Shown here: piece by piece, positions 1-64,000 of the stretch
Position numbering within the stretch: position 1 is the stretch's first letter
Layout: the number at the start of each line of letters is the position of its first letter
Origin: Dictyostelium discoideum
Lineage: Eukaryota
DNA length: 64,000 bases
Assembly (NCBI GenBank): GCA_000004695.1
Contig: CM000152.2
Location: forward strand, 1-64,000
Direction of reading: 5' to 3'
The notes under the pieces: model-generated
Seen by the model: only the letters and a program-made list of their open reading frames with translations
What the model was told of the DNA's origin: nothing
Database searches by the model: none
Program-made: the position numbers and the translations under genes

Positions 1-100
1 NNNNNNNNNNNNNNNNNNNNNNNNNNNNNNNNNNNNNNNNNNNNNNNNNNNNNNNNNNNNNNNNNNNNNNNNNNNNNNNNNNNNNNNNNNNNNNNNNNNN
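1..100. other. assembly gap (run of N)
   Basis: 100 consecutive n characters at the window start. Confidence 0.99.
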
Positions 101-112
101 TCATAAATTTCG

Positions 113-145
<33 letters not shown>

Positions 146-394
146 ACTTTTTCAATTTTTCATTTTCAATTTTTTTTGCCGAAAAGGGAAAACATGCATG
201 TTTAATTTTAATTTTATTTTTTTTAATTTAATTTTATTTAATTCTTTTTTTTTTATATTTTTTTTTTTTTTTTCATTTTTTTATTTCACTTTTTTATTTT
301 TATTTTTTCATTTTTCATTTTTTTTTTTTCGCTTTTTTATTTCACTTTTTTATTTTTATTTTTTTAATTTATTTATTTTAAAAACATTTTTGAA

Positions 395-2536
395 ATGGAT
401 TTAAAAAAAGTGGATTGCATTATTTGTAAACAACCAATTAAATGTTTCAAAGATATAGTTATACATTTTATTAAACATAATGATCGTTGCCCAATTTGTT
501 TAAGCAAATATACATCATTTTCAAAAATGTATGCTTTAACAGGTCATTATTATTCACAAGGTTGTAATAATAAAAAAAATAATATAAAGGGTGAACAAAA
601 ATTGCAAGATGAATTTTATCAAAGGTTATCAAAGATTACAGGCGATAATATTATATACCCAACCAACTTATCCGATGACCCTTTCAATCATATGAGCCAA
701 CAAAATTTAAATGAAAATTTTATAATTGATGAGAATAATAATAATTTAGAAAATGAAAATGAAAATGAAAATAATTCATTTGAGGATATAGGAAATATAT
801 TAAACCAAAATGGACAAGAAAATGATGATATTGAAATTTTAAAAGAAAAAGAAAATGGAAATTTAGGAAAAGAATTAAATAATTATGAAATTGGATTTTT
901 AAAGTTGGGTTTAGAAAATGCTAAATCGTTAAAATTTATGCAACAAATTTTGGATTTTTTTAAAAACAATATAAATGCAATTAATGAAATTAGATATACA
1001 ACAAAGTATATGGATTCTATATTTTTAGCAAATTTACCTATCGATGGTCACTTTTTGAGTTACAAATATTATGAAGAGTCAATTTTTTATTATGAAATTT
1101 GTTCAGTTGTAAAATTATTAATTGAAAAAAAAAATTTTTTAGAATATTTAGATTTCTCAAAAGACTATGAGCAAGGTATTTATAAAAATTATAAATCTGG
1201 AGAACAATTCAAAAAAATAAAAAATTCAATTTCAGATAAATTTATTTTATTAAGAATATTTAGTGACGGAATGAGTCATCAAGGTAGATCAGATTATACT
1301 ATAATGGTGGATTTTGAAAATTATAATGGTCCATTTTTTAAAAATAACAAAATTGTTTTATTTATTGTTCCAAAAGAATGGTTTCACAATATACATCAAA
1401 CAATTAAAAAATTATTTTCAGCGCAATTTAATAATAAATTAATAATTAAAGATAATAATGGAAATGATTATGAAATTATACCATATGGATTAACAATGGA
1501 TATACCAGAATTTAGATCATCTTGTAGGATTAACCATTATAATTGCAATGAGTTCTCATGTCATACATGTGATAAAGCAAGAGGTGTCGATTATTTATTA
1601 AAAGAAGGAAATTATAGAAATCAAAAAGACATTATTGACTTTCACAATTCAAAACCAAATAAACAAGATTTTTTAAATCCTCAAAATAAAATTTTAAAAT
1701 TAGAAACAGAACAAAAAATGAAAAAAATCGGCATTACAGATTATGACAGATCTTGGGTAGAAAATTTAAAAATAAATTATTTGTACTTACAACCTGATAT
1801 TTTACACAACATATTATTGGGTATTGTACAATGGGTTTTAAATTATATTTTCAAAAAATATAAGGATCAAATTACAATTTTTATAAAAAAATTAAAAGAA
1901 GCTAAAATCATTCCAGATCATTTACCACCATCAGAATCTTTATTTGGTGTAAAAACAAGAAAAGGTAGAGAGAATAGAAGCATATTATATTATATTTTAT
2001 TTTTTACTAAATCAAATGTATCAAATGATGATTTCTTATTATTAGAAGAAATGGTTCAGATTACTTTTTTATTATATCAAGATTCTTTCGACGAAGATGA
2101 TTTGGATAAAATAAATTATTTAGTTAAAAATTTTAATAAAAAAATATTTATGATAATACCAAATGAACCAATCAACTTTCACCTTTTATTACATTATCCT
2201 TTATATATAAAAAATTGGGGTGCACCAAAATTTACATCAGCAGAGAGATTTGAAGCACAATTTAGTAAAATTAAAGACCTTTTGACAAACAATACAAACA
2301 ACCAAGATCAACATAAATTTGAAAGAGTAACAAAAATATTAATGGCAACATTTTTAGATAATTTTAACAATCTAAAAGAAAAAGATTATGACAATAATGA
2401 TTTAATTTTAGGGCAAATAATTAAAAAAAATGAAAATATTTATTTAAAAAATAATATTTTATCAGACATTAACTTGCATTACAAAAACATTGAAAATATT
2501 CAATTTAAGAAAAAGCTTTTCAAGTATAGTATTTGA
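395..2536 (+). CDS. hypothetical 713-aa zinc-finger protein, possibly a transposase (Transposase_21/CACTA/KDZ-like)
   Basis: Intact ATG-initiated ORF with Dictyostelium-like composition. N-terminal C-x2-C...H-x4-H finger (CIICKQPIKCFKDIVIHFIKH). Internal Cys cluster (SCRINHYNCNEFSCHTCDKARG). A D-x-(M/L)H-x3-LG-like motif (QPDILHNILLGIVQWV) recalls the MHL motif of En/Spm-type transposases. It lies right next to a retrotransposon cluster. Family assignment is by eye only. Confidence 0.5.
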   Translation: MDLKKVDCIICKQPIKCFKDIVIHFIKHNDRCPICLSKYTSFSKMYALTGHYYSQGCNNKKNNIKGEQKLQDEFYQRLSKITGDNIIYPTNLSDDPFNHMSQQNLNENFIIDENNNNLENENENENNSFEDIGNILNQNGQENDDIEILKEKENGNLGKELNNYEIGFLKLGLENAKSLKFMQQILDFFKNNINAINEIRYTTKYMDSIFLANLPIDGHFLSYKYYEESIFYYEICSVVKLLIEKKNFLEYLDFSKDYEQGIYKNYKSGEQFKKIKNSISDKFILLRIFSDGMSHQGRSDYTIMVDFENYNGPFFKNNKIVLFIVPKEWFHNIHQTIKKLFSAQFNNKLIIKDNNGNDYEIIPYGLTMDIPEFRSSCRINHYNCNEFSCHTCDKARGVDYLLKEGNYRNQKDIIDFHNSKPNKQDFLNPQNKILKLETEQKMKKIGITDYDRSWVENLKINYLYLQPDILHNILLGIVQWVLNYIFKKYKDQITIFIKKLKEAKIIPDHLPPSESLFGVKTRKGRENRSILYYILFFTKSNVSNDDFLLLEEMVQITFLLYQDSFDEDDLDKINYLVKNFNKKIFMIIPNEPINFHLLLHYPLYIKNWGAPKFTSAERFEAQFSKIKDLLTNNTNNQDQHKFERVTKILMATFLDNFNNLKEKDYDNNDLILGQIIKKNENIYLKNNILSDINLHYKNIENIQFKKKLFKYSI

Positions 2537-3092
2537 TAACATAGTAAACACATTAATACCAATACAAATCGATTCGTCTAACTATCTTATAATTTATAAG
2601 TGCCATGACCAATTTTCAATAAGTAAAAAAAAAAAATGAAAAAAATTCGTTGAACTTATTTACATAACTTTTACATTTTTACGTAACTTTTTAATTTTTT
2701 TTTTTTTTTCTTTTTTTCCAATTTTCTTTTTTTTCGGTTGGAAATTATAGGATTTTAAAAAAAATTAAAAAAATATTATAAAAAAAATGACTCACAATAA
2801 TTCCGCATCATTTGAAACACCAAATAGAAGTGGTAATTATGTAAATAGATCATCTTTAACTTCACCAACATCACCAATAACACCAATACCATCTCTTATT
2901 TTAAATCAAACTGATACCTCCATAGGTCCACAACGTACTGTTAGAAGACAACAAAGACCTCAAAGACCAAATGCAAGTCATCACAGCAAAGAAAAATGCA
3001 CCTTTAAAGCAAATTTAAAGAAAAGTTGATTTAAATTGGATTTAAATTGAATTTAAAGCCGCGTTTAAAAAATTCATTTTTAAGGTAATTTT

Positions 3093-3490
3093 TGTTAGAG
3101 ACTCAAATCTAAATTAATTTAAAGTTAGTATGAGCTCAACAACGTAACAAATTCGCGCGTCTCCATGTAAAAATATTTCATTTAATTTTAATTTTTATTT
3201 TTTAATTTTTTATTTTTTCAGTTGAAAAATAAAAAATTAAATTAAATAAAATAAAATTAAATTAAAATTTAAAAAAAATAATAAAATAATAAAAATTCTG
3301 ATTTTCGGTTTAGTTTTCATAACGCCCTTACTTTTAATTATCTCTTTTATGTATGTTTACTTTTATGATATTAGTCTTTCACTCTTTCTATCCTTCATAT
3401 TAAAATACATTACTTTAAAGATTGGACTGTTTGATTTAAGATTGAACAAATGTGACAATGGATTGAAGATTAGTGTGAGTGACTTTTACA
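3093..3490 (+). repeat. 5' LTR of the Skipper-like element
   Basis: Starts TG, ends CA. Near-identical copies at 9645-10044 and (truncated) 10045-10429. Confidence 0.85.
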
Positions 3491-3793
3491 CTTTTTTTTT
3501 CTAATTTTAACATAAAACAAATACATTAAAACAAATAATTAGATACAATCCTTATATTTCGTATACAATGACACCTCATGATGAAGAAGTCGACTCTTCA
3601 GATTAGAGGAATAACAGTAGTATTTAAAACAAAATAAAAATGCATTACAATGGCCCTTCTGTTTGCAAAATTAACGCTGTACTGCTTAGGCGGTACAACG
3701 ACACTTCCTACTCACATTGTAAACATGCATCTTTTATAAAGTAATATAAAACAAGATTGTATCAATTAATTTAATAATAATGCTCAAAAACAA

Positions 3794-4023
3794 AGACACC
3801 ACAATATAAATTATTAGTGGAATAACAGTTAAACAAAGACACCACAATATAAATTATTAGTGGAATAACAGTTAAATAAAGACACCACAATATAAATTAT
3901 TAGTGGAATAACAGTTATATTGATGCATTGTTATAATTAAAATAATTTAAGATAATATTTATTATCAATTAAATAATATAAAGACACCACAATAAAAATA
4001 TATTAGTGGAATAACAGTTAACA
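3794..4023 (+). repeat. tandem about 43-bp repeats (4 full copies plus a diverged 5th) in the retrotransposon leader between 5' LTR and gag
   Basis: The unit aaagacaccacaatataaattattagtggaataacagttaa repeats at about 3794, 3837, 3880 and 3980, with a related ggaataacag at 3601. Confidence 0.8.
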
Positions 4024-4153
4024 TATATTAATACTTATATTTAATTATTTAATTAAAAATTAAATTAAATTAAATTATATAATTAAATTATATAATTTAA
4101 ATTATAAAATTAAATTATAAAATTAAATTATATTTAATAAATTTTATATATAA

Positions 4154-5317
4154 TTGTTGGTGAAAGTCATGTCATCAACTACTACTCCTTCAAAGAAAGC
4201 CATCCGTAAAGCCAAAGTGTCTTCCACCGCCAAACGTGCCGCTGAAGTGACAACCGCCTCCGATGATGCTATTACTGTTCAAGTAAAATCAAAAAAGACT
4301 CTTCGTCCCACTGAAGTCGATGATGAAATTTATTCAACTGAAAGCACTGATGTATCCGACGTCGAAGTCAGAGAGAAAGTGCCAAAGAAATCAAAGACCA
4401 ATTCCATTGAAGCTAAAACCATTGACGCTTTAAAAAATGCTGCCACTGCTGTCATCTTCATGAATCTCTTTACCATCCACTGCTCCCAGAATGGTGTTGA
4501 ACCAACCTTGAAGACCATTATGGACAATGGTGCTGCATCAAATGAATTATTTCAATTGCTTCAACCTACACACAATGAATCAGTTAAGAACAACGATAAA
4601 ATTGAAGGTGAAACATTGAAGAAGCTAATACACCGTAACTTTAGATCCAAGAATTTGGTTCCATTCAAAACTGACTACGAAGCTGCCAACACTAAAGTAG
4701 TCGAAGCTATTAACCATCGTAACTGCTACTCAGCCCAAGATGTTATAAAAAACATCGAAGCCATTATGAGTTACCACAATATAATTAATCCGGTGTATCT
4801 AATCCATGGTACTGCTGAAGTTCAATTAGAGTATCTAAGATCAATTTTAGATAATAATATCCTTGCTTTGTTAAAGATGGTCGTACCAGACTGGTTACAA
4901 ACTGATGTTGCAATCAAACTCAACACTCAAACCGATATCACCGAGTGTCGTGAAGCCATCACCGAGTTGGTTCTTAACAATGCTGATAAGTTCTCGAGAA
5001 GAAGACCTTCCGATTCCGCATCGAATAATGATGAGAAGTTTCCATTAAAAAAGAATCATGCTACTCCAAATCATAACTCTCATAACAGGAATTCCTTTGA
5101 TGCACAAGCTGATAAGATTAGAGCTGCAATATTACCTGAAATAAGAAAAGACTCTAAGGTAGACCTCAAAAAGATAAGAAGCAGTTTCATCGTTTACCGT
5201 CAGAGCAAAGGCTACTGTCTCAATTGTGGTAAATCAAATCACTCCACATCTACATGTAGAATTGATCCGGTCGAAGCCAAAGCCAATCCAGGTCCATCAG
5301 CCAAAAAGCAACAATGA
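4154..5317 (+). CDS. gag: Gag (capsid/nucleocapsid) of the Skipper-like element
   Basis: 387-aa ORF with a C-terminal CCHC zinc knuckle (CLNCGKSNHSTSTC). A more likely initiator is the ATG at about 4169 (MSSTTTPSKK). It ends at a UGA that is in frame with the downstream pol ORF. Confidence 0.85.
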   Translation: MLVKVMSSTTTPSKKAIRKAKVSSTAKRAAEVTTASDDAITVQVKSKKTLRPTEVDDEIYSTESTDVSDVEVREKVPKKSKTNSIEAKTIDALKNAATAVIFMNLFTIHCSQNGVEPTLKTIMDNGAASNELFQLLQPTHNESVKNNDKIEGETLKKLIHRNFRSKNLVPFKTDYEAANTKVVEAINHRNCYSAQDVIKNIEAIMSYHNIINPVYLIHGTAEVQLEYLRSILDNNILALLKMVVPDWLQTDVAIKLNTQTDITECREAITELVLNNADKFSRRRPSDSASNNDEKFPLKKNHATPNHNSHNRNSFDAQADKIRAAILPEIRKDSKVDLKKIRSSFIVYRQSKGYCLNCGKSNHSTSTCRIDPVEAKANPGPSAKKQQ

Positions 5318-5407
5318 CTCGATGAAGGTGATGAGTCCAAGTCAAAGATTTTAAATAAAAATTATAAAATTTCACAATATCATCACCTTGAGGATAATGA
5401 TTACCCA

Positions 5408-7981
5408 GTGAACAAAGATTCACTTTATACTCTTAACTCTTTTTATAATCAAAACATTGTTAAACAGTTACATCAACAAAGCCAGCAACATGATGTTCAT
5501 AAAAACATCAACAAACTTAAAGAATACGTCAAAGTCTCATATGGTATAAAACTAGTTCCTGATACAACCGTTCCAATTCCAAAAGCTGTTGAATCAGAGA
5601 TGAAGTATAAACCACAGAAGATTGAATTTAATACTCCAACAGAGTTAACAAATGTTCAAGATAAAAACTATACTGTAAACATATTCAATCGTCCAAAGAT
5701 ATTAAATTCTAGTAAAAAATTAATTAACGATGAAGAAGATGAATTGCTTTACACAATTAAATTCGATAAAGAAACAAACAAACCAATCATCTCATTATTA
5801 CATAGTACTGGTACAAGTGATACTGCTCTCATTCCGACTCTCAAATGTTTAATTGTTCCAAACAGAGAAAACATGGATAAACCCAAGATTATAATTAACT
5901 CTCATTCCAAAGAAAAACAATTCAAATTAATTCTCGATACTGGAAGTAATGTTAGTTTAATCAATAAGAGGTTGATTTCAAAAGATATGAAGAACCACGT
6001 TCACAAAACGAAAGCCAAGATTAACTTCCCGCTACTAGACGTCAAAGAAGAGTTTGTTGAACAAATCAATATACAAGTTAACAATGAAATTCATAACTTC
6101 TTTATTATAGAATTGGATATCATTGATGTACTTTTCGGTAATGATATCCTTAAGGACTCTATCATTAACCAAAAAGATAAAATAATCAAGTTGAATAACA
6201 GTACATACAAAATTAATTATCAACAGTCGAATCAATTACATTGTAATGTAAAAGCTCCAAGAAAACATGTTACCGTATCCAATGATAATCAGTCACAGCA
6301 ACATAATCTACTGGATGATGATGAAGATATCAAAGAACAAGTTACAAAGTTTGTTGAAAGCATCCCATCACAACTTTGTGATATACTGGTTAAAACTAAT
6401 CCAGAAGAAGAAGAGATACAAGCAGTACGTGATTTCATTAATGATTCATTCGAAGATGTTATAGTAGATAAACTTCCTGATATTCCAGATCAGATTAACA
6501 ATTCCAGAAGAGGTAATATTATACATAGTATCATTATAAAGAAAGATCAAGATGTTGAACCAACAAAGAAACAAATCTATTACTCAACAGATGATCATAA
6601 GAGACATGTCGAAGAAATGGTTCTCAAATTTATAGATTTAGGTATTATCAAAAGATCAGAATCAAATTACTCATCTCCAATCATGTTATTAAAGAAGAGA
6701 GATTCATGGCGCGTAGTCCACGACTATCGTCAACTAAATAAAGTCACTGTTAGAGACGATCATCCATTCACTCCGGTTGATAGTCTTTTAAATCAATGTA
6801 AAGATTCAAAGCTTTTCTCAAAGTTTGACATGATTATGGGTTATTTTCAAGTGTTAATTAATCAAGAACACGCAAAGTACACCGCTTTCATTACACATAT
6901 TGGTAAATTTGAATATACTAGAATGCCACAAGGTTTAGTCAACTCTCCATCCACATTCGCCAGATTGATGGTCGAAATATTTGGAAAAATCAAAAGTTTA
7001 TTACAATACTTTGATGATCTTTTGGTTCATTCAAAACTCGACTACATGGTACATTTCATTGAAATCATTAGAATGCTTCTATATTGTAGAAAGTACCTAT
7101 TATTCATTTCAAGAGAAAAGAGTGAAATGTTAAAGACTGAAGTTGATTTCCTTGGTTTTCACATTCATAAAGATGGTATATCTCCAAGAGCTGCAAAGGT
7201 TAGAGCTATCTCTGAGTTACCTGAACCAAGAAACGCCAAAGAAGCTGAAGCTGCATTAGGTCTTTTTGGATTCTTCAGGAGACACATTGAAAATTACGCT
7301 GAAAAAACCTATCACCTTTCCAAAGAATCAAAAGGGAAAAACAAGAAAACTCTTTCTGATGAATCACTCAAAGAATTCAATAATCTAAAGAAAGAGTTTG
7401 AAGGTGAAAATATTGTCGCTATTCCAATTGAACAAGATAACTCCATACCAATAGATATCGAAAAGGTTAAAGCATCAACAGACATGCCAATCCATTCAGA
7501 TAATAATAATCTAAACAATGGTAGTTTTCACTTGTATTGTGATGTTAGTGATAAAGCATTATCAGGTGTATTATATCAAATTCAAGGTGATAAATTCAAA
7601 GTCATTTGGTTTCACAGTAGAAAACTTACTGATACTCAAAAGAGGTACAGCATAGGTGATAGAGAGTTCCTTTCAATCATTGATTCTCTAAAGAAGTTTC
7701 AACATTTATTAATTGGTAAAAAGGTTTCAATCTACACTGATCACCAAAATCTTACATATATTATCAATAAGTCAAACGATAAACCGTTCACAAAGAGACA
7801 AGATAATTATATGAAATATATTAAAGAATTTGATTATGAATTAAGACATATAAGTGGTAAAAAGAATGGTATAGCTGATTTCTTGTCTCGTAAATATGAT
7901 AATTTCCAATGGGATGAATCGTTTTTAAATAAAATTAAGGAAGAACAAATCAATTCTCAATGGCTATTAGAGATGAAATAG
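5408..7981 (+). CDS. pol: Pro-Pol polyprotein: aspartic protease, reverse transcriptase, RNase H
   Basis: Same frame as gag and open from 5318 directly after the gag UGA (the track start at 5408 is a GTG). Protease LILDTGSNVSLI, RT motif YFDDLLVHS, RNase H block (LYCDVSDKALSGVL...IYTDHQNL). Ends at a single UAG at 7979-7981. Confidence 0.88.
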   Translation: MNKDSLYTLNSFYNQNIVKQLHQQSQQHDVHKNINKLKEYVKVSYGIKLVPDTTVPIPKAVESEMKYKPQKIEFNTPTELTNVQDKNYTVNIFNRPKILNSSKKLINDEEDELLYTIKFDKETNKPIISLLHSTGTSDTALIPTLKCLIVPNRENMDKPKIIINSHSKEKQFKLILDTGSNVSLINKRLISKDMKNHVHKTKAKINFPLLDVKEEFVEQINIQVNNEIHNFFIIELDIIDVLFGNDILKDSIINQKDKIIKLNNSTYKINYQQSNQLHCNVKAPRKHVTVSNDNQSQQHNLLDDDEDIKEQVTKFVESIPSQLCDILVKTNPEEEEIQAVRDFINDSFEDVIVDKLPDIPDQINNSRRGNIIHSIIIKKDQDVEPTKKQIYYSTDDHKRHVEEMVLKFIDLGIIKRSESNYSSPIMLLKKRDSWRVVHDYRQLNKVTVRDDHPFTPVDSLLNQCKDSKLFSKFDMIMGYFQVLINQEHAKYTAFITHIGKFEYTRMPQGLVNSPSTFARLMVEIFGKIKSLLQYFDDLLVHSKLDYMVHFIEIIRMLLYCRKYLLFISREKSEMLKTEVDFLGFHIHKDGISPRAAKVRAISELPEPRNAKEAEAALGLFGFFRRHIENYAEKTYHLSKESKGKNKKTLSDESLKEFNNLKKEFEGENIVAIPIEQDNSIPIDIEKVKASTDMPIHSDNNNLNNGSFHLYCDVSDKALSGVLYQIQGDKFKVIWFHSRKLTDTQKRYSIGDREFLSIIDSLKKFQHLLIGKKVSIYTDHQNLTYIINKSNDKPFTKRQDNYMKYIKEFDYELRHISGKKNGIADFLSRKYDNFQWDESFLNKIKEEQINSQWLLEMK

Positions 7982-8173
7982 AATCCAAATTTATGCATTG
8001 AAGAAATTAATGATATCTGTTACCTTAGTGAAGATGGGTTCAAGAAATTAATCATCATAGATAAAGAAACTATTCATACCGTCATTAGAGAATATCACGA
8101 TACCAAATATAGTGGTCATCACGCTTTAGATATCACATACAATAATATAAGACAAGATTACTATTTCAAAGAA

Positions 8174-9601
8174 ATGTTTTCTATTATCAAGAGGTACATA
8201 AAGTCTTGTGCAACATGTCAATTGAACATTAACCGTAAAGATAATGGTATACTCCAAAGTTTAGAAATTCCCTTTGAAGTTTGGAGAGATATATCAATCG
8301 ATTTCTTATCGCTACCAAAAACAATGTATGCAATAAACGGATTTACAGTTGAAGTCGATCAAGTTTGTGTCATTGTTTGTAGATTATCTAAAATGGTTCA
8401 TATAGTTCCATGTCATAAGACAATAGATGCCCAACATACTGCTCAATTATTGTTGAATCATGTGTTCAGACTCCATGGTTATCCAAGAACAATCGTCTCC
8501 GATAGAGATCCAAGATTCCTTTCAGAAATATGGGAGAGATGGGCAAAGACGATGGATTCTAAACTCAAGATGACTGTGGCACACAGAGCACAAGCTGATG
8601 GTCAAACTGAAAGAATGAATAGAGAAATTATTAGAATATTAACTAAAGCCTCAACAGAGTATGGGGAGAATTGGTCAGATATCATTCCACTTATTGAATT
8701 TGCAATGAACTCATCAATGAGCAAGTCTACAAAGATGTCACCATTACAAATCGTTTATGGATTCAATCCACCAACTCCCGTTAATCATTTCAATTCATTA
8801 ACAAAGACTCGTATACCAATGAGCAACATCAAAAAGATTGTCCGTGATAATATACTAGATGCCCAAATCAATGCTCAAAAGTACTACAACCGAGGTCGTG
8901 GTGATGTTATCTTCGTAGTCGGAGAAAAGGTGATGGTTAAAAGAAAATTCTTCCAAACTAACCTTTCAAAAGATCTAATCTCTCACAAACTTGAATCCAA
9001 GAATTGTGGACCATTCATAATCACTGCCGTTCATGGTAATAATGTAACACTCGATTTAGTAGGTTATCCAAAGAAACACAATGTGTTCAACAAGGATCAA
9101 ATCGTAAAACTATACGAGGACAGTGAGTGGTTAAGAGAAGAGATATCGATGCCCGAACCTGAGGAGATGGACGAAGCAAGTTACGAAGTTGAAAGTATTC
9201 TCAATCACGATAAAGTCAAAAAGATGTACCTAGTGAAGTTCAAAGGTTACCCAGAACCTGAATGGATCAAAGAAGTCGATACAGACTGTGAAGAGTTAGT
9301 CAGAGAGTATTGGAATAACGTGCAGAAGAAACAATTGAACTCAAGAAGAGAAAGAGAGAATGTAACTACAGAAGCCGTTGAGCCAATTGTGTCACCTCCA
9401 CTCTCCCAAGAAGTTCAAAGGTCCCAAACATTGCAACCAACTACTTCAAGACAACAAAACTCCAACTCAAATCAAATAAACCAATCAAAGAAAAGAAAAT
9501 CAAGAAATCAAAATACTTCAAGTGATGATGATGAACTTGATCTTAGTTTACAAATTAAAACAACAAGATCAGGAAGAAAAGTTACACCGAAGAGATTATA
9601 G
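8174..9601 (+). CDS. int: Integrase with C-terminal chromodomain
   Basis: Same frame as pol. The frame is open from 7982 and the upstream part encodes the HHCC zinc finger (HTVIREYHDTKYSGHHALD...CATCQ). DDE core (VSDRDPRF...), then a chromodomain (YEVESILNHDKVKKMYLVKFKGYPEPEWIKEV). Confidence 0.88.
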   Translation: MFSIIKRYIKSCATCQLNINRKDNGILQSLEIPFEVWRDISIDFLSLPKTMYAINGFTVEVDQVCVIVCRLSKMVHIVPCHKTIDAQHTAQLLLNHVFRLHGYPRTIVSDRDPRFLSEIWERWAKTMDSKLKMTVAHRAQADGQTERMNREIIRILTKASTEYGENWSDIIPLIEFAMNSSMSKSTKMSPLQIVYGFNPPTPVNHFNSLTKTRIPMSNIKKIVRDNILDAQINAQKYYNRGRGDVIFVVGEKVMVKRKFFQTNLSKDLISHKLESKNCGPFIITAVHGNNVTLDLVGYPKKHNVFNKDQIVKLYEDSEWLREEISMPEPEEMDEASYEVESILNHDKVKKMYLVKFKGYPEPEWIKEVDTDCEELVREYWNNVQKKQLNSRRERENVTTEAVEPIVSPPLSQEVQRSQTLQPTTSRQQNSNSNQINQSKKRKSRNQNTSSDDDELDLSLQIKTTRSGRKVTPKRL

Positions 9602-9626
9602 TCCACCTCTAAACCAAAGCTAGCCT

Positions 9627-9644
9627 AAAGAAGGAAGGGGAAGG
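9627..9644 (+). promoter_or_regulatory. polypurine tract (plus-strand primer site) abutting the 3' LTR
   Basis: aaagaaggaaggggaagg lies immediately upstream of the TGTTAGAG LTR start. Confidence 0.7.
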
Positions 9645-10044
9645 TGTTAGAGACTCAAAACTAAATTAATTTAAAGTTAGTATGAGCTCAACAACGTAAC
9701 AAATTCGCGCATCTCCATGTAAAAATATTTCATTTAATTTTAATTTTTATTTTTTAATTTTTTATTTTTTCAGTTGAAAAATAAAAAATTAAATTAAATA
9801 AAATAAAATTAAATTAAAATTTAAAAAAAAATAATAAAATAATAAAAATTCTGATTTTCGGTTTAGTTTCCATAACGCCCTTACTTTTAATTATCTCTTT
9901 TATGTATGTTTACTTTTATGATATTAGTCTTTCACTCTTTCTATCCTTCATATTAAAATACATTACTTTAAAGATTGGACTGTTTGATTTAAGATTGAAC
10001 AAATGTGACAATGGATTGAAGATTAGTGTGAGTGACTTTTACAT
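9645..10044 (+). repeat. 3' LTR of the Skipper-like element
   Basis: About 99% identical to 3093-3490. Confidence 0.85.
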
Positions 10045-10429
10045 AGAGACTCAAAACTAAATTAATTTAAAGTTAGTATGAGCTCAACAACGTAACAAAT
10101 TCGCGCATCTCCATGTAAAAATATTTCATTTAATTTTAATTTTTATTTTTTAATTTTTTATTTCAGTTGAAAAATAAAAAATTAAATTAAATTAAATTAA
10201 ATTAAATTAAAATTAAAAAAAATAATAAAAATTTAGATTTTCGGTTTAGTTTCGTAACGCCCTTACTTTTAATTATCTGTTTTATGTATGTTTACTTTTA
10301 TGATATTAGTCTTTCACTCTTTCTATCCTTCATTATTAAAAAAACATTAGATTAAAGATTGGACTAGTTCGATTAAAGATTGAACAAATGTGACAATGGA
10401 TTGAAGATTAGTGTGAGTGACTTTTACAC
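10045..10429 (+). repeat. additional tandem LTR copy (lacks the first 3 nt, slightly diverged)
   Basis: It directly follows the 3' LTR with TAGAGACTC...GACTTTTACAC. There are small indels in the internal A/T-rich part. Confidence 0.8.
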
Positions 10430-10559
10430 TATAAATACAACCAAATTTAATTCTACGATAGGTCTTAACAAATATTGTTAAATATTATTTATAATTTTTG
10501 TTTTAAATAATGTGTTTTATTGAAAAAAAAAAAAAAAAAAAAAAAAAAACATATGAAAA

Positions 10560-10835
10560 GTGAAAAATTTTTCAAAAAAAATAAACTTTTTTCGAAATAA
10601 ATGAATTTATTCCGGGATAACTCGATCTTTTTTAAAATATGCTGAGTCAATTATAATTAATTCAATTATCCACTGATAGGTCCATTGTGAATAAAATTAA
10701 AAAAAATAATAATAATATGGCCAATGAAAAATTTTTCGAGAAAGATTGATCTTTTCCGGGATAACTCGATCTTTTTCAAAATAACTTTTTTTATTCAGAA
10801 TTAATTCGATTATTCACAGAAAGGTCCAATTTAAT
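10560..10835 (+). repeat. tandem duplication of an about 135-bp unit (CCGGGATAACTCGATC...AGGTCCA)
   Basis: Two adjacent copies at about 10604-10690 and 10757-10830 share CCGGGATAACTCGATCTTTTT and TTAATTC(A/G)ATTAT(C/T)CAC(T/A)GA(T/A)AGGTCCA(T/A)T. Confidence 0.6.
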
Positions 10836-10988
10836 TTAATTTAATTTTTTATTTTTCAACTGAAAAAATAAAAAATTAAAAATTAAAAATTAAAATTAAA
10901 TGAAATATTTTTACATGGAGATGCGCGAATTTGTTATGTTGTTGAGCTCATACTAACTTTAAATTAATTTAGTTTTGAGTCTCTAACA
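10830..10988 (-). repeat. inverted partial LTR (first about 160 bp of a Skipper LTR) on the minus strand
   Basis: The reverse complement of 10830-10988 matches TGTTAGAGACTCAAAACTAAATTAATTTAAAGTTAGTATGAGCTCAACAACGTAACAAATTCGCGCATCTCCATG... Confidence 0.8.
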
Positions 10989-11159
10989 CATAATATAATG
11001 AATAATAATATTTTTAAAATTCTTTAATTTTTCTCTGCAATTAATGCATGATATGTTTTTTAAATTAATTTTGTTTGCTGGGCGGAAATTAAAAATAATA
11101 TTTTTTTTTTTTTTTTCCTCGAGTTTTTACGGTTTTTTTTTTTTTTTTTTTTTTCATTT

Positions 11160-11300
11160 TATTCAAATTTTAGCAAGTCAATATAGGATTTAGCATTAAG
11201 GTTTATATATTTAGGGATTTACCTTTATATATTTAGGGATTTACTCCATTTTTAAACTAAATGCTAAATCCTATATTGACTTGCTATATTGCTAAAATTT
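11160..11300. repeat. inverted repeat (about 25-bp arms GCAAGTCAATATAGGATTTAGCATT / AATGCTAAATCCTATATTGACTTGC) flanking a 2x direct repeat TTTATATATTTAGGGATTTAC
   Basis: Seen directly in sequence. Possible transposon terminal or hairpin structure. Confidence 0.6.
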
Positions 11301-11439
11301 ATATATATTGAGGGATATCCCCATTTTCAAAAAATGACGGGAACCTATGACCCTGTCTATACCTTTTTAGTTTTTTTTTTTTTTAATTTTCTTAATTTTT
11401 TTTTTTTTTTTATTTTCTTAATTTTTTTTTTTTTAATAA

Positions 11440-11760
11440 ATTTGAAATAAATAGTGTAATAATTGATTTAAAATGCATTTTAAAAAATGTAATTAATAAA
11501 AGCTTAAAAAAGGATTAATAAGTAATTTTAAATTACATTAAAAATAACTTTTTTAAATTTATTATAAAGTGATTAAAACAGTTAAAAACCGCTTTATAAT
11601 AAATTTAAAAGGTCATTTTTAATGTAATTTTAAATGACCTTAAAAATATCTTTAAAACTACCTTTTTAAAAAGCACCATTAAAGCCAATTTAAAGCAAAT
11701 TTAAATTGAATTTGCTTTAAATTGGCTTTAAAGGTGCATTTTTCTTCTCTGTGTATATTT
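11440..11760. repeat. cluster of nested palindromes (for example CTTTAAAGCCAATTTAAAGCAAATTTAAATTGAATTTGCTTTAAATTGGCTTTAAAG)
   Basis: Long perfect or near-perfect palindromes read directly from the sequence. Confidence 0.55.
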
Positions 11761-11860
11761 TTTTTATTTTGAATTTTGAAATTTCATTTGATTTTTGCTC
11801 AAATAAAAGTAAATTATTTTTTTTTACAACTAATTATTTGTTATTGAATAACAATGAATG

Positions 11861-11918
<58 letters not shown>

Positions 11919-12104
11919 AAAAATTAAAAAACTAAAAAATGTTATTTGGTTTTAAAAAAAAAAATCAAAAAAAAAAAAAAAAAATCTTATATTTTAAATA
12001 GATAAACTTTTAAACATTAACTTAATTGTTTTAATTCAAAAAATTTTTGAGGTATACCAAACCAATCTAAAATAACTAATTGGTTTAAAAAAACATTTGG
12101 AAGT

Positions 12105-14409
<2,305 letters not shown>

Positions 14410-14640
14410 TATTTTTGACTTTAATAAAAAAAATAAAAAAAAATAAAAAAAAAAAAATAATTTGAAAAAAAATAAAAAAATAAAAATAAAAAATAAAAAT
14501 AAAAATAAAATTCTTTTATTTCGGGAATTTTGAGAACTATTATCACCACAAAAAAGAAAATTAGATCATATCTTAAGATAGGGTTTTTTTTTTTTTTTTA
14601 AATTTAAATAAATATTTAATTTTTTTTATTTTTTTTTATT

Positions 14641-14787
<147 letters not shown>

Positions 14788-15086
14788 TTTATAAAAAATT
14801 TAGACACTTTTTTTTTTTATACCTTAATTTTCTATTTATTATTTTAATACTGACAATATCAATTACAAAAAACCTCAATTTATTTTTTACATCAAATTTA
14901 ACACCTACATCACCATTGTGATGAAGTTCTTTGGTCAAAAAAATTTTTATTATTTTTATTTTTTTTTTTTTTAAAATTTTTTTTTTTAATTTTTTTTTTT
15001 TAATTTTTTTTTTTTTTAATTTTTTTTCAACACGCACATTTCAACTTTTATATATAACCTAAAAAACCACCCATATACAAAACAAA

Positions 15087-16133
15087 ATGAATAAAACCTT
15101 ATTAGTAGTTTTATTAGCATTAATTTTATGTGTTCAATACAGTTATTCATTTATGTTTGAAGTTAGAGCAGCAGATGAAAAATGTATTGTTGAAGAATTT
15201 AGACAAGACACATTAGTCAATGGTAAGTTTGAAGTCTCTGACAGATTATCTAAAAATATCGCCTTCCAATATGAAGTCGTTATGGCCAGTATGCAAATGA
15301 AATTTTATGTATGTATATTATTATTCATATTTACCTTTTTTTATTTATTTATTTATTTTTATTCTATTTTTATTTATTTATTATAGATTTGGAATATTAA
15401 CATTACTTCTAATTTATTTTAGGTTCGTGGTCCAACTGGTGATTTAATTTTAGTTAACCATGATGCATCAACTGGTGTTATTGCATTCAATGCTCAAGAA
15501 GCAGGTGATTATTCATTCTGTTTCTTGGACAATTACAGACCAGGTAAGAATATTTAAGAAAATATAAATTTAAATATATTTATTCATACTAACAACAAAA
15601 TTATTTTCTTTTTCTTTTTTTCTTTTTCTTTTTTTCACTTTTACAATTCAATATAATTCAATTTTCAAAATTATTTTATTTAAAAATAAAAAACAAACTT
15701 TATTTTTTTTTATTTTTTTTTATAAATCAAAATCTTATGAAACAACAATTTAAACTATGGTGATTAATAAATTATAATAATAATAAAAATAACTATAAAT
15801 AATAAAACAGGTGCACAAGCAATGCCATTAAGTAGAACAGTATCATTAGAGATTAAAACAGGTGTCGAAGCAAATGATTATTCAGATGTTATCACTAAAG
15901 GTCAATTAAAACCATCAGAAATTGAACTTAAAAAGATTGAAGATGTTGTAGACTCAATTAAAGTTGAAATCTTATACATGAAGAACAGAGAAGAAACAAT
16001 GAGAAACACAAATGAATCTACCAACTCTAGAGTTGCTAATTTATCAATTTTTTGTTTCTTTGTTTTAATTGGCTCTGCAGCTTTCCAAATTAATTATTTG
16101 AAACGTTACTTCAAACAAAGAAAATTAATTTAA
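15087..16133 (+). CDS. p24/emp24 (TMED) cargo-receptor family protein, three exons
   Basis: Exon 1 is 15087..15308 (signal peptide MNKTLLVVLLALILCVQ, GOLD-domain start FMFEVRAADEKCIVEEF). Donor GTATGT. Exon 2 is 15423..15543 (VRGPTGDLILVNHDASTG...FCFLDNYRPG). Donor GTAAGA. Exon 3 is 15811..16133 (coiled region, TM segment, C-terminal KRYFKQRKLI). Exon 1/2 junction is moderately confident. Confidence 0.75.
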
Positions 16134-16265
16134 ATAAAAAAAATAAAAAAAACCTTTTAAAAATAATAAACTATAATAATAATAATAATAATAATATAAT
16201 AATAATTGTAATAATAATAATAATAGTAATAATAATATTAAATATAATAAGATACTTAATTTTAA

Positions 16266-16296
<31 letters not shown>

Positions 16297-16339
16297 ATTC
16301 TTTGTACATAATAATAAATTTATTTTTTATTTTCATTTA

Positions 16340-20096
<3,757 letters not shown>

Positions 20097-20104
20097 ATCA
20101 GTTT

Positions 20105-20124
20105 TTATACTGTTGTTATTGTCG

Positions 20125-20223
<99 letters not shown>

Positions 20224-20338
20224 TATTATTACCATTAGAAATTCTCCTTATTTTTATGGGTTTTCTTGGTTTGTTATAATCAGTTTCAATTTCACTTGAA
20301 TCACTCTCACTATTGGAGTCACTATCGGAATCACTATA

Positions 20339-20431
<93 letters not shown>

Positions 20432-20956
20432 GTTGATTTTAGTTTTATTATTATCACTTTTATCAGAATCTGTTGAAATAGATCCAATTAATCTTTGAGC
20501 TTTAATAATTGGAGATGGATGCAAAAATGTGATTGGTTGAGTTATTGGTTTAAACGAGTTTGTGGTTATTTTTATATCACTTTCACAGTCACTATCACTA
20601 CTTTTATTTCGTTCCTTATATTTAAATTTGTTGCTATTTTTATTTTTGATTTTGTTTTTATTTTTGGTTTCACTTTCGTCACTACTACTACCATCATCAC
20701 TACTGCTATCAATACTACTACTACTACTACTGCTATCACTACTGCTATCACTTTTATCAATGCTATAATGTTTATTTTTAATTGGTTTATTTTTGTAATT
20801 ATATACTATATTATTTTTAACAGGTGGAGATTCTTTTATTTTCGGTTTTTTATTAACTTCATTTTTTGGTGTGATTTTAGTGTTTGTTTTTGTGCTTGTT
20901 GATGCAATAGGTTTGGAGGATGTAGATTTTACACTGTAGTTATGAACTTGAGTATA

Positions 20957-20994
<38 letters not shown>

Positions 20995-21157
20995 GGTTTT
21001 TAGAGTTGATGTTTACATTTTTATTATAGTGATGGTATTGCTCATCATCACTATAATGAATTGACCTCTTTAATAAAGTGACATTACTGACCATGGATTT
21101 CCCACCATTATCAGAATCTGAGTCACCCAAAATATCAATTTCCTCCTCTTCCTCCAT
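20105..21157 (-). CDS. Ser/Asp/Lys-rich low-complexity ORF (350 aa), possibly the true 5' end of the MYSM1-like gene
   Basis: ATG-initiated ([19 protein letters not shown]...). Its stop lies only 8 bp upstream of the MYSM1-like start. The ORF ends by reading an (ATT)n tract as poly-Ile after a 1-nt irregularity (attattattatattatt) at about 20190; the poly-Asn frame is restored into the MYSM1 frame by a 1-nt indel there. Confidence 0.5.
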
Positions 21158-21215
21158 TTTTAACTTTTTACTATTTATAAGGAAAGAGTTGAGATGTTTT
21201 TACAAAGGGGGTAAG

Positions 21216-21249
<34 letters not shown>

Positions 21250-21939
21250 AAAAAAAAAAAAAAAAAAAGAAAAACGAACGTTAACGTTTTGGTCAAAAAA
21301 AAAAAAAAAAAAAAAAAAAAATTAAATTAAAAAAAAAATTAAATTAAATTACAAAAAAAAAAAAAATTAAATTAAAAAAAAATAAACCTGTTTTACCTTT
21401 TTTACTTTTGATAATAATTTTTATTTTCAAATACTTCTTGAGATCACATCAAAAATGCCGTTTTGGCATAAACAAAAAAAAAAAAGAATTGTACAATTTC
21501 CTGTTTTGTGTAATTTTAAAAATAAAAAAAAATAAATTAATTAAATCTGGTATTATTATTTCAAACATTAAAGACATTTAAAAAAAAAAAAAATAATAAA
21601 TATACCAATTCAATCATATCAATTTTTTTAATCTATTTTTTAATAAAAAATATATTCACTCATTTTTCTTTAAAATAAAAAAAAAAACAATTACAAAAAA
21701 TGAACAAAAAAGAATAAAATTATAAAAATAAAATTTTGGTAAAAAAAAAAAAAAATTCCCAAAACAGAATGGTTTATTCATTTTATATTTTATACCATTT
21801 TGTGTATTTTTGGGTGCTTTGTTTTATTAACTAAATTCATTTAAAAATAAAATTAAAAAGAAATAAAAAGAAATTAATAGATATTATGTTTAACCTTTTT
21901 TTTTTTTATGTGGTGCTTTTTGGATGTTTTAATTAATAT

Positions 21940-21984
<45 letters not shown>

Positions 21985-22081
21985 TTTTTTTTTTATTTTT
22001 ATTTTTTATTTTTTATTTTTATTTTTTTTTCTAGGCATTTTCCCTTTTTTTTATTCATTAAGTAAAAGAAAAGAAATAAAT

Positions 22082-25453
<3,372 letters not shown>

Positions 25454-25790
25454 TTTTTTTTTTGTTATTTTTTATTTTTTTTAATTTTTTTTTTTTTAAA
25501 TAATATTAATTTAATAATAAATAACTAATAAGGATTTGTTATACAATATTTTTTAAAATTTTTTTTTTTAATCATTTTTATTATTTTACAAACAAAATAA
25601 AAGATATTTTTTTCCAACGTTGGGGCATTAAAATGATTTTTTTTTTTTTTTTTTTTATTTTTTTTTTTTTGATTATTTTTTTTTTTTTTTTTTTTTTAAC
25701 TCAAAATAACACCAATTTTAATAATAAATAATAATAAATATTTACATTATTTTTTATTTAAAAATTTTTGTACTTTTTTTTTGATTGGTA

Positions 25791-26448
25791 GCTCCCATTA
25801 AATATTTCGTTTTTTTTAAAAAACAGCATTAAAGATAAAAGATTTTTAAAAAAAATCAAAATAGATAATAGTAATAATTTAGATGAAATAAATGAAAATT
25901 TATTTTATGGAAAGATTTGGAAGAACATAGTAATAAAAAATAAAATATTATCATTTTTAGAGATAAAGACATCTGGATTATTACCAAAATATAGAGGAAA
26001 AAAGATAAAATTAGTTAATGAACAATTAAATTTAAAGAATAGAGATTGTTTTAAACCCTTAATAAAAAACGATAGATATTTCAAATATGATGAAATATTT
26101 AATGTTTGTAGAATGCTATTATATGGTAATAAAGAATTATTTAGATATAAAGTGACAAGAAATGAAAAAGATTCACTCTATTTTCAAGATGGAGATATTA
26201 ATGTTATTCTTCAAAAATGTAAAGATCAAGATAAAGATTATAAATTGTTTCAAGATCTTTTTATTAATTATTTTCATTACTTCTTTCCAAATACTATCGA
26301 AACAAATAACCTCTTAAATTTGATTATCAAACATGATAATTTAATTGCTTTCAAAGTTTTTTTAACCATTATTAATCCAATCATTACAAAAAAAACAATA
26401 ATAGATGCAATTAAATTTGGTGCTGTTGATATTGTTACTCATCTTTCA

Positions 26449-26514
<66 letters not shown>

Positions 26515-27156
26515 TATAATAATAGTAATAATAATAATTACATGTATCTAAGTGAAGATGATATTGTTAAATTATTAGAATTTATAATAAATAAAAACAA
26601 TTGTTTTGGTAGTGAAAAAGAAAATGATTGTTTTTTGATATTTTCTAATGATTCCATAAATGATTTTGGATTTAAACAAAATAATGATATTGATTTTAGT
26701 AATTTAAATATTATTAGATTTTTTAAACGTTCTATTGAATGTTTTAAAAAATTAAATATAAAAATACCAAATCAACTTTTAAACCCAATAAAATATTATA
26801 TATTTTCAGGATTTAATGAAAATGGTAGTCAACGTACTTCTTTACTCGATATTACATTGGAATTCTTAATTGAATTATATGAAGCAGTTCATTATTTATC
26901 ACCATTGTTTTTGGAATCACCAGCAGATCAAACTTACAAAAGTTGTTACCAATCAACTAATATGGTTTTATCAAATGAGGAATTTCAATCTATAAAGAAT
27001 TCATTCACAAAAATTGAATTAAAATCATTATTAAAAGATTTAGATTATTCTGATAAAATTGAAATATTATTTAGAAATGTTTCAATGGTTTCAAATATTA
27101 ATCCAAATGATTATAATTTAAAATATTGTAAAAATCAAATTTATTATTTAAAATAA
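25791..27156 (+). pseudogene. N-terminal half of a paralog of the 32996..35686 gene (disrupted copy)
   Basis: Frame open from 25791 (after TAG) to 27156. It aligns with residues about 10-430 of the intact paralog (KIWKNIVIKNKILSFLEIKTS, YGNKELFRYKV, IAFKVFL..., SMVSNINPNDY). There is no in-frame ATG until 26113 (MLLYGNKE), so the homologous start codon is lost. The sequence that follows is an inverted duplicated fragment. Confidence 0.6.
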
Positions 27157-27478
27157 TTGTATTAAAATCTTGAATTTCTTCTTTTGTAAAGTTTTTGTTT
27201 GATTCTGACATGGCATTTGTCACTTTTTCGAGACCAAATTCTTCTTCACCTATTCTTTCCAATAAATGATGATCAGGATCATAAAGATCTTGATAATTTC
27301 GATGATCACGTTCACCTGGATTATTAAAATAATCGATATCATTCAATGCTTTTGATAATTGATTTGAATGGAATAAATAACTGAATAATGTTTTATTCAG
27401 TGGTTGAATACATCTACCAGATTTTAAATCATAATCTCTATTTTCAAAAATCCATGCTAAAATCTCTGGATTTGATAA
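27155..27478 (-). repeat. inverted segmental duplication of 28420..28738 (about 320 bp, about 100% identity) inserted between the two gene halves
   Basis: The reverse complement of 27155-27478 equals the internal coding segment ...CIQPLNKTLFSYLFHSNQLSKALNDIDYFNNPGERDHRNYQDLYDPDHHLLERIGEEEFGLEKVTNAMSESNKNFTKEEIQDFNTI of the downstream fragment. The track ORF 27098..27346(-) reads it. Confidence 0.85.
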
Positions 27479-27482
27479 AAGG

Positions 27483-29204
<1,722 letters not shown>

Positions 29205-29761
29205 GGAGGAATTAAAAGGAAAGTGATGAAGAATATGAAGGAAAGGATAATGAAATATAATAAAAATTAAACTCAATGAAAGATAGATGCTGAATATGGG
29301 TGGAAGAAGTTAGTGGTATGGATTTGATTAAAAAAATAAAATAAAATCAATAAAATAAAATAAAATAAATAAAATAAAATAAAAAGGAATTTAATAAATA
29401 AAAATATTAAAAAATTTATTAAAAATATTAAATAAAATTTTATTAAAAATTTATTCCTCTATTGGAATAAACAATAAAGGAAAAAAAAAATTTTAAACAA
29501 GTATCTAATATTATAAATTTTTTTTAAAAAAGAGTAGGCAATAGATGTAATAAATTAAGACAAGAAATAATAATAAATAATAGTCACTATTATTATTATT
29601 TATGGCAAGGTAAATAAATAAATTTTTGAAAAAAAAAAAAAAAATTATTATTATAGCAAAAATTGATTATTTATTTGTATATTTTTTTTTTTTTTAATCT
29701 TTTAAATTAAGGAGATGAAAATAGTATAAAGTTGTTTTTTCCTGTTTTTTTGGTATACTAT

Positions 29762-30530
29762 CTATTGGCTATTTAACAATTTAGAATTCAATGTTTTTTC
29801 TTCTAAAATGAGGTCAAATATTTTATTTAAATATTTATTTTTTTGAATTTGTATTTCCTTTAATCTCTCCTTTGTTTGAAATTCTGTTTGATTCAAATGT
29901 TTTAATAGGTGTGGATTAATGGTATGACTAACTTGATTTGGTTGAATGTTTTGGTTTTGGTATCTTGGTTGTTCTTGTGGAGGAATTTGGTTTATTTGAG
30001 AATGAACAAGGTGTTGAGATGTTTGAATTGGGTTTTGATTTCTTAGTTGTTCTTGTGGAGGAATTTGGTTTATTTGTGAATGAACAAGGTGTTGAGATGT
30101 TTGAATTGGATTTTGGGCAAAATAACTGCTTTGATATTGTTGATTGAGATCATCATTACAATTCATTAAATAACCTATTTGTGATGGCTTTTCATTTGTT
30201 TGTTTCCTTTGATAACAATATCTGTCATTATTTTTTATTGGGTGCTGTTGAGATTGTGATTGAACTTGTATTTGTGATTGAAGTTCTTTTGTTTCATAAC
30301 CAACATTTTGATTACAATTATTATTATTGTTTGCATTGTTTTGAATTTTATATTCAGAATAGTTTGAGCTTTTGTTGGTTGAGTGGGAGGTTAACTTATT
30401 GGCAACACTAATACTACTATCAGAAGATTGGTAAAATACAGTGGATTTTTTCTTTTCGATTGCAACAATAAATTCATTTAATTTATTAATAAATAAATCT
30501 GCTAAATCTCTAGTATCTTCATAATCCATT
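29762..30530 (-). CDS. hypothetical Gln/Asn-rich protein (first ATG at 30530; the track start 30559 is TTG)
   Basis: About 255-aa ORF with an internal 66-bp tandem duplication (NPIQTSQHLVHSQINQIPPQEQ x2). No recognisable domain. Confidence 0.4.
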
Positions 30531-30630
30531 TTCCAGCATTGGAATTGCAAATCTTTCAAAGTTGAATGAAGTTGATTAACAATATTAAGATTAGTATTTA
30601 AATAATAATAAAAAAAATATTAACATGTTA

Positions 30631-31790
30631 ATATCCAAACCAGTAAAAAATGTTTTCTTGATGGGAGAAACAGTAAGTTTTATCAAATAGGATAAAAATA
30701 AGTAATAATAAAAATTATTTTAATAGATTTTATTTACTATGATAATAGGGTAGTGGCAAAACATCTTTTATCAATTTAATTACCAATTATTGTAGAAAAG
30801 GAGAATTGAGAAAACCAAAAATATCAATTCCAACAAAATTTCACAAAGCCACTGAAAATTTTGATCATGATGAAAATGATGTCACCGATAGTAAAACAAG
30901 TAAAACAACAAAATGTTTGTGTTACTCTTTTGATATGGGCGATTTCATTTTGAATATCATTGATAGCCCAGGGCTAAATGATACTAGAGGAAAAGAACAA
31001 GATGAAATTAATATTAAATTGATTTTAAAAACCATTTCAGACTTGGGTCAAATTTCTGCCATTGTAGTTGTAGTAAATGGAACCAATCAAGATTAACAGT
31101 GAATCTTAACTATGTTCTAGTTAGAATTAAAGGCAATCTTCCAGACTCAATTGTCAAATCGCTATGTTTTGTTTTAACCAATTGTTGGGAGCACGATTCA
31201 AACTTTGATCTTTCATCAATCCAAGAATTTTTAAAACAAATGTTGATGCACCCTATTATAGTACCTTATGTAGTATTTGTGATGTAGTTTGCCATGACCA
31301 TTGTAATTTAAATGAAACAACCTGAATAGGTAGCCAAATATTCCAAAGATGCTATTGTATTTCTTCTAATAATTGTCGTATTTGCCCAAAAAATTGCCAT
31401 TTCAACTCTCACTATCATGCCCGTAAGACAATGAAGAAAGTCACTGTTACAATGGACTTAGTTTTGCACGATGTTAAAGCTCAATATGATTTGGCTACCA
31501 AAGGAACCAAAGATACTAAAACAAGAATCAACACTGTTGAAAACAGCAAAAAAACTATTGAGGCTGCCATTAAACAAAAAGGTTTGTCAATCTTTGACGA
31601 GTGTAAAAAAATTAAATCACTCTGTTCTGGTTTCAATTGTAGAGGAATTGAATTGTTTAATCCAACAAATGGAGATGGAATCTGCAAGCATTATCAACCT
31701 TGAAGTTAGAAATCAATCTGATGACTTTATAAAATCACTAGCTACTTTGGCTGACATCTTATCAAACCAAAAATCTCCATAGGTTATAGG
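30631..31790 (+). pseudogene. frameshifted P-loop GTPase pseudogene (septin/IRG/AIG1-like G domain)
   Basis: ATG at 30631 (MLISKPVKNVFLMGETG), a GTAAGT intron to about 30766, then G1 GSGKTSFINLITNYC and G3 IIDSPGLNDTRG. The exon junction is off by 1 nt. Coding-like sequence continues in three different frames (ORFs 30806-31096, 31099-31287, 31431-31703, 31471-31782) separated by 2-nt gaps, which indicates decay. Confidence 0.6.
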
Positions 31791-32369
31791 TTATAGATTG
31801 TTTTAAATTTTATCTTATAAAAAATAATAAAATGATGTATTTAAATGTAAATTTTTTATTAATATTATAAATTCTTTTATTTATTAATTTAGTATTTGAA
31901 ATTATTTATGGGTTTTTGATAATATCTATTAATATCTTTTTTTTTAATTATCTATTTAAGTTTTATCTAATTTAATGCCAAGATAAAATAGCAAGGTAAA
32001 TTTTTAAAATATTATTACATCAATTTTTTATTAATTTTATTTTTTGAGTGAAATTTTATGGGTGAAATTAGATGATTTAAAATTATTTTTTTTTTTTTTT
32101 TTTCACACTCTTATTAACCCAAATATTTAATTGCATTTAAAACTACACAATTCTGTTCCAAAAATAATTAATTATGATACAATCCACTGATGGTTCTAAC
32201 AAATAATAATGCTTAGATGGCAACAAATAAAAAATAAAATAAAAAATTTTTTGGGAATTTTTTTTTTTTTTTTTTTTTTTTAATATTTTTTTTTTTTTTT
32301 TTTTTCAACAATAAAAAAGAATTTTATTTTTTTTATTTTTTTTTTTTTTCAGATCTGCAGATATTTAAA

Positions 32370-32788
32370 ATGATTGGTATAGTTTCAAAATTAATAAGAC
32401 AAGGCACGGGTAAACAAGCATTAAAAGGTAACCTTGTTACAGTTCACTATACTGGTAAACTCGACAATAATGAAGGTAAAAAGTTTGATTCATCAAGAGA
32501 TAGATCCACACCATTCTCTTTTGTTTTAGGTAATAGTCAAGTCATCAAAGGATGGGATGAGGGTGTATTAAATAAAAAAGAAGGTATGGTTATATTTAGT
32601 TGATAATACATTATTTATTACAATCTCTTTAATGGTACTAATTTTTTTACTTTATATTAACCCAAGGTGACCTCATTGAACTTACCATCCCACCAGAGTT
32701 TGGATACGGAAATCGTGCTATTGGCCCAATTCCTGCAGGAAGTACACTTTTCTTTGAAGTTGAGCTCTTAAAAGTTGACCAAAAATAA
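32370..32788 (+). CDS. FKBP12-type peptidyl-prolyl cis-trans isomerase, two exons
   Basis: Exon 1 is 32370..32583 ([53 protein letters not shown]). Intron 32584..32666 (GTATGG..AG). Exon 2 is 32667..32788 ([39 protein letters not shown]). Canonical FKBP fold motifs are present. Confidence 0.85.
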
Positions 32789-32995
32789 ATAAAATCTCTC
32801 ATAAAAAAAAAAATAAAAAAAAAATAAAAATAATAAGAATAATAAAAAAAAAAATTACAAGAATTTAAAAGCTCACCACGGGTTAGATATTTTCGTTCGT
32901 GGAATGATATTTTTTTAAAAACTGTTTTTTTTTTTTTTTTTTTTTGAAAAATGTTTTTTTTTTTTTATTTTTCTTAAAAAAAAATAACACCAACA

Positions 32996-35253
32996 ATGTC
33001 ATCATCAATAATTGATAAAAGAGAAACAAAAAAAATTAAAATTGATAATAAAGATTTAAAGTTTAGTTCAGATAATATTTTCTATGAAAAGATTTGGAAG
33101 AACATAGTAATAAAGAATAAAATATTATCATTTTTAGAAATAAAGACATCTAGATTATTGGCAAAATATAAAAGTAATAAAATTAAACTCGTTAATAATA
33201 ATTTAGAATTGGATCATTCGCTATCAAAGACATTATATGGAGAAAAGAAATATTTCAAATATGATGAAATGATTAGTGTTGAAAAGATGTTAAAATATGG
33301 CAACAAAGAATTATTTAGGTATAAAGTATCTAGAAATGAAAAGGAATCAATGGTTTTCTCTGAAAATGATTCATATCGTATCTTTCAAAAATTTAAAGAC
33401 CAATTTAAAGATTATCAATTCTTTCAAGATCTATTTAATAACTATTCAAATTATTTCAAACCGAATCAACTTTTCGATATAGTAATAATATGTGATAATA
33501 TAATTGCTTTCAAAATTATAATAAATAAATTAAATACCATCATTTCACCCGAATTATTAAAATATTCTATAAAATGTGGTGCAATTGATATAGTCAAATA
33601 TCTTTTAAATATAATACAATCAAATAATAATAATAATTTAAAAATTGAATCATTTAAATTAAATGAAATAGAAATTATTAAAATTTTAGATGAAACGATT
33701 AAACCTAAATTTAGAGAAAGATTAAATAGGTTTTATGATAGTGATGAAAGGTATAATTTTTCAAACGATGATACTTTAAATGATTTTGGATTTAAATCAA
33801 ATTCAAGGGACGAATTCAATGTATTATATGATGTTTATAAAAATAAAAGAGTTTTTCTCTGTTTATTGAATATAGGAGTTACAATACCAACTAAAACTAG
33901 CAAAACCATTGAATGTTTATATAGTTTACATTCATTTGAAATTGATGGTTGTTTTTCAATTCTTCAACTGACATTAGAGTTTCTATTGGAATTATGTGAA
34001 ACCATTTACTATTTATCAGCATTGGTAGTTAAAGGTAATGATGGTATTGAATGCTCCAATAAAATTCAACAATTATTACCATTTGAAAAGTTTCAAACAT
34101 CAATAAAGAATTCATTCAATCAACAAGAATTAAAATTAACATTAAAACAACTGTATAGTAAATCAGAAAAAGTACAAGTAGAAATAATTCAACTTTTAAT
34201 TAAATCACTTTCAATGGTTTCTTATATTGATCGTAAAGATTATGAATTTAATGATCTTGAAAATGATATTCTCATTGATAAAGATGAAAGAATTCTAATA
34301 GAACTAGTTAATAATAATAATAATTCACAAAATGATGATTGTCAACATTTATTTAAATCTTTGAAATCAACAAAACATTTTGATATTCTTTATTCAAATG
34401 ATTACTATAAATCAAAATTTCAAATTCAATTTTTATTAAATTCATTTTACGATCTAAGCATTGATAGTTATTTATATAATCATCATGATATCTATGAAAA
34501 ACATTTAATGCTAATTTTATATCATTTCAAAATAAAATATCCAAATGATTATTATAATCAAATTAGTAAATTAGATTTCTTAAAAAATAAAAAACTACTT
34601 TCAAATGATTTCATTTGTAAAAATTATCAAGATTTTAAAGAGAATATTTTAAAATGTAATCAAAATAATAATAATAATAATAATGGCGAAGGATATTGGT
34701 CAACTTATTTTAAAGAACTTGAATTTTTAAATAGTCCATACCATGAAATTACCTTATCAACTCATTTGAGTTTAAATCAATTTATTTCAATTTTAGAATT
34801 AACTCCAGCTCAACAACAGTATAGTTGTTTATCAAATCCAGAGATTTTAGCATGGATTTTTGAAAATAGAGATTATGATTTAAAATCTGGTAGATGTATT
34901 CAACCACTGAATAAAACATTATTCAGTTATTTATTCCATTCAAATCAATTATCAAAAGCATTGAATGATATCGATTATTTTAATAATCCAGGTGAACGTG
35001 ATCATCGAAATTATCAAGATCTTTATGATCCTGATCATCATTTATTTGAAAGAATAAGTGAAGATGATGAGAATTTTGCTTTGAGAGAACTTTTATATAA
35101 ATTAAAATTAAAAAAATTAGAAAATCAAGGTGTTGATAGATACAATACACTTTTCAAAATATCTTTATTGAATGAAAGTGCAGTAGATAAAATTGTTAAA
35201 TTTAATTATTTAGACGATTTAGAAATAGTTTATAATTTTATAAATAAAATCAC

Positions 35254-35302
<49 letters not shown>

Positions 35303-35686
35303 CAAATAAATAAATATTTATTAGGATTAAAAAAAACATTGATTTTTAGCATTGGAAATTATAATAGAGTTTCTTGTTTAAAATTATTATGGATTTTGGA
35401 TAAAGATAATCAATCTTTCTTTTCCAATGGTAATAAATTATTAAGATATATATACACTCAAAAATTTAATTCTTGTGAAGTTCTCTCTGAAGTTTCTGAC
35501 ATTTTAAAAAATGACTTGGATTTTTCTAAAAAAAAAACAAAAAAACAAAATAATCATGAAAATGGGTGTGAGGAAGAAAGTAGTGATATAGATGAAGAAG
35601 ATGAGGACGGTAGTAATATTGATGAAGATGGCAGCGATATAGATGAAGACGAGCATGTAAATGAATATGCTGAAAGTGGAAATTAA
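32996..35686 (+). CDS. intact 896-aa member of a Dictyostelium-specific paralog family (no known domain); reference copy for the split paralog at 25.8-29.2 kb
   Basis: Single uninterrupted ATG-initiated ORF. Its N-terminal half matches 25791-27156 and its C-terminal half matches 27483-29204. It ends in an acidic tail. Confidence 0.8.
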
Positions 35687-35994
35687 ATAAAATAAAATAA
35701 AGTAAAATAAAATAAATAAAAAACAATAATAAAAAAAAAAAAAAATAATAAAAACTAGAGTAATAATAAAATAATAATAATAAAAAAAAATCTAATACAA
35801 TAAATACTTTTTTTTACATTAAAAAAATAAATTTAATGTAAATCAATAAATCAAAAAAAAAATAGATTTCTAAAGATATTTTAAAAAAAATATTTTAAAA
35901 AAAAAACTAAATAAAAAAATATAAAAAAAATATAAAAAAGAAAATGTGATGGTTATTTTTATAAAAACTAATTAAAAAAAATAATTAATAAAAA

Positions 35995-36050
<56 letters not shown>

Positions 36051-36054
<4 letters not shown>

Positions 36055-37385
36055 TCAAGAAGGCACCAGCTAAAACAACTGAAATTGGAAAACCAACTAT
36101 TCGGGTGACCAAAAATAGTGAACCAAATATCGCAATTTTTTTACATCGTCATCATCATCAACATCGTCATCTGGTAGTGATGAATACTCAATGTATTCAT
36201 CATCATCATCATCACCACCATTATCTTCTGGTAATGAAGAATCCTCGATATATTCACCCCATACAACAGTGAAACCGAGTGGTATTTCAAAACTAGCCGC
36301 TCAACATTTAAAGAACCCAGCTCCAGCCACACCAGATTCAAAAGAAGCACCAAGGGTTTCAAGAACATTAAGATCCCAATGTATTAACATCATCCTCTTC
36401 ATCATCTTCATCATCATCGTCATCACCATTATTATCCTCTGGTAGTGAAGAACCCTCAATATATTCATACTATTCAAAAGTAAAACCCAGTGGTGTTTCA
36501 AAACCAGCCGCTCCATATTTAAAGAAACCACAAGAAAATTGGCCAGCTCCAGCAGCGCCAGGTTCAAAGGAAGCACCAAGATTACTAGATCTCCCAATGT
36601 ATTAACATCATCGTCATCATTGTCATCACCATCATCATTATCATCCTCTTTATCCTCTGGATATGAAGAATCCTCAATATATCAGCCTCTAGATCAGCAA
36701 ACCCCAGTGTTGCTTTAAAACCAGCTCCAAATAAAAAGAAGTCAGCACCAGCCCCTCCACAAACAAGGAAATCACCAAGGGTTTCACGATCAAATTCATC
36801 ATTATCATCATCACCATTATCACCATCATCATCACCATCATTACTGTCATTACAGTCATCACCATCATCCCTATCATTACCGTCATCACCAACACCATCA
36901 TCACCATCATCACCATCATCATCACCATCATCACCATCATCACCATCATCATCACCATCATCACCATCATCACTATCATCACCATCATTATCATCTCTAT
37001 CCTCCCCAAGAGCAAAGAGAGCAGCACCAACCCCTCTAAATTCAAAGGAAGCACCAAGAGTTTCAAAACCAAATTCAAATTCTTCCCCAAGAAAGAAAAA
37101 AAGAAAAATTTAGTATTAAGAGAAATTAAGAAGCACCAAAAATCGGATAAGCTTCTTTTACCTCTACTTTCTTTTTCTCGATTGGCCAGAGAAATTTTGG
37201 ATGGTTTCGGCACTAATTTAAGAATCACTCCTGGTTGTCTTATAGCTCTTCAATATGCTTTTGAATCCCACATGACTTTAATATTGGAGAATTGTGGTAT
37301 TATGGCTTTTTATGGAAAAAGAAAAACCATTAATAGAAGTGATATGAGACTTCATTCGAGAATTTGTCCACTCTTTAAAAATTAA
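36051..37385 (+). CDS. histone H3 variant with a long repetitive Ser/Pro-rich N-terminal extension (candidate CenH3-like), disrupted by frameshifts and stops in this sequence
   Basis: C-terminal histone fold at 37100-37385 (LVLREIKKHQKSDKLLLPLLSFSRLAREILDGFGTNLRITPGCLIALQYAFESHMTLILENCGIMAFYGKRKTINRSDMRLHSRICP) aligns with H3 alphaN-alpha3. This frame is open from 36667 with no internal ATG. The ATG at 36051 (MVKKAPAKTTEIGKPT...) is in the same frame, but stops and shifts intervene among three tandem units of about 235 bp (KEAPRVS..., poly-Ser). Confidence 0.55.
36150..37100 (+). repeat. three imperfect tandem units of about 235 bp encoding a Ser-rich, Pro-rich histone-tail repeat
   Basis: Repeated blocks: (TCA)n ... 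SSG(N/S/Y)EE(S/P)SIY ... KEAPR(V/L)S ... with the conserved junction sequence CCCAATGTATTAACATCATC. They lie inside the H3-variant gene. Confidence 0.7.
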
Positions 37386-37702
37386 AATACCCTCAAATAA
37401 TATATAAAAAAAAACATAATAAAAATTTAATTTAAAAAATAAAGTTATTTATATTTATAAAAAATTCCACAACTGTTCCTTTAATTTTTTTTTTTTTTAT
37501 TTTACTGAATTATTAAATAAACAATTAAATAAAAAAAAATAAATAATAAATAATATTAAATAAAAAAAAACTAAAAAAAAACAATAAATTATAGATATAT
37601 TAAAAAAAAAAAAGATTTTAGATAGAAATTAAAAGAAAGTAAGAATTGATAAATATATATTAGAAGCAAAGAGATAATTTTATTTCCTTTTTTTTTTTTT
37701 AT

Positions 37703-39178
<1,476 letters not shown>

Positions 39179-39262
39179 TTCTATTGTGGTGTTGCATCGT
39201 GGGTGAGTTAGTGGATTTGGATGGTGTTTTTTTAAAAGAAAAAAAAAATGAAAAAATTAAAT

Positions 39263-39306
<44 letters not shown>

Positions 39307-39335
39307 CAAATCATTTTTTGCAAGTAGCAATATCA

Positions 39336-39431
39336 ATGATAATTGTAAAACCTTATTGGGTCGATCATCATGGTAAATAGAATTTAAAAAATAAAAAATA
39401 AACAAAAACATAAAATTAGAAAATGTTTTAA

Positions 39432-39471
<40 letters not shown>

Positions 39472-40956
39472 ATGATACAGGAACACCAATATTTTCAATT
39501 GATGTGCACCCTGATGGTAAAAGATTAGCTACATGTGGAGGAGATTCAAATATAAAAATATGGAATATTGAACCAATATCCGATGAGATTATGGAAGATG
39601 ATGCTGATGATACAAGCAACAAAAGAACAACAACACCAACACCAAAATTATTATATTCAATTAATTATGCACATTCAAAATCAATTAACAGTATCAAATG
39701 GTCAAAAGATGGTAGATATTTAGCATCAGTTTCAGATGATAGAGAATGTATAGTTTGGACACTTTCACCATTTCAATCAGCAAATACACCAGAGATTTGG
39801 ACGAGTATAGTTTGCCTTAAAGGTCATAGTGCTGATATCACCGATGTTATTTGGTCAGCAGATAATCAATTTTTAGCTACTTGTAGTTTAGATAAAACAA
39901 TTTTAATTTGGGAAACTACTAAATTTGGTATCTATATATTTTATACTATTTATTTATTTATTTTTATTTATAATTCTTGTTATTCTAACTTTTTTTTTAT
40001 TTATTTTAGGAATTATAAAAAAGTTAGAAAAACAAGAAAAGTTTATAAATGGAATTACATGGGATCCAATGGGTAAATACTTGGTTTCACAATCAGATGG
40101 TTTGATATGTATTTGGAATACTATCAATTGGAATTGTGAAAAAGTAATTAAAGATGTTGTTGGTGGTTTAGATTTAAAATCTTTCTTTTTAAGATCAAGT
40201 TGGACACCAGATTCTAAATATTTTATATCAACTCAAGGTTTTAATAAAAATAATCATTCAGCTATATTAATAGGTAGAGATAATTTTATAAATAATCATT
40301 ATGGTAATCATAATGACAATGGTAATGATGATGGTAATGATGATGGTAATGATGATGGTAATGATGGTAATGATGATGGTAATGATGACACCTTTGAATT
40401 GGTAGGCCATACGGATGTAGTTTCAGTTTCAAAATGTTCTCCAATTATATTTAAAGATAATTCAAATAATTATTTTTCATTAATTTTATTAGGAAGTGTT
40501 GATTCAACATTCTCATTATGGTTATCACCACCTACTACTACTACTACTACTACTACCGATACCAATACCAATAATAGTATTAAGAGATCGCCACCTCAAC
40601 TTATAATGGTTTGTAAAGAAGTTTTTAAAAATACAATACAAGATGTTTCATGGTGTCCTGATGGTTTATCATTTTTTGTTTGTTCAATTGATGGAACTAT
40701 TGCCTATATATCATTGAAACTACATGAAATTAGTGATGGATCACTTCAACCTATCAGTCATAGAGAAAAACAACAATTCTTTAAAAAATCTTATAATTTT
40801 AATTTACCAAATGAAATAGAACTATTTATTCATAAAAGAAATCAAATACCAACTAAACCAATCACTAGAACTACCCAAGAAGTACTATCTACTCAAAAAC
40901 AGTCAACAACTTTAACTGGAAAGAAAAGAATAACACCAGTTACAACTACATATTAA
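39336..40956 (+). CDS. HIRA-like WD40 histone chaperone (HIRA/CAF-1 p60 family), three exons, WD-repeat portion only
   Basis: Exon 1 is 39336..39372 (MIIVKPYWVDHH + g, compare human HIRA MKLLKPTWVNHNG). Intron GTAAAT..ACAG. Exon 2 is 39481..39927 (GTPIFSIDVHPDGKRLATCGGDSNIKIWN..., WSKDGRYLASVSDD, LKGHSADITDVIWS). Intron 39928..40009. Exon 3 is 40010..40956 (ITWDPMGKYLVSQSDGLICIWN..., KKRITPV). It stops at about 476 aa and lacks the C-terminal Hira domain. Confidence 0.8.
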
Positions 40957-41607
40957 AAATTCTTCTATTTTTGTGGATTTAAATAAACATGGATTTAGAT
41001 TATAATTATAAATTGTTGGGGAACTGTAAAATAACTCTTTTATTAAAACAAAAAAATAAAAAAAAATAATTAAAGAAATTTTTTTATTTTTTAATTTCTC
41101 CAGATATTTTATAATAATTAAAAAAAATATATATTAAGTAAAGAAAAAATAAATAAATAATATATAGTTTAAATTAAATTAAAGAAATTATTATGCTTTA
41201 CAATTTTTTTTTTTTTTTATTTGTTTTTTGGGGATGGGAATTACAATAAAAAAAAAAAAAAAATTTAATTTTTAATAATTATGCAAAATAATAATTTCAA
41301 AAATCGTTTATATTTTTCCGTTTTAAAAATAAAAATAAAAAAAAAAAAAATATGAAAATAAACCTTGAGAAAAGAAAAAAAAAAAACGTTTTTAGTTTAA
41401 TTCTGAAAATTTCCACAAAATAAAAAAAAAATTTTTAACTTTTTTTTTTTTTTTTTTATTCATTTATGATTTCCTACATTTATTAACATAATATAATACT
41501 ATAATTTTATTATTTGGAAGTGCTCTAAATATAAAATTAAATTTATAAAAAATAAAAGAAAAAAAAAAAAAAAACAAAAAAAAAATATAAAGATAATAAA
41601 AACACAA

Positions 41608-41862
41608 ATGCCAATGTTAGATGAAAATGCAGATACATTTCAATTCCAACATTCATTATTTCAATCACCATACTCACCATCTAAAAGTGAAGAAGATGAT
41701 ATATTAAATAATAAAATAAATGGTAATAGCAATAATTGTATCAATATAAATAGCGGTAGTAGTAGTAATGCAACAAATTGGATAGATGATGATAGTTTTA
41801 CTCAACACCATCTATCACCATTAAAAAATCCTCATTTTCAATATCAACACCACAATAATTTT

Positions 41863-41897
<35 letters not shown>

Positions 41898-42450
41898 ACA
41901 TTTATCACCAATAAAACAAATTAATTTAATTGATAATGAAAATCATAATTGGTTTGAACCTACATCTTCAACATTATCTACATCTTATTCACCAAGTTCT
42001 GATATTTTATTTTCATCGCCCTCTCCTTCATCAAATATTTTATCAAATACTTTACCAATACAATTTTATCATCAACCACAACAACAACAACCACAATCTT
42101 TTCAATTTTTACAACCAAAAACAACTTTAATATCACCATTTTCTCCAAATCAAACTAATACAATTAATATGACACCTCAGTCTCAACAACAACTTCAACA
42201 ACTCCAGCAACTCCAACAACAACAACAACAACAACAACAACCTAAAAAACAAATTAAAAAACCCCTACCAAATTTAAATAATATGATTTGTAAGGAATGC
42301 AATATAAAATTAAAAGCAAAATATATAAGTTTAGATGAGGTTTTATTTATGTGTCCAAAAGAGGGTTGTTTATTCCCATTGCAAGAAAAAGAAATGTGTT
42401 CCTTTATATTTGATTCTTGTTTATTTAAAAGACAACAAAATAAAAAGTAA
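41608..42450 (+). CDS. hypothetical protein (280 aa) with a C-terminal Cys motif (CKECN...CPKEGC)
   Basis: ATG-initiated ORF with poly-Asn and poly-Gln tracts. No recognised domain. Confidence 0.45.
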
Positions 42451-42509
42451 TTTATTATAATAATTTTATAAAGTTTTAAAAAAAATAATTATTTTATTTA
42501 TTTATTTAT

Positions 42510-44486
42510 TTATGAAAAATGAGCATCTAAATAAGAAAATAATTTAAAGTTTGATTTTGTATGTGAAATTAATTTATAATATTCCCAAAGTGCTTTATAG
42601 AGGCCACCAACAGTAACTTTTTTTAAATGAAGAAAACTAATCATTTGAGTTAATTCATCAGTAAATTCTTGATCACCAAATGAAAAGTAAACTAAATCAC
42701 GACCAGCTTGAGAACCAGACATTAATTGAATGATTGATTTCAAATGTTTATCACCACCAAAAACACCACAACCCCAATTACCAGTTGCAACAGGTGGTGG
42801 AATGGTTAGGGAGACTCTATCAAAGAAACCACATAATGATTTATTTAATTCCCTTTCCACAGCAGAAGGTGAAAATTGTTGAAAACTATTACCACCATGT
42901 GGTAACTTTATGGCATCCATAGCTACGATACTTGTTAAACGTCTACCCATTTGATCATATGGTGTTTTGTCAATGTATGGACCATTCCATTGGAAACTAT
43001 CACCATAACCTGTGTATTTACTAAAACGTTGACTTCCAGTGATGATAACAGTTTCATTCTCTTGTAGGATTGATGTGAATAAACAAGATACTAACAACTC
43101 TGGATTAATGACGAATCTAATCTCCTCTTGAACACAACCATAACCTAAAACACCACCACCCAATGATTTATTTGCGAAATCAGCTTGTAACATACCAATG
43201 CCATTATCCTCGATTGTGCCCTCTGTAAAACAAGTTAAATCTCTTAATGTTGCAGTTGATCTCTCCCAATCGGGTATTTCACTCTCATCGAAAACTTGTC
43301 TATGAAATGATATTGTACCAGTTGGTGTTTTTTCGGTTACACATTTAAAATAATGAAATATACATTTTAATTTCGCTGCTCTACTTGGAATCATTTTACC
43401 AGAAAATAATGAATGGAAATTAATTGATGGGAATTTATCTTGATTTCCACCTCTACGATAATGATTATTATTATTGTTATTATTATTTGAAGTTATATTA
43501 CCTTGACGTGGAAAAGTACAAAGGAAAGCATTAGCCAATAAGGATGAAACTTGTTTTTGTGATAAAATGATTTCACGATCCACTGAACTCTTTAATAATG
43601 GTATTGGACGTGCACATAAAAATGGTAATTGTAATGCAAGTTTTATAATCTTTGGTAATGTTTGGCTAAAAAATTCATTGGTTTCACTCTCTGTAAATTC
43701 AGTTTCAAAGAAATCATGTAATCCTTGGAAATCCCAATTACTTCTTTGATTGTATGATTTAACTGCCTCTTCAAATGCTTCAGAGTTTTTGATTGGATTT
43801 GATAAAATCGTATTAATTAAATACCATTTACTTAAATATCTAACCTCTGTAACTGTTTTTATTTCATCTTCAATCGCATAACCACCATCGAGTGTAGTTT
43901 GTGTTAAACCACTCGATTGTCTACTTGTGGTTTTAACAGTAGCTTTATAAACATTATTCTTTGAACATGGTAACTTTACATAATCTGAATTCCAAACATC
44001 AACATATTTCTCACCCTCTAATGGTATTAAAAATATAGTATTACTCTGTTGTTCTTCTAATAAAAAATCATCAATATCTTCCATTTTATTATCTATATTT
44101 GAATTTGAATTTGAATTATTATTTATATTTGATGTTGAAGTTGTTGTTGTCGTCGTTGTCGTATTACTACTTTTTGATCTCTTTACTTCATTTTGATTTG
44201 GTAAATTATCATCAATCAATTGAGTTTGTTCAATTTCATCATTTTGAACTATTTTTGGTTTATTATTCTTATTTGATTCAATCTCTTTCGATATATAATC
44301 CAATTGAGTATTATTTACAATTGTATCTGTTCTTTCAATTTGTTTTCTTTTATTACTATTGTTGTTATTATTATTATTATTGCTATTATTATTTTTATTA
44401 TTATTATTTTCGTTGCTGCTGATGTCGCTTGGTGATTTCACTTTTGTAAAATAGTTTGTAATTTTACCTTTGTCTGGCGAAGACAT
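42510..44486 (-). CDS. parg: poly(ADP-ribose) glycohydrolase (PARG)
   Basis: PARG catalytic signature GGGVLGYGCVQEEIRFVINPELLVSCLF plus TGSQRFSKYTGYGDSFQW and ATGNWGCGVFGGDKHLKSIIQLMS. Low-complexity N-terminus. Single exon. Confidence 0.88.
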   Translation of the reverse strand: MSSPDKGKITNYFTKVKSPSDISSNENNNNKNNNSNNNNNNNNSNKRKQIERTDTIVNNTQLDYISKEIESNKNNKPKIVQNDEIEQTQLIDDNLPNQNEVKRSKSSNTTTTTTTTSTSNINNNSNSNSNIDNKMEDIDDFLLEEQQSNTIFLIPLEGEKYVDVWNSDYVKLPCSKNNVYKATVKTTSRQSSGLTQTTLDGGYAIEDEIKTVTEVRYLSKWYLINTILSNPIKNSEAFEEAVKSYNQRSNWDFQGLHDFFETEFTESETNEFFSQTLPKIIKLALQLPFLCARPIPLLKSSVDREIILSQKQVSSLLANAFLCTFPRQGNITSNNNNNNNNHYRRGGNQDKFPSINFHSLFSGKMIPSRAAKLKCIFHYFKCVTEKTPTGTISFHRQVFDESEIPDWERSTATLRDLTCFTEGTIEDNGIGMLQADFANKSLGGGVLGYGCVQEEIRFVINPELLVSCLFTSILQENETVIITGSQRFSKYTGYGDSFQWNGPYIDKTPYDQMGRRLTSIVAMDAIKLPHGGNSFQQFSPSAVERELNKSLCGFFDRVSLTIPPPVATGNWGCGVFGGDKHLKSIIQLMSGSQAGRDLVYFSFGDQEFTDELTQMISFLHLKKVTVGGLYKALWEYYKLISHTKSNFKLFSYLDAHFS

Positions 44487-44638
44487 TTTTTTATTGTATG
44501 TATTATATAAGTGTGATTAATATCACAGTGGTGTTAACTATTTTTTTTTTTTTTTGATCTTAAATTTTATTTTATTTTTTATAAAAATACAACAATGAAC
44601 CAAATCAAATAAGATTATTAGATTTTATTTAATTGAGG

Positions 44639-44673
<35 letters not shown>

Positions 44674-44704
44674 AAAATTAAATTTATTAATAAAATTAAA
44701 AAAA

Positions 44705-44739
<35 letters not shown>

Positions 44740-44862
44740 AAAAAACTTTTTTTTTCAAAAAAAAATAAAAATTATCAGAAAATATAAAAAATCATTTCAT
44801 TTTTTTTTTACGAGATATTTTCGTTCTGTTCACAGTTTTGGTTTTAGTAAAATATTCTTAAA

Positions 44863-44913
44863 ATGGAAATTAATAAAAATGATAATAATAATAATATAAA
44901 CAATAATAATATA

Positions 44914-45012
<99 letters not shown>

Positions 45013-45824
45013 CAAAATAATAATCAAAAAAATAATTATAGGAATTATAAACCAATTAAAACAGGTACATTAATACAACATCAAATATTACAACAAACAT
45101 TAAGTAATTTTCAAACAAAGAATAAAGTATTTCAATTGGGAAGCGATAAATTAATATTAATTTTCAAAGAAAATGAAACCATTTATTTCCATGGTACTAT
45201 TCAAGCACGTTCAATAATTGGATCGGTAGAAGTTTATGGATATACAATTACACCACAATCTACTACATACTATCCAATTTATTCACCATTTTGTTCACCA
45301 ACTTTATCAATTACAAGTAATAATAGTAATAATAAATTATACACATTAAAAGAAATAATAGAAAATCAATTAATTAAAATACCAGAATTAGTTAAAAATA
45401 AATTAAAAGAGAATGAAAAACAAATTGAAATTGATGAACCAACATTAGCAATTTCATCAATTATAGTATTAAAGATTTTAGATGATCATTGTGAAAATCC
45501 TAAAATGTTTACAAAGAAAAAGATTGAAATCATTGATTCATTTAAACTTTTAAAAGGTTTTTATCCATTATATCAACCAGATTTTAATACTCAATTATTA
45601 ACAATACCAAATGAATGGTTAAATTTAATAAATACTCAATTCTTATATAATGATCATTGTAATAATAATGGTTTATCAATTTTAACTTGTGGTGAAAGAA
45701 ATGTTGGTAAAAGTACATTTAATAGAATTTTAATTAACAAACTTTTAAAAAAGTATGTATATTATTAAATAATTTATATATATTTTTTAAAATATAATTT
45801 ATTAATTCTTTGTATTATTTTTAT

Positions 45825-45862
<38 letters not shown>

Positions 45863-46207
45863 TATACACATATAATTTTTATTGAAACTGATACAGGTCA
45901 AACTGAATTTACACCAAGTGGTATAATGTCAATTGATATTATAAATTCGCCATTATTAGGACCACCATTTACTCATTGTAAAAATAATCCATTAAAATCT
46001 TATTTCTTTGGTGATACATCACCAAAGAATAATCCAGAATATTTTTTAAATTTATCATTTCAATTAATTGATTGTTGTAATTTAATAAAACAACAATATC
46101 CAAATATACCAATAATTTTAAATACAAACGGTTGGTTAAAAAGTTTAGGTCTTCATTTAACTCAAGAAATTATAAAATATTTTAAACCAACATCAATAGT
46201 CCAATTA

Positions 46208-46272
<65 letters not shown>

Positions 46273-47023
46273 TAATAATAATAATAATTTAAATGATAAT
46301 TTAAATAATTTTATTAATAGATTTGATAGTACTGTTACATTTTCTCAAGATTGTATTAATCAATTATTTGAAGATTGTGATGATGATAATGATGATAATA
46401 AAAATTTAAAAACAACAATAATTACAAAATTATATTCAATTAATAGTATTAATAATTTTAGTCAATCAATATATAAACCAATTTTTAATTTGGGATCATC
46501 AGAAATTAGAAATTTAATGTTTAAAAGTTATTTTAAATTAGAGAGTAAAGGATCATTATCACATCAATCACCCTATCAAGTATCATGGAAAGAATTAAAA
46601 GTTAAAATTTTAACCAATAATGTACCACCAAGTCAAACTATGTATGCATTGAATGCAAGTTTAGTTGGAATTTGTATCGATGAAGATCCTGAAAAGAATT
46701 ATAAATATATATCATATAAAGTTGGTAATAATTTACCAACGATCATTAATCAATCACCTTTAATTTCACAATGTATTGGTTTGGGTTTAATTCGTTCAAT
46801 CGATATGGTAAATGGTTATTACTATATAATCACTCCAATCGATCCTTCATTACTTGAAATCTCAAATACAATTTTAAAAGGTTCAATTGAAATCCCTCAA
46901 ACTCTTACTATCTCTGTATCTTCAAAAGGTAAAATATTGGTACCATACCTTCAATTAGATGTCCTCTCTTCTTATGGAACTGGTTCAGATGTAATGAATA
47001 GACCTTCTTTCTTTGATGATTAA
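44863..47023 (+). CDS. Grc3/NOL9/Clp1-family polynucleotide 5'-kinase, two exons
   Basis: Exon 1 is 44863..45752 (poly-Asn, P-loop ILTCGERNVGKSTFNRILINKLLKK). Intron 45753..45861 (GTATGT..AG). Exon 2 is 45862..47023 (YTHIIFIETDTGQTEFTPSGIMSIDI...). Confidence 0.75.
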
Positions 47024-47128
47024 AATAAATAAAATAAAATAAAATAAAATAAAAAAATATTAACTACTGCTCCCTTTAATTATTTATTATTAAAAATATT
47101 AATAATTTTATAATATTAAAATAAATAG

Positions 47129-47160
<32 letters not shown>

Positions 47161-47290
47161 AACAATTTTTTGTTTTATTTTATTTATTTACACAAGTGAA
47201 ATTAATCAACATTTTATTACACTTGATCTGATTGTTTTTTATTTTTATTTACTTTTTTTTTTTTTTTTTTAAAGTTTTTTACCTTATTAT

Positions 47291-48755
47291 TTAAATACCT
47301 GGTAAAGTGAATTTTGAAGAGAATTCTTCAACTTCTTTACGTAAATCTAATAATTCTTTTGATTTATTAATTTCAACAACAAAATCAACCAATTTCTTAC
47401 CGACACGACCTTGAATTTCAAGAGAGATTGAAACGATTCTATCAAGGAAATCAGCAATCTTTTCAAAATCGGCTTCCTTTAAACCTCTACTTGTGAGAGC
47501 AGATGAACCAATACGAATACCACCTGGTGAAATTGCATTGGTATCACCATGGACGGCATTTTTATTGACGGTGATATTAGCGATATCGGCAGCTTTTTCA
47601 AATTTATTACCAGTGAGTTCCTTTGGTCTTAAATCCCAAAGAATTAAATGATTGTCAGTACCATTTGTAACCAATTTATAACCTTTGTTCATGAGAGCAT
47701 TACCAATGGCAGCGGCATTCTTTTTAACTTGAAGGGCATACTCTTTGAATTCTTGAGAGTCGGCTTCTTTGAGAGCAACAGCAACACCAGCAATAACATT
47801 TTCATGTGGACCACCTTGGAGTGATGGGAAAACTGCGAAATTGATCTTTGATTCAATGTCGTACTCTTCAATTTCTTTACCATTACCATCGACTCTTTTA
47901 CCTCTTCTAAAGAAGATGATTCCTGAACGTGGTCCTCTTAAGGTTTTATGAGTGGTACTGGTGACAACATCACAATAATCGAATGGTGAATCCAATAATT
48001 GAGCAGCTACTAAACCACTGTAATGAGCCATATCACACATTAAATAAGCACCAACTTTATCGGCGATTGCTCTCATTCTCTTGTAATCCCATTCTCTTGG
48101 ATAAGCAGATGCACCTGAAATGATTAATTTTGGTTTGAACAATAATGCATTCTCTTCTAAACGTTGATAATCGATTAAACCATCAGCACCAATTTGATAT
48201 GGCATTGATTCGAAAAAGATTGATGATGCTGAAATCTTCTTCTTATCGGTTTGATAACCATGAGTTAAATGACCACCTGATGGTAAATCTAAACCCATTA
48301 TACGATCGTGTGGTCTTAATAATGCTGTGTAAACTGCGAAATTGGCTGGACTACCACTGTATGGTTGAACATTAACACCCCATTTACTCTCATCCAAACG
48401 GAATGCTTTTAATGCTCTCTTTTGACAAAGAGTTTCTAATTCATCAACAACTTCTGTACCACCATAATATCTTGAACCTGGATAACCTTCTGCATATTTA
48501 TTTGTAAAATGTGATCCTAATGCTTCCATAACTGCTCTTGATGTAAAATTCTATTTAAAAAAAAAAAAATAAAAAAATAAAAAAATAAAAATTATTAGAT
48601 TTTATTTTTAATTAAAAATAATGAATAAACAAAAAACATACTTCAGAGGCAATTAATTCTAAACCTTTAAATTGTCTATCTTTTTCTCTATTCATTAATT
48701 CAAAGATTTCATTATCAACTTCTTTTAATGGTGTATTACCTGATACTGAACCCAT
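47291..48755 (-). CDS. shmt1: serine hydroxymethyltransferase (SHMT), two exons, no mitochondrial presequence
   Basis: Exon 1 is 48755..48642 ([38 protein letters not shown]). Intron 48641..48551 (GTATGT..ATAG). Exon 2 is 48550..47291 ([25 protein letters not shown]...[12 protein letters not shown]...). Confidence 0.88.
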
Positions 48756-49077
48756 TTTATATGTATATGTATATTATATAATTACTTGTGTGAGTAAAAT
48801 AAAATAATAAAAAAAAAAAAAAAAAAAAATGCAATAAAAAAAAAAATAAAATAAAATAAAAAAGTGTGAATTTTATTTTTTTTTTTTTTTTATTTTTTTA
48901 TTTTTTAGGCTTTTCCAAAAGTTTAATTGCCGAAATAAAAAAAAAAAAAAAAAAAAATTAAAAATTAATTAAAAATAGAAAATCTTTAGTGATCACGTAT
49001 TGACTCTTCATGTGATTTAATATTAAAAACCAGTCTCTGACTCATCGTTTTGCTTTTTCAAAAAAAAAAAAAATTAA

Positions 49078-49113
<36 letters not shown>

Positions 49114-49293
49114 AAAATCAAAATTGTTTGGACGGTCTCCAAAAATCTATTTTTAGATTGATTTTTTTTTTGTGTAAATTTACAAAACATCAAAATAAAA
49201 TTAAATAAATGGTTAACTGTATTAAAATTTTTTTTTTTATTTTAAAAAAAAAAAAAAACATTTTATTATTTTTTTTATTTATTACATATATTC

Positions 49294-49387
<94 letters not shown>

Positions 49388-49403
49388 TTTTTTTTTTTTT
49401 TTT

Positions 49404-50584
49404 TTAAAGGAATAGTTTCATTGAGGTAATAATATCAGAATAAATTGAAGTTGGGGTTTCAAGTTCAGATAACATTGAAGTATTATATTCAATTAAGAAA
49501 CCATTGATTCCACATAAAGTTTCTAAAGCTTCACTTGTTAATTTGATAGAACCACGATTATATTGAGAGGTTTTAGTACAATTCTCGGGGATAGTGGTAC
49601 CAAATATTTCTTTATAGATAGCAGAATTTCTTTGAGCCATATTTCTCCAAATATCATGATAGGTACTATCGATGACTAAATCTTTGATACGATCGGATAG
49701 GAGAGGATCAGGGTTCGATATGAGACCCAAATGATACTCCCAAAGATTACATCTTAGATTATGAGCAAATTTAGCAGCTTTGTAGGGTAATCCATTCACT
49801 CTACTATCGACTAAATCACGATCTTCAATGATTGCACAAATTTCACTATCTCTTGAACCATTTAAACTTCGATCATTGATATTGGCACTACCAATGATTG
49901 CGATTTTATCATCCACTATTAAAACTTTACTATGAACATAGATTTGTTCGGTGAAGATGATATCACCATTGGCATCCCAATTTCTGAGGGAATTGATCGA
50001 TAGGTATTGATCGATGTCCATCTCTGGAAACTTTTTCAAAAGTTCCGTCTTTATACCTGTGATTGATTTCTCTGTATACTTTATAATTAATTGGGTGTCA
50101 ACATCATAGATATCACCTTCACAATGTACTGGTAACAATAGAATCACTCTAAACACTTGATTCAATAATACTGCCTTTTCAATTCTCTTATAGATTGCAA
50201 ATGCAATCTGATTATTTGGTTGAGTGAATCCAACTGATGATATGAAAAATTGGTTTTGTATATATATGAAATGTTGTGATAAATTTATTAAATTTAAATA
50301 TGCCTTATAGATTGAATTCTCTAATACTTGTCCTGCTGACCAACCACAAACTGATCTAACTATTTGAACTTTACATGTACCTCTTTGTTGTGGTGGTAAT
50401 GGTGGTTGATAATGATGATGATGATGATGATGATGTTGTTGTTGTTGTTGATTATTTAATTGATGTGGTAAACTATTATTATGAATTTCACCACTAATAT
50501 TAAAATTTAAATTATTTGAACTTGAATTTAAATTATTATTAGTTGTTGTAGTGGTAGTGGTAGAAGTAGTATTATTATTATTAA

Positions 50585-50663
<79 letters not shown>

Positions 50664-52843
50664 TGGTAATATATTTGTGCTTGTATTTAAATTATTATTA
50701 TTATTATTAATTGGTAACATATTTGTACTTGTATTTAAATTGTTATTATTTGTAGTAGTGGTAGTATTATTTGTATTATTTGTAGTATTCGTGCTTGAAT
50801 TTAAATTATTTATATTATTATTATTATTATTATTATTAATATTATTGGTATTATTATTAGCATTATTATTATTATTATTAATATTTGTATTTGGATGTAA
50901 AAATTGAGTTGGTGGTTGTGGATGTGGTATATTTAAAGGTGTTTCTAAAGAAGTTATAAGATATGGATAACTTTTATAATCACGATTTGAATCTTTAGCA
51001 TGATTCCAACGTTGAATGAAATTATAAGTGACATCACGAGCAGCTTTACCATCTAAAGAGATTGAAACGTCATGCCAAGGCATTCTAGGTTGAGTATTTC
51101 TATCGACTAAACAATCTTTCAAATTATTTACAGGTTTAGCAATACAACTATTGATATAATCAGCACCAGGGAAATTAATTTCTAAATTATCTTTAACGAA
51201 ATAGTATTCATTATCGTAACGACCAAAACAAAGATCTAAACCACCAATGAAAGCAATACGTTGATCGACAACCACAACCTTTTGATGATGTGACCAATAG
51301 AGTGGTAACATATGTGGATGTCTGATCACTTTAATATTACGACGATGCATTTTCTCAAAGAAACTCTTTACACCTCTACTACCCAAATCCATTGCAATCA
51401 TAGTTTCATCCCAAATTAGAATATAGATTTTCACACCTTCACTTGCTTTCTTCATCAATACACTATCCAAACGATATTTATCGGGTGTTTTACTCGTTGC
51501 AGTACGATTTAATGAAACATTTGGAGAGATCCACCAACCTGCTATATAGATTTCACTGGTTGCATGTTTCAATGCCTTGTAGACACCTTTAAAGTAAGTG
51601 CTACCATTGATGTAAGGAACAACGTTAATATCCTCCTGTGGTGAAGCGAATGAATGATACCTATAGGAACCTTTACTATTCTCTCTAATTGCATTAACAA
51701 AATTCGAAGCTCTATGAGAACTTAATGAAATAAATGTTTGCTCGGTATCATCGAATCTTCTTAGGACGAAATCGGTTGCTTCCTTATTACCATCGATTTG
51801 TTTACTTAGTGAACCCTTAAATAGTGATTTCAATTTCATATGATGTTTAGGATGTTCCTTTGGTATGATTTTAACATTGGTTTTAAAGAGACAAATCACT
51901 TTGGAAGGCTTTGAAAACAATCTTTTATAACCAATTAAAAAACCAGATCTAACTTCGAACCAACGTAATGAGTATGCTTTAATGATACCTAAATACTTTT
52001 CATAGTAAAGATAACCTGAAGCTTGTTTATACTTTATACTCGATTTTAAATAATCTTCAATGGGTTTTATATAACATAGATAAATCAAATCAAAGAAACC
52101 AAAACATCTCGGTATATCAGAGTTTGAAACGGACCTCTTTATAAACTCTTTCATCTCCAATGATGTATCCTTAAAGAAGGGTTGTTCCGATGACATTGAT
52201 TTCTGATAGAATGAATCCGATCTTGGGAATGATGGTGTACGTTGTATTGAATTGACTGTACTTAAACCCTCTCTATAGATATTGTTAACCACTTCATCGG
52301 GTGTACCAATTGAGCCTAAACCAAATACATTCAATACGGTTAGGGCATCAATGCCTTGAATCATCTCCAATAACTCTGTTTTATATACAACTCCCTCTGA
52401 TTTCTTTCTAACCAATTTAAAGACCAATTCCGATTTCTCTTTCAATGTACCTCTAGTCATAATTGAGATGATTTCAATCAAATGAATGATGGATGGATTC
52501 TTATTTGCCTCTAGATTATATCTCTTTCGAATGTATGAAAAAAGATTCTCTACCATATATTTTATGATCATACGATATTTAAGTATTTCAGAAGAACTAT
52601 CAATATAATCGAATTCATCTTCTTTTAAAGTTTTACCACCCCATAGATTACAATCTCGAATAATTGAAAATTGTGATCTATAAAGATTAATAGATTCAAT
52701 CTTTTCTTGTGATGGTGGTTTACTATCATCTTCATCATCGTATTCACCATAATAATATTCATCATCCATTGGTTTATCTGTATAACTTGCATTACTAATA
52801 TTACTAATATTACTACTTTCTAAATAACTATTATATTTATAAC

Positions 52844-52907
<64 letters not shown>

Positions 52908-54144
52908 TGTTGTGGCTGTTGTTGTTGTTTTAGGTGAAGATGATAATATTGTATCTTTTACTTTTGCTGTTGTTACATTTGATGTTTGTTGTTGTTTTTG
53001 TTGTTGTTTTTCTAATTCTACAGTATCTTTTATTGTTTCAACTCCTTCAAGTTTTTTTATAGTTTTATTTGATATAATTGTTTTCTCTAAATTTTGATGA
53101 TCATTTGTTGTTGTGGTTGTTGAAGTTGTTGTAGTTGTGGTTGTTGCTGCTGCAGTTAATTCTTCAATTGGTGTATTAATATCATTTGGATGTTTATAAT
53201 CATAAAGTATATTATTTAAACTATTATGATTTCCATCTTTTAAAAGTTGTTTTCTTAATTGTTGTTTTAATTGTTGTTTTTCATCTTCAACAAATTTAAT
53301 TGATTCATTAGTTTGTAAATCATTTGATAGGGTTGTTGTAGTTGTTGTTGATGATGAAGCACCTTCAGTACCTGCACCACCAGCACCAACAACTTCACAT
53401 AATAATCCTGATGATTCATTTGATATCTTTTGTTTAATTTTATTAATTGTTGTTGTAATTTTCTTTTCAATCATATGTGTAGTAGTATGATGATGATGAT
53501 TCTGATGATTCTGATGATTCTGATGATTCTGATTATGTGTCGATGATATTTCATCCACATTCAAATCAATCGAATTCATTTTTTTTGATAAACGTTTTGC
53601 TTGAGAATTTTTTAATGACATTGATGATATTGTCGATTCATCTTCATCATCTTGTTCAAATTCTTTACCTTCATCATCTTCATCCTCATCATCATCATCA
53701 TCTTCATCATCTTCGTCATCTTCATCTTCATAAATATCATCATATATATTATGTAAATATGAATTATCACTTGAATAATTATCATTATGATTATTTAAAA
53801 TATCATCTAAATTGGTTGTATTATTACCATTAACATTACCATTATTATTTATATTATTACTATTTGTAGTTGTTGTAGTTGTTGGTTTTTTAATATTATT
53901 ATTAGTTGTATTTAATGGTGTTGTACTATTACTATGGTTAAATGATTGATTTGAACGATGAGAACTATTAATTTCTTTTCTATATATAACATCCTCATTA
54001 TAGAATAATGATGATAATTCCTCAATTCCACTAGGTATATGTACTAAAAATGATAATGTTTGATAAATAATATTCTCTGTAAATCCATCTAAATCTAAAT
54101 TAATTCTATGAAATAAATCATATAATAATTTAATCTCTTCTTTT

Positions 54145-54182
<38 letters not shown>

Positions 54183-54446
54183 TTTTATTTTATTTTTTGG
54201 AAAATAGATGGAAATTAATAATTAATTGAAAAAAATAGGAAAATAAAATAAAAAAATAAATAACTTACAATATGAAATATTATAAAGATATTTTTCATCC
54301 TCTAATGAATAGGTTTCAACTTCAAATGGTTGAAATTTTGGTAAACTTTGTTGTTGTTGCTGTTGTTGCTGTTGTTGTTGTTGTTGTAGTACTCTATCTA
54401 CTACTGGTTTCAGTGTTCTCTTTTGTGGAGGTGTAAAAAAGTACAT
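49404..54446 (-). CDS. phospholipase D (two HKD motifs, PH-like region), about 1640 aa, two exons
   Basis: HKD1 HQKVVVVDQRIAFIGGLDLCFGRYD and HKD2 YVHSKVLIVDDKIAIIGSANINDRS. The reading frame is open upstream of the track start 53621 through an acidic DE-rich region to an acceptor at about 54148. An upstream exon 54446..about 54269 (MYFFTPPQKRTLKPVVDRVLQ13SLPKFQPFEVETYSLEDEKYLYNISY) is joined via a GTAAGT intron. Confidence 0.75.
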
Positions 54447-54629
54447 TTGATTATTCTTTTATTTTTTTTTTTTTTTTCTTTTATTTAGTTTTTATCTTTA
54501 TTTTTTTTTTTATTTTTTTTTTGTTTTTGTTTTAATTATTTAAAAAATAAATTATTATTATAATAATAAATAATAGATAGTAAATATACTATGGTTGTGA
54601 ATATTTTTGTAAATGCATTATAAAGCATA

Positions 54630-54669
<40 letters not shown>

Positions 54670-54922
54670 TAGAGATTGATATAATTACAAAGTTAACTTT
54701 GGTGGTGAGAATATTTGTTTTAAAAAAAAATAAAAAAATAAAAAAATAAAAATTTTAAAAAAAAAATATAATAATTAAAAAATTGAAAATTAAAAATTAA
54801 AAATTAAAAATAAAAATAAAAAATTAATGAGAATATATGTTGAGATAAAAATAAAATACTATGGTATGTTTTGAAAACAAAAAGCGAAATGTGTATGTGC
54901 GTGGTGAGACAATTTATTAAAA

Positions 54923-54962
<40 letters not shown>

Positions 54963-55111
54963 ATTTTTTAAACCATATAAAAAAAAAGTCATCTTCGTGG
55001 GTTTTTTTTTTTTGATTTTTTATATTTTTTTTATTGTTTTTTGATGTTTAATGTTTGTTTTTATTTATTTTTATTATTTTATTTTTTTATTTTTTTTTAA
55101 AAATAATTTAT

Positions 55112-55969
55112 TTAAGAAAGGTCATGAGATACACCATTGAAAATATCAGATTTATGATCTTGTAATTGTGGTTTTGATTCATATACAGTATTTACAATTT
55201 CTCTTTTAGCACTTGTGTATACACCTTTTAATGCAATGAAATAAATTTTGGTAGTTGGCGAACCAAAATTTGATGGAAAATAAAGTGTAAGATGATTTAT
55301 ATTATTGAATTTTGTTGGTCTTTTTTTTTTTTTTTTTTGAAGAAAAATAAAATAAAAAATATGTGTTAATATAAATTTCTAATTGAATAAAAAAATAAAA
55401 TAAAATAAAAAAAATAACTTACTTTGTACTATAACCAATTTGACCTTCAAAATCTTCATGTAAATTCCATTCTTGAGTACATGCAAATGAATTAATATTA
55501 CCAAAGTCAATATTACTATTATTAATATATGCTTTCATTTTATTTGGTGAAGAACCACCATCGCCACCAATAATTATTATTGATTTAATTTGTGTTACTG
55601 CACCAAATGGAATATTTATAATTAATTCTTCATCGTCACAACTTTCAACAAACTTTTTAACAAAAAATTATTTATTTTATATTAGAAATTTATTTTCTTT
55701 ATTTTTTGAGAAAAAAAAAAAAAAAAAAATAAATAAATAAATAAAAAATAATAAAAAATAATAAAAAATAATAAAAAATAATAATAATAATACATTACAT
55801 GTTTAAGGTCATGTCTATCTTCCCATGATTTAAAAATATGTCTAACTGAACCTTTAACTTTTTCATTTAAACATGTAATTGTTCCTGTATCTAAATATCT
55901 ATTTAATGAATATTCAATTCCATCGTCAACACCATGAGAGTGACTAGAATCATTACATTGATGAGCCAT
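55112..55969 (-). CDS. PITH-domain protein (PITHD1 homolog), three exons
   Basis: Exon 1 is 55969..55799 (MAHQCNDSSHSHG...FKSWEDRHDLKH). Intron GTAATG..AG. Exon 2 is 55632..55403 (FVESCDDEELIINIPFGAVTQIKSIIIIGGDGGSSPNKMKAYINN...EGQIGYST). Intron GTAAGT..AG. Exon 3 is 55319..55112 (KPTKFNNINHLTLYFPSNFGSPTTKIYFIALKGVYTSAKREIVN...). Collinear with human PITHD1. Confidence 0.8.
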
Positions 55970-55982
55970 TACTATCTATTAA

Positions 55983-56014
<32 letters not shown>

Positions 56015-56377
56015 TATTATTATTAATTATATATATATATTATATTTTTTGATAATTATTGAAATTACTCTTATTTTTAGCAGGTTATGTTTTAAAGAGA
56101 AATTAAAAAAAAAAAAAAAAAAAAAAAATAAAAAATAAAAAAACAAAAATTTATGTTCATGAATATTTTTAATTTTTTATTTTTTTTATATTTTTTTATT
56201 TTTCATTTTTTTTATTTTTATTTTTTTTTATTTTTTTTTTATTTCTTTTTTTTTTTTTATTTTTTTTTTTTTCAAATAACACAACAAGATTTAAATCTAT
56301 CTTTGTATAAGTGTAATTTTTTTGATTTTTTTTTTTTTTGATTTTTTTTTTAAAGTGTGTGATTAAAAATAAAATAG

Positions 56378-56410
<33 letters not shown>

Positions 56411-56544
56411 AAATTAAAATATTATAAATAATTATAATAATTAAAATAATATTATTAATAATAATAAAAAATAGTAATAAAAAATAATAATAATATAATA
56501 ATAATAATAATAAAAAAAATAAAAATAAAAATAATTTTTAAAAA

Positions 56545-59868
<3,324 letters not shown>

Positions 59869-59945
59869 AATAAAATAATTAATTTTTTAAACGATCAAAC
59901 ACATTTTTTTTTAATTTAATTTGGCCCAAGGTTTGTTTTTTTTGG

Positions 59946-59976
<31 letters not shown>

Positions 59977-60114
59977 ATTGTTTCCATACCTTTATTTCTT
60001 GAAATTGAGAAAAAATGGAAAAAAAAGAAATGACAGAAAGAAAAAAAGAAATGATCTTAAATAAATTTATTTTTATTATCTTTATTTTTTTTTTTTTTTT
60101 TTTTTTTTTATTGT

Positions 60115-60917
60115 TTAAAGTGATTTTACAATTAAACATTGTGAAGAAGTTGAACAACAAATCAAACGATTTATATTTGAATTAATATCGAAAGAATCAA
60201 TTGAACCAATTGAAGTTGGAAGTTGTAATAATGAAACTTCTTTACTATAGATATCAAATGTATTATTGATTTGATTTGGTAAAGTCATCATACCACCACC
60301 ACCTAAATTATCCTTATTGTATGAATATTGATAAATGAATCCATCCTCTGAACATGAATATAATTGATTTGGATTTGATTTACTAAATGATAATTCCCAA
60401 ACTTTTTTAAAAATTAGTAATTAGTAATTAATAATTAATTATGAATATATTATTTATTTATTATCTATTATCTATTATCTATTATTTATTTATTAATAAA
60501 TTACCATTTGAATTATGAGTTTTATTTTGATCAATTGAATAATCATTTCTAATATCAAAAAGATTAACTTGACCATCAGAACTACCAGCAGCAATGATAT
60601 GTTGTTCATCTTTGTGAATTGCCAAACTAAATATTCTAGGACATTGAGTTTTAATTGTTTTGACAGGTTGTGATGAATTTGATCTTATATCCCAAAATTT
60701 AATATATCTACCCAATTCACCTGATGTTATGATTTGATTGGATGTAATTGATTTTACAACATTTACACTCAATCCATCAATATATCTATTGGTATAAATT
60801 GGTATTAAATTTTCAATTGATAATAAATTCATAACACCATCATTACCAACTGTAACTAAACTATGTTGATCATAACTAATATCAAATGAATTTATACAAC
60901 TACCATTATTATTATTA

Positions 60918-60967
<50 letters not shown>

Positions 60968-61588
60968 ATTATTATTATTATTATTATAATTATTATTATT
61001 TATATTATTACTATTTACATTATTATTATTACTACTACTATTAAACCATATTCTTTCTTTTAATAAATTACATGTATCATAAGTGTCATTTATATTATTG
61101 ATATTATTATAATTTTCATACTTTTTATCTAAAAGACCATCATAACCTATATATTCAAATTTATTTGGTAAATTAAAAATTGAATACATAAAAATTGATC
61201 CTTTTGATGTTGACCCAATTATCATTGGTTTATTATTAATTTCAATAACTTTTAATTCTGTAACTATACCATCGATTGGTACTGATGCTAATTCTTCAAT
61301 TTCATCAGAGTTTTGTCTACTTTCTAATCCCCAAACTGATATCTTATTTTTCTTTTTATTTTATATTTTTTTATGTTTAAACATGTATATAGGTTAGTAT
61401 ATATTTCCCGAGATAAAAAAAAAAAAAAAAAAACTTTTTTTTTTTTTTTGGGTTTAAAAATTACTCACCGATAATACAGGGTGATTTGTACCTGTTACAA
61501 ATAATGATGTATCATTATGAAAATTTCTATTTAGAAATCTAACTTTATTTATTTTATGTGTGCTATAATGTACGCTGACTGAACTCAT
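60115..61588 (-). CDS. nucleoporin Nup43-like WD40 protein, three exons
   Basis: Exon 1 is 61588..61469 (MSSVSVHYSTHKINKVRFLNRNFHNDTSLFVTGTNHPVLS). Intron GTGAGT..AAG. Exon 2 is 61342..60505 (ISVWGLES..., VTVGNDGVMNLL, AAGSSDGQVNLFDIRND...KTHNSN). Intron GTAATT..AAG. Exon 3 is 60401..60115 (VWELSFSKSNPNQLYSCSEDGFIYQY...). Collinear with human NUP43. Confidence 0.7.
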
Positions 61589-61665
61589 CTTTTTTAATCG
61601 AATTTATAAAAAAAAAAAATAAAAAAAAAAAAATTAAAAATAAAAAAAAAATGAAAATGAAAATG

Positions 61666-61701
<36 letters not shown>

Positions 61702-62036
61702 TTTAAATCTTATAAAATCATTTTATTCCTAAAAGGACAATGTTAAATTATTTGGGAAAAAAAAACAAAATAAAAATAAAAAAATAAAAAAATAAAATAA
61801 AATGCAGCACCATTGTCCTTTATGGTCTTAAAAGTTGATCAACACCATTCTGGGAGCAGTATTCTAAAATTGATTTGGTAAAATGTTTTTCAAAATTCAA
61901 TTCGATTGTGTTTGGAGAATTTTATAAATAAAAAAATAATAAAAACTATGTGTATATTCACCATAATATTTAAATGTGTATGAAATTTAACTTCTTTTGA
62001 AACCAACATTTAAAATTTTCATAACGAACATTATTT

Positions 62037-62073
<37 letters not shown>

Positions 62074-62452
62074 TTTTAAATTTTTTTTTTTTTTTTTTGA
62101 AAAATTTTTTTTTTTTTTTTTCATTTGGGCCAATATAAAAAAAAAAAAAAAGGGTTAATCATCGCTGTTTTTTTTTTTTTTCAAAAAGGATTGCCTGTCA
62201 TATAATAAACAATAACAACAATAGTTGATATTTGAAAGATAGATTGATAGACTATTTACACAATTTTTTATTTTTTTCTTTTTTAAAAAAAAATATTAAT
62301 TTTAAATATATAAATATAAAAAAATTATTTCTATAATAATAGTAACATAACTAAAAAAAAAAAAATAAAATAAAAAAAAAAAATAAAAAAAACAACAATA
62401 ATAAAATTTTTTTAAATTATAAAAAATAAATAAATAAATAAATAAATTAAAA

Positions 62453-64000
62453 ATGGAAATGATCAATACAGTAGCAGCATCTTTTTTATTAAAATATTTC
62501 ACCTTATTAATTAAAACACCAGAGAATTTAAAGGATTTCTATCACCAAAATTCAAAAATTACAAGAAGATTCGAGAATGGTAAAGCAAACATCTTAACTA
62601 GCTATGATAATGTATGTAGTTATTTATTTCATTTTACTAATATAGTTTTTTATTATATATATTCCATAAAAAATAATAATAAATTAAAATTTCCATATAT
62701 GAATATTCATATTAACTATTTTTTTTTTTTTATTTCATTTTTTTTTTAAAATTTTTTTTTTTTAATTTTTTTTTTTAAAATACCAAATAAAAAAAAAAAA
62801 AAATAGATTAATGAATTTTTAGTTAATAATTCAGCAAAGTTTGGAGGTAATGCAAATATTTCCTCTATTGATTGTCAACCATTAGGTGAATCGATCTTTA
62901 TGACATGTATTGGTTCAATTGGTTTCGATGGTAATGTTAGAAGATTTTTACAAAGTTTCTATTTAGAAAAGATTCAAGGTTCATTCTTTATCTCTAATGA
63001 TATTTTTGCATTCACTAGCGATGAAGTTTTTACTGTTGCCATTGAACAACCAGATGAAGCTTCAAACATTGAACAAGACTATCAACAACAACAACAACAA
63101 ACTGTAGAGGTTGAATCTACAACCACAACTACTACAACCACAACTGCTATAGTTGCTGCATCTCCAACTGTTGATGCTGAAATTGTTAAACAACCTGAAG
63201 AACCAGTAAAGGTTGAACAACCACCAACACCAAAAGCCTCAAATGTTGAACAAATCATTGAAACTACATCAACAACCACAACAACAACAACTGCTGCCGC
63301 TGCTGCTGTTACTACTATCAATGCATCAACATCAACTCCAACACCAACAGAAACAAAAGCTGTTGAAACCACTAAAAAACCAGAACCAACCACCAACACC
63401 ACCACCAACACCACCACCCCAGCTGAAAAACCAAAAGAAACCACTCCAGCTCCTCATCAAAAGCAAACTTGGGCTCAACTAGTTTTAATTAATAGCACAG
63501 CACAAACAGCATCAGCCTCAGAAGAACCAACTCAATCATCATCTTCATCTTCATCTCAACCATCATCTTCACCATCATCTTCATCATCTTCAGTAAACAA
63601 CAACAGCAACACCACCACCACAACCAACAACACCACCACTACCACAACTGCTAATAAACAAAAAGATGATCATCATTTCTCAAAAGATGGTAACACAGTT
63701 TTCATTAGTTTTAAGAGTTCCAAAGTTGATCAAGCACCAATTAAAGAGGCATTCAATCAATTTGGTGTTGTTTCCAATGTTAGAATTCTTACCGGTTATG
63801 GATTTGTTGAATTTGAAAAACCTGAATCAGTCCAAAATGCTTTAAACTATGCATCAACTCATAGTAATAAAATTAATGTTGCTGGTAATATAATTAAAGT
63901 CGAAGAAAGAAGAGGTGCTTTACCAACTGGAAAACAACAACAGCAATCACCACCATCATCATCATCATCACCTTCATCATCACAACCATTAAAACAACAA
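62453..64000 (+). CDS. G3BP-like protein (NTF2-like domain plus RRM), 5' partial, continues beyond the window
   Basis: Exon 1 is 62453..62611 (MEMINTVAASFLLKYFTLLIKTPENLKDFYHQNS...SYDN). Intron GTATGT..ATAG. Exon 2 runs from 62807 onward (INEFLVNNSAKFGG...FFISNDIFAFTSDEVF; Thr/Pro/Ser-rich linker; RRM TVFISFKSSKVDQAPIKEAFNQFGVVSNVRILTGYGFVEFEKPESVQNALN). Open to the window end. Confidence 0.7.

Follow-up and report, generated by a model that had tools for sequence, protein, structure and literature searches.

The window analysed here, 64,000 nt of Dictyostelium discoideum DNA, carries between positions 3093 and 10044 a retrotransposon whose gag, protease-reverse transcriptase-RNase H and integrase regions share one reading frame and are separated only by a UGA and a UAG codon. 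This raises the question of whether both stops are programmed read-through sites, as a sequence-only reading of the locus had proposed, or whether one or both are products of decay. The comparison with other copies and species pointed to a different answer for each stop: in all likelihood, this is a defective Skipper-1 element in which the UGA is a conserved read-through site and the TAG is private nonsense decay. All features described below lie on the forward strand.

Judged by its sequence, the element (6951 nt) belongs to Skipper-1, a Ty3/gypsy chromovirus of D. discoideum, and has kept its full length but become defective. Compared at the protein level, its pol shared 98.2% identity across 1333 aligned residues with two Skipper pol proteins of AX4, DDB_G0281535 and DDB_G0267356 (1322 aa each), and more than 40 further D. 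discoideum pol matches were found at 85-96% identity. Skipper-1 is the prototype Dictyostelium chromovirus, with a published consensus of 6998 bp and LTRs of 390 bp (PMC5006619), and consists of ORF1 (gag) and ORF2 (PR-RT-RH-IN-CHD) (PMC5006619, PMC5633606). The present copy matches Skipper-1 in its LTRs (~390 bp), length (~7 kb), polypurine tract, polypyrimidine stretch in place of a primer-binding site and in-frame gag/pol stop, and Pfam and motif searches recovered the domain order PR-RT-RH-IN with a candidate chromodomain, together with the CX2CX4HX4C knuckle of gag. It differs in that ORF2 is not continuous but interrupted by the TAG at 7979-7981, where other copies are unbroken, indicating a mutated member of Skipper-1 rather than a variant architecture. 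Besides this AAG-to-TAG change where RNase H meets IN, which is private to this copy, about nine further residues of its pol are private. The window held no other Skipper internal sequence, only LTR fragments.

Translation of 4154-9603 showed a single frame (4154-9601) in which TGA 5315-5317 and TAG 7979-7981 are the only internal stops, with a terminal stop at TAG 9599-9601. The frame is open directly after each internal stop, as had been noted for the UGA that ends gag and for the UAG that ends the second ORF; the identification as a Skipper-like chromovirus with gag, PR-RT-RH and IN in one frame was likewise correct.

Gag spans 4169-5314 (382 aa from the ATG at 4169), carries its zinc knuckle at 5216-5257 and is identical to the annotated D. 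discoideum protein KAM9948594.1; it had no match in Pfam. The PR-RT-RNase H region (5318-7978) follows in frame with gag, and contains the protease motif DTGS (5927-5950), the reverse transcriptase domain RVT_1 (6692-7165) with its YFDD motif (7007-7027), and RNase H (RT_RNaseH, 7523-7831), so that both RVT_1 and RT_RNaseH lie between the TGA and the TAG. The integrase region (7982-9601) begins with the HHCC finger (Integrase_H2C2, 8057-8227; residues 26-82 after the TAG), followed by the DDE core (8282-8620; rve 8363-8587) and an SH3-like domain (SH3_Tf2-1, 8921-9106). The HHCC finger starts upstream of the ATG with which the integrase ORF opens (8174) and spans it, in agreement with the earlier placement of the finger before the called integrase ORF. 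The candidate chromodomain at the integrase C-terminus (9182-9316) gave a sub-threshold Pfam match (E = 3.5e-4; 20.9 bits against a gathering score of 25.1); the D. purpureum orthologue has a precomputed PF00385 match.

We then considered the flanking structures. The 5' LTR (TG...CA, 3093-3490, 398 nt) and the 3' LTR (9645-10043, 399 nt) were 99.0% identical over 399 alignment columns, with three substitutions (3108, 3159 and 3317) and one 1-nt indel (3270), which bears out the earlier estimate of about 99%. Identity to the LTRs of the other retrieved D. discoideum copies was only ~84%, indicating that this copy belongs to a distinct LTR sub-lineage. At the usual position of the tRNA primer-binding site stands a polypyrimidine stretch, CTTTTTTTTTCT (3491-3502), which fits the description of Skipper-1 (Spaller et al. 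2016, PMC5006619). In the leader, a 43-nt unit is repeated in tandem ~3.4 times (3769-3916), and an extra degenerate copy lies at 3957-4020. The polypurine tract that had been reported as clear is AAAGAAGGAAGGGGAAGG (9627-9644), directly before the 3' LTR. No target-site duplication was identified: the 5' flank is ATTTT, and TAGAG and CTATA follow the 3' LTR and a third LTR, respectively.

To decide between programming and decay, the sequence-only reading had suggested comparing both stops across Skipper copies. This comparison separated them: the UGA was conserved in 8/8 other D. discoideum copies, and the UAG was present in none of the eight. The sequence around the UGA (5315-5317) is CAA-CAA-UGA-CUC, and its core, CAA-UGA-CU, is a leaky termination context. 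Although the final ~60 nt of gag vary among copies and contain insertions or deletions, the TGA is kept throughout. D. firmibasis has a TGA at the equivalent position and in the equivalent frame, although its gag is only 23% identical, and D. purpureum has TGA CTA at the equivalent gag/pol position; the gag of the retrieved D. purpureum copy was degraded, and its gag frame was dropped as evidence. The stretch from the UGA to the next in-frame AUG comprises 94 codons; it was open in seven copies, and pN/pS between copies was 0.17-0.24. Purifying selection on 94 AUG-less codons in frame with gag fits their translation by a ribosome continuing from gag. Programmed read-through at the gag UGA, as had been proposed, is thus well supported by the comparison of copies and species. 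In the citing literature, stop-codon read-through between gag and pol of Skipper is attributed to Leng et al. 1998; on that attribution, read-through of the UGA is the published Skipper design and not a new finding. The present data add multi-copy, multi-species support to the long-standing proposal that Skipper pol is expressed in this way.

A search for RNA structure 3' of both stops had also been suggested, and it yielded a candidate at the UGA only. A long-range stem-loop was predicted at 5318-5392 (MFE fold, z = -2.39), in which 5318-5321 and 5326-5334 pair with 5380-5388 and 5389-5392; the main stem has 9 bp and starts 8 nt after the UGA, and the hairpin loop is 45 nt long and AU-rich. 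The conserved context can be defined as CAACAA-UGA-CUCG with a stem 8 nt downstream, the 5' arm beginning 8-9 nt past the UGA and the 3' arm being the AUCAUCAC (YHH) motif ~50 nt further on. Every D. discoideum copy retained the stem; two one-sided changes are compatible with wobble pairing, and none is compensatory. Since its 3' arm also encodes the conserved peptide YHH(L/I)ED, the conservation of the stem could be protein-driven. In D. firmibasis, a similar stem was predicted with its register shifted (z = -3.84), and the D. purpureum copy examined gave no comparable fold. A small local hairpin across the UGA (GACUC...GAGUC) was rejected because GAAUC in 4/8 copies breaks the pairing. After the TAG, no excess folding was found: the 120-nt fold had z = +0.63, and 141/200 shuffles folded at least as well.

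The gag-pol junction of murine leukaemia virus consists of a UAG, an 8-nt spacer and a pseudoknot. Skipper-1 resembles it in having gag and pol in the same frame with a single stop, and in a predicted stem that also lies 8 nt after the stop. It differs in using UGA instead of UAG and in its predicted structure, a long-range hairpin whose loop is AU-rich and 45 nt long, and the two share neither sequence similarity nor an Rfam match. We regard it as a speculative and rather doubtful idea that the Skipper stem might act as a simple-hairpin stimulator of read-through, unlike the viral pseudoknot. Another parallel is provided by the fission-yeast chromoviruses Tj1, Tcry1 and Tosmo1-3, which have a conserved GAA-TGA-CT(A/G) at the gag-pol stop (PMC10085805). 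The 7-nt context AA-UGA-CU, strictly conserved at the Tj1/Tosmo/Tcry read-through stop (PMC10085805), is shared with the in-frame gag/pol UGA of Skipper-1, whereas the preceding codon is GAA in these elements and CAA in Skipper-1. They also belong to another host lineage, and fungal Ty3/gypsy pol matches were less than 30% identical.

Other routes from a conserved UGA to pol are downstream reinitiation, non-AUG initiation or selenocysteine insertion at the UGA. Dictyostelium has selenoproteins, and the case for read-through itself comes from sequence comparison, so that these routes deserve consideration. They are nevertheless improbable, given that the 94 codons after the UGA lack AUG, lie in the gag frame and are under purifying selection, that AA-UGA-CU is a recognised near-cognate read-through context, and that an Rfam scan of 3000-10500 returned no family at E <= 1, SECIS included.

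The TAG at 7979-7981 gave a different picture. The codon is AAG (Lys) in 8/8 other D. discoideum DNA copies, which are 85-95% identical overall, and the homologous codon encodes Asn both in D. purpureum (AAC) and in D. firmibasis (AAT). At the protein level, 30 annotated proteins have K there, the two from AX4 among them. These results indicate that the TAG is a nonsense mutation confined to this copy, with AAG as the ancestral codon. An independent assembly (GCA_054883475.1, locus L009) was 99.83% identical to the window and matched both junction sequences exactly, indicating that the stops are not sequencing errors. The pol of this copy has nine other private amino-acid states, among them Q at 6863, where P is invariant in 35 copies, and S at 6527, where N is invariant in 26. 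The TAG thus appears to be decay, a single private base change and not a regulatory device.

The proposal that both stops are programmed, yielding Gag, Gag-PR-RT-RH and full Gag-Pol-IN in graded amounts, drew on the observations that each stop is single and in frame, that the frame reopens at once and that the LTRs are 99% identical; the presence of the TAG in two assemblies is also consistent with it. The sequence-only reading had itself named sense codons in other copies as the finding that would mark this copy as mutated, and this is what the AAG, Lys and Asn states show for the UAG. An A at position +4 after UAG is a tight termination context in eukaryotes, and the TAG stands in precisely this context (UAG-A), with no downstream structure. 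The argument that the element is too young for its stops to be decay fails as well. With 3-4 differences per 398 nt between the LTRs, ~20-27 substitutions are expected in the 5424-nt coding sequence, and 5.3% of possible substitutions create stops; this predicts ~1.1-1.4 nonsense mutations, with a probability of at least one of 0.66-0.76. One nonsense mutation is therefore expected by chance, and programming of both stops is very unlikely. Low-level spontaneous read-through of the TAG is possible. The opposite view, that both stops are decay in a family whose gag-pol ORF is normally uninterrupted, as in DGLT-A or Tf1, has a negligible chance of being right, given the TGA at the end of gag in all eight copies and two other species, a junction that no annotated protein crosses unless it is skipped, and the two ORFs described in the literature (PMC5006619, PMC5633606).

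Under the preferred reading of a conserved UGA and a decayed TAG, a functional Skipper-1 would encode gag and then PR-RT-RNaseH-IN-chromodomain as two units in one frame with one UGA between them, and occasional ribosomal read-through of the UGA would produce a small share of Gag-Pol fusion protein, in the manner of murine leukaemia virus and the fission-yeast Tj1/Tosmo elements. In this copy, an A-to-T change has converted the Lys codon AAG to TAG at the RNase H/integrase boundary, and its polyprotein would end before integrase. The leftover integrase ORF, starting within its own zinc finger, would be left without a means of expression. The TAG-bearing copy might still move with the help of proteins acting in trans, or serve as a source of Gag-PR-RT-RH lacking integrase; this is a conjecture to which we give a fairly low probability.

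The findings on the element are already known, and none is new; their use lies in annotation. The appropriate annotation for the TAG-bearing copy is that of a Skipper-1 pseudo-element whose pol carries a nonsense mutation, and gene models in which the TAG is spliced out, such as the 1338-aa product at this locus in GCA_054883475.1, are artefacts. An 11-aa gap in the AX4 proteins (GNIIHSIIIKK) was considered as a real deletion and set aside; it is probably a mini-intron artefact of the gene models, and the segment is present in most other proteins.

The window is AT-rich (24% G+C) and carries a complete LTR retrotransposon at 3093-10044. Its 5' LTR (3093-3490) and 3' LTR (9645-10043) are 99.0% identical, differing by three substitutions and one 1-nt indel. 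A polypyrimidine run lies directly 3' of the 5' LTR in place of a tRNA primer-binding site, and the polypurine tract AAAGAAGGAAGGGGAAGG lies immediately 5' of the 3' LTR. One reading frame extends from 4154 to a terminal TAG at 9599-9601, interrupted only by a TGA at the end of gag (5315-5317) and a TAG at the RNase H/integrase boundary (7979-7981). Pfam placed RVT_1 and RT_RNaseH between these stops, and Integrase_H2C2, rve, a Tf2-type SH3 and a weak chromodomain match 3' of the TAG, with the H2C2 finger (8057-8227) beginning 5' of 8174, where the integrase ORF has its first ATG. In LTR identity, the single frame with two stops and the position of this finger, the sequence-only reading had described the element correctly. 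Between the 5' LTR and gag, the untranslated leader holds a tandem array (3769-3916) of about 3.4 near-perfect copies of the 43-nt unit AAACAAAGACACCACAATATAAATTATTAGTGGAATAACAGTT, with an extra degenerate copy at 3957-4020; a short inverted repeat, CCAC...GTGG, occurs in each unit.

The translated pol matched more than 40 Dictyostelium discoideum proteins at 85-98% identity, the closest being DDB_G0281535 and DDB_G0267356 of strain AX4 (1322 aa each, 98.2% identical); the orthologues of D. purpureum and D. firmibasis were about 64-66% identical. The gag protein was identical to KAM9948594.1 from a D. discoideum assembly. Published Skipper-1 is a chromovirus of 6998 bp, with LTRs of 390 bp, whose primer-binding site is replaced by a polypyrimidine stretch; ORF1 is gag with a CX2CX4HX4C knuckle, a single ORF2 encodes protease, reverse transcriptase, RNase H, integrase and chromodomain, and just two of about 60 copies are intact (PMC5006619, PMC5633606). 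Sequence and architecture place the element in Skipper-1, from which it departs only in the continuous ORF2, interrupted here by a point mutation (the TAG at 7979-7981).

Both stops were compared with the DNA of eight further copies, drawn from four assemblies of D. discoideum or D. cf. discoideum, and with a single copy from D. purpureum and another from D. firmibasis. The gag TGA was kept in all eight, inside a conserved CAACAA-TGA-CTCG, and the roughly 60 nt of gag upstream were variable, with indels. The D. firmibasis gag, only 23% identical in protein sequence, still terminates at a TGA in frame with pol, and the pol frame follows directly; in the D. purpureum copy, gag is degraded and the pol frame is headed by TGA CTA. 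From the TGA to the first in-frame AUG, 94 codons stay open in seven copies with a pN/pS of 0.17-0.24, indicating that they are translated in the pol frame, for which continuation from gag is the simplest route. Programmed read-through, which had been proposed at both stops, is well supported at the gag UGA by conservation of the stop (8/8) and by coding constraint 3' of it.

In the minimum free energy fold of 5306-5425, positions 5318-5321 and 5326-5334 pair with 5380-5392 (z = -2.39), and the predicted 9-bp stem core begins 8 nt 3' of the UGA, a spacing identical to that in MuLV. The predicted stem is kept among the D. discoideum copies: two changes affect one side only and still allow wobble pairing, and none is compensatory. 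D. firmibasis has an analogous predicted stem, shifted in register, with an identical 3' arm AUCAUCAC (z = -3.84); no comparable fold was found in the D. purpureum copy examined. The predicted fold is suggestive only, since its 3' arm doubles as coding sequence for a conserved YHH(L/I)ED peptide. Leng et al. in 1998 reportedly proposed a pseudoknot soon after the Skipper gag stop.

At the codon homologous to the TAG, all eight other D. discoideum copies have AAG; D. purpureum has AAC and D. firmibasis AAT. Identity across the surrounding 200 nt is 94-97% within D. discoideum. Thirty annotated proteins run through the site (...WLLEMK-K-NPNLC...), and none of the 30 ends there. The TAG is private to this copy, and the proposed read-through before the integrase is refuted by the sense codons of the others, the outcome that the sequence-only reading had itself named as refuting. 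The base 3' of the TAG is A, which in eukaryotes makes a termination-favouring context. Folding of 120 nt around and downstream of the TAG was no better than that of shuffled sequence (z = +0.63). Decay is compatible with 99% LTR identity, because that identity corresponds to about 0.4-0.5% change per copy after insertion, or 20-27 substitutions over the 5424 nt that are coding; stops arise from 5.3% of the substitutions possible in this AT-rich coding sequence, which gives an expectation of about 1.1-1.4 nonsense mutations. Nine further pol amino-acid states are exclusive to this copy; among them are P-to-Q at 6863, a position invariant across 35 copies, and N-to-S at 6527, invariant across 26. 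The TAG is a nonsense mutation, AAG to TAG, confined to this copy.

Sequencing error as the source of either stop was rejected: the matching locus of a second assembly, the source of KAM9948594.1 (GCA_054883475.1, CM142509.1, about 80 kb from a chromosome end; 99.83% identical to the window), carries both junctions unchanged, and both stops are therefore real.

Most ribosomes would terminate at the UGA and yield Gag, and a minority would place a near-cognate amino acid there and continue through protease to chromodomain. In this copy, read-through ribosomes would halt again at the TAG, giving a polyprotein without integrase, and the copy would thus be incapable of autonomous transposition. The AA-UGA-CU context of the gag stop is the same as in the fission-yeast chromoviruses Tj1, Tcry1 and Tosmo, where this read-through context is strictly conserved (PMC10085805). 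In principle, MuLV and Tj1-like chromoviruses have the same gag-pol read-through design as Skipper. PMC10085805 cites Leng et al. 1998, on Skipper, among elements with in-frame gag-pol stops; the design is already published for Skipper. The element presents no new kind of feature.

Inside the element, the second assembly differs from the window by two substitutions only (9446 and 9477), where it encodes the residues of the AX4 proteins (P, R); at these sites the window's side has therefore either changed very recently or is in error. In the public annotation of this copy, a span of 4205 nt (9229-13433 of that locus; window 5397-9601) yields a product of 1338 aa, about 63 codons too few; the model must therefore contain introns, presumably introduced to avoid the TAG. 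Likewise, 11 aa (GNIIHNIIIKK) in the reverse transcriptase are omitted from several other Skipper models; all such models are artefacts of gene prediction within transposon ORFs.

A third Skipper LTR (10044-10430) adjoins the 3' LTR; it is missing the initial TGT and shares about 93% identity with the LTRs of the element. About 400 nt beyond it lies an inverted 161-nt LTR fragment (10829-10989) that matches the beginning of the 3' LTR at 98% identity. No target-site duplication of the element was found. Together these observations suggest that Skipper copies inserted into one another or recombined. Just 5' of the element is a 713-aa ORF (395-2536) with no Pfam match, flanked in the second assembly by perfect 112-nt inverted repeats (3708-3819 and 6814-6925 of the locus). 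The right-hand repeat (window 2982-3093) ends exactly at the Skipper 5' LTR, and the left one falls in or before the 100-N gap opening the window; the whole resembles a DNA transposon, bounded by TIRs, that lies directly against Skipper. In another D. discoideum assembly (GCA_054859385.1, locus positions 1899-15743), three tandem Skipper-1 copies, one full and two partial, are joined head to tail with shared LTRs, with an additional inverted integrase gene upstream, a cluster typical of centromeric Skipper arrays.

What the first reader, a model, noticed from the sequence alone, without database searches (positions are those of the whole stretch)
36051..37385. Histone H3 variant with a tandemly repeated Ser/Pro-rich N-terminal tail (CenH3 candidate) whose coding frame is broken three times
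An unmistakable H3 histone fold sits at the 3' end. Its L1 loop is of canonical length (GTNLRITP). It is preceded by about 1 kb of tail-like sequence built from three copies of about 235 bp. The initiator ATG (36051), repeat unit 2 and the fold are all in frame 0, yet unit 1 is readable only in frame 2. A stop (PMY*) and a TGA also separate units 2 and 3. One of the shifts coincides with a T7 homopolymer (about 36140), where one extra T would join MVKKAP... to the Ser-rich frame. The conserved junction CCCAATGTATTAACATCATC recurs at each unit boundary. There are three possible explanations. It could be a CenH3-type variant mis-assembled in a repeat, a decaying variant-histone pseudogene, or an unusual expression mechanism. 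A HIRA-like H3 chaperone gene lies 2 kb downstream on the same strand.
Basis: partly seen in the sequence, partly recalled or inferred. Interest (0 to 1): 0.7.

Follow-up and report, generated by a model that had tools for sequence, protein, structure and literature searches.

The report
Dead long-tailed histone H3 variant gene
This is the broken remnant, in the laboratory lineage of the social amoeba Dictyostelium discoideum, of a previously undescribed histone H3 variant with a very long serine/proline-rich tail; the gene is still an intact 567-codon reading frame in one wild isolate and has been inactivated separately in four other lineages.

Summary
Window 37107-37382 encodes a real H3-type histone fold (Pfam Histone E=9e-18; gapless alignment to H3 residues 46-131). 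About 1 kb of Ser/Pro-rich repeats precedes it, and an ATG sits at 36051. The frame is broken five times, not three.

The window is D. discoideum of AX4 type. An independent de novo assembly (GCA_054883475.1) is 100% identical across the locus, so the breaks are not assembly errors.

At the syntenic site of another D. discoideum assembly (GCA_054859355.1) the gene is one uninterrupted 567-aa ORF. Against that allele the window carries deletions of 31, 2, 10, 1 and 1 nt.

Three further lineages are broken by other, unshared lesions: two nonsense codons plus two frameshifts; loss of the tail; loss of the fold.

The locus is neither h3v1 (the validated CenH3) nor h3v2. No AT-rich, intron-like stretch exists that could bridge the frames.

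Verdict: a unitary pseudogene of a fast-evolving, undescribed long-tailed H3 variant. The "CenH3 candidate" label is unsupported, and "mis-assembly" and "unusual expression" are rejected. Interest is modest. It lies in the functional-versus-dead allele polymorphism, not in any new mechanism.

The parts
35974..36050 (+). A-run leader directly upstream of the start codon. Its length differs between assemblies: the window has 29 more A than GCA_054883475.1.
   Evidence: Tandem Repeats Finder reports the run (35974-36051). It is the only difference between the two assemblies within 35601-37800.
36051..36124 (+). Conserved start codon and first ~24 codons (MVKKAPAKTTEIGKPTIRVTKNSE), frame 0. Read on in this frame, the ORF stops at 36270-36272 after 73 codons.
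   Evidence: It aligns to MVKKSPAKKTEIGKPTIQVTKSGG of the intact allele.
36124..36125 (+). Lesion 1: a 31-nt deletion relative to the intact allele (AAATAATAATATTCCAACTAGAACTACACCA, encoding NNNIPTRTTP). Frame shifts 0->2.
   Evidence: The segment is present in L003, L007 and, as 'NKIPTRR', in L005, so the deletion is derived.
36125..36373 (+). Repeat unit 1 of the tail, readable only in frame 2 (KYRNFFTSSSSSTSSS...KEAPRVSRTLR).
36373..36374 (+). Lesion 2: a 2-nt (TC) deletion in AGATCTCCCAATG. Frame shifts 2->0.
   Evidence: The undeleted form AGATCTCCCAATG survives at the next unit boundary of the window itself (36588-36600).
36374..36585 (+). Repeat unit 2, frame 0 (PNVLTSSSS...PGSKEAPR). 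Read on, it stops at PMY* (36603-36605).
36585..36586 (+). Lesion 3: net 10-nt deletion. Frame shifts 0->2.
36586..36679 (+). First part of repeat unit 3, frame 2 (RSPNVLTSSSSLSSPSSLSSSLSSGYEESSI).
36680..36682 (+). Lesion 4: 1-nt deletion (intact ATA AAT TCA; window ATA TA- TCA). Frame shifts 2->1.
   Evidence: register checked by hand.
36682..37103 (+). Rest of unit 3, the (SSP)n microsatellite (36796-36993), the degenerate unit 4 and the basic PRKKKRK patch, all in frame 1. Read on, it stops at TAG 37111-37113.
37104..37108 (+). Lesion 5: an A5 run where the L003 and L007 alleles have A6. Frame shifts 1->0. This is the only lesion inside a homopolymer.
   Evidence: Read from the alignments. 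MAFFT merges it with an adjacent in-frame 6-nt insertion at about 37081-37086.
37107..37385 (+). H3-type histone fold (alphaN end, alpha1, L1, alpha2, L2, alpha3) in frame 0, with stop TAA at 37383-37385. It contains no internal stop or frameshift. No in-frame ATG/GTG/TTG lies between the last upstream frame-0 stop (about 36732) and 37182.
   Evidence: It is 92% identical in protein to the fold of the intact allele.

Best explanation
Window 36051-37385 is a unitary pseudogene: it sits in the ancestral position and is not a retro-copy. It belongs to the NC4-derived laboratory lineage of Dictyostelium discoideum.

The parent gene is an intronless, lineage-restricted histone H3 variant that the Dictyostelium histone papers read here do not list. 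Its intact form is 567 aa in assembly GCA_054859355.1. It consists of:
- a short conserved N-terminus (MVKK...);
- a ~475-aa tail that is low-complexity and net basic (33% Ser, 17% Pro, 31 S/T-P sites), built from ~70-aa tandem units plus an (SSP)n array;
- a PRKKKRK patch;
- a C-terminal H3 fold with a canonical-length L1.

Shown: in the window lineage five deletions (31, 2, 10, 1 and 1 nt) move the reading frame 0->2->0->2->1->0.

Inferred: a ribosome starting at the conserved ATG would stop after 73 codons, and the fold has no start codon of its own, so no histone-fold protein can be made. The deletions sum to 45 nt. That is why the ATG and the fold happen to share a frame.

Inferred: where intact, the protein probably pairs with H4 and enters nucleosomes as an H3 replacement carrying a phosphorylatable tail. 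The gene is dispensable or only conditionally useful, and its repetitive tail is prone to indels. It has therefore been lost independently several times.
For: Species and independent confirmation
- The window's PARG and DDB_G0295839 proteins are identical to those of D. discoideum AX4.
- The window is not the same assembly as GCA_054883475.1. It has 100 N, an inverted 0.9-kb segment and different homopolymer lengths. It differs by only 1 mismatch in 17.3 kb.
- Over 36051-37385 the two assemblies are 100% identical.
- The newer assemblies are de novo Nanopore plus Illumina (PMC12745789).

Intact allele
- L003 17481-19184(-) is a single 567-aa ORF. It lies between the same neighbours: the orthologue of the 896-aa gene upstream and, downstream, the N-rich orphan gene (491 aa in the window) followed by the WD40 gene.
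- Pfam finds Histone at residues 444-561.

Lesions
- They are listed base by base.
- The 31-nt segment is present in three other lineages.

Independent losses elsewhere
- L007 has GAA->TAA, TCA->TGA, -68 nt and -1 nt. None is shared with the window, although L007 differs from L003 by only 0.6% in the WD40 gene.
- L004 has lost the tail and part of alpha1.
- L005 keeps a decayed tail and has no fold.

No intron rescue
- The lowest 60-nt GC inside the locus is 21.7%. A real intron of the neighbouring WD40 gene reaches 6.7%.

Evolutionary rates, window versus L003
- Tail omega is 0.72-0.82 with dS about 0.12. The PARG gene has dS of about 0.10.
Against: - The fold in the window carries no lesion. 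It has only 4 lineage-specific substitutions in 279 nt (1 synonymous and 3 conservative replacements). Its omega against L003 is 0.30. This is fewer changes than about half of dS (roughly 5%) would predict. Either the loss of constraint is recent, or the fold is still constrained in some way I cannot see. The counts are too small to decide.
- No expression data could be examined.
- The automated annotation of GCA_054883475.1 places a spliced 250-aa model on window 36191-37113, so a pipeline did find formally possible GT..AG bridges.
- I could not read the AX4 reference annotation or dictyBase to see whether the locus is already flagged.
Confidence: 0.85

Rival explanations
1. The gene is still functional in the lab strain. 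Introns or alternative splicing bridge the frame changes, for example a GT donor in unit 1 joined to the TTTAG acceptor at 37109-37113, giving a short-tailed H3-like protein.
For: - An automated pipeline built a spliced 250-aa model at 36191-37113.
- The fold is free of lesions and shows omega 0.30.
- G|GTAATG at 36231 and TTTAG| at 37113 would formally join frame 2 to the fold frame (read).
Against: - The intact allele is collinear and intronless.
- No AT-rich, intron-like stretch exists. The minimum 60-nt GC is 21.7%, against 6.7% in a genuine neighbouring intron.
- An 880-nt, 38%-GC intron would be very atypical for Dictyostelium (own knowledge).
- The 250-aa model omits the fold altogether.
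- The donor and acceptor are equally present in the intact allele, where they are not needed.
Confidence: 0.05
2. The frame breaks are sequencing or assembly errors in a repetitive, homopolymer-rich region, and the real gene is intact in this strain.
For: - One of the five lesions lies in a homopolymer (A5 versus A6 at 37104-37108).
- The region is repetitive.
- The upstream A run differs in length between assemblies.
Against: - Two different assemblies agree at every base of 36051-37385.
- Four lesions are deletions of 31, 2, 10 and 1 nt outside homopolymers.
- The newer assembly was Illumina-polished (PMC12745789).
Confidence: 0.03
3. Programmed ribosomal frameshifting or another recoding mechanism reads through the five shifts.
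For: The ATG and the fold share a frame, and the tail is open in some frame at every point.
Against: - It would need five shifts of mixed direction at unrelated sequences.
- Each shift coincides with a deletion relative to an intact allele that needs no recoding.
- A sum of deletions equal to 0 mod 3 has a 1-in-3 chance expectation.
Confidence: 0.01
4. The locus is dead everywhere. Even the 567-aa ORF of GCA_054859355.1 is a not-yet-hit neutral relic, so there is no functional H3 variant in any living lineage.
For: - Four of five lineages are broken independently.
- Tail omega is 0.7-0.8.
- No orthologue above 48% identity appears in the 1.84-billion-protein representative library.
Against: - The sister lineage L007 picked up 2 nonsense and 2 frameshift lesions while diverging only 0.6% in the flanking gene.
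- The window lineage picked up 5. Remaining open over 567 codons at such a lesion rate is improbable without selection: roughly e^-4 on a crude Poisson reading (inference).
- Fold omega is 0.30.
Confidence: 0.3

Closest known systems
D. discoideum H3v1 / DdCenH3 (DDB_G0291185; Dubin et al. 2010, PMC2995078)
   Same: Both place an H3-like histone fold at the C-terminus of a very long, unique N-terminal extension (619 aa for H3v1, 567 aa for the intact allele here). In both, loop 1 is not extended relative to H3 (for H3v1; here).
   Different: - It is a different locus. The h3v1 primers, and the termini they encode (MANKPKPS... / ...HFLF), are absent from the window.
- H3v1 is experimentally centromeric and is expressed in the lab strains where this gene is broken.
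- No 619-aa protein appears among the 150 best fold matches of the exhaustive search, all of which look like ordinary H3. There is therefore no sign of close paralogy. I could not obtain the H3v1 sequence for a direct alignment.
Canonical H3/H3.3 (D. discoideum H3a-c; PDB H3.2/H3.3 chains)
   Same: The fold aligns gaplessly with H3 residues 46-131 at about 40% identity. R49, R69, R72, R83, K115, R116, T118 and D123 are retained (residue roles from general knowledge).
   Different: - The tail is 475 aa of Ser/Pro-rich repeats instead of the conserved 44-residue H3 tail.
- Several fold residues are replaced: Q68->S, F84->V/I, T107->C, R63->P, H113->Y, C110->M.
- It evolves quickly. It is broken in the window.
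D. discoideum H3v2 (DDB_G0277979)
   Same: It is another divergent H3-like sequence of the same genome.
   Different: H3v2 is 96 aa and has an intron. Its primers do not match the window, and its primer-encoded C-terminus (...LPRY, my translation of the reverse primer) differs from ...PLFKN.
Recurrently duplicated and lost histone-variant paralogues, e.g. Drosophila Cid/CenH3 paralogues and short-lived mammalian H3/H2A variant pseudogenes (recalled from the literature, not checked here)
   Same: The pattern is the same: a fast-evolving tail, a conserved fold, a lineage-restricted distribution and repeated independent pseudogenisation.
   Different: No function, expression pattern or localisation is known for this one. 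The turnover here is seen among very close lineages, with about 2-4% nucleotide divergence in PARG and SHMT.

Membership tests
Histone H3 family (Pfam PF00125, H3-type fold) | Sequence match to the core-histone profile above the curated threshold | tested here: met
   Window fold: E=9.3e-18, 65.1 bits against a cut-off of 26.4. Intact allele: 66.9 bits at residues 444-561.
Histone H3 family (Pfam PF00125, H3-type fold) | Collinear alphaN-alpha1-L1-alpha2-L2-alpha3 alignment to H3 rather than H4, H2A or H2B | tested here: met
   All 60 listed PDB matches are H3 chains. The best has E=1.1e-13, with a gapless alignment of query 7-92 to H3 46-131. The best hits in the exhaustive library are also H3.
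Histone H3 family (Pfam PF00125, H3-type fold) | A continuous ORF from a start codon through the fold, i.e. a gene rather than a relic | tested here: not met
   In the window there are five frame changes, and the first ORF ends after 73 codons. No start codon lies in the fold's frame upstream of 37182. The feature is met in L003.
Histone H3 family (Pfam PF00125, H3-type fold) | Predicted three-dimensional histone fold | tested here: inconclusive
   Single-sequence AlphaFold2 gave mean pLDDT 43. It is helical but unreliable.
CenH3 / CENP-A | Loop 1 longer than in H3 | tested here: not met
   The alignment to H3 across L1 is gapless. DdCenH3 itself lacks the extension (PMC2995078), so this feature is weak in this organism.
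CenH3 / CENP-A | Loss of the canonical H3 signature residues Q68, F84 and T107 (criterion recalled from the CenH3 literature) | tested here: met
   Q68->S, F84->V/I and T107->C, read from the alignment. This is also expected for any strongly diverged H3. PMC2939574 notes that sequence position cannot assign CenH3 function.
CenH3 / CENP-A | Identity or orthology with the organism's validated CenH3 gene (h3v1, DDB_G0291185) | tested here: not met
   The h3v1 primers are absent from the window, and the protein termini differ.
CenH3 / CENP-A | Centromere localisation and requirement for chromosome segregation | not testable with these tools
   Indirectly against: the gene is broken in both the AX4-type window and the second lab-lineage assembly. 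CenH3/H3v1 is still described as the only centromere-specific histone (PMC13510849).
Unitary pseudogene | Disabling lesions relative to an intact orthologue at the same syntenic position | tested here: met
   There are five frame-shifting deletions against L003, with the same flanking genes.
Unitary pseudogene | Lesions are real, i.e. reproduced in an independent assembly | tested here: met
   100% identity over 36051-37385 with GCA_054883475.1.
Unitary pseudogene | Neutral evolution after inactivation (omega near 1, accelerated change) | tested here: inconclusive
   Tail omega is 0.72-0.82. Fold omega is 0.30, with only 4 window-specific changes.
Unitary pseudogene | No functional transcript or protein | not testable with these tools
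   No expression data were accessible.
HIRA / CAF-1 p60 (neighbouring gene, window ~39339-40956 +) | CAF1B/HIR1-type WD40 beta-propeller | tested here: inconclusive
   Pfam PF24105 gives 78.1 bits on exon-ORF 1 and 30.9 bits on exon-ORF 2; the cut-off for the whole protein is 80.5. PDB matches: Hir1 E=5e-22 and CAF-1 subunit B E=8e-18, but also CIAO1 E=4e-24. At 476 aa it is too short for a full HIRA. The Hira C-terminal domain was not looked for.

The most novel reading that the evidence does not exclude
The intact 567-aa allele found in one wild D. discoideum isolate may encode a working sixth H3-type histone: a second long-tailed variant alongside CenH3/H3v1. Its role might be CenH3-like, or specific to the sexual cycle or the spore. 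It would segregate within the D. discoideum species complex as functional versus dead alleles, with at least four independent inactivations. That would be very rapid histone-variant turnover in a model organism whose laboratory strains happen to carry the dead copy.
Probability: 0.35. Interest if true: 0.55.

Novelty: new member of a known kind. Interest (0 to 1): 0.32.

Why it matters
Practical value:
- It corrects an automated gene model. The 250-aa spliced model on this locus is almost certainly spurious.
- It adds one entry to the Dictyostelium histone inventory, which the papers read here give as H3a-c plus H3v1 and H3v2.

Biological value:
- Laboratory D. discoideum lacks a histone variant that at least one wild isolate still encodes.
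- The locus is a clean natural series of independent losses of an H3 variant among very close lineages.
- If the intact allele is functional, it offers a tractable case for asking what a ~475-aa Ser/Pro-rich H3 tail does, and why it is repeatedly discarded.

No new molecular mechanism is involved.

Tried and rejected
Searches that led nowhere:
- Word-indexed protein searches with the fold and with the 567-aa protein returned nothing. The second was swamped by Ser-run words (8000 candidates).
- Exact look-ups of chance ORFs across the lesions, meant to find further independent assemblies or transcript contigs, found nothing.
- No supplementary text is held for Dubin 2010. I therefore could not get the H3v1 sequence, and a direct alignment with CenH3 was not done.
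- A search for a Dictyostelium 'H3v3' in the literature found none. The only hit is PMC2939574, where 'Dictyostelium' occurs once in a species list; the H3v3 passages themselves were not read.
- The exhaustive representative library does not appear to contain the 567-aa protein. Its silence about orthologues in other dictyostelids is therefore weak evidence.

Analyses that gave nothing usable:
- Single-sequence AlphaFold2 of the fold was too unreliable to use (pLDDT 43), so no fold search was run.

Ideas rejected:
- The T7-homopolymer explanation: T7 is identical in the intact allele.
- Intron rescue: no AT-rich segment exists.
- Identity with h3v1 or h3v2: primers are absent.
- Reading the CENP-T_C Pfam hit as meaningful: 23.4 bits is below the 28.1 cut-off, and the hit lies under the Histone hit.
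Full report
**What is in the sequence**

- Window 36051 carries an ATG directly after a 78-nt A run.
- Three-frame translation shows that no frame is open from this ATG to the histone fold.
- The sensible, Ser/Pro-rich reading moves through the frames in this order:
  - frame 0: MVKKAPAKTTEIGKPTIRVTKNSE;
  - frame 2: unit 1, ...SSSSSTSSSGSDEYS...KEAPRVSRTLR;
  - frame 0: unit 2, PNVLTSSSS...GSKEAPR;
  - frame 2: start of unit 3, RSPNVLTSSSS...GYEESSI;
  - frame 1: SASRSANPSVALKPAPNKKK..., an (SSP)n array, then ...KEAPRVSKPNSNSSPRKKKRK;
  - frame 0: NLVLREIKKHQKSDKLLLPLLSFSRLAREILDGFGTNLRITPGCLIALQYAFESHMTLILENCGIMAFYGKRKTINRSDMRLHSRICPLFKN*.
- That makes five frame changes.
- The repeat finders give units spaced 211-226 bp apart, plus a trinucleotide-based array at 36796-36993.

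**The fold is a real H3 fold**

- Pfam Histone matches at E=9.3e-18.
- All 60 listed PDB sequence matches are H3 chains. The alignment to H3 residues 46-131 is gapless, so loop 1 has canonical length.
- An exhaustive HMMER scan of 1.84 billion representative proteins found nothing closer than about 48% identity. The hits I inspected are ordinary H3 or H3 fusions.
- Single-sequence AlphaFold2 was uninformative (pLDDT 43).

**Where the window comes from, and whether the breaks are real**

- The PARG and DDB_G0295839 proteins encoded in the window are identical to those of D. discoideum AX4.
- The upstream 896-aa ORF led to assembly GCA_054883475.1. That is a different assembly from the window.
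  - The window has 100 N at its start.
  - A 0.9-kb segment is inverted between the two.
  - Several homopolymer lengths differ.
  - There is only 1 mismatch in 17.3 kb.
- Within 35601-37800 the sole difference is 29 extra A in the upstream A run. Positions 36051-37385 are identical base for base.
- The newer assemblies are de novo Nanopore plus Illumina (Holland et al. 2025, PMC12745789). Going by its near-identity to the window, this one is probably the AX2-214 lab strain (inference).
- Mis-assembly is therefore rejected.

**The decisive comparison**

- I fetched the same neighbourhood from other assemblies using proteins of the PARG, WD40 and FKBP neighbours.
- In GCA_054859355.1 (locus L003/L006, labelled D. 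discoideum), the position between the orthologue of the 896-aa gene and the N-rich orphan gene holds a single uninterrupted ORF of 567 aa.
- That ORF has the same N-terminus, the same repeat units and a 92%-identical fold. Pfam finds only Histone, at residues 444-561.
- Aligning the window to this allele accounts for every frame change as a deletion in the window:
  - 31 nt after 36124;
  - 2 nt (TC) after 36373;
  - a net 10 nt after 36585;
  - 1 nt at 36680-82;
  - 1 nt in an A6->A5 run at 37104-37108.
- MAFFT merges the last deletion with a neighbouring in-frame 6-nt insertion. I resolved it by eye.
- The five deletions sum to 45 nt. This is why the ATG and the fold share a frame.
- There are also nine or so in-frame indels, including one whole repeat unit.
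- The deleted 31-nt segment (NNNIPTRTTP) is present in three other lineages, so its absence here is derived.

**Other lineages**

- Flanking genes (PARG, SHMT, WD40, FKBP) give the grouping ((L003, L007), window), with L004 and L005 further out.
- L007 (GCA_054859385.1) differs from L003 by only 0.6% in the WD40 gene, yet its copy is broken. It carries GAA->TAA at codon 76, TCA->TGA at codon 134, a 68-nt deletion and a 1-nt deletion. None of these is shared with the window.
- L004 (D. cf. discoideum) has lost the whole tail. It keeps a fold remnant with a 15-nt deletion in alpha1 and no alphaN.
- L005 (D. cf. discoideum) keeps a decayed tail with stops and no ATG, and has no fold at all.
- Because L004 keeps the fold and L005 keeps the tail, their common ancestor had both.
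- The gene has thus been disabled independently at least four times and survives intact in one sampled lineage.
- From contig counts in Table 1 of PMC12745789, I guess L003 = OT3A, L007 = CR116C, L004 = M4B and L005 = S6B. This mapping is inference only.

**Rates**

- Synonymous divergence between the window and L003 is about 0.10 in PARG and in the 280-aa neighbour, with omega 0.07-0.10.
- In the variant, the tail has omega 0.72-0.82. The fold has omega 0.30, from 6 synonymous and 7 replacement differences.
- Polarised with L004, the window lineage has 1 synonymous and 3 conservative replacement changes in the fold. The L003 lineage has 3 synonymous and 4-5 replacements.
- So the fold shows no accelerated decay in the window lineage. 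Either inactivation is recent and the repetitive tail simply collects indels fast (L007 shows that it can), or the numbers are too small to tell. I leave this as a caveat.

**Why not splicing or recoding**

- The intact allele is collinear and intronless.
- Inside 36051-37385 the lowest 60-nt GC content is 21.7%. A genuine intron in the neighbouring WD40 gene reaches 6.7%, and the flanks are 6-10% GC.
- The annotation of GCA_054883475.1 places a spliced 250-aa model on window 36191-37113. That model starts at an internal ATG, ends at the frame-1 TAG and leaves out the fold. I regard it as an artefact of forcing a gene onto a pseudogene.
- Five shifts at unrelated sequences, each matching a deletion, leave no room for programmed frameshifting.

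**Comparison with what is known**

- The literature lists three H3.3-like genes (H3a-c) and two divergent ones. These are H3v1 (DDB_G0291185, 619 aa, the validated CenH3) and H3v2 (DDB_G0277979, 96 aa) (PMC2995078; PMC3424546).
- A 2026 review still calls CenH3 the only centromere-specific histone (PMC13510849).
- The cloning primers for both h3v1 and h3v2 are absent from the window. This is a sixth H3-like locus.
- It resembles H3v1 in architecture: a very long unique tail, a C-terminal fold and an unextended L1. It has also lost Q68, F84 and T107, as CenH3s do (criterion from memory).
- Any strongly diverged H3 would show the same residue losses, and sequence alone cannot assign CenH3 function (PMC2939574).
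- The gene is dead in lab strains that segregate chromosomes normally. It is therefore not the CenH3 of this organism. At most it is a dispensable paralogue-like variant.
- I could not obtain the H3v1 sequence, so I could not test paralogy directly.

**Neighbour**

- The same-strand gene about 2 kb downstream is a 476-aa WD40 protein. It matches the CAF1B/HIR1 beta-propeller family (78 + 31 bits over its two exon ORFs).
- In the PDB it matches yeast Hir1 (5e-22) and CAF-1 p60 (8e-18), but also CIAO1 (4e-24).
- 'HIRA-like' is possible but unproven. The adjacency is conserved in all five lineages whether or not the histone gene is alive, so it says little.

**Verdict**

- The locus is a unitary pseudogene of an undescribed, fast-evolving, long-tailed H3 variant (confidence 0.85).
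- It is a new member of a known kind, with no new mechanism.
- The residual interest lies in the live-versus-dead allele polymorphism and the repeated independent losses.

Noticed in passing
window 1-100: The first 100 bases of the window are N, an assembly gap. This shows that the window comes from an older, gapped assembly than GCA_054883475.1.
   Followed up: partly
window 27152-28730 (L001 4157-5735): A ~0.9-kb core (27480-28402), flanked by ~330-bp inverted repeats (27152-27479 and 28403-28730), lies in opposite orientation in the window and in GCA_054883475.1. It is either a real flip between lab strains or an assembly error in one of them. It overlaps the ORF 27564-29204.
   Followed up: no
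window 35997-36025: The A run upstream of the ATG is 29 nt longer in the window than in the second lab-lineage assembly. This is the only difference within 2.2 kb.
   Followed up: yes
window 39339-40956 (+): This is a 476-aa WD40 gene of the CAF1B/HIR1 beta-propeller type, a possible H3-H4 chaperone subunit although CIAO1 scores as well. It lies ~2 kb downstream of the histone relic, and the adjacency is conserved in all five lineages.
   Followed up: partly
window 36191-37113 (= GCA_054883475.1 gene model, L001 13167-14089): The public annotation of the second assembly carries a spliced 250-aa 'gene' on the pseudogene. It excludes the histone fold and is probably spurious.
   Followed up: partly
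L004 17700-17830 (minus-strand view): In the D. cf. discoideum lineage that lost the tail, a long (GTTGAT)n microsatellite sits where the tail should be. It is the reverse complement of the ATCAAC/ATCATC motif of the Ser-rich tail, which may be the trace of an inversion.
   Followed up: no
L003 17481-19184 versus L007 14554-15945: The histone-variant locus differs by 4.1% between two isolates whose flanking WD40 gene differs by only 0.6%. The repetitive tail seems to mutate, or undergo conversion between units, much faster than its surroundings.
   Followed up: partly
window 32996-35686 (+) and 37703-39178 (-): Both immediate neighbours are orphan genes rich in Asn and Ser runs, with no Pfam match. 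Their lengths vary widely between lineages: 894-1008 aa for the upstream gene and 347-497 aa for the downstream one. In L004 the upstream gene appears split into two ORFs.
   Followed up: no
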